This document shows positions 1 to 64,000 of a DNA stretch of 64,000 bases, piece after piece. Each line of letters begins with the position of its first letter. Positions within the stretch are counted from its first letter, which is position 1. The DNA is from Tubulanus polymorphus (lineage: Eukaryota > Animalia > Nemertea), in the NCBI RefSeq assembly GCF_964204645.1, contig NC_134030.1, positions 5,126,778 to 5,190,777 on the forward strand. Direction: 5' to 3'. The translations under genes were made by a program, and so were the position numbers. Below the pieces are notes generated by a model. It worked only from the letters and a program-made list of their open reading frames with translations, made no database searches and was not told where the DNA came from.

Positions 1-2886
1 TTACCAGTCTTACATTGAATGCTTGCTTAATTTCGAATCGGGATCATAATGAGATTTAAATCCCCAGGGCTGGCGGGTGTATCTATCACGTCGAGACGCG
101 CTCCTCACTGGTCAATATAGTTATCTCTTGTTATAAATAGTAAATACACCCAGAATTAAATTTCACATCCTCATCTCAATTCTTGCCAATAAAAAGCTTT
201 GTATACCCTTCAAAAGCCAGCCCACATACGCATGCGGCCTTGTATGGGTCCTCTTGGTATATCTGTAAGGGTGAAGCTCCCCCTTGAATAACAGATTTCC
301 TTTTTTCAAGCTACGGTAACTCATAACTTCCCATAATCGTAAAGTAAGAATCGTCACAATTCAAAACAAACCATTTAGCACTGAATGACCTCCGATTTGG
401 GACCGAAAATCTCAAAATGCACCGAATGAACCTGGCAATGTGAAAATTCCCCGAATCACATCAAAGTGCCGACAACTAATAACTTGTTTTGAAAACATTG
501 GAACCGATGATCATTTGATATGCTCGTAAAAGAATGAAACAATTCAGTTTTTATGATCGCCCTGTTACTAAAAGACGTGGTGGGCCACCCGAGAATTCCT
601 CATGGTGACCACCGGATCGTGCTAGCCGAATAAATCCAGCGTAAGGTACACATCACAACAGTGACCCAGGCGATGCAACATAAAACCATGAATATCGTGA
701 TTATCTGAAATAATCAAATTCATTTCTACGATTTACCATTTTACACAGGATTATGCCTGCAAGAAGATATCGAACTGTTCTGCCCCTTCTTTTCGAGTCT
801 GTTTTGTTCATATTCCATTATTATGTTAGAAAGAAACCGATAACTGAAATAAAGGTTGAACAGAAATCACGCTAGTGCTACTAAGCACATTTGAATATCT
901 TACACACAATTTCTGGCTATTATTTATATATTTGTTGACTCGTGGCAAGATTTTCCCAAAGATTTATGATCGCGTTGACACTGCGAGAGAACAATACGAC
1001 ATATTCAACAAACAGTGATTATTACCTTTAATAACGAGTCGGTATTGATAATGTCAAAATACGCCAACCGTTTTATGTGCGCACCACAGAAAATATATTG
1101 CTTATACAACGATAGTTCAAACAGCTTTAATACTGGTTTCGTGGTAGAAAAAATATACTAATCATCGAATATGAAATCTCACACATATATCTGGGCGACG
1201 ACGTTCGATTTTTTGATGATGAAATTGAGGAGTTCGGGAGAGTTCTACCGGGACTGAGATTCACGGTCTATTCGAGAGGTGTTTACCACCAGAAAATAAA
1301 TCGTGCGCACTGCAAAGTGTACGACGCAGAGCCGGGTAATCCGGAAAGGCGCCATCTTACCAAGATGAGACGCGTACTCATTCATTTCCGGTCGTCCCCG
1401 ATGGACCTGATCAACCCTCCACATAATAAACACTTAATCCTCGCAAAAACCGGCTTCCATTTCGACTGATAATATGACACTATCTATATGCAAGCAAACT
1501 GGTCCGCCGGCGACTCTAAACTCCTAAACACTATTATATTTGTATCCGATGTGTCATTATGGACGCTCATTCAATTAAATACATCCACAGAGGTTGTCAT
1601 TATCTTACCCAAAAATCTCATAATGCCACATTACTATAAGACAAATTTATAAATGGCTGAATAACGACAATTTGTACTGAGTCCCACAAGTCAGACGGCC
1701 AGATAAGGCGGCTATAAGGAGGCACTAGGATGCGTTACTGTTTAGAGTAAATTCGACCCTTGGGATGTGGCACACCACACAACCGATGTATTTCGTTCAC
1801 AATTCATATTCTGCTGTGGAGCATCGAACGTGAAAGAGACAAATTGCCCGAGTCTCCCAGGTTTAAAGTTTTAATCCACGAAACTGCCGGAGAAAGATGC
1901 TGTAAATAATGAAGACGACGTTTGTGTAGCAAAGTCGATTACGTTCGGATGTGATTAAAATCATTCAGACTCGTGTACTCGAGTCGATGAAGAAGACGTT
2001 TTTTGTTGGCCCACGAAAATGCAGTAGTCTATTCGTCATTTCTTTCGTATGAAATACGAACCAAAGAGTGTGTAAACAATGAATTTTCACGAATATGATC
2101 CATTCATTGTGCTTACCTACGATAAAGTATAATCAATATCATGATCGAATCATGAATATCAAGAAAACCCATGATGAAAAGTCATCGTTGTTTCTATTAT
2201 CATAGATAGGTGTTTGATGATAGAATTAAGGATAGACATTTCGAGCAATTATGGGAATAATCTCTGTAATCGTTATGTATCAATTAAAGATTTTGAGTGA
2301 TTTTGTCGGATCCGTAGACATTTCCAATTATCTGTTATTTGTCGAGGCGTTAACCGAAGCGCCATCGTGTTTTTACAGTGGTTACCGATAGACGGCACAA
2401 ATTGACCGTGACGTATACGGTTTTCGGTGGGCAGACGATCGCACGGTACATCGCTTCCGGCTATCGCCGTGCTGCAAAACAGTAATCAGTAAAAACATGA
2501 TCTTACACAATAAGCATACAGATACAATAAACTTATTATTGGACCCAATTAACCGTATCAAGTCAACACCTATCTGGTATTTTGAACTCCCTGGCAGCAC
2601 ATGTAACACTCGGCACACCATATTTGAAGAGTAAACATTTAGGTTTTCTGATGTTTTCCAAGCGCATCCTTTTCGTTTGCAATAGTGAATGGAATTGCCA
2701 TAGTAGCAGTTGAAAAACCTAGTTCGATTCCCTTTGAACCTAAGACCAGTACCCGCTGTCGATTGTTTTTATTACTACGCACACAACTGTAATATCGGTA
2801 ATGAATTAATTAGTAGCAAGAAGCGGAAACAACTCGGTCTTTTTTCATATCACATAATTCCCATCTGACGCAATCAACAAATTCTT

Positions 2887-3234
2887 CCTTAATTCAATTT
2901 TCAATTTCAATATTCATTTAATTGTTCAATTTTTACTTTTTCCATGTGGGTCTTGCAAAGCCATTGAAGGCCGCTGACACAGGCGCCCAATGGAATAAGA
3001 AGTAAAGAGAGAGGAGAGAAAATGAGAAAAATATGAAAAGAAGCTAAATGTGTATCGCCACCTTAATTCAATTTTCAATTTCAATATTCATTTAATTGTT
3101 CAATTTTTACTTTTTCCATGTGGGTCTTGCAAAGCCATTGAAGGCCGCTGACACAGGCGCCCAAGGGAATAAGAAGTAAAGAGAGAGGAGAGAAAATGAG
3201 AAAAATATGAAAAGAAGCTAAATGTGTATCGCCA
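2887..3234. repeat. Tandem duplication of a 174-bp unit (2 copies)
   Basis: 2887-3060 and 3061-3234 are identical apart from one substitution I could see (cccaaTgga vs cccaaGgga). Confidence 0.95.
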
Positions 3235-3893
3235 TGAAAAAGTATATCCTCGGGTAACATTGTTAGGTATTAACCGGTTCTGTAAGATTAGTTCTATAAG
3301 ATTCGTAAGAGAGCTTCCTAACATGGAAAACCTTCAAAAACACATGATTGATGTAATTTTGCTAAATCGAGTTGTAATGACCGTGGTAACATAATCGTGG
3401 TCACGGACACTAATTGCAAGATACATACGTAGTTGGAAAAAATGTAAAATTACGTAAAATAACTTTCTTTGTCATTATGGTATCTTATTTCTATTCTTAA
3501 ACTAGTTATATTCTTATGTTATGTATATCTTTTAAAAGAAAACGACCCTATCAGCCACAAGGTGATAAATCGCTATTGTTTTTCTTCACAACTACAAGGT
3601 TTTGACATGTTATACTGTAATTACTCTCCATTTCGTGGGAAAATATTCTAACTTTTAATAATTTGCTGTTCGTTTTGTCTGCGGATTATCATTGATTGTA
3701 CTAATTTGGCTTTTCGGATTAGGTTTATGGTTTTTCCGTGTATTGCCGAATGAATCTGCGACGCACGGTGACGTCATACACGAAGCGCCGCCCCGGAACC
3801 GCCTGTCGCATTACTCGCTCATTGTGATCAGTTTTGTGTCAGAACGTTAAACCTCGCCCACCGCATTCATCAAAGTCAATTAGTCAATTGTGG

Positions 3894-3930
3894 TATAAAA
3901 CACCCGATTTGCAAAGCGATACCTTCAGTT
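3894..3930 (+). promoter_or_regulatory. Evx core promoter: TATA box plus initiator
   Basis: TATAAAA at 3894-3900 and an Inr-type TCAGTT at 3925-3930 (A about 33 nt after the TATA start), about 250 nt upstream of the Evx ATG. CRE TGACGTCA at 3769-3776 and TCF-type ATCAAAG at 3869-3875 lie just upstream. Confidence 0.65.
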
Positions 3931-4179
3931 AGCTTTAAGTGGCTCTCGACTCAAGCTGTGAGCTCTTTCAATAAGTTGGATTAGTAAAATAGCGGTCGCG
4001 TGTTCAGTGACACTGATACTTTCCTGACAATTTCCAGCTATCATCGAAATATTTTTTACCTGGATTCGATATTCTCAGAAGTTCGAAGTTTTTTAAAGGT
4101 TCGACGACCTCGTTAGTTGAAGCTGAATTGACCGATAGATTTTTTTATCAGCTCTCGCAAGTTAATCGCCTGAAGAAGA

Positions 4180-7100
4180 ATGCAATTTTTGACGATGCCG
4201 CCCGGGGGTGCTGATGATGATCGTTTGGACATGTCCTGTGAGGGGAGGCTGAGCCCGATGAGTAACAATGGGGACCACAGTATTGATGAAACCGGAAAAC
4301 GCGATCCGAACAAAAAAGGTAAAATCTTGTTCTAATTCATAGTACTATTTTTATTTGATTCTATAAAAATTTATCTCGAAGTCTCGATTTTGGTGTTCGA
4401 TACATTTTCTACATACTTGCGTTTTGCGAAAAATGTAAAAAATACATATGCAAGGAAATGAATTGGAAAGAAAAAATTACGTAATTTCATTAAGTTTTAT
4501 TCAAGATTCTTGTACAAAATTGGTGAGAATTGCAAAATTGATCACGGAATGACATTTAAGACGGTCGGAACATTTATTCAAATGTATAAGTTCACAGTTT
4601 TCATTGATACCGGTACCAAAGATTATTATGTCTTTTTATATTGATGTCGACTGTGTCAGGTTTTACAACGTGGACTCTTGAATTTACGATGATAAGGAAT
4701 TACAGAGTACGATATTCTTTCAAGAAGTTTCCTTCACTTTGAAAAATCGCTTTTCGATCACTAATTTGTGGCTACTGGCTGACCCAGTGACACGTAAACT
4801 GGTTACCCGTATGCACGGGCATAACCATGGAGTTTTTGAATACGATTCATTCACTGAGATTTTAATGGGATTTACAATTATCTATTTAAACTCTAATCGA
4901 CTATAACGACATCAGTTTATTGGGTAGCAACACTTCTCTATAGTTGAATTTGCACGAGTTAAATCGGATTTTAATTGACGGTAAACTCAGTCGATTTTAC
5001 GGATGATGAAAGCTATACGTTGTCTGAACAGTTGACTGAGGTTGTTGTTACAATCTTCAATCTAATGATTACTCTTGATAACTGTCTTTGTAGCAATAGC
5101 ATAAGGACATGTTAACAATTATTTTGCATTTATCAAAATATTCGGTAATGCTTTGGGCTATTCGTCCCCAAGAAACGGTTCCTATAACTGTATATAATCA
5201 ATTCAAAAATGTTTGGCCCGCTGTGATGATGATGCTCCGTTCGGATACGATTCCAACACGAATCATTTGCAAATGTAATTTTGAAAACCTGGACATAGAG
5301 TATGTGATAGTTCTGAAAGTTTAAAACTTTAAACCCAGAACGCAGAGTCGCTTTAAACCCAGAACCCAGAACTGTGGGAATGTGCCCTGAAAATCAATAG
5401 ATCAGTCGCGGCTAATATCAAATTTGCGTAGATGTGTTCTTCGAAAAATGTACAGTTGTGATCTGTTGACGAACTGATTTCATTATCAGTCATGTCTAAA
5501 CAGGTTTACAAGAGTGGCCGGAGGGCAAGATAAACATATTACGCAGTTACTGAAAATAATATCTCTTGAATTCTTGATCCAATCCAATAAAATTGACAAA
5601 CAAATGAGTGTTGATTGTAGAAAGGCTGATAATATGTTTATGGTCAACTTAAGTTAAAACAATCATTTTCCAAAACGATGATTCAGGTATTTCCCTTCGG
5701 GTTACAAATTGTTTCTCGATTTTACTACCTATTGTTTATTACTAGAATATTTGCGGGGTCGGTTGAAGATTCTTATAGGCAAATTAAGGATAATGTCATT
5801 ATTCGGATTAAGCCGATTAAACCTTATTAGATTAAGATAATTCCACTAATGAAATTTGATACGGAAAGAAAACAATTTTCTGCAATTGTTAGTGGAACAA
5901 TACAGCGGTGATCAGACGTAAAGGGATTTGAGTTTTAAATACCTGTCATTGCAGAGGATGTCTGCGTGCAGAGACGACGTACGTTTCATATTTTTTTTAC
6001 TGATTTACCCCGTTAACAAGTCATCAAATTCAGTTCAAGTCATCAAAAATTCGACAAAAGATTCTCAACAACTAGTATAATACGCTTACGATTTTAATTA
6101 CTGCGTAGTATTTAGGTGCTTGTAAAAACGTTTGATATATGCTGAGTCATAATAATATCGCCGACAAGTTTTTACATTCGTCCTGTGTCTGATTCTACTG
6201 ATAACCGTGGGAACGAAAGCTCATTAATAAAACGCGTATCGTAAAATCACATTATTTCAAAACGATTAGCGAAGACGTGTACTTAACTTTCGCCCAGCTA
6301 TTAATTACTGTTAAGTAGTCTGGCATTAGGCTCACAGACGCCGCACAATCTGCTCGGCCTTTCAGCAAATGTGCCTTCTGTAATTTCAGCAGTAATTCAC
6401 AGACCGGTTAAGACATGTTACACAAGACATCATACGACAAAACGTATATATAGAGACGAATATTAAGCATTGTTTTTGCATAATTAATTTATTCATTCGC
6501 CAATTTCTCCTCCATTAATATTAATTGTCGCGTTATCGAATCAATTATGCATCAGTTTAGTTGTTGCTGTTATGAAAATGTTATGGACACAAATAATATG
6601 ATAATAACATCATAATAATTATGTTTCATGGTTAGAATTCAAAAAGAAAACAGCAAGTTTTCATGAAAAAAAAACTTTGGACGTTATTCTTACAGTTATA
6701 CATTACATGTGGTTATATCTGTTGTATTATTTTGTAGAATTGGTCCCTCCAGAGGAGCCATCGTTTCGACGTTACAGAACGGCGTTTACTCGTGAACAGA
6801 TCGCCAGACTTGAGAAAGAATTCTACAGAGAAAGTTACGTTTCACGACCGAGACGCTGCGAACTCGCTGCACAATTGAATTTACCTGAGAGCACAATAAA
6901 GGTACGCGTGAATATGCAAGCGGAAATTTGGTATTCGAAACTTATCAATTCATTTTTTTGCCATTGAAACCGGGGTATACTAAGATATCTAATTATTGTT
7001 CTCATTCTTATTCGATCTATAGGTATGGTTTCAAAACCGCCGAATGAAAGATAAACGACAGCGAATGGCTTTGGCGTGGCCGTACGGTTTAGCCGATCCG

Positions 7101-7631
7101 AATTTCTACGCGTATCTGATGAATGCTGCCGCTGCCGGTCTGCCCTATAACCCGGCCGCCGCCGCTGCCCTGCCCGCTTCCCCTCTCGGCTACTACGCCA
7201 GCCTCGGGCTTCAACGAGCTGCCGCGTCGTACCATCCGTACAATTTTCCTAATCCGTTACGACCGCGTTCCGAGCATCTACCAAGCCCGTTAATGCGAGC
7301 GCCCGTTCCGCCGGAAATGATGATGCCACACCACCCGCTGGCTCCATCTAGCACCGAATTACCGCGAGAAATAGCCGGTCACGCGTCATCGCCATCGCTC
7401 AGCGCCGGTCATCACGGACTCATGCGACCCCATCACACAGCAGCTACAATATCAGACACTGCCCATGATCCGTGTAATAGCTACCCACTTACCTCGCCTC
7501 CAGTTACATCATCACCAACGTCATCACCACCGTCAACAGTACCAACAACGGCTGCTACAGCAACTAAAGACAAATCGATCACTACCACACCCAAACTATT
7601 TCAACCATACAAAGACAATACCGATTCGTGA
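4180..7631 (+). CDS. evx: Even-skipped (Evx) homeobox transcription factor; exons 4180-4318, 6738-6901, 7023-7631
   Basis: The homeodomain [45 protein letters not shown]|[20 protein letters not shown] is diagnostic of Eve/Evx. It is followed by an Ala/Pro-rich repression region and a C-terminal LFQPYK motif. GT-AG sites are phase-compatible; exon 1 is less certain than exons 2-3. Confidence 0.97.
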
Positions 7632-9797
7632 GTCAGGACAATAAGCCTTCCTATTTTCTGGAAGCCAAAATTGAGTCGATCCAGTCTGAAATTCAAATCT
7701 CCAAAGATCGTGCATCTAAGATAAATCTTTAGAATCATTTCTTATTCGTCATACGCTGAAGTAAGAATTACGATTTCAGGTGCAAACACTTTTTGATCTC
7801 AAAAAAACATATCATTTACTATCATTACGAAGCTTTAAAAAGTAACTACTTTAAAAATTGTAAATATAGATTTATTAAATGTTAAATTAGAAACGAAACC
7901 CTTCATCTAAGACATTATTTCTCCATGAAATCTAGGCATAATCCTTTTCCCAAGGATTGGTAAAAAGTTAACAATTTTAAGGAGAAATTGTTAAAAAAGT
8001 ATTTTATCAAATGAAATGTAAAAATATCTGTGATTATCATTAGAATTTATACATAAGCGAATAATGTGTTGTACATATCTATGTATTCAAATGTATATGA
8101 TAATAATTATTTCTATTTAAGTATATATATATACGCAGTTTGTTATTTATTTCTTGATATTTTTTCTTCTCCTTTGTTCTGTTGACCTGCTTCCGGTGTG
8201 TGAAAGTGTGGAACAGCAATCGAGAAAAGACCACGACAAAATGAGGATTTAAAAAAATGTCCGTTTTAGTATGAATTCCATTTTTATATGAATTGATTGA
8301 AATATTGCTAGTTGGTGCGAGTCTATGATCTACTTTAAGACTGCGTAAAAACAGGCCCGTGACCGTAGCGACCGAAAGCCCGAAAATTGTCAGTGCTTCA
8401 AAAAGTCAGTGTCAAAAGTGCCGGGTCAAGATTTTCTCGAAATTTTGATACAATTTTCATGTTTATCTTTGATAAGATTAAAACTAATCCATTCTCAAAT
8501 GATTCATTCAGGAACATGTTTTTAGAGTCGTCCTATTACAACAAAGAAGTAAAAAGTGCCCTTTTTTCTTGAATTGGAACTGCCCCTGAGAAAAGCTCGG
8601 CATCTATCACCGTTTCTTCTGGTGTTTTGTTGATGATTGTTGAAATTGAAGAAGAAAGTTCGCAATGATTCCCCAAATCGACAATTCAATTTCGAATAAA
8701 TGATGTATTAATGTAGCATGTGAAAATACGACAATTTCAGGGCAATGCGTGTAAGTTCAATTAGATAGCCGTCATTTAAACATAATGAATCTATTCGCCG
8801 GCGTCATGTTCATTGATTAACTCGTGCGGCAGACGAACGAAATTGCCTCGCACGAAAATCCACTTCGCACCAAAACGACAAAAACCATTCGGTTTCCACA
8901 CAATAATCGCAGATGGTCAGCGGCTAAGTTTAATTGGCCGCGTTGTTACAGACCAAATAATCATTTGACGTCGTTCCGCTAATGACTGAGATCATTATGA
9001 TTCAGATGCGGCTGAGTATTAATTTGTTGCGCGGTTGACGATTCGAACAATGAACGATCTCACACATGACGCGTCACCGAAACAATTTCAACAAATACAG
9101 AAAGTTGTGCTTCGATTTGAAGGTGAGTTTTATGAGCGTTTTATGACTATTGGTCAGTCCTGACCAACTGTCATCACCACCGAGTTGAGCCCATATATAC
9201 TGCCATCTTTATTCCTTTGATCCACCGCATCGGCACCCTGTCCTTCGAATGGTCGTATAAACTAGTTCATACAATGTCAATGTTATCGGAATTTTTAGAA
9301 TTTCAAAGAACCGGATGATAAAAGATCGGGAGTGTTGACTTTGCAGTGAGAACCCCTCAGATCTCAAATCATGTGCACAAAAATCATGATTGTATGATAG
9401 ATGTGAGAAGAAAATGGCTTAGAACTTGTGGTGGCCGGGGGTAAATTAACCGGAATTCAGTCGCGTGTTTCACCTCTGGAAACCATAATACGCACTTATG
9501 TCGTCCCAGGTGAGTAGGGCTCCTCAATTTGACGAAGTAGCATTATTTTCGGTCGTCTTTTAAACGTCTCGCGGGTCGTCAATTTACGCGACACCGATCA
9601 TGACACCGAACTTTCTTCGTTTCTTATATTACTGTTCCCTGGAGCCGCAGTTTTGCATGCCACCCGCTCATGATCTGAACCGTCATCAAAGCCGTATTTA
9701 TTAAGACAGAGCCACTCACGGTTCAGTCATGATAGCCCGTCATTAGGCGCTAAAACGACCCTCTTGACACCGTGAATATTGCCTCCCGGCCGCCGAG

Positions 9798-9811
9798 GCG
9801 CCCCCTAGGGA
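9798..9811 (-). promoter_or_regulatory. CTCF-like motif downstream of Evx
   Basis: Minus strand reads TCCCTAGGGGGCGC, 12/14 to the consensus CCASYAGRKGGCRS, within a local GC-rich island. Confidence 0.4.
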
Positions 9812-10848
9812 CCAGGCGGTGCGTGGTCGGCGCAATGAACGACAGTTATTCAAACTTTCATTCCAGGTTGGAGCCGTGAAAATTGTATCGGCTGTTATCA
9901 TGTGTTTGACCGGAATGACGGTGCTTGGACGTGTTTTATCTAATTTTCACGGCAGGGACACAAACCCATTACGAGCGTTGACGAACACTAAAAACCCGTC
10001 GCAACTCATCTGTGACCATTGTTATGCAGGAAAAACCATAGTGGAACAGTCTCACATTCTTTGAGCGATTTCCGCCAAATCTGAGAATATCGTATGTTCT
10101 GTGAGGATAGCTAGAATATTTATAAATCCGATTGAATGGTTCCTAGAATTATATTTTCTTACATTGTCCTCTTTTTCGGTTCAAATAATCACCATTTTAA
10201 CGGGTTGATTAAAACATTTCACTCTCAGAACCTCCGACATGAACCGTTTGTGCCGTGTGATCCACAACGACATCGGAGTCCATTAAACATATGTAATTGG
10301 TTTGCAGATTCTGAAATCTTTATTAAAATGCTAATTTAACGGTTCATTTGAGGTCTCTGTATGATAATGATGCCATCCGGGGCCACGCAGCTGGCACGAG
10401 GCATTATACATCCCCGACTTATCTGACGACTTTCTGATGAAACCACGCGCATCACCGGTCATTAACTAAACTCAGCAGCAATATGCGTTTGACCGAGCTA
10501 TGAATGATGTATCATCAGAGCCATTCGCTGAAGTTAAGTTGTAACAATAACCAAATATTTGAAAACCTAACGCATTCCATACGATGCCGACTGTAGGGAA
10601 ACAGCCGAAAAGTAAACGCCGTTCGTCAGATTTTAGGTCTCTGGCAACGACCGGAGTCTCTGTTTCGTCTGAGCCGTTGAACGGTTGCAACGAGTCGCAC
10701 ATACGTTCCTTTGCAACGCGATGTCTCTTCCAGTCGTGTTGCAGTCGACTGCAAAAAAGGGTGGGCATCTGATCGACAAATACCCAACCTCATTGATTCC
10801 GATCATGACCTCATTGATCACCCCGTTGATTATCCAACGGCCTGCCTC

Positions 10849-11024
10849 TTTACACCATGAGGTGCTGCCGCTATGCTCATCGTTAGCGGATTTTTCATAC
10901 ACGAACATGATCCGACTCTGGCAGTCAACGGACCGCGCAAGAAATTAATTGCCAGAGTCGGTTCATATTAGTGTATGAAAAATCCGCTATCGATAAATAT
11001 AGCGGCAGCACCTCATGGTGTAAA
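10849..11024. mobile_element. Foldback/MITE-like element with ~75-bp terminal inverted repeats, flanked by TA
   Basis: Left arm TTTACACCATGAGGTGCTGCCGCTAT...CCGACTCTGGCA (10849-10923) pairs with right arm TGCCAGAGTCGG...ATAGCGGCAGCACCTCATGGTGTAAA (10950-11024), with a 26-nt spacer. Confidence 0.8.
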
Positions 11025-11816
11025 TGAGATATCTAAAGCACAACCAGTTCTAGGGACCCAATGAAGGAATATTATGATATTGACACGAAGATAAAAACAT
11101 TGAAAAAATACATCATAAGTGGCAAAATTTTACTGCCATTCAGAGAATTGAAGCTTATTTCAGAAATACGAAGTAGTGGCGTACTTCAGTTCGCCAGAAT
11201 AGAACAGAAGTGGCGGAGGTTGGTTATCTGTCGATCAGATGTCACTGGGGATACGGTTCATTAAATTGAGCGTAGGGCGACGAGCGGTAAGCGCGCTTAA
11301 GCAGAAGATATTGTTTACAATACCAGAAAGATTAACGCACCCGATATTTAGCCAATTATCTCAAGTGGATAGGTTTAAAGATTCATCAAGATTTACGGCC
11401 AACAACGTCCCAAAGGAGTACGTCATTGCAGATTTCACCCTTTCAAAAACTCGTCTTGAATACACCTTCTATTCTCATTTATCTTGAACCCGATACAAAT
11501 TTGTTAAAAAGCTCAGCCCAGGTCAAAGTCTTAGGTCTCCTGTTTCTGACTTCCTTGGAAAAGTTAATTACCAACCAATAACTAATAATAATTCATCTAT
11601 CTTATTGATAACTTTGTATAACTAAATTTATTCAGTCATACTGATCATCGTCAGGCCAGCTGAGAATTACATATAATTTAGAACTACACGTGAATACAAT
11701 GAATTTATAGAATTATCGAGTAGAAATATGTTATGTGGCTCCACATGTGGCTTTAGCCTCAGTCCAGCTGAAACTACTGTAGGTCACGCGATGTCTAATC
11801 AGTGCCTTAGTTCATG

Positions 11817-14800
11817 TCATTTGCAGGATGCATTATTCAAAAACGTGTCGATCAACCTGGACAAAAAATGAATAAAACGCAACTTGATTTAACAGTGAAT
11901 CATGAATAAAACAAATCGAATTTGTGATTCATGTAAGAAAATTGGTTTGAACTAATGGTTCAAATGAAAACAGATTTTCTAGCTAGCACACTTTTGAATT
12001 CGTTAAGTGACTTGAAATTAGACGAACTTTTTTGTTGAATAAATACCTCAGTTTTTGTTCGTAAGTCGATCTTTGTTGACGCAGCAGTTGTAACATGGAG
12101 TCATTAGTGAATTCATCTCCCGATGAATCGGGCTCAACTACTCGCTGATGTTCTGTTGATGTTTCTGGCGATATCGAATCCTTGGTTTCACGGTCAGACG
12201 CAGGTTTTTCAGTAGACTCATGCAGTTCCATTGTTTCATCCTCCGAAAATGAAAACAACCGATCAGAGACGACCTGCGTGAGATTAAAGTGATCAAGTTT
12301 CTTGTTATAAAATTACCATACTGATATTTTGTACATTAGCAGGTGGCCACTTTCCATCAATTCACAGATTCTTTGAATCATGTTATAACTAAAAATTGAG
12401 GAATTTCTCACTTTAAAATGTTACAATTTATTCATTTTTTGTCAATCAAGCGGCCAATCCAAATTCCCTGAGTTTTCCAGGTTTTTTTTTGCAATAAATG
12501 TCAAATTTCTTGAATTTTCCCTGATTTTTGTCGAGATTTTTCTGATTCCCTGAGTTTTTTAGGTCTCTGCCCAAACTGAGTAGACCCCTCATAACTCAAA
12601 TCCATTAGCCTTAGGACCAATGATCTTTGTTTGAGACAATGACAAAGACATCAATTCACATTCTGCTGCAATGGTTTCAAGAGTGTTAGAGTTGAATAAT
12701 AAGTTAAGTGATAATTCGAGTTAAGAGGCGTCTACTCTATATGACACAATCTAGAAACCAGCAGTTTTTAAATCACCTGTCCAATTGTTTGTTTAACTGT
12801 TTCAGTCTTTCTAGTCGGCATGGTTACTGGCATTTTGCGCGATTTTTTACGATCCTTTCGTCGTACGGACATCCGTTTCAAATCGGAGTCAGATTTCTGA
12901 TCGTCCGTCGTCGATTCATCTTCCACCGATTCGGAAATGCGTAATTTCTGCTGCGTCGTTGCTTTCATTTTGTGTTTCAATTTTTCGGGTTTTTGTTCAG
13001 CTGGTGGATTTTTGTCCGCCTCATCTGAAACAGTTCAACGGTTCACAATTAATGATTTTGTACTACTGTTGTGTGTTGAAAACCCCATTAAAAATCAACA
13101 TCACCGTTATTAACAGCAACCCACGATGTAAATCTAAGAGGATCAACAGAGGATAGGAAAAACTGAGAAAAGTTTCAACTGTGGAGAACATTGAAAAAGG
13201 AGAAACTGATTTTTATCAATCTGTTAATATCTCTTTAAGAGAGCTTCCTGGTATAAAATAATAACCCCCTATCATTGTAACTATGATTGTCATTTCAAGA
13301 ACCCTGAAGATGGTTGTTTAAATTCATATTGTCAAGTTTCGCTTAATGATATTCATCAAGACTGAAAATATACTACATCTTGAAAATATATTACATCTTG
13401 AAAGTCGTTTCCTTAAAGGATTAATAATTACCCGAGTGCTTCGCATCTTTCCGAACAATAGACAGGAATAGTTTACACAATTCAGGATGAATATTGTCAC
13501 GGTTTGATTCCATATAATTCAGTAAGTTCTCCCTCGGGGAAGCCGTTAACTCCACTGCTTCCCCTGGTTGCGTTTGTTCCTGTGGCAGCTGTATTTGCAG
13601 TCCTTGCCTTGAATCGCATGCTGCATCAGTATTCTTATCCAGTTCAGCCAACGCTGAATTTGAATCAGTTTCGTGCATTTTTTGAGTATCCTCTTCCTGC
13701 TTTGGCTGCGACTGTTCTACGGATTTCTCCTTGATTCTGGGTGCTATGTTCTGTTGATGTGGACATGGAACTAGATCGCACAATAAATGTAAATGAGGCT
13801 CCACCTGATCACCAGGTTTTCGTGTCAAAGTTGGACTTGCTATTTGCGGAGTGTATTTTTCAGTTTTTTTAGCGTGTGTGCTGGTGCTTGGTTGTGGCTC
13901 GGAATGTTCAGATGGAGGAGGGAAATCTGAATTGGCCGGAACTGATTTCAAAGCTGGACTGCTGCCATTGTCTAAACCGACTGATTTAGGAGTAAGTAAC
14001 ATAGGATCTGGAACCTGAAGTGGAAAAATATCCAAAATCATTAAGAGCACAATTAAGTGGAGTTTCAGATCAGAGAATCCAAAATGTTCTGATATCAATA
14101 TTTCCATGACCCTTGACCAAAAAATTCCCTGATCAAATTATAAGATATCCTCAGTGGGGACTGTTTTCCCCTTTGTTACTTTTGTCAGCAGAAAGAACAA
14201 CAAGACACCAAAAACCTCAATTCCATGTCTTTCAAGTAATTAGTCAGAACTCCTGATTTTCCCTGCTGATATGTGCCACTATATTATTCTTTTGTCATGG
14301 TTATTAACTGAAATAACTTTCTAAAATCTTCATTCTTTCACAGAGTACTAAATGAAATTCTATACTTTACCATCAGTGGTTTGAATGACAGTTGGTTGTG
14401 TGTGGGAGGAGTTTGCCGAGCGATTTCCAGTCGACGTCGCATGCGCCATTGCTGTAAGATGTCATCGTGCGGTTTTCTCTCGATGGCTGCGCTTCGTTTT
14501 AATAGATCGGGATATTTTCCTTGGAGAAAACTTTTCATTGAAGACGAACTCAATTTATTTGCAACATTTTCTTTGTCTGAAATCGAAGTTGCATTCATAC
14601 AATTCATGTTTCTTTTGAAACGACAAAATTTAACGCGCTACCATTTCTTTACCGGCTTTAACTTTTGGAGGTAATATTTTAGTGAATTCTGGACGATAAG
14701 GAGCCTCATCAACTGAACCGCCACCAGCACTACTAGGTGATGTACTTCCTAAGCCATCTGTACTAACAATCGGTCCTGAACTTAACGCCGACTCACTGCA

Positions 14801-17609
14801 ATAACATAAAGAACGTTTGCAATTCAAATTGATTAAAGAACATCGATTTGTCTGATTGAGAAAGTGAATTAACTTGATAAGATAAAAGGTAAATCCTTCC
14901 ATATATTTTCATTATATCTGACCATTTTTGAATATGGAATATATACCAATGATTACTCACCTAACTTCAATGAGGTTATCCGCCAATGTTTGGAGTTTTC
15001 TTGTTTCTTCATCAATTGGAGACATTGGCAATCGATCCTTACTCTGAATCTACAAAACATAAATAGAACATCTTACTGATGAATAAAAACAAACAGAATG
15101 TAAATATTGCCAGAAATAGATTTTGATGACTAAATAGACTTCAATCTTACTGGGAATTTATCATTGTACGGAGCTAACAGTATACGTGATGATTGGTGTT
15201 TAGTTTTATCGCTTGGAGAACTATCATCAATCGGAGTAGAACTACGCTCCGGGACTGGAGCAGGCTTCAACCACCAGAAGTCTTTCTTTTCATCAGGTTT
15301 TTGGCGTTCTTCGCGACTGGTTGGTTGTCCATAGCGAAAACGGCTGATATACCTGAACACACCAATGAAAAAGAAATACAAACACGCCGTAAAGTCTCGA
15401 CAATATGAGATGTGCTGGGTGGTGTAAGCTATTGGTTACTGGTCTGCCAATCTATGTTTATAACTGTTCGTCTCGGGCTTCGACACCCTGGACCTACTAA
15501 TAATGTCTTTGGATAAAAGCTAGTACTCTTAAGTGGGTCGAGGGATAAAAAAAATTGATAATTGTCCTACTTTTCAAGCGTTGATTGAGACTCTTTGGTC
15601 GATTGTTCTTTAGTCTGTTTCTGAGGAATGTAATCAAGGAACGGCCACTGAATGTCGGAGCTGACTGGACTGACGACATCGCCGGGGATACTGCACAGAA
15701 AAATAAATATATAATTAGAATAAGGTAATGACCACAGCTCATAATAAGAGATATAAACACAATCATGTAGAACTTCTTTCCAAAAATCATTCGAATGGTT
15801 CTTCACAAAATCTACAATGTCCACCTTCTGGAATATATATGCAAAACTTGAAAAAAATATATGAAAAGAAATTTAATACTTTGATGAATGGAACCTCCTT
15901 CATTTTACTTTTTGATCTTCATTTCTATTTCTTACCCGATGGTAGATGGTCTTTCGCTAGTCGGCCAAGACTCATCTAATTTTGCCGAAACTGCATCATC
16001 TCCGGGACTGGAAACAGTGTTCACTCGATACTGATTACTACCAGTTAAAAACTCTTCCGTTTCAGGGCTGTTTTTCTTTTGTAGCTCCATTTTCTGAATG
16101 ACTGGTGAAGAATGTTCGGGGCTACTTAAAAACGTCTGAAATATTTATGAAAAAAGTGTCGGCATTTCTTCGAACAGTGTTTGTATATCGAACTACTGAC
16201 TTTTTCAAGCACCGAGTCAACAAGAAAACTCATTTTTGGTTTTCAGTACATATAGCTCTTTTCAAAATGACCCCTTTTAGTCATGATATCCTATAATGAC
16301 TATTAATTCATTACCCTTTTCTCCTTTTTAGAAATATTTCTCTCTGGTGATGGGTAATAAAATGCTTTTTGTAATGGTTCTTCGTAAAAAGGGTTCCTGT
16401 AAAATAAAAATTTCACAAAAAATGAATGAAGAAATGGAAAGGCAATAAATAAAAGGAAGTGGGTATTTTGCCAGTACTGCATTACTCGTGTAAACGCTAT
16501 TTTACCAATGGTATAGGCCTAAAGATATACTACTTTTGATAAAAATATTCAATAAAATTATTCTATGCTTATTAGGTTAAGGGATAGGGCTTTGGTATGG
16601 TTAGGGTCTAGAGGATCCGAAGGGTTAGGGTCCTTTTTACAGCTAGGGATTGGTTTAGGTTAAGAGCTACTTTGTAGCAATGGACCCAGAGGGGGGTTTG
16701 GGGTGTTCGAAAAATTCCATCCGACATTGACCTATGACAAAAGTCCATAGTACTTCTTAAAGCTGTATTACGGTAATATGCAATAAAATTGTATAAAAAT
16801 GTACCTACATTTTCTGGGGGAGGAACCAGACCCCCCTACAAGGCCATGTGGGGATGAGGTTGGCGAGACTACCTCCATGTGTAATAAAGTGCCCTTTGCG
16901 GGGCAACCCCGCCCTTTCTCCCAGCCTAATCCGCCCCTGCGTAGTTAAAATATTCAGTGGGGTTTTAAAACAAACTTTGGTAGTCTAGACTAGTGGGTAG
17001 GTCTAGGTTTGAATAGGCCTACTGCTGTTTTCCCGAATTCTGACTCCACACTTTCCTTAAATTCCACAGTCAGTACAATTAGCCAATCAGAATGGACCAT
17101 TGGCAAAATTGGGTTAACAGCAATAATGCTTCATGCCATTCATTGACAAAATATTGTTCATTGACACTACCTATCATTCAAAACTGCAGTTGAGACGTCT
17201 GTAATTAGTAACCTGTCTGTGGTTTAGTTTCACGATCGGATATTTTCATAAACCACAATAAGTTGGTATAAGCCCATCCGATTATAAAAAGCTTACCACC
17301 AACGATTAGTAGGTAACTAAGTCTACTAAGACGTCTACTACTACTACTACTACTACGACCATACAAGTATTGGTTATCAGTTTTCTAGGCATTGGAATTT
17401 CTGGGACCACTTCTTTTTAGTAAAATCTTTGTAAGAAGCTTCCTATTTAAAAGGATTTTTGAGATAAGACGATTGATGGGGTTCCTATTTCTACTTTTAA
17501 ATAAAATTTGAATTTAATTGATTGTTCAAGATGTCACGGTAAACGTTTGTGACACCTTGACTTTGAGAACCTTTACACAATACCGGAGTTACCTTGATTT
17601 TGCATCCAT
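11817..17609 (-). CDS. PROSER3: Proline- and serine-rich protein 3-like (multi-exon)
   Basis: Conserved blocks: N-terminal NPFYEEPLQKAFYYPS (exon ~16316-16397), YISRFRYGQPTSREER, DDILQQWRMRRRLEIAR and C-terminal DEFTNDSMLQLLRQQR. Start exon ATGGATGCAAAATCAAG|gt at 17609-17593; last exon LIDTFLNNASCK* ends at 11817. Confidence 0.8.
16452..17062. mobile_element. Non-autonomous element with internal degenerate (GGTTAG)n tract, copy 1, with a nested GC-rich MITE-like insert (~16676-16939)
   Basis: Shares its left end (aaggaagtgg..tattttgcca..aacgcta.ttt.ccaatgg) and right end (ctccacactttcctt.aatt) with 19815-20170. The two ends are imperfect inverted repeats. Confidence 0.55.
17335..17356. repeat. 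(CTA)n microsatellite
   Basis: About 7 CTA units in PROSER3 intron 1. Confidence 0.85.
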
Positions 17610-18062
17610 TTCAATGATTAATAATGATCTAAATGAAGGTTTTTGATGAAAAATAGGCGAATATTTATCAAGTTTTATGCATTTAGTCGATTTTTTGAAA
17701 ATCCGACGTTCTCCACATCATCAACCGAATTTAGGCAGCGCCACTACGGAAAAGACGGTTTGCGGACTGTAAGCTTATAGCGGACATCGGGCGAGTTCGG
17801 TAAGGGCTCCTCCTGCAATGGGGCCTTCATCTGTCGTCCTGAAAAAGTCTTAAGACCACTTGAACTTAAGTCACAACTGGGCCCAGGGTCCTGACTTAGA
17901 GGCAGACTCCAACATGATGATCTCTAGGTTCTAGGATCTATGCTCCAACTAATAAAAGAAAAGATGGCTTTTTGTAAATAAATAAGAAAGAAACACAACA
18001 ACAAATCTATCTGCATCTACCCTTTTGATATCAACTACTTAAATTAGTTCTATTTGCATCGG

Positions 18063-19088
18063 TGTCACGGTCAAAAATAACCGATAGACGAGAAGCGACG
18101 ACGTAACTTCCACTATAGATACATTCAGTCTATTCCACCATACTGGCAACAAGACCTATCCAAAAACTGCCCAATGTTACTGCTGGCATTTTTACCAGTG
18201 AAATCGGAAAAATCAATGGAAACGCATTATACCAAAAATGCATATGTATTTTTGATATTATGCAATACTGAATTTAAATGCACACTTTTGGTACGTAACA
18301 CACTTTTTACAGTGAGTTGTAACACATCTCAAAAATATCAGTAAACGATTCCATTACACTATTCTAAGAATATTTATCTTAGTCAATACGTTTTTTTTTC
18401 AAATTCATAACGACTAGACAACACTTGCAAATCAGTCTTTAAAAGACTCTCGAACGATTCTCAACCGGGATTTTCCAAAAACGAATCCTTTTTTCGGTGG
18501 TCATTTTCGCAACAATAATTTCACAGAAAGTTAACGTGGCTGAGCAAACAAGTACTGACCAGTTTCTTAACAACGGTTGCGAAACCCGGAGACATACGAA
18601 ATTCTCAAGATCCGCAGTTTCGGTGGCCCAATTTTCGCAACAATAAATTCACTAGACTTAACGGGGCCCTGGAAAGGGTCGGAGCAAAGGACTAACACAG
18701 TACCCTAAACCTACGAAACGTGCACTCAGCTCCGGAGTAAAGGCTGGTCCGTGGAGCAATTCGTCGCTAATTTCTCATCTTTCCGGACGAGCCCCATTTC
18801 TGTTACTGTTTCTGTTACGGTTCGAAATAAGCGCCGATAGACGAGAAGCAATTTCCATGTAGAAATAACCAACGACGAGAAACTTCTATATATTCCCCTC
18901 GCTTTATTCACCATACCAACCAACAAGACAAAGCCAAAAACTGTCTTAATGTCACTGGTGGCTTTGTAATTTATTAAATGTTACTAAACCATTCTACAGT
19001 AGCATGAAATCACAGTATTGATATCCACCAGTGACATCAATCAGGACAACCATTTGAAATGCATTCAGGATTAAAAATGCACACTTCG
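18063..19088. repeat. Diverged direct duplication (~18063-18290 and ~18814-19088)
   Basis: Shared blocks in the same order: ccgatagacgagaagc, caccatac..caacaagac..ccaaaaactg, aatgcacactt. Confidence 0.7.
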
Positions 19089-19563
19089 GGTTGTACGCCG
19101 GTAACAATCGGAATCTATCTTTTCAAATCTAAATGCTAATGCTATTGAAAAAAAAAGAATTTATCCCTATGATCACCGGTATAGTGAACACCGAGTCTTC
19201 GCAGGGATTGATTTTTAACAATGCTTTGAAAGAACGCAACTTACGGTTATGAGGGACCCTGAATGGAAACAGGACCGGCAGCATGATGACATCAATCATG
19301 ATGCCCGGAGGAAAATTTCAAAATTTGTATTTGTGCAACTGTTGCGCGTTGGTTTCAATTTACTGAGAAACAATTTCTTAATATGGTTGAAGAGCCGATG
19401 GAGTAGTCACCGATAAGCTGCGCTACTTATTTGTGGCATTCCAAACCACGGGTAGACTTGTTACCGGTTTGTTCGAAGTTCGAGGTTGAAACCGCTTTTT
19501 AGACTCAACCAAGGCGGCGCCACTATACTGTCAATCATCAATATAGTTACTTGAATTTACAAA

Positions 19564-22327
19564 ATGGAAGGTGAAGAAGCCAAGAAGAGTAAGACGTCGT
19601 TGGAAGCTTCGGCGGCGAGTAATTCCCCAAAACCGGAAAGCCACAAACCTGACATTTTAACGAGGAAAGATTTAGTCGACGATGACGATGAGTTAAACGA
19701 ATTATTGGACAGTGAGTATTGCCACGCTCATTATTTAACAGTAGTAGTAGCTATGTAAACCATGCTAACTTAACTATCTAATCTAAAAAGTTTCCTTTCA
19801 ATTTGATTTTTTTGAAGGAAGTGGTCAGTGGATATTATTTTGCCAATGCAGCGAGATTTTAGTTAACGCTACTTTGCCAATGGCTATATATGATAAGATA
19901 TACTAATGAAATATAACACTAAAATCAACATAGGCATTGCCTATTGGGTTTCAATAGGGGTAGGGTGAGGTTTAGGGGCCTTGCCGGCCTTTGGATAGGA
20001 TAGGGCTAGTGTTAGGGTAAGATGAGGTTGTATGTAGTAACTTACAGCTGGTTTGCAGTGAGCTTGGTGGTCTGGTGGAAAGTCATTAGTCTAGCAATCT
20101 GCTGGTACGGGTTCGAATCCCGCTCTACGCTGCTATTTTCTCTAACTCTTCTCCACACTTTCCTTGAATTTTTTAAGTCGCGCACCTCAGTGCTTTAACT
20201 GAAGGTGACTCAATTTGTGCGATGTCCCAGTGTAATCAAAGTACTAAAGCGATTTGATACGAGTTACTTAATTCTTTTTATATTTTAAGGTGCATTAGCA
20301 GACTTTGACAGACCAGTTACATCTAGTTCGGTTGATGATGCGTCGGCCTCTGGTGAAGTTAGTAGCCCAGCTCTCTTTTTCTGACAAAATCTGCACCGAC
20401 AGAGAATCTGAATCAATCATTTTTAACATGATAAGCTGATTATATAGGCCCTATATATGACTTATATAAGTCGATAAGTTGAAGTGGCAATTAACTGAAT
20501 TCAGATATAACAAACCAGAAATAATGACTGAAATAAGAAGCAAAATCTAATGATGATTATATATTTTTACTGCAGCGTCAGCAATATACTTACTAATAGT
20601 TATTTTAACAATGTTTCTCTGCGATAGATGCAATCATCCCCTACTGAGGGTGGAGCCGGTGCTGTTTCAGCCGATCAGGAGACGATGTTTAACGATATAT
20701 TCGCGTCCGGACTCGCTGATGAAGCGACGAAACATTTCGAAGAAGCGATGAAGTCTTTACTCTCCGAAGATCCGAATATGATGCAGCAATTCGAACAATT
20801 GTCTAAAGCGGCCGGTCACATTGGTAACGTATTCAGAAAATCAGTCAAACTCTGGGCCCAGTTGCACAGTCATGACTTAAGTCAAAAAGTGGTCTTAAAT
20901 CTTAAGACCAGTCTTAAGTTGTTAGATTGGCTATAGAACTAAGTTGGTCTTAGACTTGTCTTAAGTCTGAGCCGTGACTATGCAACCGACCCCTGTCTTT
21001 ATTCGTCATCAAATAACTCTTCACGTAGGCCTGTAACTATCCATCTCAAAGTGAGTGAAATCTGTATTATTTATTTGGTTTATCCGTGTGTAGGTGATGG
21101 TGAAGAATCGCAACAGAATTTTGTCGATGCACTTCAGGCGACTGTTGGTAGCATGGCTAAGAATGCACAAGGCTTACAGGAGGTAGAAACAAAACTAATT
21201 TGTTCCAGAATTCATCCAGGGATCAATCATACTTTGAGATTTCTTTAGTGGGGGCGTTTTAATTTCCAAATTCTTGTATCACTGTTAAATGATTGGGATT
21301 TTATGCCAGTAATTCCATTCATATCTTATCCACCACAAACATCCTTGTCGGGGCTGCTTGTATCATTCATCAGAGGTTGTTTCATTTGTTGCAGGGAGAA
21401 ATAAGTGAAGATGACATCATGAAAGCTATGTCGAGTTTAGGTCTCGGTCCGGAGTTGAACACACCGGGTGAGGGTGAACCTGCTTTCATTCCACTCATGC
21501 AACAGATGATGAAGAGTTTACTCTCGAAGGAAGTGCTGTACCCGTCACTGAAGGAGATCTCCGAAAAGGTAAGCAACTGGTTGAAATTCAAAATTGGTCG
21601 GTTATACGTTGAATTAAAGTGGCGTAAAAGTAGCCACCTTATCTTATTCCCTCCCTGTCAAGGAGCAAATTAGTACTTGGCTAGATAGATGACTGCTGAG
21701 CACTGAGTAGAGTAGCTTGGACATTACTTCCGACGACAGAGATGACAGTAAGAGATAGACAGTCAACCCCCGATATACCGCCCACATCGATGCAGAACGA
21801 TTTTGGCGGTATATCGGCCAGGATGTTTTACTATGTATTTGTATTTAGACGTACACTGAGAAAAACTGGCAGTAGGCGGGGGTGGCTGTTTATTGGGGGG
21901 GGGGCGGAGTTGACTGTAATACATATGAATAGCTTTTATACAATAGACTGATTAGATTAGATCAGATTGAACCAATTCCATCTAAATGTCTTATCTAATA
22001 TTTGTCACCGTTTCGATGTTATTACAGTATCCGGATTGGCTTTCGGTGAACAAAGCGAAAATCGACGCGAGTGAATATGATAACTATAACAAACAATTCC
22101 AACTGATGAAACGTATTTGCGATGAATTTGATGCCGAAACGGAAGCTGACACCGACGAGAGCAAACGAGAGCGATTCGAGCGTATTCTAGATCTCATGCA
22201 ACAGATGCAGGAATGCGGACAACCGCCGGCGGAAATCGTCGGCGAAATGGCTCCCGGGTTACAGTTCGACGCCAACGGAATGCCGACCCTTCCGGACGGT
22301 GCCGCTGCGCAGTGTAGTTTAATGTGA
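19564..22327 (+). CDS. PEX19: Peroxisomal biogenesis factor 19; exons ~19564-19711, 20290-20357, 20628-20823, 21094-21183, 21395-21568, 22028-22327
   Basis: DDELNELLDSALADFD (PEX3-binding helix), MMKSLLSKEVLYPSLKEISEK|YPDWL, LMQQMQECGQPP and a C-terminal CAAX box CSLM*. Confidence 0.97.
19815..20170. mobile_element. Non-autonomous element with degenerate (GGTTAG)n tract, copy 2, containing a tRNA-derived segment
   Basis: Termini homologous to 16452-17062; lies in PEX19 intron 1. Confidence 0.55.
20055..20133 (+). mobile_element. tRNA-derived SINE-like head / tRNA pseudogene (AGC anticodon loop)
   Basis: A-box TGGTCTGGTGG, loop CTAGCAA, and an intact T-arm CGGG-TTCGAAT-CCCG (B-box). The anticodon and acceptor stems do not pair properly. 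Confidence 0.6.
20852..20995. mobile_element. MITE (~145 bp) with imperfect terminal inverted repeats
   Basis: ctgggcccagttgcacagtcatgac...gccgtgactatgcaaccgacccctg with internal cttaagac repeats. An inverted fragment of the same family lies at ~17847-17886. Confidence 0.7.
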
Positions 22328-23223
22328 TTCGCGCACGCTAGATGGCGCCGCTTCCGAGTATTTTCGTGTTTCTAGTCCTACCGAATAATCGTTTAGGGGC
22401 ATTTTAATCAGTGTTTTAAAAACGATGTCGAAAAAAATGATGATAAAAAGCGTTGCTTATCTTTAAGTCGACTCAGCGGCGTGTAAATCTTTTTAAGAGA
22501 ACTGCTTACCCTGAATGCAATGTCAATCTTACCCACCAATAAAGCTTAAATAGAAAACCAGCTTCAAAGTAGTTTGTAAGAAGAGCGACTTTGTCATTTT
22601 AGGAATCTACTAAGCCAGGGTAGTGAGGTCTCGTGCTTTCAGTGTGTTTATGTTTGATGATGAACAAATTGATTTCTGTACAAAGTGTTTGATAGTCAGT
22701 TGAATGAGGCGAATAATTAATACTATTGTAAGACTAGAGGCGCGAATGTTTTCCTTTTTGTTGCATAATTTATGAATTGTTTGATAATGATATCGATGGT
22801 TGAATGTTACGTTCGTTTTTCGTTTGAATGACAACAGTTTTAGAGGATTAATTAAATGATTTTTATATTCGATTGAATGAATAGGCTCGTTGAATGGCCA
22901 GCGATTTACTTCGATAGTTTTGAGATAATGAATTAGGTCAGGCTGTAATTTTAGACGGGCGTATCTCAAATGCAATGTTCGATTGTATTAAACATTTTTA
23001 TAGGAAATGAATGGTCAAGTTGCTGACAGATTTGTGCGTGGAACTATTATTGATGTAGTTCAACAAAAGGCATTAATATATCTTCTTATATTTGTATAGA
23101 AAAGCTTATTATTTGATTGAATATGGTGTCCGAAACTATGTGCTCATAATTATTAATGAAATATAAATCGATCATTCTTCAAAATATGGACTGAGTTATT
23201 CAAATATAGTCTTTTAACGAAAC

Positions 23224-23533
23224 ATCTCCATTCACTCTGCATCTGGATATCTTCATTCACTCACATTCCATTCCAGAACATTTTCCGACTTCAGTTATAG
23301 TTACTTCAGATATACTGCTGATGTCCCTTGATGTAATCAACACGGAAATGATTTCACCATTCGGTGAAAGTAGAAATTTTACATTCTCTAAATTTGAATG
23401 ATTTGGGCCCAATTAAGGACAAAAAGGAGGCTATCAAGTCGAATTTTTGTCGCCATTCCGGTCTAAATGAATCAGGTTTGATCTCGTCAGCGACTAAGAA
23501 TGCAATTTTAGGATTTGGATTTTTCAATCGAAC
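23224..23533 (-). pseudogene. JHAMT-like methyltransferase pseudogene fragment (exon 2 plus a trace of exon 3)
   Basis: RLKNPNPKIAFLVADEIKPDSFRPEWRQKFDLIASF aligns with exon 2 of both intact copies, then frameshifts. No exon 1 or exon 4 was found. Confidence 0.85.
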
Positions 23534-23858
23534 AATAAAAACCAAACAGTCATAAAAACACTAATACAAAATCTGCTTTCTAGATCGTTCCCATTGACGC
23601 GTAAGCAATACATAATTAAAATACATAATTGTCCCATTCAATATTCACAAAATGCATGTTTACACATTGACTGTCGATATGTAGCATACGTTTTAACACG
23701 TCGGCTCAGTGTGGTTCTCTCTTGTTGAAAATAAAGAAATATATACCGATCAGAAACTCTACATGTGGGAAAGAAAATTCGATTTATTTCATTCAATGTC
23801 ACCTTACTGAGTGATGTGCGAGAATAAAATGACAGCGATATTTGATATGAAATGGTAG

Positions 23859-24989
23859 TCATCTCGCATTTACCTTGTTTTGTAAATGAATGATATTCGC
23901 GTAGCCTGTATTGTGTATTTTCCCATTTTTATCCGGAGGAAACTTTTCCAAGTAAAGATCGAACGCATCATCCATGAATTCAGAGATTTTTAATTCGGGA
24001 ATTCGTTCTAGATGAGGTAGAACCGCTCTGGAGGACCCTAGAAAAAATACACAACGCATTGAATGCCCTGTTTCATTAGATGACAAAATAATCTAAATGG
24101 CCTGGTTCATGACTTATTCACCTTTAGCAGACTGAAGATCAGTATGCGTGTAGTCGATATAAGTGCGTGTGCACTGTTTGACAGTAAACCCTAATGATTC
24201 AGCCATTCGTTGATAGCCAGTGACCGCATCAGGATATCTCCATTCCGTGTATTCCTCAAAACCCGGCTCCAAAGACCATTCCGGTGTATATCCCTATAGA
24301 ATGGTTAATAACAATTATCTCGAGACATAACTGGAGAACCTAAACCAATTTGAACATGACTGATTTTAAATCCAGTACAATTTCCTTTCACATCTGAATG
24401 TACGTACACGTATAGGACAACTTACTTGAAAATAAGGAGACCATTTCTCCGATTTTGTTACTTCAGATATACTGCCGATGTCTCCTGATGTAATCAACAC
24501 GAAAACTATTTCACCATTTGGTGAAAGCAGAGATTTTATATTCTCTAAATTTGAATATTGATTCGGGGTCCAGTGAAGAACAAAAAAAGAAGTTATCAAA
24601 TCAAATTCCTGTCGCCATTCCGGCCTGAATGAATCAGGTTTGATCACGTCAGCGACTAAGTATTCAATTTTAGGATTTGGATATTTCAATCGAGCAAATT
24701 CAATCATTGATTCATTCTGAAATAAGATTACACCAATTAAAGGTATTCATAATCAAAAATTTAGAATAAACCCTCGTGGATTTTCTATATTTACCTTATC
24801 AAAAGCGATTACATTTTCAACATCGTTGATTTCATTTAGTATTGTATTAGTGACCTCTCCGCTACCGCAGCCTATATCCAATACATTCCTGTAACCATTT
24901 TGACGAAACTCAATCGATGACAAAATATCAGCAGCCCATTTTTTTTGTAAATCATTATTGTCTGCGTAAATTTGCCCTGTTGGATTCAT
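23859..24989 (-). CDS. Class I SAM-dependent methyltransferase, juvenile hormone acid O-methyltransferase-like, copy B (4 exons)
   Basis: Y..NNDLQ N-terminus, VLDIGCGSG SAM motif I, FDLITSFFVLHW, LLSPNGEI, SEKWSPY. Exons ~24989-24795, 24716-24426, 24293-24122, 24037-23859. Confidence 0.88.
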
Positions 24990-25742
24990 TCTAATTTGCT
25001 AATGCGCGCGACCGTGTATATCGACAGTTCGTACTAATAGCGGGAGTCGTCGATTCCTCACAATACACCAGCGACACCATTATCTTAGAAATAGGCTTTA
25101 ACTTCCATGAGCCAAATATTTGTATTTGGAATACTGATAAAACCACTAATATCAAATTCGTACAAGAAGATTGTTATCATTTATTAAACTCTAAAAGCGT
25201 AATTTTGATTTTTGTTTTTACGTGTTTTTTTCGATTGTAATGAAAGCTGTTAGTTGGTTCAGATGTGTTTACAGTAGAGAGAGAGAGAGATGATGAGGCA
25301 TTCCACCTGATGATGGCTGTTAGTCAACAGTAGAAACGTTGTGGTTTCGTTTCAATAAATTATTTCATTTAAACTTAAAATTGCGGGACTTCGATTATTC
25401 GAAGTGCTAGGGTTAGCTCATGTCGGGCTGTGCGACGGGATGGTACCGACGATGACGATACGATAAAAATCATTTGTATTGACGAGAAGAAACACGAACG
25501 TAAACCGGCTTATATGCGTACACAGAAGGTTTTTATTGTCCTTCAGCATTCAATCAAAATATTTTCACGTCGATCTGTAGCAAACGTTTTTTTTTAATCA
25601 CGATGACTCATTTGCCGTTGTTCATTGTTATGGCAATTAAAATCATATCTTATTACTATAAGAAACGTTTATATTCCGAATTTTCAATACATGGAGAGGT
25701 AGTAGAATGACAGCGATTTTGATATACACGTGACCACAGCGA

Positions 25743-26844
25743 TTAAGCATTTAAGTCGTTTCGCAAATGTACTAGAATTGCGTTGACATTGAAATTAAAT
25801 TTTCCATCTACACCTAGTGGAAACCTTTCCATATAGACATCAAACGCATCGTCTATGAATTCAGATATTTCTGTCTCAGCAATTCGTTCTGTATGAGGTA
25901 TAATCACCCTGAAGCCTCCTAGAAAATAAAAACATTTTCATTCCAAAAAACGTTTAATAGCGAGAAAAATAATTTAAGGTAAATTTCACGACGTATCTTA
26001 CCTTTTGCAGCTTGCAGATCAGGAAAGGTATAATCAATTGAACTGATCATACAGTCTTTCACAGAAAACCCTAATGATTCAGCCATTCGCCGATAACCGA
26101 CGACTTCATCAGGATATCTCCATTCACTGTATTCATCAAAACCCGGCTGTTCTATCCATTCTGGGTGAAATTCCTATCATAAAACATGATGTACATTTCT
26201 GTTAATTATTTCTGTACTAGAACCAATTTCCAACCCAAAACAGTTGTAGAACTACCGAATATCTTTATTATAACTACCTGAAAATAAGGAGCCCATTTTT
26301 CCAACTTTGTTACTAATTCAAACATACTGACGATGGATTCGGCTGATGTAGAAATCAACAGAATTATTTCACCATTCGGGGAAAGCAGGGATTTCATATT
26401 TTCTAAATTTGAATATTGACTTGGGGTCCAGTTGAGGGCTAGAAACGAAGTTATCAAGTCGAATTTGTGTCGCCATTCCGGCCTGAATGAATCAGGTTTG
26501 GTCACGTCAGCGACTAAGTATTCAATCTTAGGATTTGGATATTTCAATCGAGCAAATTCAACCATTGATTCATTCTGAAATGAAATAAGCAAAAATAAGT
26601 ATTTAAAGCGTCAAATCATCATCAAGCCTTATGGTGTTTCTATATTTACCTTATCAAAAGCAACGAAATTTTCAACATTGTTGATTTCATTTAGTATTGT
26701 ATTAGTGACCTCTCCGCTACCGCAGCCTATATCCAATACATTCCTGTAACCATTTTGACGAAACTTAATCGATGACAAAATATCAGCAGCCCATTTTTTT
26801 TGAAAATCGTTATTATCTGAGTAAAGTTGTCCGGTTGGATTCAT
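25743..26844 (-). CDS. JHAMT-like SAM-dependent methyltransferase, copy A (4 exons)
   Basis: Same motifs as copy B (VLDIGCGSG; FDLITSFLALNW). Exons ~26844-26650, 26575-26278, 26173-26003, 25918-25743, ending ...LRNDLNA*. Confidence 0.88.
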
Positions 26845-27454
26845 TCTAATTATTCACCTCAATAGTGTCAAAGCTAGTAATCCCGAGTTGAATGTGTATA
26901 TAACTAAATTTCTCAAGCTTCGTACAAACCCTTATCTTAAGACCCTTATCTTGACGAAAATAGCCTAAAACGCTCCAGTATACTTATAATTTGCTCTCCA
27001 AAAATTAACTTTATTTTTGCTACACACCTAAAATTATATATTAAGTTTGCCACATACATTTAGTTTGCCACAGTTTATCACATACATGTCATGACACAGT
27101 TTATATATCATTTAACCAAGATGAACTTTGTCAGTGAACTATGTCAGTCAGAAAGTCAGGGATATATATCTGTCCATCGCGGTATCTTTCACAAACGATT
27201 TCTGAGGCGTCGGTGTTGTCCATGTATGGCGTAGCACACGTTAAATGAGATTTAGAAAAATGCCACATAATAATACTGCTGAAATATACTATTCAGAATT
27301 TTCACTAAATCATCTATTTTTTGGTATTGTTAATTTGAATATTTTCACCAAATGGAATATGAGGCCGTTGTCTTAAATTTCAGCATTGTATCAAAAGCAC
27401 CCCAAAGCGAGTAGCGAAAGGCAGGCACTTCATGGCTCCTCCGTATCATGGAAA

Positions 27455-28684
27455 TCACCGAGATTTTGTTTTGTTTGTTTTTGCTTTAATACAAATACAG
27501 CATCCGGCAAAAAATGTTACGAATCGCCTCCTGAAAACGCTTAGTGTCCCTATGTATATGAAAAAGTTAACGCAAAACACCGAATACCGCAGCGTCATAG
27601 ATACTATTTCTAATTGAAACCACACATCAGTAAGATATAAAGGTAAAGGCGTGGTGTTGTCGTTCAACAAGGTTGTGCTGTTGTAGTACATGTATTTCAG
27701 AAATGAAGGTTCCATATTCATAGCTTCGTACACAGATTTAATGCCAGAATTTGGTAACACTAGTACAATAAAGACAATAACTACAACGAGAAGAGTTTTA
27801 CTAGCCGCAGACTGATGGCGATCCATTTTTGCTCCGAGACCAGTAGATCTTTTCGCACGTGAAACAGCAGTCAACACTGATACTATTACAATCGCTATAG
27901 AAGGAAATATATCTTGGAAAACCGTTTTCAATGCTGTCATCGTTGATCTCTGGTACCAGTCACCGAAGTCAAGAAATTGACGACACGATAACCGAAGGAA
28001 TGTGTGATCGTGCCGGATTATCTTACGGAGATAAACACGCGTGTTACCAAACACGGCATCGAAGTTCATAGCATAAGACCACAATATAACAACACCTACT
28101 GCAATCCTGCGTAGAGTGACCGTGAAATACTTCATGTGAAAGAAGGGAAAACGGATTGAAACGAATCTCTCCATAGAGATCACGAGTACAATATAGTTTG
28201 AAATGAAAATACACTGATTATAAAGAAGCTTTCCGAATAAACAAGAGGGAATCCATCGTCTGGGAACATATTCGAAATAGTAATAGAAATAGTAAAATGA
28301 CGGGCATAATTTGCTATGTTTTACTTGCGTCATATAATCTACAGGACATTGTTTAGAGTATCCTAGCTGATGTAGAGTTGATCTTAGTGAAGATGGGAAA
28401 TCCTTCAGCGCGACCAGGACGACTATTTGATCCGCAAAAGCGAGAGTAATGAGATATGGGAAAGTGTAACGAACTGACTGACATTTCCTGCAACTGATCA
28501 GTAAAATGATAGTTAAAACGTTTAACACAAACCCGAGCGGAAAAATGAATATGACGCGGACATTTTTGATAAAGTATAAAACGTAATGTCCGGTTCCAAA
28601 GATTAATCTATGGGCGGGAGAATTAACGGCGTAGTAAGATATTGTAGTCGACGTGACGGCAATAGTCGTGTTATCATTATCCAT
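27455..28684 (-). CDS. Intronless class A (rhodopsin-like) GPCR, FMRFamide/peptide receptor-like orphan
   Basis: 409-aa ORF with 7 hydrophobic segments, GxxLN in TM1, LAFAD in TM2, ISMERF (DRY equivalent), VLP in TM6 and VNFFIY in TM7. Confidence 0.92.
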   Translation of the reverse strand: MDNDNTTIAVTSTTISYYAVNSPAHRLIFGTGHYVLYFIKNVRVIFIFPLGFVLNVLTIILLISCRKCQSVRYTFPYLITLAFADQIVVLVALKDFPSSLRSTLHQLGYSKQCPVDYMTQVKHSKLCPSFYYFYYYFEYVPRRWIPSCLFGKLLYNQCIFISNYIVLVISMERFVSIRFPFFHMKYFTVTLRRIAVGVVILWSYAMNFDAVFGNTRVYLRKIIRHDHTFLRLSCRQFLDFGDWYQRSTMTALKTVFQDIFPSIAIVIVSVLTAVSRAKRSTGLGAKMDRHQSAASKTLLVVVIVFIVLVLPNSGIKSVYEAMNMEPSFLKYMYYNSTTLLNDNTTPLPLYLTDVWFQLEIVSMTLRYSVFCVNFFIYIGTLSVFRRRFVTFFAGCCICIKAKTNKTKSR

Positions 28685-29293
28685 GATTTCGGAACAAGAA
28701 GTCAGCTCTGCGTCGCCTCTGTATCTGACATCATCTAGATTATCTTAACAGCGAAACTAACTCGTGCGAATAGCCACGGGCGACGAGTTTGTCTCTCTTC
28801 ATAACATAACTATATAATTTGCCATAAGTACCCGACAAATATAGATCTTACAATTATCTTTCTTTCCTATTTTTTCAAGAGTCACAACTCAATATCCATT
28901 ATAGACACTGCGTAATTGGTCTCTTTACTACGTATAACGGTAGATCATCGACAGAAATATATTTTCAAGCGCCAATATTGCCACGGGGAAAATACACGAC
29001 AATGACATGTAGACCAGAAAACTATAAATATTAAAAGAGAGTTCAATCTGATGATGAGATTTTTATTAATTGAATGAAAATAGATGTACAACAAGATGTA
29101 AAATTTATTAACGGAAAGAATATGGAGATACCGAACGTTTCGAAAACGCATTGTTCGCAGAAGAAAATATTTTTGTTTTGTTTTCATTTATCTAGATTAG
29201 CTGAAATATTTCCATACAACATATTTTCTCTTCGGTCCTGATGGGCCTCACGACCTTGTTGTGCTGTGAGCCTGGTGGCCATTTGAGCTTGTG

Positions 29294-30415
29294 TCAGGAT
29301 TTATCGACGGGGTAAACGAGAGGCATTTGGATCCTGATCGGGCACAGGCGGTTACACTTCACCGTACAACACAGACCGAGTCTATATACGCCGTATTTAT
29401 CGTGCAGTTGTCCACCGAAAACCACGGGAAAACACATCGTAAATATGGGCGTTCCGCAGCTAATACAAGACGCCGTCGGAACGGACAATACTTCTAGTAA
29501 ATTCCGGGGAAGGCATCTGGTGTTTACGGCTGATCTAAAATTCAGGAATACGCTACGTAAAGCAAGTTCTAATAACGTCACGACTGCGAAATTCGTGCTG
29601 TTTCCAATACACAAAATTTCCTCCGGAAGATGAACTAATTCATCGGTGTCGTCGTTTTTTGTCGGCACAAAGACCGATGAAAATTCATGCGGCATAGAAT
29701 TGTCGCACGTTGAGTCTTTCGTTCTAGCGCAGCCGTTTATTCCGAGTTTTTGCGCGGTTAAACTGATGGGAACAACGTTTAAAGTGCGATTCCCGTCGAC
29801 CAGTACCGAGCCGAGATTCTTTAAGTAGCCCAAATCGAGTGGAATACAGCGCAAACAGTTTCCAACCGCAGAAATTTCCTGCAACGAATCGAGCGCGCAA
29901 ATCTGCCGAGGAAGCACTTCTAGACGATTTCGATCTAGGACTAAACGTTCTAGAGGTCGTTTGACAGGAGCGTTACCGGTATGCGAAATGTTCAAAGAAA
30001 TTCGCCGCAAATCGTTGCCGGTCAGATCTAGAACGCGTAGATTCGGTAATTGCCATATCTTTGACGGTACGAACCGGAACTTATTTCTCGCCAGCGATAA
30101 CGTTCGTAGCGCTGTTAGCCCATCGATCGAATCGGGAAGCTTTTCGAGTTTGTTCGAATCTACGTTCAACGAAACTAAACATTTCAAATCCCCGATCGCG
30201 TCCGGCAACGAGCTCAAATCATTATCGCAAATGTAAAGTTCAACGAGATTGCATAGATTTGATATATTTGCTGGCAGGCTTGTCAATAGGTTACGTTTTA
30301 AGTAAAGCCGCTTGATGTTCCCATAATTACGGGTTTTAGTTAAGTAAGCCGGGAGTACTGAGAGACCTCGGAAGTTCAGCAATAAGACTCCGCCATCCAA
30401 GTCATCATCGGCCAT
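29294..30415 (-). CDS. LRRC28: Leucine-rich repeat-containing protein 28-like (single coding exon)
   Basis: N-terminus LLLNFRGL...IKRLYLKRNLLTSLP..LVELY resembles LRRC28; about 9 LRRs, TLLELALR, and a C-terminal CxxC...CCxxxC cluster. Confidence 0.85.
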   Translation of the reverse strand: MADDDLDGGVLLLNFRGLSVLPAYLTKTRNYGNIKRLYLKRNLLTSLPANISNLCNLVELYICDNDLSSLPDAIGDLKCLVSLNVDSNKLEKLPDSIDGLTALRTLSLARNKFRFVPSKIWQLPNLRVLDLTGNDLRRISLNISHTGNAPVKRPLERLVLDRNRLEVLPRQICALDSLQEISAVGNCLRCIPLDLGYLKNLGSVLVDGNRTLNVVPISLTAQKLGINGCARTKDSTCDNSMPHEFSSVFVPTKNDDTDELVHLPEEILCIGNSTNFAVVTLLELALRSVFLNFRSAVNTRCLPRNLLEVLSVPTASCISCGTPIFTMCFPVVFGGQLHDKYGVYRLGLCCTVKCNRLCPIRIQMPLVYPVDKS

Positions 30416-30877
30416 TCTACTGACTCAGTGTTTCTTAGTCGAATTTTCGCAGCTGAAATTTTAAATCTTAAATATAAGTTGACTATACACATAACCTAGT
30501 TCCACTACAGTAGCTTATTAAATTCAAGTCCAAAAGCTTGTTACATTCAGTTCATTTACAGAGTAATAACGGCAGCATGGCATTTCTTCTTAAGATTACG
30601 TCGAACGAATTGAAACAGACTAAAGATTTTACGAGTTAGGTGATGATTTCTCAATTTCGACGATATTCTACACTAACGAAACTATCATGAAATTAATAAC
30701 AAATATAAATCCTACCTTTTGAAAGCAGTTATACACCACGAAAACGTTTCAGTTAGGATCAGAGGTTTAAAAAAAATTTAGGTACTTCCTCAAATTCTGC
30801 TATATTGCTATGACTGATTGAATTGATCGTGTAGATCCGGAGAGAAGTCCATATTCGCATTTTATCTACCATTCAAA

Positions 30878-33115
30878 ATGGCGATGAGAATTTTGGTCGG
30901 TGTTAAACGAGTGATCGATTATGCCGTAAAGGTGCGTATCCTTCGCTGTTTTCCTATTTCTAATAGCTGAATATCAACGAAAAGCAGTTTTTTAAAACTA
31001 CAAGGCGGTTGATTTTGATCCAACCTCAAAGAATACGTCTAAAAACTTGTTAGAATGATTTGGATTGTAGTCTGTGTCTAGTCCGTTCAGTATACAAGAC
31101 TTATGCAATCCAAAATGATACAAACAGTTGTTGACCCGTATCCCAGGAACTATATATTTAAAAATACTTTTTATCTAATTTTTTAAGGGGCTTTACATTC
31201 TGAAAAAATCTGACTCGGGGAATTAAATGGGTTTGCTTAAAAATGGCACTAGTAGGGTCTGCTGAGTTAGTACCTTATTGATATTGTTGCCGTTGGTGTA
31301 AGATTTTTTGGATGGGCTGTTGTTAGTGTGAAAAGTGTTTAATTATGCCAATCAATGTGGTTTTTGAAAATTTCTGAAGCTGAAACTAAATCACAGACAG
31401 AGTAGAGATGGGTCAGGATCCAGGATGGGAGAGTAGGTCTTTAATAATTGAACGGCATGATGTTTAATTAATAACTTCAGGTAAGAGTGAAGCCTGATAA
31501 AACGGGCGTTGTCACTGAGGGTGTTAAACATTCTATGAATCCGTTTGATGAGATAGCTATGGAAGAAGCTGTTCGCTTGAAAGAGAAAAAACTAGCTCAG
31601 GAAATCATTGCTGTTTCGTGTGGTCCAACTCAATCCCAGGTAAAATTGCGAAGATTTAAAGCCTTAATCTTTTTTGGAAAAATTATCAAAATTTCATAAT
31701 GTTTTCTATATTCCAATCTTATTCAATATATCGTCATAGAATACTGCACTTCTTAACCTTGAATTTTGACATTTTCTCTTTGAATAAAATCTTGAAAAAT
31801 CTCGAAAAAGAATTTTGGAATGATCTGAGTAGAATTAACCCTGACTTGGTGGTAGCAATGGAATAGAATGATCAATAAGTTAACTGCATTTCATTTAATT
31901 CCATTATCGTTTATACTTCAGGAAACTATCAGGACTGCGTTAGCGATGGGAGCAGATCGCGGTATTCACATCGAAGTTGATCAGAAACAAATCGAGAAAA
32001 TGCAACCAATACTGATCGCGAAGATGCTCGCGAAAATTGCGCAAGAAGAAAAAGTAGATCTTTTACTCGTCGGCAAACAGGTAGATAAATAAAGTGATTG
32101 CTTTATTACAGTAAAAGCAATATTTATGAGAAGCCATTCAAAATGGATATACCAGTAGGGCCTTAACGCTTTTACAGGGGTGGAGGAGGGAAAACATTGA
32201 CCTCTTCCTATGTACAAAGCTTGATGTTATGTAGTGGTGCATGATTGTTGGGAATTGGCAAAATGTAATGAATATGATGCTAGAAATGCTTTTTAATGTC
32301 CCACCCCTAATATCTCTGTAACTTCCAATGAATGCTCATAATATCTTATATCAGCATACTCAATGAATACTGTTGTTAACCTCCTCAAATTTTAACACTT
32401 TCTGCTCAAAAAGTCGGACTTTTTGAGAATATACTGTAGTTATAGTATGAATCCTGATACTGTTATTCTAAATTCCATTTTCTCAGGCAATAGATGATGA
32501 CTGTAATCAGACAGGACAGATGACGGCTGCGATTCTCGACTGGCCGCAAGCGACGTTCGCTTCCGTCGTAGAGAAACTCGACGGTGATCTAAAAGTTACG
32601 CGAGAAGTTGACGGAGGATTAGAAACGATTCAGGTGAAATTACCGGCCGTTGTTTCAGCTGATTTACGATTGAACGAACCTAGATACGCAACTTTACCGA
32701 ATATCATGGTAAGTCGAAGCTTTTTCAGTTCCTTTTAGAGAACACACGTTTCAATCTGAACCACCCTTTCTGTAACTACGTTGCCTATCTTACAAAGGGC
32801 CCCTACGACTCCTTAATTACTTCTAAATGGAAAATGCTTAGGACAGTGCATTAAATATCCTTTATTTTTTCAACAAAATGCCTGAAACTCATTCAATTTC
32901 GATTCTCTTGTCAGAATCTGATGGATGTTTAATTCATTTTACAGAAAGCCAAGAAGAAACCGATTGCAAAGAAAACTCCCGCTGATTACGGCGTTGAAGT
33001 CACCGAAAGACATGAAATATTAGAAGTATGTGAACCTCCCGTTCGAGAAGCTGGTGTGAAAGTAGAATCAGTTGAAGAATTGGTCGGTAAATTAAAGGAT
33101 GCAGGAGTTGTATGA
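30878..33115 (+). CDS. ETFB: Electron transfer flavoprotein beta subunit; exons 30878-30931, 31481-31639, 31922-32080, 32487-32708, 32945-33115
   Basis: [67 protein letters not shown]. Confidence 0.98.
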
Positions 33116-33828
33116 GTTAAGGTAAGTTTCAATCACTTACAGTTGCTGATTTCGTCTTTTTTGAAAAGAAGAAATTAATTATTGTTTTCTCTTTTCCAGT
33201 TTTAGTCGAACGAATGCAGAGTGAACGAAATAACAAGTTTTGATTTTAGGAAATTAACAACTGCCGTGTCATTAAATGATTGATATTTCCATTTACAATA
33301 TGTAAAATGTATATAAATAAATTATCTAGTATGCGTTTAACAAATGTTCATATTCCATTGTGGATCTGAAGATCATCTCTATGCTACCCTTAAAATTGAC
33401 GAAATACGACATGAATATTTTTATTACCGCATATTTATTTTGTATAAAATTAAATTCTAGGATGTTAGATCCTAGATAACAATCATGAGGCCTGGCCTAA
33501 GAAGTTTCTACCAGAGGTTTTTAAGCAATAATCGTTGAGTTCTTAGTAAATTCAAACAATGATAACGCGACCTCAATGATAACCGGTACAGAACAACTTC
33601 ATAACTGGTTTGTAAGCTGTTACTGCATGCTATAACTGCTTATCTCAAGAATGCTGTACCGCTATCATGAACTTGAATAGCTGTCAACAAAGTTTTAGCG
33701 ACATATAGTTTTCCAAAGGCTGATTTGAAGTGAATGCAGATATTCGTCATTCAGAACTGCATTCCATCTTCATTATGTATCATAAGGAATTCTTTCTCTA
33801 AATCCTAGATTGTGTATTGCACATGCTT

Positions 33829-35438
33829 TCATAAGTCTAATGGATTGAGTCCGAATTCGAGAAGCACTTGTTTATTTCTGGCTTGAATCATTGTCGATTC
33901 GTGTTCCCACTTAAGTTTAGCCGCGTCTATTTTTGCAGCGAGGTTATCCATTGTATCCTGCAATAAAAGGGCTCAATCGTATATTAAACACACCAGTAAA
34001 AGTAAACTCAGATCTGTGGAATTTGTGTCTAAGTCGAGAAGATAAACATCTGTGTAAGATGTGAGAGAAATCCATCAATAATTTAGCCGAAGATGTTAAT
34101 TTTCTAGGGTAGAAGGTTTATGAATTGAACAATGATTCAGTTAAGACTATTTGCCATTATCAGACATATGTTGCAAAATATATGCCCTCATACCCCTAAG
34201 AACTTTACATCTTGGGCTGAATTGTTGTGGGATTTCTCTTGTATATTGTGTCTAAGCTACTTACAGCTAATATATTCTCGTAAGCCATTCCCATTGTATC
34301 AATCTTCAACTGTAATGTGCTTATTTGTTCGTCTTTATCACGTATTACACGTTCCTTTTCTTCACGAGTTTGTTTCAACTCGAACTCTGTGTGTTCTGAA
34401 AATATCAATTGTCAAAAAAATGATATCCATTTGGTGGTCCAATTTTTTTAACTGGCATTTCTCTCTGTATCAGAGAGGCTCGTATTAGAGTTGTAGGTAC
34501 GGAACTATCATTTTTACAGTCCCTACAACTTACGAGGCCCTGAAGGTCCAAAAATTGATATGAAATTGATATGAACAGAATGGAAATTTATTTTAATCCA
34601 CAAGTAATGGCACAAGACCTCTTAGTTTAACCTTGAGTCAAACCTCAATTGAGAACATGCAACTGGATCCTGGTTATCTATGCAAAGCCCTGATATCAGA
34701 AGTTTAAAAGTAATCATATATACAGGGCGTAGGCCTACCTAATTTTCTTCTGGTTAGTTCTAATTCAGTTTCGAGTTGATGTACGGTTAGCCCCATCTGT
34801 GTCTGCATAGTTTTATACTGCCGCGTCATATCTGAAAAAAGTGAGGAATCATGAATTGAAACCTTACAGACTTTGCACTAGTGTTTTAATGAACTTGTCG
34901 TGACTCTGAAATCCATCAGTTTTGAAGACTACACATAGGGGCCTATACACGTCATATTCATTGAATGCATACCCGCACTAACAGCTTTTGCTTCTTTTTC
35001 TTTTTCCTTCATCTTTTCCTCTCTTTCCTCTATTTCACTGCGCATGTCTTGTCTTGCGGACTGTGCCCGTAATGTCAACTCCTTCCTGATGGCTAAAAAA
35101 AAAATAGAAATATATTAGAAAACTTGAAAAACCTAGAATTTGATTTTTTGGGGTCTTTCATTTGATAACGTACCTAAATGATCTTTCAGGGCGGATATTT
35201 CTTGCATTGTCTTCTTATACTTTTCTTCTATTTCCAATCCTGCATCTGAAATTCAAATTCAGAACATGATACAAAAATGATACATTTTTAAAGTCGGGAA
35301 GGCTTGGCAAGCCGCAGGGAGGGCTGTCCTGTATACCTCTCTCTCTGCTGCATAAAAGGCATACTTACCATCTTTCTTCTTTCCCTTTTTACCTTTCTTC
35401 TTACCCCCCTTTTTTCCACCCTTTTTCTTCGGCGGCAT
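33829..35438 (-). CDS. CCDC153: Coiled-coil domain protein 153 / dynein regulatory complex protein 12 (multi-exon)
   Basis: MPPKKKGGKKGGKKK start, DMTRQYKTMQ motif, coiled-coil exons, and C-terminal LLEFGLNPLDL*. Confidence 0.85.
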
Positions 35439-35521
35439 GGTTGATGAAAAGAGAAAAAAATATTAGGCGAAATATGAAGAAAACCACGGACAGAAACAAG
35501 GAAGTAAAAATCCGCGACGCC

Positions 35522-35534
35522 GTAACCGAGCAAC
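35522..35534. promoter_or_regulatory. RFX X-box upstream of CCDC153
   Basis: GTAACC-G-AGCAAC matches GTNRCC-N(0-3)-RGYAAC, about 85 nt upstream of the ATG of a motile-cilia gene. Confidence 0.6.
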
Positions 35535-38500
35535 GTAACTCAACGTATAGTGCTGCCATCTTGCGGCTTGCGACATAGCGCGGATCACTCCGGTTTGATG
35601 ATTTGGTTGTCTTTCCTAGGTAGGGAAATTCACCGTAGGCGACTATTCTTTAGGATAGGAAAAGCAATTACGTAATCACCGAGAAAACTTGGCGTGATCG
35701 GGCAGATTTTGCGGGTGATAGGGCCTACCAGGTTACAATGCTTACACAACAAAAGATTCCATATTGACCGATTGGGTTTTTGCGAGTTCAAATTCCCGAT
35801 TCTTCTTCCGATATCTGTCAACATCAACTGGTTGATGAAACACAGATTGCAATCTCGCGGGAATTTATACGGTAACGTTCTGGTTCTAGGTCTTGAATCA
35901 ATGTTTAGGGCACACTGGTTTCATGGTCTAGGATGACATTTCAATTATGAATGTCTCATCATGAAGGGTTTGTAGCCTATCAACCTAAAATGTTTGCTTG
36001 ATCTTTTCATTCATTGTTTATTTTCTATTGATATGATCATCGCCAGAGGCAGAGAATAAGTGGTTTATTTCATGGACATTTTATTTTTATGCCTGCAAAT
36101 TACGAAAGTCCATTGAAAAAACTGATTTACGAAAAATATTTTGAAAATCTCACTTCTTCGACAACATTTCCTGGAAATGAATGATGAAACTGCGAACGTC
36201 TGTGCAGGTGGTGCTAGAACGCGCTCGTCTATCAACGCTGATGACAGCTGGGTTAACATGAAAGTACTTCAGAATCAATCGTAAACTCGTTATAATTTCC
36301 CGGAACCTGACGAGTAAATAAAAGCGTGCGAGCGCGTGCGTACATGCACATTTCACTAAACCGAGCCTAATATAATAAAGCGAACGACGAAGAACGATTA
36401 TTAAGCGATTGCAGACGACAACAACGTGAGTAAGGCAAAGTTTACTGTTGTCTTCGATAATAGAATGAGGAGCGAAGTCCGAAAATCTACTGACCCTGTA
36501 TATAGATAGATGTGTATGGTTGGATTAGTTAAGCAGTATGTGCTACCGCAATAGGAAGGTTAGTAAAGTTATTAAAATGCTCGTATTATCCCATCTTTTT
36601 ACACGTATACAATTTTGTGCAAGCGGATTAAATAGGATTAGACGAACGAAGTACTTTGATGGTACGGCGTGCCAATACAGGATTTACTCTTAGTCTTTCG
36701 GGTTGCTCAACCGCAGTTCATTTGATACTAATAAAACTGTTTAAGTCATTAATCACTTCATTATTGTTGATAACCACAGGAACATTTTGCGATGTTTTGT
36801 TTCAAATTGTCCACACAAGTCGTATGATGAAATGTGTTCTATCCACTAGAGGTGATGAACGATTTTGATGAACGATTATTAAACGCGTTGGGTGAAATTT
36901 TACTTTGTAACACGCGGACTTTCTTAAATATTGATTTAAAAAAACTATTTCGCACACACGAAAATGATTCTATGACCCACGGATGACCCTATTGAATGTC
37001 TAGTTTCTTGGCTAAATACCAAGTATATGTTATTCGCTGGAGAGTATTGCATCAGCTATGTACACCGACACTAGACAAATTCCAGATAGATTGTCAAATG
37101 GCCAAAACGTATGAACATCGATAGTGTAATCTAGAAGAGCCCAATAGAAAAACGTTTCGGAATCATATCAAGTTTATCAGAGTATTACTATTCAGGCGAC
37201 GAAAAAGTTCTTGAAATGCAGAAGAGACACTCAGAGGTATGACGCGTGTGTGATACAACATGTCATTATCTTTCTGAAGTTTCATAACATTTAAATGTGC
37301 GTTTAATGCTACCTATTAACTGATACTTAACAATGGGGAGCGGGTGCAAAACACAACGGCGTGTAAAACTCAAAAACGCTTCTCACTGTAACAGTTTAAG
37401 GCGAATTATGAAAAAACGACGTGCTCTATTCAGATAGTAATTTTGTTATCAATGCACTTTTCATGTTTTTTGTTTCTAAAATTGGTATTTGAGAGCGTTG
37501 GAAATAAGAGCACGCGTTATCCTTCACATAGATTCACCAAGGGCATGTACGCGTATAAACACACAGTTAATTTATACACGATTTTTTAAGTGGTACTTTT
37601 GTATTTCATCGGTGTTGCTGGATAAACAGACCTTGAGCAGTTGTTTTTATAAAAATTCCTGGAATATTGTTCCAATAAACGAGAGTAGAACGCATGCTAG
37701 GTCGCGTATATTCGACCTTCGTATTTTTACGCGATGTTTTTGTTCTCGTGTTACGAACACGCCTCCTCGCGATGATAGATTACGATTTTTCCTCGAATAA
37801 CTAGGCATTTCATTATACTTACATAACAAAACGCTTGATTTATTCGAACAATAACATTTACTATCTCTTTTCCCATTGGGTCAGCTGGAATTTGATAATA
37901 CACGCAGTGACACGTTAAAAACAACCTTTATGCAACGATTTTTTTTTAAACTGCTGTTCGTCCAGGGTACAGCGTTATTAACCTCGCTTTTGTAAAATTA
38001 GCCCCTGGAGTTGTTCTTTTTATTATGCATGTGAACATAAAATACGGGAATTACAGTGTACATCGTTAGAAATGATTTAAAATGTGCTCTTAGCAGTTTA
38101 TAATAACAACTGGGGTTGGTGACAGTGTATTGAAGAAAAAATAAACCACAATAGAGGATTTTGACATTTCGACTCAAATGCTATGAGCAATTTCAAAAAC
38201 AGATTTATTTTCCCAAGGGCAAATCGTCAAATGTCAAAAACCTGTGTTAGTTTGACTTAACGTATTGTGGACTTTTCTTCAACTTTTTATTTTAGTATTT
38301 TTGTGATAGGAATACGCCTCAAATTTCAGGATTCGTTTTGCTAATGTGAGTAATACGAACATGTCATCATACTAAAAAACGTTTAAAGGCCATTGTAATG
38401 ATTTGGAAGTTTCCAGTACTAAAAAATTAATACATTGTTAATCACGCGATGACCTAGTGTACTGGTGCCGATGGCTATGACGTCATTGTCACTGATCTTC

Positions 38501-39069
38501 GGTACGTGGTTTATCACTTGGTACATTCATGGTACATTGTTTTATGAGTAAGCCACTTCACATGCTGACATGGTATCTCATCGTCCGCGAGATAAGAAAT
38601 ATGTCGCCAGATTTTGAATTTTTCCTTCATGCGTGACTGTGGCCGAATTAGGCCTGATCTTTACGTCCTTGCACATATTTTCAGGTCATCGTGTCCTGAG
38701 ATGACCGATTGACCCGATGGCTTACGGGACCTGCGCAGTATTTATATTTACACAAAGCGCGGGTACAATTGGACTGTTCATTAGCATGAACTAATTGTAC
38801 TTCGATTAAATCACGAGGGGGTCAGTTATTCTGACAGTTTCGAGCAAATTAGAACGTGTAGTTGACCAAGGGATATTTTCCAGAATCAATTTTATGTTGT
38901 ACTTGTATCAGCAGGGGTTCATGTACTTCAAACATCTTCAGGTAATTGGATTTAATATCAAACAGTATGCGCAGAAGCCTCCCAGTCGATTTCTCTCTTC
39001 TAAAAGCGACCATAAGTGACATGGCGCCGCAATCCAATTTATCAGAACGAGCTTTGCAACCGAAGGAGT

Positions 39070-39106
39070 TATAAAAGAACCCTGGAAACCTATTTTCAAG
39101 TCAGTT
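39070..39106 (+). promoter_or_regulatory. Candidate TATA plus initiator for the MetE-like gene
   Basis: TATAAAA at 39070-39076 and TCAGTT at 39101-39106, with near-identical spacing to the Evx promoter. The coding ATG sits directly after a splice acceptor, implying a non-coding first exon. Confidence 0.5.
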
Positions 39107-39656
39107 ATTGTGAATGCTGGTATTATACTTTAGAGGTTAACTTTAAAAAAGAAAATACGCTATTACAAAAATTAGTTGCGGCTGCTAGTGCATATAGTAA
39201 AAAGTAAAATATGATAGATAATGATAGGAAGTATAAAATAACTTTCATGTTAACTATCAACCAGGCTTCACGTTTAATCGAAAGGCAATCAAAATCGGAA
39301 CGCCAGAAAACAGTTATCGAGATCTAAACAGTATACTTGTACAACTTGTACAGAACGTTGATAAATCAAACAGACAATCAAACATCCACTTCGGATTTCT
39401 GCCAAAATACATATAACGCGCACATAAATGCAAATATTCGGTCACTCGAATACCGTTTAACCTTTCATGGTAAGCCAACATAGATTTATGACGGTTTTCG
39501 GCATGTCGACGAGAAAAAAGTACATTATTGAACGACTCTATGTTGAAAAAAACTTGGAAACCTCTTAAGTGGTTTACATATCCTGTCCATCCTGATTTCT
39601 TTTTCCTTGGATAAATTCACTTTTGATACACACTAATCGTTATTTCTTTCTTACAG

Positions 39657-41702
39657 ATGCCGCTACAAACGACTGTCATTGGTAGTTATCCGAAACCGGA
39701 TTATCTGCAAGTTCCCGATTGGTTTGTGGACCACCATGTCCCCTCACCCAGGCATTACAATGACTTTATCAGAACCCAAGACACGACCGGTAAATATTTC
39801 TAGAATATAAAATCAAATCCACGTATTATGTGTCCGCAATGATGTCCAAATGTTTTCTCTTCTTTATAGAATTACATGCAGCCATATTGCAAGCCAAGAG
39901 TGATGTCATTCAGGATCAGATAGGGATGGGTCTGGACGTCATCACTGACGGTGAAGTCAGTCGGGAGAATTATATTCATGATTTCTGGTGGGTTTTTCAT
40001 TAACAGTGATCTCTAAATTGTCAGAATAGAAACTTAAAAGTTGTTACTCTTGTATTCGATCATATTTAATCGATTGAACGATGATTTTTTCAGTCGACAT
40101 TTGAACGGATTCGATTTCGAACGACCGGAAATGATGACGCATAACGGTCTATGCCGATTCGAGGTACCGGTCATCAATCAGAAAGTTGGTATCGGAGATG
40201 ATGAGGATTTTTGCGCTGAAGAGTGGAAAGAAGCGCAGTCGATGTCGCACAAAGCTGTCAAAATGACGTTACCCGGCCCGTTAACGATAATACATATGAC
40301 GCATACTCCAGGTCAGTGGCTATTCAGTTTATTCATCTGTCAATATACTTGACACATGCACCTGTCAACAATCAGTGAACGCAGCTATCAATCAAAAAGC
40401 TTTCAACCCATCGTAAGATTGCATTTAGTTTCAAAAAATTAATGCAAAGCGTTTAAAAACCCCAGACTATGGTCCATAATTCCTGTTGATATCCGTGTAG
40501 GAAGCAAATTTTGAATGGGACTGTTAGGGGGTTGATGGAAAGCTACCGATAAAAATAATTGATACGCGTTAAACAACTAGAAGGGAGAAACAGAGTTTGA
40601 CTTAACTTAATGAGTGATTTAGCTTCATACACAGACTTCACTGGACTTGTACCATCTTCTGAGGGTCTTCGTTTTTTTTCAAAAGTACGTAGGGCCTATA
40701 TTGTTTCATAGATTTCGGCCCCCTGTGATATAAGTTAGTTCATTTTCTTTTGGTAGTCGGAGGTATTTATAAGGATCGCAAACAGTTGAGTCTAGACCTG
40801 ACCACGGTTATAAACCATCAAGTATTAAACCTGGTAGAAGCGGGCTGTACGCATATACAGATAGACGAGCCAGTACTGGTCAGTCATCCAGATATCGCAT
40901 TAGAATATGGCATCGATCATCTAGAAAAATGTTTCGAGGTAAGCTGGTCCCTGCGTTGCCTTAAACTATCTTTAAATTCGCTATTGTATTGACGTTTAAA
41001 TAATGCCCCTTCATTGAGATACACAACCAAGTATCTGATATACAATTTCAGGGTGTGAACGATAGCGCCCAAAAGATCGTCCATCTCTGCTGCGGCTATC
41101 CACGCGCTTTAGTAAGTTAGCAAGTAGAACATGTATTCGAATGTCTTACGGAAAGTTATAGTGACCGATGAAATTCAATATAATTTTTCCTGTATTTGCA
41201 GGACGACGACGATTACCCTCGGGCAGATCGCAACGTCTACAAACTACTGGCGGATAGAGTCGACCAATCATGTTTTGACGCAGGTAATACATATTTCAGC
41301 GATTTTTGAGAGTTAGGTTATTGCGAACGATCTAATATTGTCCTTTCGCGTAAAAACTTTACAAATGGGACTGTCATCGAGCCTCTATCAAAGCTTCGGA
41401 TATATTTACTAATTCCAATCTGCTTCGTTCTTTCAGTATCTTTAGAGGATGCGCATCAACATAACGACCTTGATCTATTCGATCACTTCAAAAATGTCAA
41501 AGTCATCCTCGGAGTTGTCAAAATAGCGTGCAGTAAAGTCGAGAGCGTCCAAGAGATTAAAGAACGCGTACGGGAGGTTCTAAAACACATTCCAGCTAAA
41601 AACTTGATACTGGCGCCCGACTGCGGCCTCGGCTTCCTTCCACGCGACATCCTGCAACAAAAAGTCACCAACATGGTTCTAGCCGCGAAATCATTGCCGT
41701 GA
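39657..41702 (+). CDS. Cobalamin-independent methionine synthase-like, catalytic (C-terminal) barrel only, ~352 aa; exons 39657-39789, 39870-39987, 40094-40311, 40757-40938, 41052-41111, 41202-41283, 41437-41702
   Basis: TTVIGSYPKP, GLDVITDGEVSRENY, KMTLPGPLTI, IQIDEP, HLCCG (Zn His/Cys), SLE (Zn Glu), ILGVV and LAPDCGLG (Zn Cys). All six introns are GT-AG and phase-compatible, giving 1059 nt including the stop. Confidence 0.93.
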
Positions 41703-42568
41703 GGGGGCGCCTCGCGCGTTTTTGTAATTTTATGTCTCTGATGTTTACGCGCTTTCGCTCGTAAATTAAGGTCGATTTTTTAAGCGAATGAATCGGATCG
41801 GAACAGTGAAGCCGGTCTGGAGAATTGTTCATTGAGCTACCGCGGCATGTAGGTGTACTGATGTTGCGCAAGCCCGTAATGCTTTAAAATACTAATCGCT
41901 CAGGTGACGCGTATGCGAAACTATTTTCATCACGCATCTACGATTTAAAACGATATTTCCAGTTCTACCGAGGAAATATATACATATAAATATTTCTGCA
42001 ACTAGTCGAAACTATTGTATCAAGGCTTTACCAATCAATCCAATTCCGTATCGCGGGTGATTTTTGATTTTCGCAAACATGGCGGCAGCAATGCGTAACC
42101 AATAATGGTGCAGTATTGTCATTAGTGTTCGAACTTGTCGATGACGTCTGTCTCTGGACGAGGATATTCACCTAGCAAAACCTACTAATTGACCGGTGAT
42201 TAGAACATGATATGTGGACTTTGATTTTGATGATTTATCGCTGAACATATCGCAGCGTTACGACGTTATCTATTTTTTTTGTACTTAGACAAGAGAATCG
42301 TAATATTTCGGTGCTATTGTTTTATTTCACCTATTGTATATAGGACACCCGTATTATTTCGATTTGTATAATGATTTGTAAAGTTGATTATTATTACAGT
42401 ATTAAAATAAAAGCAAATTGTGCATTCTTTTTTTATGTATACCTTGTTTTTATTTATGTGAATTACAACAATAACATTAAATAGAATATGATATGGTCTT
42501 GCGTTTAGTGGAACAAAAATGAGCATCACCGGTAGCTTCATACATATTTCAGTTTCTCCGGTGTTCCC

Positions 42569-45395
42569 TCAGTTCTTGTTTACTGTTTCCTCCTCGGGAA
42601 CAATCGGAGCAGGTTTTTCACTAAACTGTAAATAAAACAGATGAGGACGAATTCAAATTCGCATATTTTTTCTGCGCGTCGATTTATGATGAAATGATTC
42701 TTAGAGACGAATGTAGCTCTTACGTGTTGAGCTATAGCGAATAATATGAGCACCATGATCGACGTAAGACCCATGCAGCCAAACGTCTTATGAGCACCAA
42801 TTCGAGACATCATTACGCCACCGATAAGGTGTCCGGAACCGAGTCCGAGCCCCCAATAGACTCCGTGGATTATGCCCTGCATTGTGGCAAGCGAGTCTTT
42901 CGGTACCGTCTGTATGGAGTACCGAGTCATAGACGACCACACTGCCGAAAACGTGAGCGCTGAAACGGCGAATGTAAATCTAAATTTTATAAGACAGTTA
43001 AATGCGTATATTTAGGAGAATTAAACATTTACATCGAACTTCGTTTCTAGTATAATCTTTCGATGATTGAAAGTCCGTTATAACGCCATCACTTTAAGGC
43101 CGCTACTCATTTAACGCAAACATTTTTCAGAGCACAATTATGCTCAATCTAAACCAGATTCAATGGAAATACCAAAGCCAAATTCGGTATAACGCCATGT
43201 TTTTCAGTGGTCCCAATAATGTCACCAAAAAGGACTTTTATTGTTCATTATATTACGTACCCTGTAACATCTCAGCCGGTATGACGAGCCAAGGGTCCTC
43301 TATAATAGCGTAAGTGGTAAACCTCATACAGTAACAAACAAGAGCTAGATACAGAGTTCCAATACAGCCGAATGGTTTCAATACCAGACGATCGACGAAG
43401 AAAAACATCGTGAATTCGCAAATATACGTCGTGCATATCACGATTCCGAGCAGCATTTGAGTCGCACCTGCGAATGAATGAATGAGTGATAAAAAATTCA
43501 TAACAATTCTGAAAAATTGATAATCGAAATATTACAGTAGTTTTCTCAATTTCTATAGAATTGCCGTATTGCAAGAATCTCCCCTTGCGATACAATCTGT
43601 TTTCAAAACTAATTACATTGCATTTTGTATTCTGTTTTTATAAAAGGACTGAGAGGTTTGTATCGATTATTGCTAATTGAACTTATTTTGTGTTGGAATA
43701 CTGGTGCTGACCTAAATTTTCAAGATGCCAATATAGAAATCCCCAGATGAATCCGTTACACAGTCCCATATAGAAACTGATAAACAGCCAAGACGCGTAG
43801 TGGACTGTCGTCAATATGGAGCATAATGACTGTAGATTGTGTTTATTCACTTCTCGTTTTTCGTAACCCTGAAAAAATTAAAAACCCTTAGAGAATTCGA
43901 AGTCAAGTTTCATTTCTGGTTATTGAAATGCTACCGTTTTTTATTACCTAACATTCAAATGTTTGATCGATGATACGTACTTAGTACACCACGTCACCAA
44001 GCATTCTACCGCCGATAAAATGATTGATAAAAGTTGAAAAAATGTAAAAACAAAACAGAATATAAGAAGATAAAATGACGAATCAAAGTCCAAATATGAG
44101 GCAATATAAGACAATTGATAAAAAGATCCACGATGATCTTTCGCGAACCTTAAATTTAAAGCTAAGACCGGCCAATATGGCCATGGACATACACCCTCCG
44201 AAAACGTAAAACGGCATCATATAATCACAGATATCGACTTTAGTACCACACATCACTACTTGGTGTCGCGTCATATTCAGTAAATATCCAACTGTAAATG
44301 CGCTGGAACGATCCAACAAACGGAAATTTGCGAAAATTCATTCTTGCATTCAACCATTCATTACAGACAACCAAAAATATACAATGTATGTGTCTATGTA
44401 TTTTTGATACAGCGCATTATTACTAACCTTATTCCGAAGCCTAAAGACCCCCAGGCTCTTTGGAGGCTGTATTTATGTTCGTGACCGCTGCCCAATTTAT
44501 CGATAGTACCGGCGTCTGCCAGGGCAGAGGTCGGGGCTTGTACCAATTCCCCGGCTATCACCAACAAAACTAACGTCAAAAACACTCGTTTCATATCAGC
44601 AGGCTCGTATAACCAAGACATATTCTCTTTATCATTAACCACATGAAAAAAATGATTGTACCAAGGTGTAGTGTTTATTTTAGTTTCGATGCTGTTCAGT
44701 AAATGAGTTTGACCGTGCGGCGCTAAAGTCGTTGTCGATAAGTTCGTCAATTTTCGTGCGCGATTCGCCTGGTCAATCAGTTTATCGTCAGCGATGTCGT
44801 CAAACGCCGACCGCACGATTCTATCCCAGTGAGTTACGTTGATCAGATTCGGACACTGCGTCACGGGTTTCGTCGCTGGAATAAAACCTAACGACATTTT
44901 AAACACGAGCCAGCCGATTAGAGAAATATAAAACAAAATACGCCTGAGTTTGAACCGATCAGCGATGGCACCCCACAACGGGCCACTCGGAAATCCTAAA
45001 AGTGGCCTTAGCCCGGTCACGAGCCCGATATGACTCGGTCGAAGGCCTAGTTGCTTCAGATAAATCGACATAAATGGCGTTAACGCCCCTCTTGCGCTAA
45101 AAAAGGCAAAATAGAACAATTTCGATGAAATGAGTTTGGTTTCGATTTTGATACAATCGGCCCAGTTTCCCCAGTCCATAAAATCTTCGACACTTTCTAT
45201 ACGGACGGGTTTCGCAATTTCTTGGTTCTCGTTTTGTTTCGGACAGTAAACACCCTCGGTTATAGGGCTCTCCTCCGTATCGGCGGTACCTTTACTCATC
45301 GTTTCCGCGGACGAGTTTCGACGTAATAAACGAGATTCTGGCGACGAAACGGCGAAAACAACGTTACGTACGAGTTGCGGCCTTTGCTCGAACAT
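42569..45395 (-). CDS. MFSD6: Major facilitator superfamily domain-containing protein 6-like (multi-exon)
   Basis: KLFYFAFFSARGALTPFMSIYLKQLGL, PLWGAIADRF, YSLQRAWGSLGFG, FLYWHLENL exon, ATMQGIIHGVYWGLGLGSG. Confidence 0.88.
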
Positions 45396-47213
45396 TTAGA
45401 TTCAATTTGTGCTGCTCCATGATGAAAAATATGAAACTTTGTAGACCGATTCTATTCCGTGCTCTTTCTTTGACACAAAAAACAAAAATATATTTCTCTC
45501 TATTCTCTCCCAAATTGTTTGAATTTATCCATCTATCCATCTACTAAACTATCATACATATTGTGGAACTTCGCATATGCAGGACATACTTCGGTGTAGG
45601 TAGAAATACACATATTGTCATTCTTCGATATTTCCGATATGTTTTGGGAGCGACAAATTTTAATTGGTATTTATGTCTAATTAAAAAGCTATACACACAA
45701 CGATCGGAGCAGATGGTTCAAATCGAACAGATAGAATATACACAGATACAAAATGCTGTACCTCCTTAATTACATATTTCTATAAACACATGCGGGACAA
45801 ATATTATGATCGGCTATTCAGATTTCGAGAATCTCACCCACGGTTATTGATTGCCGTTGTAAAGTCGCTTGAATTATTCTTTAGTTTCTGTCGGGCGTAC
45901 AAAATAATCGAGAGATATTCGATAGTTTTGAGCTGGATGCCCAAAGAGGTAACTAACAACGTCAAAATTAATTATATAAGTCATGAGGTCATTTAAATTG
46001 TTCTGGACACGATAAGGGGCTTCCCAGAGAGGCAATGGGCTGCATACACCCAATGTAGTCTTTTCCACTACTGAAATTCATTTCGCATCAAACCTTGTTA
46101 TTTGTAATTGTTGATAACCTAGAGATCACTAAAACACTATATCGAAATGGGTACAAACCGAATAGATAAACAAGTGAACCGGTGGTATATAGATATTAAT
46201 ATTCGGCTAATATTTCTGGGTAAATACTCGTGGCGAGTAACATGTGTTACTACGAAATCACACCGGCTAGGATTGATGATAGTTAGTTTCCGAAGTGAGT
46301 CGTGGCGTCGTGGCAACACATGTTGCAACCGAACAGAGCGCATTCTCAAGTAAAGAAGATTTTCTATTGTTTAATGATGACACGCCGGGTGCCACGTTCT
46401 TCACGCAATCTGATGCCTGAGTGACTGACAACCACGTCGCAATGATTTCACCAACATGGCCGCATCCGCAGGGGGAAGCAGCTACACATCTTGATATTCA
46501 AAAATAGAATCTAACCTCCCTGAAAACTAGCATTCAAGTTTAAAATGCAGCTATGCAAAACTCGAATTAATGAATTCGACGATTTGACAATTGCGGATAA
46601 TTTTGCGGTGTAATCAAACTGAGTTGATCAATAGGTTGCCACCCCTCGGCAATATTCCAACCATCCTATATCGGCGACGTTTTTGATTTCGCAGCTGAAA
46701 TCACGGTGATTGGATTCCGAGATGATTTTTGACTTTGTGGCAAATTCCACGTTTCAATGTATGCTATACGATATAAAACAGCGATAAAATCGGATATGAT
46801 TGCAGTTCGATTTTATCTCTTAGACGAGAAAGTTATCTAAACACATCGGGACACTACTCAGCAAAACAGCGTACAAGGTAAACATAATCAATCATTCTTC
46901 TGTTTCTTTTGGAAAAAATTATCTTAAGAAAATTATCAATTCTTGTTTTAATTCACCAGGCATCAGATCATGTTTCATCCACTTTGATCTTTTCAATTCT
47001 TGATATCAATTTCACCAGCTGCAGTTCTTCATTTTTTTCCAATATCTGAAAATCTGAGATCGAATCAGCACTAGGCATAAATTATTAGGCATAAATCTCT
47101 ACCTCAATCGAAATATATAGCGCAAATCGTTTGGATCTCTTTCTAGGATTAATGATAACTTTATAGAATATCGATATTAATACGAAAAATCTTATTTGTA
47201 TCGTAATTCGCAG

Positions 47214-48551
47214 ATGAAGGCACATTTAGCAGTATTCTTCGCCCTGCTCGCAGTGGCGTACTGTAGAAAAAGTAACTACACAGTTACAGATGAGGCATGG
47301 TTTGATATTGAAATCAAGGACATGGACGGACCTGGAGAAGACTTCCGAGGACGATTCGAAATTGCGTTATTCGGTTTAGTTGCTCCGGTATCGGTCTTCA
47401 ACTTCAAATCCATAGCCGCCGGATACAAGCATGGATGGGTAAGTTTCGATAAGTGTACACTTTTTGGTCTCTCGTCTGGATTTTGAGAAAGGGCTATTGA
47501 TAATTACGATATCGCCACGTATTTCGGGCACCGCGGCATGTGTCGCGCTCTCTGCAGCTATAAAAAGCAACTGTACGACGGCAACAGCTTGTCGCAGAGA
47601 GCATCTGTCACCAGATCCGTGTCTACGACAAATGATCAGTGAATCTCGAATTACACATGATTTGATTGTTTGATTTTGCGAATCTCCACCAACTGTTTAC
47701 ATATTACATTACGTCGTGATTGTATATGGAAATATTGTCAACGCTTCGAAAAGTCATTTGTACGCGCGTGTTCCACACTTCAACATCGATATTCTTATAG
47801 ATTTAGACACACGGCATTTGGCAATGACTAAGATATCCGAGCAAATAGCGTGGAAGATGATTTGCTAATTTTAAAACGTAAATCGACGAATTCGTAATTT
47901 TTGGAATTGTTTTCATCGTTTTAGGAGAAGCTCCACTATAAGAACACACGTGTCCATAGAATCGTGCCTGATTTCATTGTACAAATGGGAGACATCACAG
48001 TTGGAGATGGCACTGGAGGTAAAAAATAGAAAAAAATACTTTGTTTATAGCATATGATGTAATTAATATCAACTTTCTATCTAAAATGCTGCTACTTATT
48101 CAGTGTTTTAATTCATTTCTTGTTATGATTCAAGGTAAAAGTGTTTATGGAGCCAAATACAATGACGAACAATTCGTCCTGAGTCACAGAGGACCCGGAT
48201 GGGTTGCCATGGCCAATCACGGCCCAGACACAAACGGATCTCAGTTCTACGTCCTTCTCCAGAGATCCAGATGGTTGGATGGAAAACACGTCGTTTTCGG
48301 CAAGGTTATCAGAGGATTCGTAAGTATTCTTAATTATATCAGATAATCCAAGTTGGATTAAATGTGTGTTGAGTTGAGTCAAAAAAATCTTTTTTATTCC
48401 ACAGCGTGTAATCCAAGCTATCGGTGAAGTTGAAATAGACGATGCAGCCTCGCCGAAGAAGTTGATCCGAATCATAGATTGCGGACTGAACCAGGTGGAA
48501 AAACCGTACGAACTTAAAGAAGAAGAACTAGATTCAGAGGAAGATTTATAA
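47214..48551 (+). CDS. Secretory-pathway cyclophilin (PPIB/PPIC-like peptidyl-prolyl isomerase); exons ~47214-47438, 47925-48018, 48135-48319, 48405-48551
   Basis: Signal peptide [64 protein letters not shown], and C-terminal EEDL*. Confidence 0.95.
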
Positions 48552-49741
48552 ATTATCTCAACTTTCATGATTTTTATACAAAAATTTGTAGATAGATTAA
48601 TTTTAGTAACGATTAAAATTATATGAAATTAGAAATAGCTGATGGAGCGAGGGTTCATCGGATCCTTAAATATCCTAGCAGAGCCGAATTTGAACAAAAT
48701 ATCTTAAAGGGGTCGTGACCGACCAGAACCTAAAACACGTCTGTTTGTCCATAAAATTACTTTTGATAAAAGAATAAGCTGTCTCAATGATACAAAGAAA
48801 ATGTTCGAAAAACGCTGATTGTATGTGTACATGTGAGTAAAAAGCAATAAATGAGCCTCAAAAGAAAAAATATATTCCCATTTTTGTTTTTATGTTCGTC
48901 CTGATTAAAACAGCTTTTTCATCTGTGCACAATTGATGGTGAACACAAGATTCTACAAGGATTTTGCGAGTTGGTCGCTTCTAACGGATCTATAGGGAAA
49001 CAATCAAAACTCGAGATAATAAAAACGCAACGTTCACATGTATTTTTTTTGGGCCCGAGCAGATCTTGTGGAATCACCTAGAAACAATGGGAACGAGAAT
49101 GACGTGGTTTTCCACATTCTTTGGTATTTAATACTTTCAGGACAGAAGCTGACATGGATACGATCAAAAGGCAGAAATCGAAATAGTTTGTTACTAAATA
49201 ACATGTTTGTGAGACGATTTTAACTGGCTTATGAATGATTCCTTCTGTCTTCAGGCCGCATAAATTGATAAATACATTGTTTCGAAACATTGATTGGAAT
49301 CACTCCTTGGATTTATCAGACTGATTAATCCAAGAACTCACATGAGTTTGGGGTTTTACTAAGACTGCCTGATTCGAATAGGCCAATCTGACCTCACGGA
49401 CAAGAGATCGAATCAGCTAGCATCGGGCTTATTCACTTTCGGGCTGCTTGCTTTGCTATTCCAGTGGGCTCGCCCGACCCTCACACATCCGAGTTATATA
49501 GTTACTTGCACGTACGGTTGAAACTTTTGCTCTTGCCTGAGTTGAGGTGGCTATCTCCGACCTTTACGTGCAAAGTTCCAACAACCCTTGCATGTTAGAG
49601 TCAAGTTGATTAGTTTCGACATTGTGCGCTCCAAAAGAATGAATAAGTGGTGTATTCTAGTTCAAATACATTTTACTTCTCTTTTACTCAAGTTTCACTT
49701 TGATTCAATCAAGAATCTCTGTATTGATAAAATCTTTACGG

Positions 49742-50728
49742 TCAATCGCATCTAAATTTCATGCGAATTTGTCGCCTCAATTTGCGACTAGAAATGTAAT
49801 ACAAAATGAAGTTTATACACGAGTTCGAACAAGTGAAAAAGTGCCCAAGTGCTGAAAGTTGACTCTTTTTGTTTTTTGGAACGAACCATCTTAAAGCCTT
49901 TTGGAATCCTGAAGGGAATTCGAATATTAGATACGACATGACCGCCATAAATGCTAAAATTGATGCCTGATGTTGCACGGCTGTTGAAGATGAATCTTTA
50001 CTTGAAATTATATTCCTGTTTCTTGTTGCTGTAACTAGTGATTTCACAATTACAATATTGGCAATGACCATTATGAAAAAAGGTGAGAAGCTGATCAGTC
50101 CTATATGCATTAACGTGCGAAAATCCTTTCTAACGTACGGGATCAACGTGCTACGAATCATCACAATCGTCTCCTCAAATGGACAAGCCACTGTTACATA
50201 GGAGAGTGATTGATAGTACAGACGCCATGTACACTGCGATAATGCACAAATGATTATAACCACAAAACAAGTTACTTTATAAACTTTGGTCGTCATATAA
50301 ACTCGAGCCTTGAATGGAAAAACAATAGCCACAGCCCGTTCTATACTTATCATTACTGTTATCCAGTTTCTCATCATTTTTGCAGTTGGATTCACCATTA
50401 AATAGATCAAGTACGCTTCGATTTCGCGGTCCTTTCTCATGAATATTCCCGCTCCCAATCGCGACCACTCGTACAGATACCGAATCGGTCGGTCTATGAC
50501 CATTATGATGAGGTAGTTATTTTCCACGAAGGCGAGAATCCGCAAAATAGTGAAAGTCGGAACGTTTGAATTGTAGGACGACATGACGTAAATCGTCAAT
50601 GAATTCAGAACCATTCCGGCGATTGAGACTGGTAAAATAGCATAAACATTAAACAACCATTGCACGTATGTAGCATGGATAAACTTGCAATTTCTTCTGG
50701 TTGAATTTCCTGTCTCTGGCATGTTCAA
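49742..50728 (-). CDS. Intronless class A GPCR, peptide/chemoreceptor-like orphan, tandem copy 1
   Basis: 328 aa, 7 TM segments, ISIERA, FEFP, INFILY. Confidence 0.92.
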   Translation of the reverse strand: MNMPETGNSTRRNCKFIHATYVQWLFNVYAILPVSIAGMVLNSLTIYVMSSYNSNVPTFTILRILAFVENNYLIIMVIDRPIRYLYEWSRLGAGIFMRKDREIEAYLIYLMVNPTAKMMRNWITVMISIERAVAIVFPFKARVYMTTKVYKVTCFVVIIICALSQCTWRLYYQSLSYVTVACPFEETIVMIRSTLIPYVRKDFRTLMHIGLISFSPFFIMVIANIVIVKSLVTATRNRNIISSKDSSSTAVQHQASILAFMAVMSYLIFEFPSGFQKALRWFVPKNKKSQLSALGHFFTCSNSCINFILYYISSRKLRRQIRMKFRCD

Positions 50729-51626
50729 TAATTCTTAACAATCTGTAGAATCTTGTAGCGATCATTATGAACGTTACAAGAACGATAATTGCAAAATCAA
50801 TCCTTGAAGTTAAGATAATGACCATACTTCGCTGTAAAATAGTCATGATGTTTAGGCGTGGTATGATTTGCGACAAATTTTCTGTAATTTAGAATTGCTT
50901 TCATTTGCACTGATCATAGTCGTTTTGTGCAAAGTCTTCAGCTCAAGTGTGAAAACATATAAATCAATGATTCAAATACGACAGAGATTTCGATGATACC
51001 CCTGAATATTTATTTTCGATTCGATTTAAAACAATAAAAAACCGGCTTGAATTCATCTTAAGAACTAAGGCCCAACGTCTTACATGAACAAAAACTAAGT
51101 ATTAGATATCTTATAAAATTCTAACATATTTTATATTTTTCAAGCATTGTCCGTGTGTTTATATATTTATGTGCATGTTGCGTGAGTGTGATGAATGTGG
51201 TGAGGATGCTTCTGGGAGACACGACTTAGACTGATTCAGTCTCGCCGTGTTCCGCAATTTGTTCCATTTTTCCCTTCCTCATATCATTTCACTTCAAGTG
51301 ACGAAAATAAATTTCTATTCTATTCTTTAACACCAGTGCATGGAAATGAATTTATTTTCATTCACATTTTGCTTTAGGCCTAGTACAGGAAGACAGTTAT
51401 TTTTCATGGCTCATAAATTGTGTGCTGTTTTATTTAATTTTTTTCCCAAAACAAACGTTTTTCAATGGCACCTGAAAACTGCGACTACCGCACGTGCTGC
51501 ATGTGCGACAGTCTGGGATCCGCGCCTATGCAGTTGGAGCTATTACATTCACTTTTCAGTCAATTCAAATCGGGTAGGAGTATATGGCCGGGAAAAGTAG
51601 TATCGGTTTTCGCCAGACTAAAATGA

Positions 51627-51716
51627 GTTCCTTTTTTGCTCCTGCTACTAGTGATTTGATAATTATAACATTCGCAATGACCATACAATAAGGTGAGAAG
51701 CTGATCAGTCCTATAT
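51627..51716 (-). pseudogene. GPCR remnant (TM5 region) between the two tandem GPCRs
   Basis: actagtgattt..gcaatgaccat..aggtgagaagctgatcagtcctatat matches ~50012-50106 and ~52251-52346. Confidence 0.75.
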
Positions 51717-51980
51717 AGTCGTCGGTTTGAGATGTTACTCGTTCGTGAGGTTTCTATATATTGATGTCAAGATGATGCTTGGATATAAACGGTCGATTTT
51801 CCTCATATTTCGTTGATAAACAATATAGGAATTATCCATACCTGACATTCTGTTAGCATCCTGGAGAAATGAGAATGTCACCATATTTATTCATTTGTCT
51901 CCGGGCTCCGTCCCTCGCATGCCAGAGTTGCGAAGCTACGATTTCGCATGCAATAGTCGAAGTTTAATGATATCTTTAGG

Positions 51981-52961
51981 TCATTTGCATCTCAATTTTA
52001 CTCGAACTTGTTGCCTCAATTTCTTACTAGAGATGCAATACAAAATGAAATTCATACACGAATTTGAAGAAGTGAGAAGGTGTCCGAGTGAAGCAAGTTG
52101 GGGGTATTTGTTTTTTTGAATGAACTTACTAAACGCCTTTTCAAATCCTGAAGGGAATTCGAATAATAAATATGACATCACAGCTACAAATGCTAAAATT
52201 GATGCTTGATGTTGTACAGCAGCTGAGGATGAATCTTTACTTGAAATCGTATTCCTGTTTCTTGTTGCTATGAACAGTGATCTAATAATTATGATATCCG
52301 CAATGGCCATTATGAAAAAAGGTGAGAAGCTGATCAGTCCTATATGCATTAACGCGGGAAAATCTTTATTTACGTACGGAATACTTAATGAACGAGATAT
52401 CGAGATTTTCTCCTCAAACGGACAAAGCACCATTTTATAGATTAGGGACTTATAGTAAAGACGCCAACTACATTGCGATAATGCACAAACAATGATAACT
52501 ACAGTACAGATCATTTTGCATACTCGGGTCGTCATATAAACTCGAGCCTTGAATGGAAAAACAATAGCCACAGCCCGTTCTACACTGATCATTACTGTTA
52601 TCCAGTTTCTTGTCATTTTTACAGTTGGATTTACCCCATAATGGATCAAAAACGCTCCAATTTCGGGGTCTTCTCTCATGAATATTCCCTCTCCCAACCG
52701 CGACCACTCGTACAGATACCGAATCGGTCGGTTTATGGCCCAGATGATCAAAAATATATTTTCCACGAAGGCGAGAATTCGTAAAATAGTGAAAGTCGGA
52801 ACGTTTGAATTGTAGGACGACAACACGTAGATCGTTAACGAATTCAGAATAATTCCGGCGATTGAGACTGGTAAAATAGCATAAATATTAAACAACCATT
52901 TCACGTATGTAGCGTGGATCAACTTGCAATTTCTACCAGTAACATTCCCCGTATTAAGCAT
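51981..52961 (-). CDS. Intronless class A GPCR, tandem copy 2 (paralogue of 49742-50728)
   Basis: 326 aa, colinear and highly similar to copy 1; ISVERA, MNFILY. Confidence 0.92.
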   Translation of the reverse strand: MLNTGNVTGRNCKLIHATYVKWLFNIYAILPVSIAGIILNSLTIYVLSSYNSNVPTFTILRILAFVENIFLIIWAINRPIRYLYEWSRLGEGIFMREDPEIGAFLIHYGVNPTVKMTRNWITVMISVERAVAIVFPFKARVYMTTRVCKMICTVVIIVCALSQCSWRLYYKSLIYKMVLCPFEEKISISRSLSIPYVNKDFPALMHIGLISFSPFFIMAIADIIIIRSLFIATRNRNTISSKDSSSAAVQHQASILAFVAVMSYLLFEFPSGFEKAFSKFIQKNKYPQLASLGHLLTSSNSCMNFILYCISSKKLRQQVRVKLRCK

Positions 52962-54881
52962 GTTGTCTAATTCTCAACAACTTGCAGCGACTATCATCAG
53001 TGTTGCTTGTAAACCAACATCCCGTTGAGATAATAACCCTTTCGCTACTCATGATGTGGTATCATTTGTGACATATTGACATTGCATCCATTTTAATGAA
53101 ACGCATGGTATTGTTATTTGCAGTGATTTCAGCCTCATCGTGTCATGTGAGAAAATATATCAGATATATATTTCTGGCAATATATACATCTAACGCAAAA
53201 TACGTTAACTGTTTGAATTTATTTCATTTATTTTCTCTATTGAAATGATCAACCAATACACGAAACACTGAATTAGATACAACTCTCGTGCCGGAAAATA
53301 TGGCTGAATCTAAAATCCACTCGAGGCGCAATGTCCGGTCTCTAAATGTCGCAGGCATCCGCGGTTTGCCGATTCGGCCACGGTTACCGGACGATTGTGA
53401 GTTTACGGTAAACCACCATAGTTCTCATTCTTTGGGTATCTTATTAGGAAATAAGTAAATCTACACCTGGCTCTGTTAAACGGCACAGGGAATTGTGAGA
53501 ATGTCGCCACTATTCATAGGTGCCAATCCTCTACGCAATTCTAGCGCGTAGTAATAATGCGTATATTGACTAATTCAGGGTTAGTTAGTAAATAAATTGA
53601 AATGCTTGCTTTGATCCAAAAACTCCGCATTAACCACTCATTATAATTGACATAAAAACCTTTCACAAATTTGCTGACTGTTGTTCTGCTGACGGTGTTT
53701 TTTTTTGCGGTGCACAAATTAAGACTAACGATAATTGACCGTTGTTTGCTAATAATCACGTATCGTATTTTGTTCTGTTTTCGGACGGATTTTTCCACCG
53801 CAAATGACCCTAATTTCTCCATTTACGTTCATACCAGTTTGGAGTAAACTCAGCGACGCCAAAGCGTCACATAATCATCACCAATCGCGTCATGCTAATA
53901 CACAGGTCCAATTTCTGTGATCTTTTTGGAAAGAAAAGCTTAGTTAAAAAATGTCGCATGTCCAGATTCACTGGTTTTCAGTTGCACGCAGCTATTTGAT
54001 AAGGCACAATTCAATATCTCTAAGTGAAATGCATATTTGTAATAAAAACTGTTGCAATATTTTTTCTAACTCGTGTAGCGCTATTGGAAAATGATCCTGT
54101 TTTTGTATGACGGTTAAGGAGAGTATTTTGCCAAAAGAGAAGAAAAAATATATAAATGGTATGCAATATGTAATGATGCACTAACGTGTAACTTTCTGAA
54201 AAAACGCCGGCATTCGAAATGTGGAGCAATAAATCACAAAAAACAACGATTTCGCGTAATTCACACAATTGAAGCATTAGCTGTAATCATGTAAGCAATA
54301 ATGATACAGTAGTATACGCATTATACTCTACTACAGGAGGGACATATTCATACATACATTCTACCTCTTCAATCTCCACGGTCAGGATGACAAGGTATGG
54401 CTCTCATTACGGAAAGAAATGTCGTTAGATCTTATTTCATAAGGATATAACCCCAAAAGAAGAGATACCGATTACCGATTCAAGAATTTTTGGAAAAAGT
54501 CGTGGGTTTAAATCGGTGTAGATCAACAAAACTAATCAAGAAGCTAAACTACAAGCATTTTTAGAAAAAGATAAGATTTTCCCTCATCTATATACGATTT
54601 TCCTCACCGGGGAAATTCTTGAACTTTTGGCGCGCAAATTTACGTGCGATAATTTGCGCCCAATTTTCTGAGATCGATATAGGTCAGTAGTGCAGCGTAA
54701 AACTGGAATATTCTGAACGGTTGTATGTATTTCTGATTTGATAGCGCATCAGGACACATAAACTCCCAATGCGGGATATACGTACAAAATGCTATTCGAT
54801 AAAAACTTGTTATGTTAAAAATACTGTGTGAAATGCGAAACGTAGAATAACGTGTTTTATGAATATATATATACCACGACT

Positions 54882-57800
54882 ATGGTATATTGTGGTAACT
54901 GTTTGTTCATATGTCTAGAGACACTGACGAATTGGAATATTGTTAATTTTCTATCAGAGAACTTGCTAATTCTTTGGTAAGTATTATGCCGGTTACATTT
55001 CCTCGCTATCAGAATCAAGAATGTTCAAATTCCGTTTTGACTTTTGGAGTAAGAGCCTTGCTGTGTAAAATTATTGCGGTTTGGCACCAAAATGAATAAA
55101 AATGTATGCTATCAAATTGTAGCTGATGACGTCATGCAGGCCATAATTCGACTTGCATACTGTGCGCTGATTTTCAGCTGTGGGGCGTATTATTCAACGC
55201 AAGGTAAATAATGAAACTAAATCACGGTTTTAAGTCATAATCAACAAAAACGAGGGTCAGGGGAACATGAAAATGTTCATTACCATCTAGAATGGAAAAT
55301 AAGCAAGATATTAGTTCTGTACTGCTTTTATCTACATTACGTTACATATCACGGTCGACAATTTAGATATTTTGTTCTGATTTCAGCTTGTGGTAAAGAC
55401 GATGTGTCCCGCCCCGTCATCTCACAAACGAGCTCGACGCCAGTAATGGGTGGAACATTGAAGATATCCTGTCAAACACCACGCACCTTGTCTTCCAAGT
55501 GTCTAGCGTTCGGACTTAAACTACAAAAAGGGGCGACGGATGTGGCTTCGTATCTCGGCCAGTCGAAATGTTTCGTCTCGAACAATATGAGAATAGACAG
55601 TATGTCGCGATGGGTAGCGAGGTGTAGTGATAATAACAAACTGGAATTAACCATTACAAACGTAGATAAAGCCGATTCCGGAGTTTATATATGTAGCATA
55701 CTGAATGAATACAGCACGAAAGTTACAGTTAACGTTTATTGTAAGTTAATCAAAATAATCTAAAGATCTTATATTATGTATTATACGTATAATACTTGTC
55801 TCTCATATCTGATGGTTTTCCCTCTCGCAGATCCAGCGACCGCGGTCGTGTTGAATATCGACAAATCCTCTGCCAGAGAGAACGACCGCGCAACTGTCGT
55901 ATTAACGTGTGCGGCGTCCGGCGGCAATCCTGCGTATTACGAATACTCGTGGTTGTTTCAGAGATTTGGTGAAACTGCCCGCGTGTTACGGGATCAAAGA
56001 TCAAGCACGCTTACTCTGAGTCGAGTGACTTACATGAACGCCGGGCAATATCGATGTGACGTCATCAATGATGGCGGAAAGGAAACCAGTAATGTTGTCT
56101 CATTGAACGTACAACGTAAGTATGCTTTGAATTCTAGTCCATAATTCAAACCGTGTCGTCTTGTTATGTTCGGAAATATAACATTCATTACAGATAAACC
56201 AGTCGTTCGAACTATTTTACCCCCGGAGTTGAGAATCGAGTCAATGAACCACGGCAACGTGGTTGTGACGTTTACGGCAAGACCGGAAGTGAGTAGCTTC
56301 ACCTGCGCAATGGCCGGTCAGACTGTAGCCCGATCTCGCCAGCCGACAAAGGTTGAAAGAACTGGAAATAACGTCTGGACTGTTTCGTACACTCAAGTGA
56401 GCGTCGGCGATTACGGGGAATACAGTTGTACGGCGAAAAATTCAGAGGGCACAACTCCCGTGAAACTCATCATCGGAAGTCCAGGTATACTTATAAGAAT
56501 ACAGCTTCTAAGCCGTTCAAAGCAAAGGTCCCTGACTATCTCTATTTGGTTCGCGTGGAAATGTAAATTATGAATTTTTAAATGGGTGTATAATCTAGAA
56601 GTTTTACGCCATGCTTTAAGAGAAGATGTGTACTTTGATTTACATGAAGGAATTCTAAAATATTTTCAAATTATAGGAATACCCGAAGCACCGACCAATA
56701 TAACCGTTGAACCGACTGATACTAATGGGTTACGTGTCCGCTGGATCAGCAGATTCGATGGCGGCTCCCCGCAACAGTTCACCATCAAGTTTCGGCGAAA
56801 AGGTTCGACGACGGAATGGCAGCAGATCTCCGGAATACGCGATCCGGGTTACAAACGACCTCAGTCGTACACTATCGAGAATCTTGAAGTCGGTTCTCAA
56901 TACGATATCATTGTGTCAGTCGTTAATCGTTATACTTCCGGTGATGTCGCAGTCGCCGGGGAACAAGTTAGCGGAAAAACCAATGGTACGTTAAGCGAAA
57001 TTCCATTCCGTCCGATTTTCGATAGCCGATAGTCGGCTGTTCTAATTTCTTGAACATACATGTTTGTTTTCTGATATCATGGAGATTTGTTTTTCAGATC
57101 GAGCTGCTTTGAGTAGCAGTGTAGTAGCGGCCGTTGTAGTTCCTATTCTCGCAGTTGTAGTGTGTATAACAATTGTCGCGTTTTGCATCCTGCGACAGAA
57201 AAGGAAACAGGCAGCTGCAACCTCCGCCACGACTAAACCACCCAAATTAGGTAAATCTGCGGTATAATGTACACAGTAAACATTTTCAACGGCGATCAAG
57301 TAACATTCACAGTGCACACCATCAATTGGTGCCTTTTCAGGCGTAGCAGTTCTTCCGACGGAGGGTTTCGAATATCCAAATCACGAAGCTGTGAATGGAA
57401 ATCCATTGGGTTGCGACGAACTGGATTATGAAGTTACTGTTAAAAAAGCATATTTCAAACGACCCAGTCAACAAGAAGAGGCCACATATGCTAATATCGG
57501 GTACCAACCCGACTTGAAAGTAAGACCTGGAACCAGTTTTCTCATTTACAATTTGATTGAAAGTCATTGAAGTTAAGATTCATATAACAATCATTTAGAT
57601 TTTGGGTCCTGATCTTGGAATTTTGTTTACGATCCAATCGCTACGATATTCGATGCTAAATTTTCGAGTTCCAACGCATTATCTTATATATCTTACAAGC
57701 GTTTGAACTTTACCGATGTCTGTTTAGAAAATTGTGTTACATGTACTTTCGCCTTTTCTAGGATATTGGCGCCGATGGGACTATATACGCAAGCGGCGAT

Positions 57801-57989
57801 AGTGGAGGCGGGGGAGAGAAAGGTACTTCGCAGCGTCCAATGACCATCGTCGGTGACACCCAAGACTCGCAGTATTCCGAACTGGACATGACGAGGAAAG
57901 GCCCCGATCTGGCAACATTAAATGAACAAATGAAGCGACAAGAGCAATCCACTAGAAAGAGTGCGCCTAGAAAGGACACAGAAGTGTGA
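54882..57989 (+). CDS. Type I IgSF receptor: signal peptide, 3 Ig domains, FN3, TM, tyrosine-motif tail; exons ~54882-54894, 54958-54976, 55178-55203, 55387-55740, 55831-56115, 56194-56484, 56677-56985, 57098-57250, 57341-57519, 57762-57989
   Basis: DSGVYIC, NAGQYRC and DYGEYSC Ig F-strands; PEAP..W..FDGGSPQQF..W..LEVGSQY FN3; hydrophobic TM; tail ends DTEV*. One domain per phase-1 exon. The first micro-exons are tentative. Confidence 0.88.
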
Positions 57990-58277
57990 TATGTTATACA
58001 CACTGTCTTATTTAGATATGTATACATAAAGAAGAAAGGCATTTATTATCAATATCATTATCATTATCATAGTTATCATTTTATTATAACGCATGTGTCG
58101 AAAAATTGTAGATTATGCTAGTGTTTTGTTAAAAAGATATACGAAACTTAGGTCTTCTTAATAGGTTCATTTCGATCATCTGAATACATGTCTGTGTCAC
58201 ACAAGGACATTATCAGTTAATTCGAATAACAATTTACATTCATAAATAAAAGAAATTTGAAAATAAGAAAGCTTCAA

Positions 58278-58437
<160 letters not shown>

Positions 58438-58718
58438 ATTCCACACTAGAAATGACAAAATAGAGCCCGAAAAGTTTTCTTAAGCGTTAGTTTATCCGAC
58501 GTTTCGACTATATCAAAATCATATTCGGTTATTACCCTGATAAAAATGGAAAAGGAAAACCCTTGAGATACCTGAAAGTTTTTGCAAAGTTCATAATACA
58601 TGTACAACAAAAGCGCAGCAAATGCACGTATGTACGTACACTTGCATTTAAGCGCACAGTCAATACTATAATCTTTTTGTTATGATTTCATGTCCTTCAG
58701 CCACATATTTCTGGAAAT

Positions 58719-59108
58719 CTATACATCTTGAGTGACATTTTTGTGAATTTCTGCCACCTTTGAGTCGGCAATTTGAACTTTTCTCATCTGTAAGTAATTT
58801 GGCGCACCATCTTGACCATCAAAAGACACGATACCAAAAACAACGTAACCAAAAATACCGATGAGCAGGATTAAACTAAAAATAATCAAAGCGGTCGTGA
58901 CGATGATATTTCGCAAAAACCAATCCATTTCACTGGAAAGTGATACCGAAATTTCGTGATCATCCCGTTGAACCTGAAATGATAGAAAACATCTAAATAA
59001 CGGTCAACGTTAAGAAAGGATCTATTTCTTTTTACTACTTACATTTGACGGTGTCGGACGTTCAAGGAACGCGGTACAGTCTCCTATCGTGTGCAGAGGA
59101 CAGGACAT
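58719..59108 (-). CDS. Small single-pass membrane protein of unknown function (~106 aa; exons 59108-59043, 58973-58719)
   Basis: An in-phase GT-AG join gives MSCPLHTIGDCTAFLERPTPSN|VQRDD...IIVTTALIIFSLILLIGIFGYVVFGIV...QDV*. The frame stays open upstream through an exon at 60113-60066. Confidence 0.5.
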
Positions 59109-60197
59109 ATTTACCAATCTATTATAGCGTTGCCCCCATGTATGGAAACTAAAAAATAGACATCCCTGCATATAAACATCCTAATATTATCGTAAATACA
59201 TGAATTTCAGGTCTGGCGGAACCGAAGCGGCTATGGCCGGGCTAATAATTTTTGCCGATTGTAATTTTTTTGGAAAACGTTTTCGTGATCGACTATATGA
59301 AATCATTATATATGCTGTATCGTATTCGACGGATGTGTGGAAAATAACACAAGAGGTGGAAATACTACAACGTTGATATTATGAAAATCAATGGAGAATT
59401 GCTCCGGCATTTTTATGCGCATTTAAGATCTCACCTCGTTGCTTGTTTGAAAACATCTGCTGAACACGAAGCTAGCATGCATGTATATATTGTTATCGTC
59501 TGTCGTCAATTCATAAAAAATAAAAACATACATGGCAATACACAATGCTTTTTAGGCCGATTCACCGCGAGCAATGGGCGATCCGAATAAGTCTTTAAAG
59601 AGTATTAGAAAACAAAAGATGTGCGAATGAACAGTTGCCCATCAGCATTTTTGCGACAGAAAATGAAGTCTTTCTCCCGGCGGGCAACATAGCACCAGCC
59701 GGTGGCGCCGCCCCTGCTATTAGCCAACCAGCCTATCAACGCGAAGTAAACACGTCCCTTACAGTTCCGGATCTCAGGCGTAAAGTTGAATATTTTACCA
59801 CCCTCTATCCCCTGCCTGCGCCTGCATTTTTATAGCCCACTTACGATTAATCAAGAACTTTTACCTTTTACTCCGAACTAGGTCAAACAGCTGGGGCGTT
59901 TGACTTGGGCGTTTGACCGCGTAGTATTTTTTCTGATAATTACTTAATTCAAAAACTAGGTCAAACCAGCTGGGGCGGTTGACCTAGTTATTATTGTATG
60001 ACCTTGTTTGTAATTCGTTGCAAAAATGATTTTCAAAATTTCATTGTATAATATTACTCATTTACCTGTTGACAATGAGAGCAATGGCAGTCTTTAGAAC
60101 TGAAGCAGTCAATCTAGAAACGTAAAACAAAATAGTTTAGTAATATATATATAGATATTAATCCTGACATTTCCCATGTTCAACTGGATTTTGTCAT

Positions 60198-61240
60198 TCA
60201 GAGCGCACCACAGGGATGAATGTTCTTTGGCCAGAACAATTTCGAATTGCAATTGCGGTATGGCGATTTGTGTCGACATAGGATGGATTTATTGTATTTC
60301 CTCTTTAAATTCCATATTATAATGAATCTTGGATAGCTTGATTAAACGCATCAAACATTTCGTTATTGGTATTGGCCACTTACACCGGATTGTGGAGATG
60401 TAGTCGACGCCGCTTCCACTATTCGAGACATGTCGTCGTGCATTAGAGATAATATGCTTTCCAAGCAGAAGTTTTGCTTTTCAATATCTAATCTACACAG
60501 CAATATAAATGCATCGCCCATGTATGACATCAGCTGTATAAATAAAAAACGAATTAAAAAACATATAATTGCCGCAGCTCTACATATGTAAAAGCGAATC
60601 TGTCTATGTTAAAACCGATCTTTAAAAAAGATCCACTACATATGTTTTGAAGTTTCATCGATTATAGCGGAAACCTCTCATTTACAGTGCACTGGACAAA
60701 ATACTGTTCAGCTTCATAAAGTCATATGTTAATCATTACCTGATTAAAGTTTTCAATTTGAGGCTGGTTTTGCCAGTATAATTCAGACTGGTGACTGCAC
60801 AATCGCCTCCTAGATTCAGCATCTTTCCAGGTCGAGACTAGATGTTGTATCGCCGTGCGCCGTTTGTTGTGTAGCGATGGTGACCCGTCATAATTCTCTG
60901 TCCCGCAGTAACTCCAACGAGGTACTTTTCTACCGTTGCACGTTTCGCTTACATCATTCGCCGAATAATCAATGTCCAATTCGAGAACGAATCCGAATTT
61001 ACTCGTTATAAATGTTCGTTCTAAGCCTTTCGATTTCAAACAACTACCGAGCAACGCATTTCTGAACAACATCGGAATTAACTCAACGTTATTTACAATG
61101 TCATAAACGTTACTCCCGGGTTTCTTGATGACTGGGTACCGTACCATTTGATACGAGTACCACAAAACGGTTCCGCACAACATCCCGATCATGAACGTTG
61201 CGGTGTACGATAAGAAAATGTTCAATTTACCTCCTCTCAT
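60198..61240 (-). CDS. Orphan type II membrane / Golgi-like Cys-containing protein (about 3 exons)
   Basis: MRGGKLNIFLSYTATFMIGMLCGTVLWYSY signal-anchor, a long open exon to NFNQ|gt (60740), an in-phase exon from 60533 (LMSYMGDAF...), and a possible last exon ending FWPKNIHPCGAL*. Confidence 0.55.
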
Positions 61241-62813
61241 TGTTTTCGGGTGAGATATCTGTCTGCTTAGAACCCTCATACTTTTAGATAGCCTAGCTAA
61301 CAGCGCTATACCGATTGATCTGCTCGAGTGTAAAAGGCACTGTCGACGTGTTGTTCGCGCTATTTTAAGCACCCGCCGTGTTATGATCAATGTATAATAT
61401 ACAACGATCTCTAAAGCAGAAATAATGTCAGTTCATAAGTTCATACGAAACCTCCAAAGACATAACAAAAAAAAATACACAGATAAAGGTTCGGGTTGAA
61501 TTCATTCACATACAAGATCTTGTTCCAAATTTTACAATAGATATAGTTGGGGTAAAATTGGAGGGTTAAATAGGACACTTGATTTATTAACCAGCTGGTA
61601 GTCCCCTGTTCTTGAATAGCTTTTTATTCTAATAAAACGTTTGGAAAAATTTTGCAGCAAATTCAAGGATCGCCATAATTTCATCAAAGTTGGATTCAGA
61701 AAGTTTGCATAATCGGGGATTTCTTATTATTTTGAGTGCCTATAAAGAGTATAAAAGGTTTCGATAACTTTGAATGTGTGTCTACTGTCAATTATAATTG
61801 TCTTTGCGACTGACTTTTTCGAATAAACTAGGCAGAATAGCCCGTTTACGTCTGTTCATGAGAGTAATTTCGTTGATTATTCGATGATTTGAGTTCTAGC
61901 TATGTATTTGTATATGTTAACCCACTGGGTAAAATAGGAATTACTAATGCACGGTTTGACTCCATGACCCTGTGTGTTTATGGGTCAGTTTTGAGATTCA
62001 ATCTTCTTGCAGCATTTGGGTAGTATCCTATCAGATCGTTTTAAGATATTCAACTGTACATGTGTGGTTTTAACTAAATGTTAAACCCTTAGCGGTGCCG
62101 TTTTCCCTGCAAGTGTATCAGCTACGCATAATTCTTTTCAGCAAATCAATGAGCCAATGAATTATGCGAAACATTTCGGATTCAGTTTTCTTGGAGAAAT
62201 GTGATATACATAAAAAACCCGCGTGTTTTCTATTCTATACGTTACACATGACGCAATGTTTCTGGGGTCGAAATGCAACGAATTCTTACTTCGGTGACAA
62301 TGGAACAGAACGGTGTACAAGCTTATATGCACGAGTCATAAGTGGAATCGAGATGCATAACGGACTAAAATACGTTTTCAAGCAAACACATTCGTATCAA
62401 TGCAGCGCAACTACTCGTAGATGAAGCTACACACAACCTGTTTATCCGAGCTGTTTAAACATGAACACGAGAAAACTAACGAGTGTGCCCTTTGAAAATA
62501 AGACGACTGTTTCCTCAAACCTATTTCTAATGTTTTCGGTTATCAAGGATGCAAGGGGCTTGATCCCTGCGTTCTTGTGCAACATCAGGATTGGGGTATC
62601 GGGTTGACGGGAGGTTATGCGTTTTGATGACCAGCACCATTTTGGACGTTTTGCACAAGCAGCAGCTGCTAACCGAAGTAAGACGTCATCTCTGTATCCT
62701 ACAGACTACTGATATGATGTAATGCAATGCTAAAATCTGACTTAAATTTATTCATTATGATCAAGATAAAATAAGTATATTTTGGCCGCGTAGATTAATG
62801 AATTTATCTAGTC

Positions 62814-63836
62814 TTAAGTTTCGCTGGTCGTCATCTCTTCGTAAACGTCATTGGAGAAGCCGATCTGAGATTCAATACCATTTGATGGTGACTGGTGATT
62901 ATTCCAGTTGATGGTCACATTCGGTTGCTGATCGTTGATCGGCACATAGAGCGGGTTGTCACACACGTAGTTGACTGATGGACAGTCGGATTCGCGGTTT
63001 ACATCATCTTCAATCAGACGCTTTCGCCGCACGACGTCTCTTTTTCTATACGATATAATATTCAACTTTTCATAAGCAAATCTCAATCTATGAGTTTCGA
63101 TAAGGTTCAAAAGACTGAAATGTTCAATGACCGAACTTTACCTTTTGTATGCCACAGTTATTGATATAATTGCGATCACGATGATCAGCGCAACGCCACC
63201 TATAATCGAACCGATCACTAATGCATATGGGAAGGGATCTACCCGGTGGGACGCCATGTTGATTCCAGTCACTGAACTTGTTTTGCTTTCGGTTGAAGGC
63301 ACTATAGCCGTTACGTTTGCCGATGTTGATTTGCTGTAACTCGTCACGTATTCACTAGATGGCGCTGCTGTTGATAGAGAGGTCGTCGAGGTCAATGTTG
63401 AAGTTGATTCAGTCGTAGTCGTTGATTTGCTGTAACTCGTCGTGTATTCACTAGATGGCGCTGCTGTTGATAGAGAGGTCGTCGAGGTCAATGTTGAAGG
63501 CGTTTGAGTCGTTGTCGTTGAACTAGTTGTTGTAGGAGGTAGAACTTTTTCCATCGAAAATAAAGATGAAATAATATTAGATAAAAACAATCACCACAAC
63601 ATAATAGTATATACGTAATTTGTATTAACCCTTTCAGTGCGTCTACACCAATATATATATAAACTTACCCTTCTTGCAAATATAACGTATATAGTGACTT
63701 TCACAATCTGTGACCAACCATCTGATAGTGGAACCCTCACCATAAACCATTTGAATACATTTTTTTTTACTTGGAATGCCATCAAAGATCTTGCTGGGCT
63801 GTTTAGAAAACCAATCGGTGTATACCAATGACGACT
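62814..63836 (-). CDS. C-type lectin domain / mucin-stalk type I membrane receptor, 5' partial; exons 63836-63669, 63544-63142, 63045-62814
   Basis: YTDW..QPS...C...W...C...YIC is the C-terminal half of a CTLD, followed by an S/T-rich stalk, TM ALVIGSIIGGVALIIVIAIISITV, and a cytoplasmic tail with NPLY and YEEM. Confidence 0.8.
63325..63499. repeat. 96-bp coding tandem repeat (32-aa mucin unit, ~2 copies)
   Basis: 63325-63403 repeats at 63421-63499 and encodes STLTSTTSLSTAAPSSEY(T/V)TSYSKST. Confidence 0.92.
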
Positions 63837-64000
63837 CTGATAAAACACAAATAGAAACGTTAGAATATTCCAACAAAAGTAAAGAATAGGACTGAAAAAA
63901 ATGTATACATCGGCGTCGAAAATAACCTCTGATCAATTTTTTCTTCATCCAAAAATAGATCAGCTGGAGATGTTCAGTGGCTGAAACGTTGAGATTTCAT

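Follow-up and report, generated by a model that had tools for sequence, protein, structure and literature searches.

The window examined here is a 64,000-nucleotide stretch of the genome of the nemertean Tubulanus polymorphus, and we describe positions 39657 to 41702 (plus strand) together with the flanks. Seven coding exons lie between these positions, each border having the form AG-exon-GT, and they sum to 1059 nt, which is 352 codons and the stop. RefSeq lists the gene as XP_074652062.1, and the database protein (P0001) equals the 352-amino-acid (aa) model with seven extra residues at the N terminus. MetE signatures occur in the model at residues 8 (IGS), 190 (IQIDEP), 228 (HLC), 266 (SLE), and 325 (PDCG). 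A sequence-only reading of this DNA had proposed seven exons, 352 aa, and these five signatures; borders, frame, and length all checked, and every signature is present.

Residue numbers given below follow P0001. Coding exon 1 (39657 to 39789, plus strand, 133 nt) opens with an ATG conserved as the start with homologues, has the same length in sea urchin and Owenia, and carries the Ser of IGS (S17) at 39684 to 39686. Coding exon 2 (39870 to 39987, plus strand, 118 nt) encodes the homocysteine amino-group ligand E80 (39953 to 39955), followed by ENY, the counterpart of DMV in MetE. A long beta-hairpin is encoded by coding exon 3 (40094 to 40311, plus strand, 218 nt; H107 at 40140 to 40142), and IQIDEP by coding exon 4 (40757 to 40938, plus strand, 182 nt), which includes D200 (40864 to 40866) and S206 (40882 to 40884). 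The HLC zinc ligands are in coding exon 5 (41052 to 41111, plus strand, 60 nt), with His at 41082 to 41084 and Cys at 41088 to 41090. Coding exon 6 (41202 to 41283, plus strand, 82 nt) is followed by coding exon 7 (41437 to 41702, plus strand, 266 nt including the TGA stop), which supplies the remaining zinc ligands, Glu of SLE (41445 to 41447) and Cys of PDCG (41622 to 41624).

Public sequencing runs show the gene to be expressed and spliced, the junction check that the sequence-only reading had called for. A 1958-nt contig from run X5 is without exactly the six modelled introns, and four of the six are absent in run X6; such splice joints numbered 0 in DNA runs X1 and X2, the contigs of which read through intron sequence. 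Runs X5 and X6 are taken as RNA because their contigs are spliced (no run carried an RNA label); this RNA support is drawn from a single sample in one study, and the contigs are silent on expression level and tissue.

Because ATG 39657 comes straight after a 3' splice site, and an extra 5' exon is present in the RNA contigs, the gene has eight exons, not seven, and seven introns in total. The X5 contig has a 175-nt loose end before 39655, and the same 30 letters are found in X6; a unique exact match at 36527 to 36556 places this leader at 36382 to 36558 (plus strand), with GT at 36559 and with a 5' limit set by the end of the RNA contig, not by a mapped transcription start. The first intron (36559 to 39656, plus strand, 3098 nt) runs from GT to AG. 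The leader contains three short out-of-frame upstream open reading frames (ATG 36465, 36510, and 36516), an in-frame TAG at 36526 to 36528, and an in-frame ATG at 36538, which is the RefSeq start and adds MCYRNRK. A TATA/Inr promoter had been suggested just upstream of 39657, but that stretch is intronic, because the 5' exon is joined across the 3.1-kb intron.

The 3' untranslated region (41703 to 42423, plus strand) extends to the RNA contig end and has ATTAAA at 42401, about 20 nt before that end. Compared with another individual, four of four coding differences were synonymous, and there were at least 14 differences in introns among the rows listed; the gene is under purifying selection within the species. 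Facing it on the minus strand, in convergent orientation, is a putative transporter-like gene (large open reading frames [ORFs] at 42580 to 42942 and 44394 to 45395). By eye, neighboring ORFs are animal-like, e.g., receptor-like and leucine-rich-repeat ORFs.

For assignment to a family, exons were searched individually, whole-protein searches used P0001, and exons were joined only for local checks. Exon-by-exon matches to Pfam Meth_synt_2 were collinear (profile positions 35 to 69, 72 to 136, 144 to 179, and 239 to 323), with exon 7 alone reaching 51 bits; exons 1, 5, and 6 lack the length for a score of their own. The whole protein matched PF01717 (Meth_synt_2) at 128.1 bits (cut-off, 21) over profile positions 2 to 323 of 324. 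Every curated methionine-synthase model scored below its cut-off, from TIGR01371 (MetE; 104 bits versus 929.95) to the best NCBIfam model, NF003317 (340-aa "methionine synthase"; 194 versus 406), the second-best "methionine synthase" model, NF006589 (168 versus 392), NF002119 (114 versus 258), and NF002272 (76 versus 399). We take NF003317, NF002119, and NF002272 to be models of MesA, MesB, and MesC, which is an assumption. The protein thus lies outside the characterized families, as had been proposed.

An AlphaFold model (pLDDT 95.1) predicts a (beta-alpha)8 barrel with a long beta2-alpha2 hairpin (strands 94 to 107 and 111 to 124). Its best match among solved structures is 3RPD (MesD with selenomethionine bound; TM 0.84/0.87), and MetE C-terminal barrels align to it with a TM of about 0.78. 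Zinc and homocysteine-binding residues have been listed for MetE and MesD (PMC7857596). The zinc ligands (H235, C237, E275, and C334) are invariant in 50/50 family members and nearly so in 151, and E80 and D200, which hold the homocysteine amino group, are likewise invariant in 50/50. The carboxyl-holding S17 is Ser or Ala in the family, with Ala in about half. By alignment, S17, E80, and D200 are S433, E484, and D599 of Escherichia coli MetE. The gene encodes a stand-alone MetE-type catalytic barrel with all zinc and homocysteine residues.

The pterin-binding determinants of Thermotoga maritima MetE are DMV, Trp539, and Glu583 (PMC539065). DMV is replaced by ENY in the family, including Tubulanus; the pterin-stacking Trp539 is replaced by Thr or Ser in the family and by Met159 in Tubulanus; and the pterin-binding Glu583 is replaced by Arg in the family and by S206 in Tubulanus. 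Position 107 is Arg in 146/151 rows and His in Tubulanus (R107H), and position 206 is Arg in 144/151 rows and Ser in Tubulanus (R206S), making Tubulanus the only named animal without the two near-invariant arginines. The Tubulanus orthologue may differ in substrate, because the lost arginines map by homology to the methyl-donor site of MetE.

[quoted passage not shown] An upstream exon was found, but no N-terminal barrel is encoded, because the spliced leader has the in-frame stop noted above. A profile scan of the 268-Mb genome gave no match to Meth_synt_1, and the same search was positive in 8 control genomes. A weak Meth_synt_1 match at residues 115 to 208 of the protein overlaps that to Meth_synt_2 and is due to the two barrels being homologous.

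Orthologues (45 to 54% identity) were found in corals, a hydroid, echinoderms, hemichordates, amphioxus, a brachiopod, an annelid, and nemerteans, in line with the earlier remark that some other marine invertebrates have MetE-like annotations. Marine bacterial proteins are 46 to 49% identical, nearly as close as those of other animals, and such relatives are common in marine bacteria (at least 591 confirmed stretches). A "B12-independent methionine synthase 2" of Scrippsiella is 47% identical. In a mixture-model tree, the named animal rows and five further rows formed one clade (support, 85/92), FastTree support for the animal clan was 99%, and the split between the named animals and the named bacterial and protist rows was present in all of 200 bootstrap trees (100%). 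Each of Cnidaria, Bilateria, Ambulacraria, and Nemertea was recovered as well. The Tubulanus protein was sister to one further transcript row, then Lineus, within Bilateria. Isoforms, the partial isoform P0003, a 542-aa coral model, and most near-identical bacterial rows were left out of the mixture-model tree, which is unrooted.

All six internal introns are common in position and phase to amphioxus, sea urchin, an annelid, or another nemertean, and one of the six is also common to Stylophora (coral) and Hydractinia (hydroid). Because the introns are shared and the animal proteins form one clade shaped like the animal tree, this is an old, vertically inherited animal gene. Animals have carried it, introns included, since before the cnidarian-bilaterian split, and the claim of vertical descent reaches back as far as the ancestor of those two groups. 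The same phylogeny and intron comparison do not support the earlier suggestion of a horizontal transfer later domesticated with six introns, as far as this lineage is concerned. A literature search returned nothing relevant on the animal family; the presence of the gene is already in databases.

Neighborhoods of the bacterial relatives were surveyed at 65 loci from 34 lineages, a Roseovarius isolate among them. In 5 lineages a PotABCD/PhnT2-like importer operon ends with the MetE-like gene, and transporter genes of that kind are near it in 10. PhnW is found no more than 6 kb away in 4 lineages, as are PhnY and PhnA in one (all above curated cut-offs); the omega-aminotransferase AptA, alanine dehydrogenase, and methylmalonate-semialdehyde dehydrogenase are near the gene in other lineages, and a PehA-like ester hydrolase adjoins it in 4. 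An ABC-importer/catabolic neighborhood is seen in about a third of the bacterial lineages, with content varying between lineages; in some, the catabolic genes are those for aminoethylphosphonate or omega-amino acids. Neither a corrinoid protein nor MesX was found among the annotated recurrent neighbor clusters of the 65 loci. The first two bacterial neighborhoods inspected had shown no pattern; the 65-locus survey did.

The Tubulanus genome contains MetH and many S-methyl_trans (BHMT-like) matches. PEP mutase gave no match in a search of the worm genome, and there is thus no sign that the worm itself makes aminoethylphosphonate. MesX (PF08908, DUF1852) also gave no match in the worm genome, in a search in which the control genomes were silent too. 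A single-barrel "Mes-like" gene of Phaeobacter inhibens, which may or may not belong to this clade, had no phenotype in a lag-phase test with DMSP (PMC12366255), a point against the donor favored below. Dinoflagellates with single-barrel metE stay B12 auxotrophs (PMC11197592); that those with this gene type still need B12 via MetH is compatible with a corrinoid or a non-corrinoid donor.

The explanation that we favor, and consider reasonably probable, is a genuine expressed nuclear gene for a cytosolic stand-alone MetE-type barrel that methylates homocysteine, with a small onium compound as the favored donor. The enzyme would bind homocysteine on zinc as a thiolate, and the zinc-bound homocysteine would be methylated to methionine as in MetE and core methionine synthases; from that analogy, we infer homocysteine methylation by the Tubulanus enzyme. 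Methyl-tetrahydrofolate would not be usable in the manner of MetE, because the enzyme has neither the second barrel nor the residues that bind the pterin. The donor would instead be a small onium compound, methylated on N or S and bearing an anionic head group, that comes from diet or osmolyte pools; trimethyl-aminoethylphosphonate, betaines, and sulfonium compounds, DMSP among them, are examples. Such a donor is favored because importer and catabolic genes lie beside the gene in about a third of the bacterial lineages and the annotated recurrent neighbors include no corrinoid protein or MesX, which lends some support to the sulfonium or betaine donor proposed earlier. The donor is the weakest step, its basis being bacterial gene neighborhoods, a pattern that may fail to transfer to animals. 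Zinc-thiolate chemistry would strip only the first methyl of a quaternary amine and so does not by itself feed the adjacent aminotransferases. The enzyme would constitute a BHMT-like salvage or demethylation route beside the MetH and BHMT-type enzymes of the worm.

Three alternatives retain methionine synthesis but differ in the methyl donor or partner. A corrinoid-dependent core enzyme like MesA, MesB, or MesC would take its methyl group from methylcobalamin or a B12-binding protein, and characterized single-barrel enzymes do use methylcobalamin in vitro (PMC7005905, PMC7857596). The worm has B12 metabolism (MetH is present) and the best NCBIfam profile is NF003317, but scores are under half of the cut-offs (194/406, 114/258, and 76/399), MesA to MesC occur only in anaerobes with methanogenesis or the Wood-Ljungdahl pathway, and no corrinoid protein is among the annotated recurrent neighbors at the 65 bacterial loci. 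Animals keep cobalamin on dedicated chaperones, which we also count against this alternative, and we judge it distinctly unlikely. [quoted passage not shown] It is nevertheless very unlikely, given the replacement of DMV, Trp539, and Glu583 alike, a score of 104 bits against the 930-bit MetE cut-off, the persistent B12 auxotrophy of dinoflagellates with single-barrel metE, and the failure to find Meth_synt_1 in the 268-Mb genome by a search positive in 8 controls; the split form was rejected. A MesD-type oxygen-dependent synthase needing a MesX-like partner agrees with the aerobic habit of family carriers and with 3RPD being both the closest solved structure and the best PDB sequence match. 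The structural alignment with 3RPD, though, shows only about 26% identity, the score against NF006589, the second-best "methionine synthase" model, is 168 versus 392, PF08908 is without a match in the genome (controls silent), and MesX is missing from the annotated recurrent bacterial neighbors, leaving this alternative highly improbable.

Two further alternatives concern the reaction and the origin of the gene. The protein might not be a methionine synthase at all. Its zinc barrel might instead add an alkyl group to some other thiol or selenol, or take one off, or might work backwards to demethylate methionine-like compounds, in a pathway separate from homocysteine remethylation. The activity of the clade is predicted from sequence, the gene is redundant with MetH and the many BHMT-like matches in the genome, its bacterial neighbors are catabolic and not methionine-biosynthesis genes, and Ala takes the place of the carboxylate-binding Ser in about half of the family. 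The two residues that contact the alpha-amino group of bound homocysteine or methionine in MetE and MesD, Glu and Asp, are, however, invariant, and the closest solved structure has selenomethionine in that pocket; we regard this alternative as unlikely. Bacterial contamination or recent horizontal transfer into the worm would fit the identity of marine bacterial proteins (46 to 49%, near that of other animals), but seven spliceosomal introns are removed in RNA, the gene sits on a 23-Mb contig among animal-like ORFs, intron positions are common to deuterostomes and cnidarians, and the animal proteins form one clade. Splicing, shared introns, and the animal clade refute it, and its probability is practically nil.

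A stand-alone zinc barrel using an onium donor thus remains the preferred explanation, and it has a bolder form that we hold to be possible, if rather doubtful. The animal, protist, and marine-bacterial clade would be a fifth kind of core methionine synthase with a direct onium donor, imported or dietary (N,N,N-trimethyl-2-aminoethylphosphonate, beta-alanine betaine, taurine betaine, or DMSP, for example), the two arginines would grip the head group at the former folate site, and Tubulanus would have a shifted donor. If true, marine invertebrates would own a folate- and B12-independent route from abundant methylated metabolites to methionine that was lost in vertebrates. In textbook accounts, animals remethylate homocysteine in two ways, by MetH and by BHMT. 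A MetE-type zinc barrel is a third candidate remethylation enzyme, ancient and conserved in many marine invertebrate phyla. The gene is annotated by similarity only, with a RefSeq methyltetrahydropteroyltriglutamate name that the sequence contradicts, and some of its marine bacterial relatives lie in phosphonate or osmolyte catabolic clusters. Knowing the donor would close a gap in the picture of animal one-carbon metabolism, and perhaps also in that of how methyl groups and phosphonates cycle in the sea.

Among known systems, MesD (3RPD of Shewanella; ACIAD3523 of Acinetobacter baylyi) is alike in being a single barrel of ~350 aa (TM 0.84/0.87) from aerobic organisms with the same four zinc ligands and the same Ser/Glu/Asp pocket, which selenomethionine occupies in 3RPD; it is also without the DMV, Trp, and Glu folate determinants of MetE. 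It differs in having TNCG in 3RPD where Tubulanus has PDCG, in its MesX partner (for which our search was negative but its controls silent), and in gene setting, as the bacterial relatives of the animal gene are in importer/catabolic clusters and not beside DUF1852. Membership of MesD was set at about 55% identity or more to ACIAD3523 by Price et al. 2021 (PMC7857596); identity here is about 26%, measured on 3RPD in place of ACIAD3523. The C-terminal barrel of canonical MetE/Met6 (EC 2.1.1.14; 1T7L, 1XPG, 3PPC, and 1U1H) is homologous (E values of 1e-20 to 5e-22; TM about 0.78) and has the same motifs for binding zinc and homocysteine, IQIDEP and PDCG among them, whereas the Tubulanus protein is half the size, is without the N-terminal barrel, and has its pterin residues replaced. 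MesA, MesB, and MesC (methanogens, Dehalococcoides, and Wood-Ljungdahl archaea) share the single barrel and folate independence, but they occur in strict anaerobes only and depend on corrinoid proteins, unlike the animal setting, and all Tubulanus scores are under half of their cut-offs.

BHMT, BHMT2, and MmuM (S-methyl_trans) belong to a Pfam family other than Meth_synt_2; they would resemble the Tubulanus enzyme in the proposed cofactor-free chemistry, in which a zinc-homocysteine thiolate attacks an onium methyl (of betaine, S-methylmethionine, or DMSP). The single-barrel "metE" of dinoflagellates and other marine protists (PMC11197592) is of the same length class and in the same family tree, but in a clade separate from that of the animals, and some protist forms are fused to PKS, ACP, or oxidoreductase domains, while the animal proteins stand alone; the MetE fusion of Phaeocystis (PMC10861871) is another protist form, which may or may not belong to this clade. 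Within the animal clade of short MetE-like proteins, Tubulanus polymorphus has its place by tree position and shared introns, but it departs from that clade at Arg107 and Arg206.

The MetE-like gene proposed at 39657-41702 of the window from sequence alone is real. Seven coding exons on the forward strand (39657-39789, opening with the ATG at 39657; 39870-39987; 40094-40311; 40757-40938; 41052-41111; 41202-41283; and 41437-41702) have canonical AG/GT splice borders throughout, sum to 1059 nt (352 codons plus TGA) and encode the motifs IGS, IQIDEP, HLC, SLE and PDCG. Exons were searched singly and matched Pfam Meth_synt_2 collinearly (exon 7 alone, 51 bits), and whole-protein analyses were run on the database protein P0001 (RefSeq XP_074652062.1, nemertean Tubulanus polymorphus; residue numbering follows this protein). 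P0001 (359 aa), retrieved with exon 7 from protein representatives, is the 352-aa model plus seven N-terminal residues and covers the entire Meth_synt_2 profile (128 bits). A six-frame scan of the 268-Mb Tubulanus genome found this gene as the sole Meth_synt_2 locus and no match to Meth_synt_1.

Two public sequencing runs, X1 and X2, behave as DNA (contigs cross intron sequence, with no splice joints); spliced contigs occur in X5 and X6, both from a single sample and study (2014). A 1958-nt X5 contig links all seven exons with exactly the six modelled introns removed and ends at 42423, ~20 nt past an ATTAAA signal. Its 5′ end carries an extra 175 nt that do not adjoin 39657 and map uniquely to 36382-36558 (forward strand), a segment closed by GT; a leader exon and a 3098-nt intron therefore lie ahead of the exon that carries the ATG. 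This shifts the promoter upstream by 3.3 kb or more from the TATA/Inr position assigned to it previously, the leader's 5′ limit being that of the RNA contig rather than the true transcription start. The leader holds an in-frame TAG (36526-36528) followed by an in-frame ATG at 36538, the RefSeq start; the N-termini of other animals and the 133-nt first coding exon agree with the ATG at 39657. An upstream exon thus exists, but its TAG means that the transcript cannot encode an N-terminal barrel, and together with the genome scan this bears out the predicted absence of that domain. The spliced leader also contains three short upstream open reading frames (36465-36555; 12 to 14 codons, in other frames than the main one), which could influence translation. 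Within the first intron, X1 and X2 contigs break with loose ends at ~38150-38200, which suggests a repeat, or an indel that differs between individuals. All four coding differences from another individual (X1) are synonymous, and the listed rows of the same comparison include fourteen intron differences, indicating purifying selection.

By eye, the large neighboring open reading frames resemble normal animal genes: single-exon receptor-like genes, a gene for a leucine-rich-repeat protein, and one transporter-like and one cyclophilin-like gene. The transporter-like gene (42580-45395, reverse strand; multi-exon, membrane-protein-like reading frames) converges on the MetE-like gene; the nearest large transporter-like frame starts ~160 nt beyond the 3′ untranslated region, and X5 shows a minus-strand intron at 42625-42724. 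Single-exon receptor-like frames with several membrane-spanning stretches lie at 27455-28684, 49742-50728 and 51981-52961 (all reverse strand), the latter two being close paralogues in tandem.

Word searches retrieved relatives 45-54% identical from corals (Pocillopora, Stylophora, Oculina), Hydractinia, echinoderms (sea urchins, starfish, brittle star), three hemichordates, three amphioxus species, Lingula, Owenia and the nemertean Lineus, in line with the expectation of homologues in other marine invertebrates. The same searches also retrieved marine bacterial proteins in large numbers, at 46-49% identity, along with a dinoflagellate protein named “B12-independent methionine synthase 2”; the best 120 matches listed included no vertebrate, arthropod, nematode or mollusc. 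At least two MetE-like paralogues are present in each of hemichordates, amphioxus, Lineus and Lingula. Two Pocillopora gene models with several Meth_synt_2 stretches (P0157, 542 aa; P0285, 564 aa) are probably adjacent copies fused by annotation; the same species has a normal 352-aa form (P0284).

In an unrooted, mixture-model maximum likelihood tree (76 rows), every named animal protein groups with five unnamed transcript-like rows in a single clade (support 85/92) that divides into Cnidaria and Bilateria. Within it, Ambulacraria (97/90), echinoderms, hemichordates, Nemertea, and Lingula plus Owenia were recovered, the sole misplaced group being amphioxus, with the spiralians; named animals stood apart from named bacteria and protists in 200/200 bootstrap trees. 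Introns were scored by alignment column and phase in seven orthologues mapped exactly onto genomic loci. All six internal Tubulanus introns recur in other bilaterians (five in sea urchin, six in amphioxus), and one of them, a phase-0 intron at column 262, is shared with Stylophora and Hydractinia. The shared introns and the animal clade place the gene, with at least one intron, in the cnidarian-bilaterian ancestor, with vertical inheritance since. The sequence-only reading was right in its observation, with the gene model now extended, and only partly right in its interpretation, in which the gene was possibly transferred and later domesticated with six introns. Since the tree is unrooted, it fits an earlier transfer to stem animals as well as descent from an early eukaryote.

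The AlphaFold model (50 family members as input) is of high confidence (pLDDT, 95.1) and shows a (beta-alpha)8 barrel that includes the long MetE hairpin. The zinc- and amino-acid-binding residues that Price et al. (PMC7857596) list for MetE and MesD align with H235, C237, E275, C334, S17, E80 and D200; all are invariant across the family except position 17 (Ser or Ala). By homology, this conserved pocket would hold homocysteine as a zinc thiolate for methylation. H107 (40140-40142, hairpin) and S206 (40882-40884, helix alpha4A) replace arginines kept in 146/151 and 144/151 family rows, respectively, at positions that, by homology with MetE, would form part of the methyl-donor site. Among named animals, Tubulanus alone has both replaced, and its gene is expressed and constrained despite their loss; the enzyme may have changed its methyl donor.

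Bacterial relatives (at least 591 confirmed stretches in species-representative genomes) were surveyed for gene neighborhoods drawn from the best 80 loci, nearly all in marine metagenome-assembled or single-cell genomes (65 loci surveyed; 34 lineages at 70% identity). The gene ends a PotABCD/PhnT2-like ABC-importer operon in 5/34 lineages, and such transporter genes lie ≤4 genes away in 10/34. Above curated cutoffs and within 6 kb were 2-aminoethylphosphonate-pyruvate transaminase PhnW in four lineages (loci L019, L036, L040, L045, L086 and L089-L093) and phosphonoacetaldehyde dehydrogenase (PhnY) with phosphonoacetate hydrolase (PhnA) in one, all enzymes of 2-aminoethylphosphonate degradation. 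Other lineages have omega-aminotransferase AptA with alanine dehydrogenase and methylmalonate-semialdehyde dehydrogenase nearby, and a PehA-like phosphoric/sulfuric ester hydrolase directly adjoins the gene in four. Common to these neighborhoods is the uptake and degradation of small amino compounds bearing anionic head groups. No corrinoid or MesX protein was among the recurrent neighbor clusters annotated at the 65 loci, and the papers searched on accessory genes of 2-aminoethylphosphonate clusters make no mention of a MetE-like gene.

N-methylated forms of such compounds are unusable by transaminases, as the phosphonate literature records for N-methyl and trimethyl aminoethylphosphonate. 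A zinc-thiolate methyltransferase moving a methyl group from an anionic-head-group onium compound onto homocysteine would fit both these importer and catabolic neighbors and the pair of near-invariant arginines in what was once the folate site. Backed in about a third of the bacterial lineages and carried to animals by homology alone, this donor is a tentative, rather doubtful proposal within an overall reading that we consider somewhat probable. The animal presence of the gene was already visible in RefSeq and is not new; we found no literature discussing the animal family or assaying any clade member. The gene is best classed with the known single-barrel MetE-like methyltransferases, as a variant ancient in animals.

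Among solved structures, the model best matches the selenomethionine-bound MesD core methionine synthase 3RPD (TM, 0.84/0.87); MetE C-terminal barrels come next, at about 0.78. In Thermotoga maritima MetE, the pterin is held by a DMV turn, Trp539 and Glu583 (PMC539065); the corresponding family residues are ENY, Thr/Ser and Arg, and those of Tubulanus are ENY, Met and Ser. With these determinants replaced and every curated NCBIfam methionine synthase model scoring below half of its cutoff, canonical MetE identity was rejected and no curated single-barrel model fits. The protein is a member of the Meth_synt_2 superfamily, and the RefSeq name of P0001 (5-methyltetrahydropteroyltriglutamate--homocysteine methyltransferase-like) should not be taken as a functional statement. 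Dinoflagellates with single-barrel metE stay B12 auxotrophs (PMC11197592), consistent with a non-folate-type enzyme. The Tubulanus genome also carries MetH (contig C1, 19,357,858-19,398,560, forward strand; S-methyl_trans and Met_synt_B12 exon matches over ~40 kb) and many S-methyl_trans (BHMT/homocysteine methyltransferase-type) matches, at C61 (about 52-54 kb), C9 (9.726-9.740 Mb), C5 (22.337-22.340 Mb) and, in a dense run of near-identical repeats that looks like a tandem array, C4 (about 19.85-20.69 Mb); such a BHMT-like expansion, if real, would bear on the animal's methyl-group metabolism. With MetH and BHMT-like genes in the same genome, the MetE-like enzyme adds to the textbook routes rather than replacing them.
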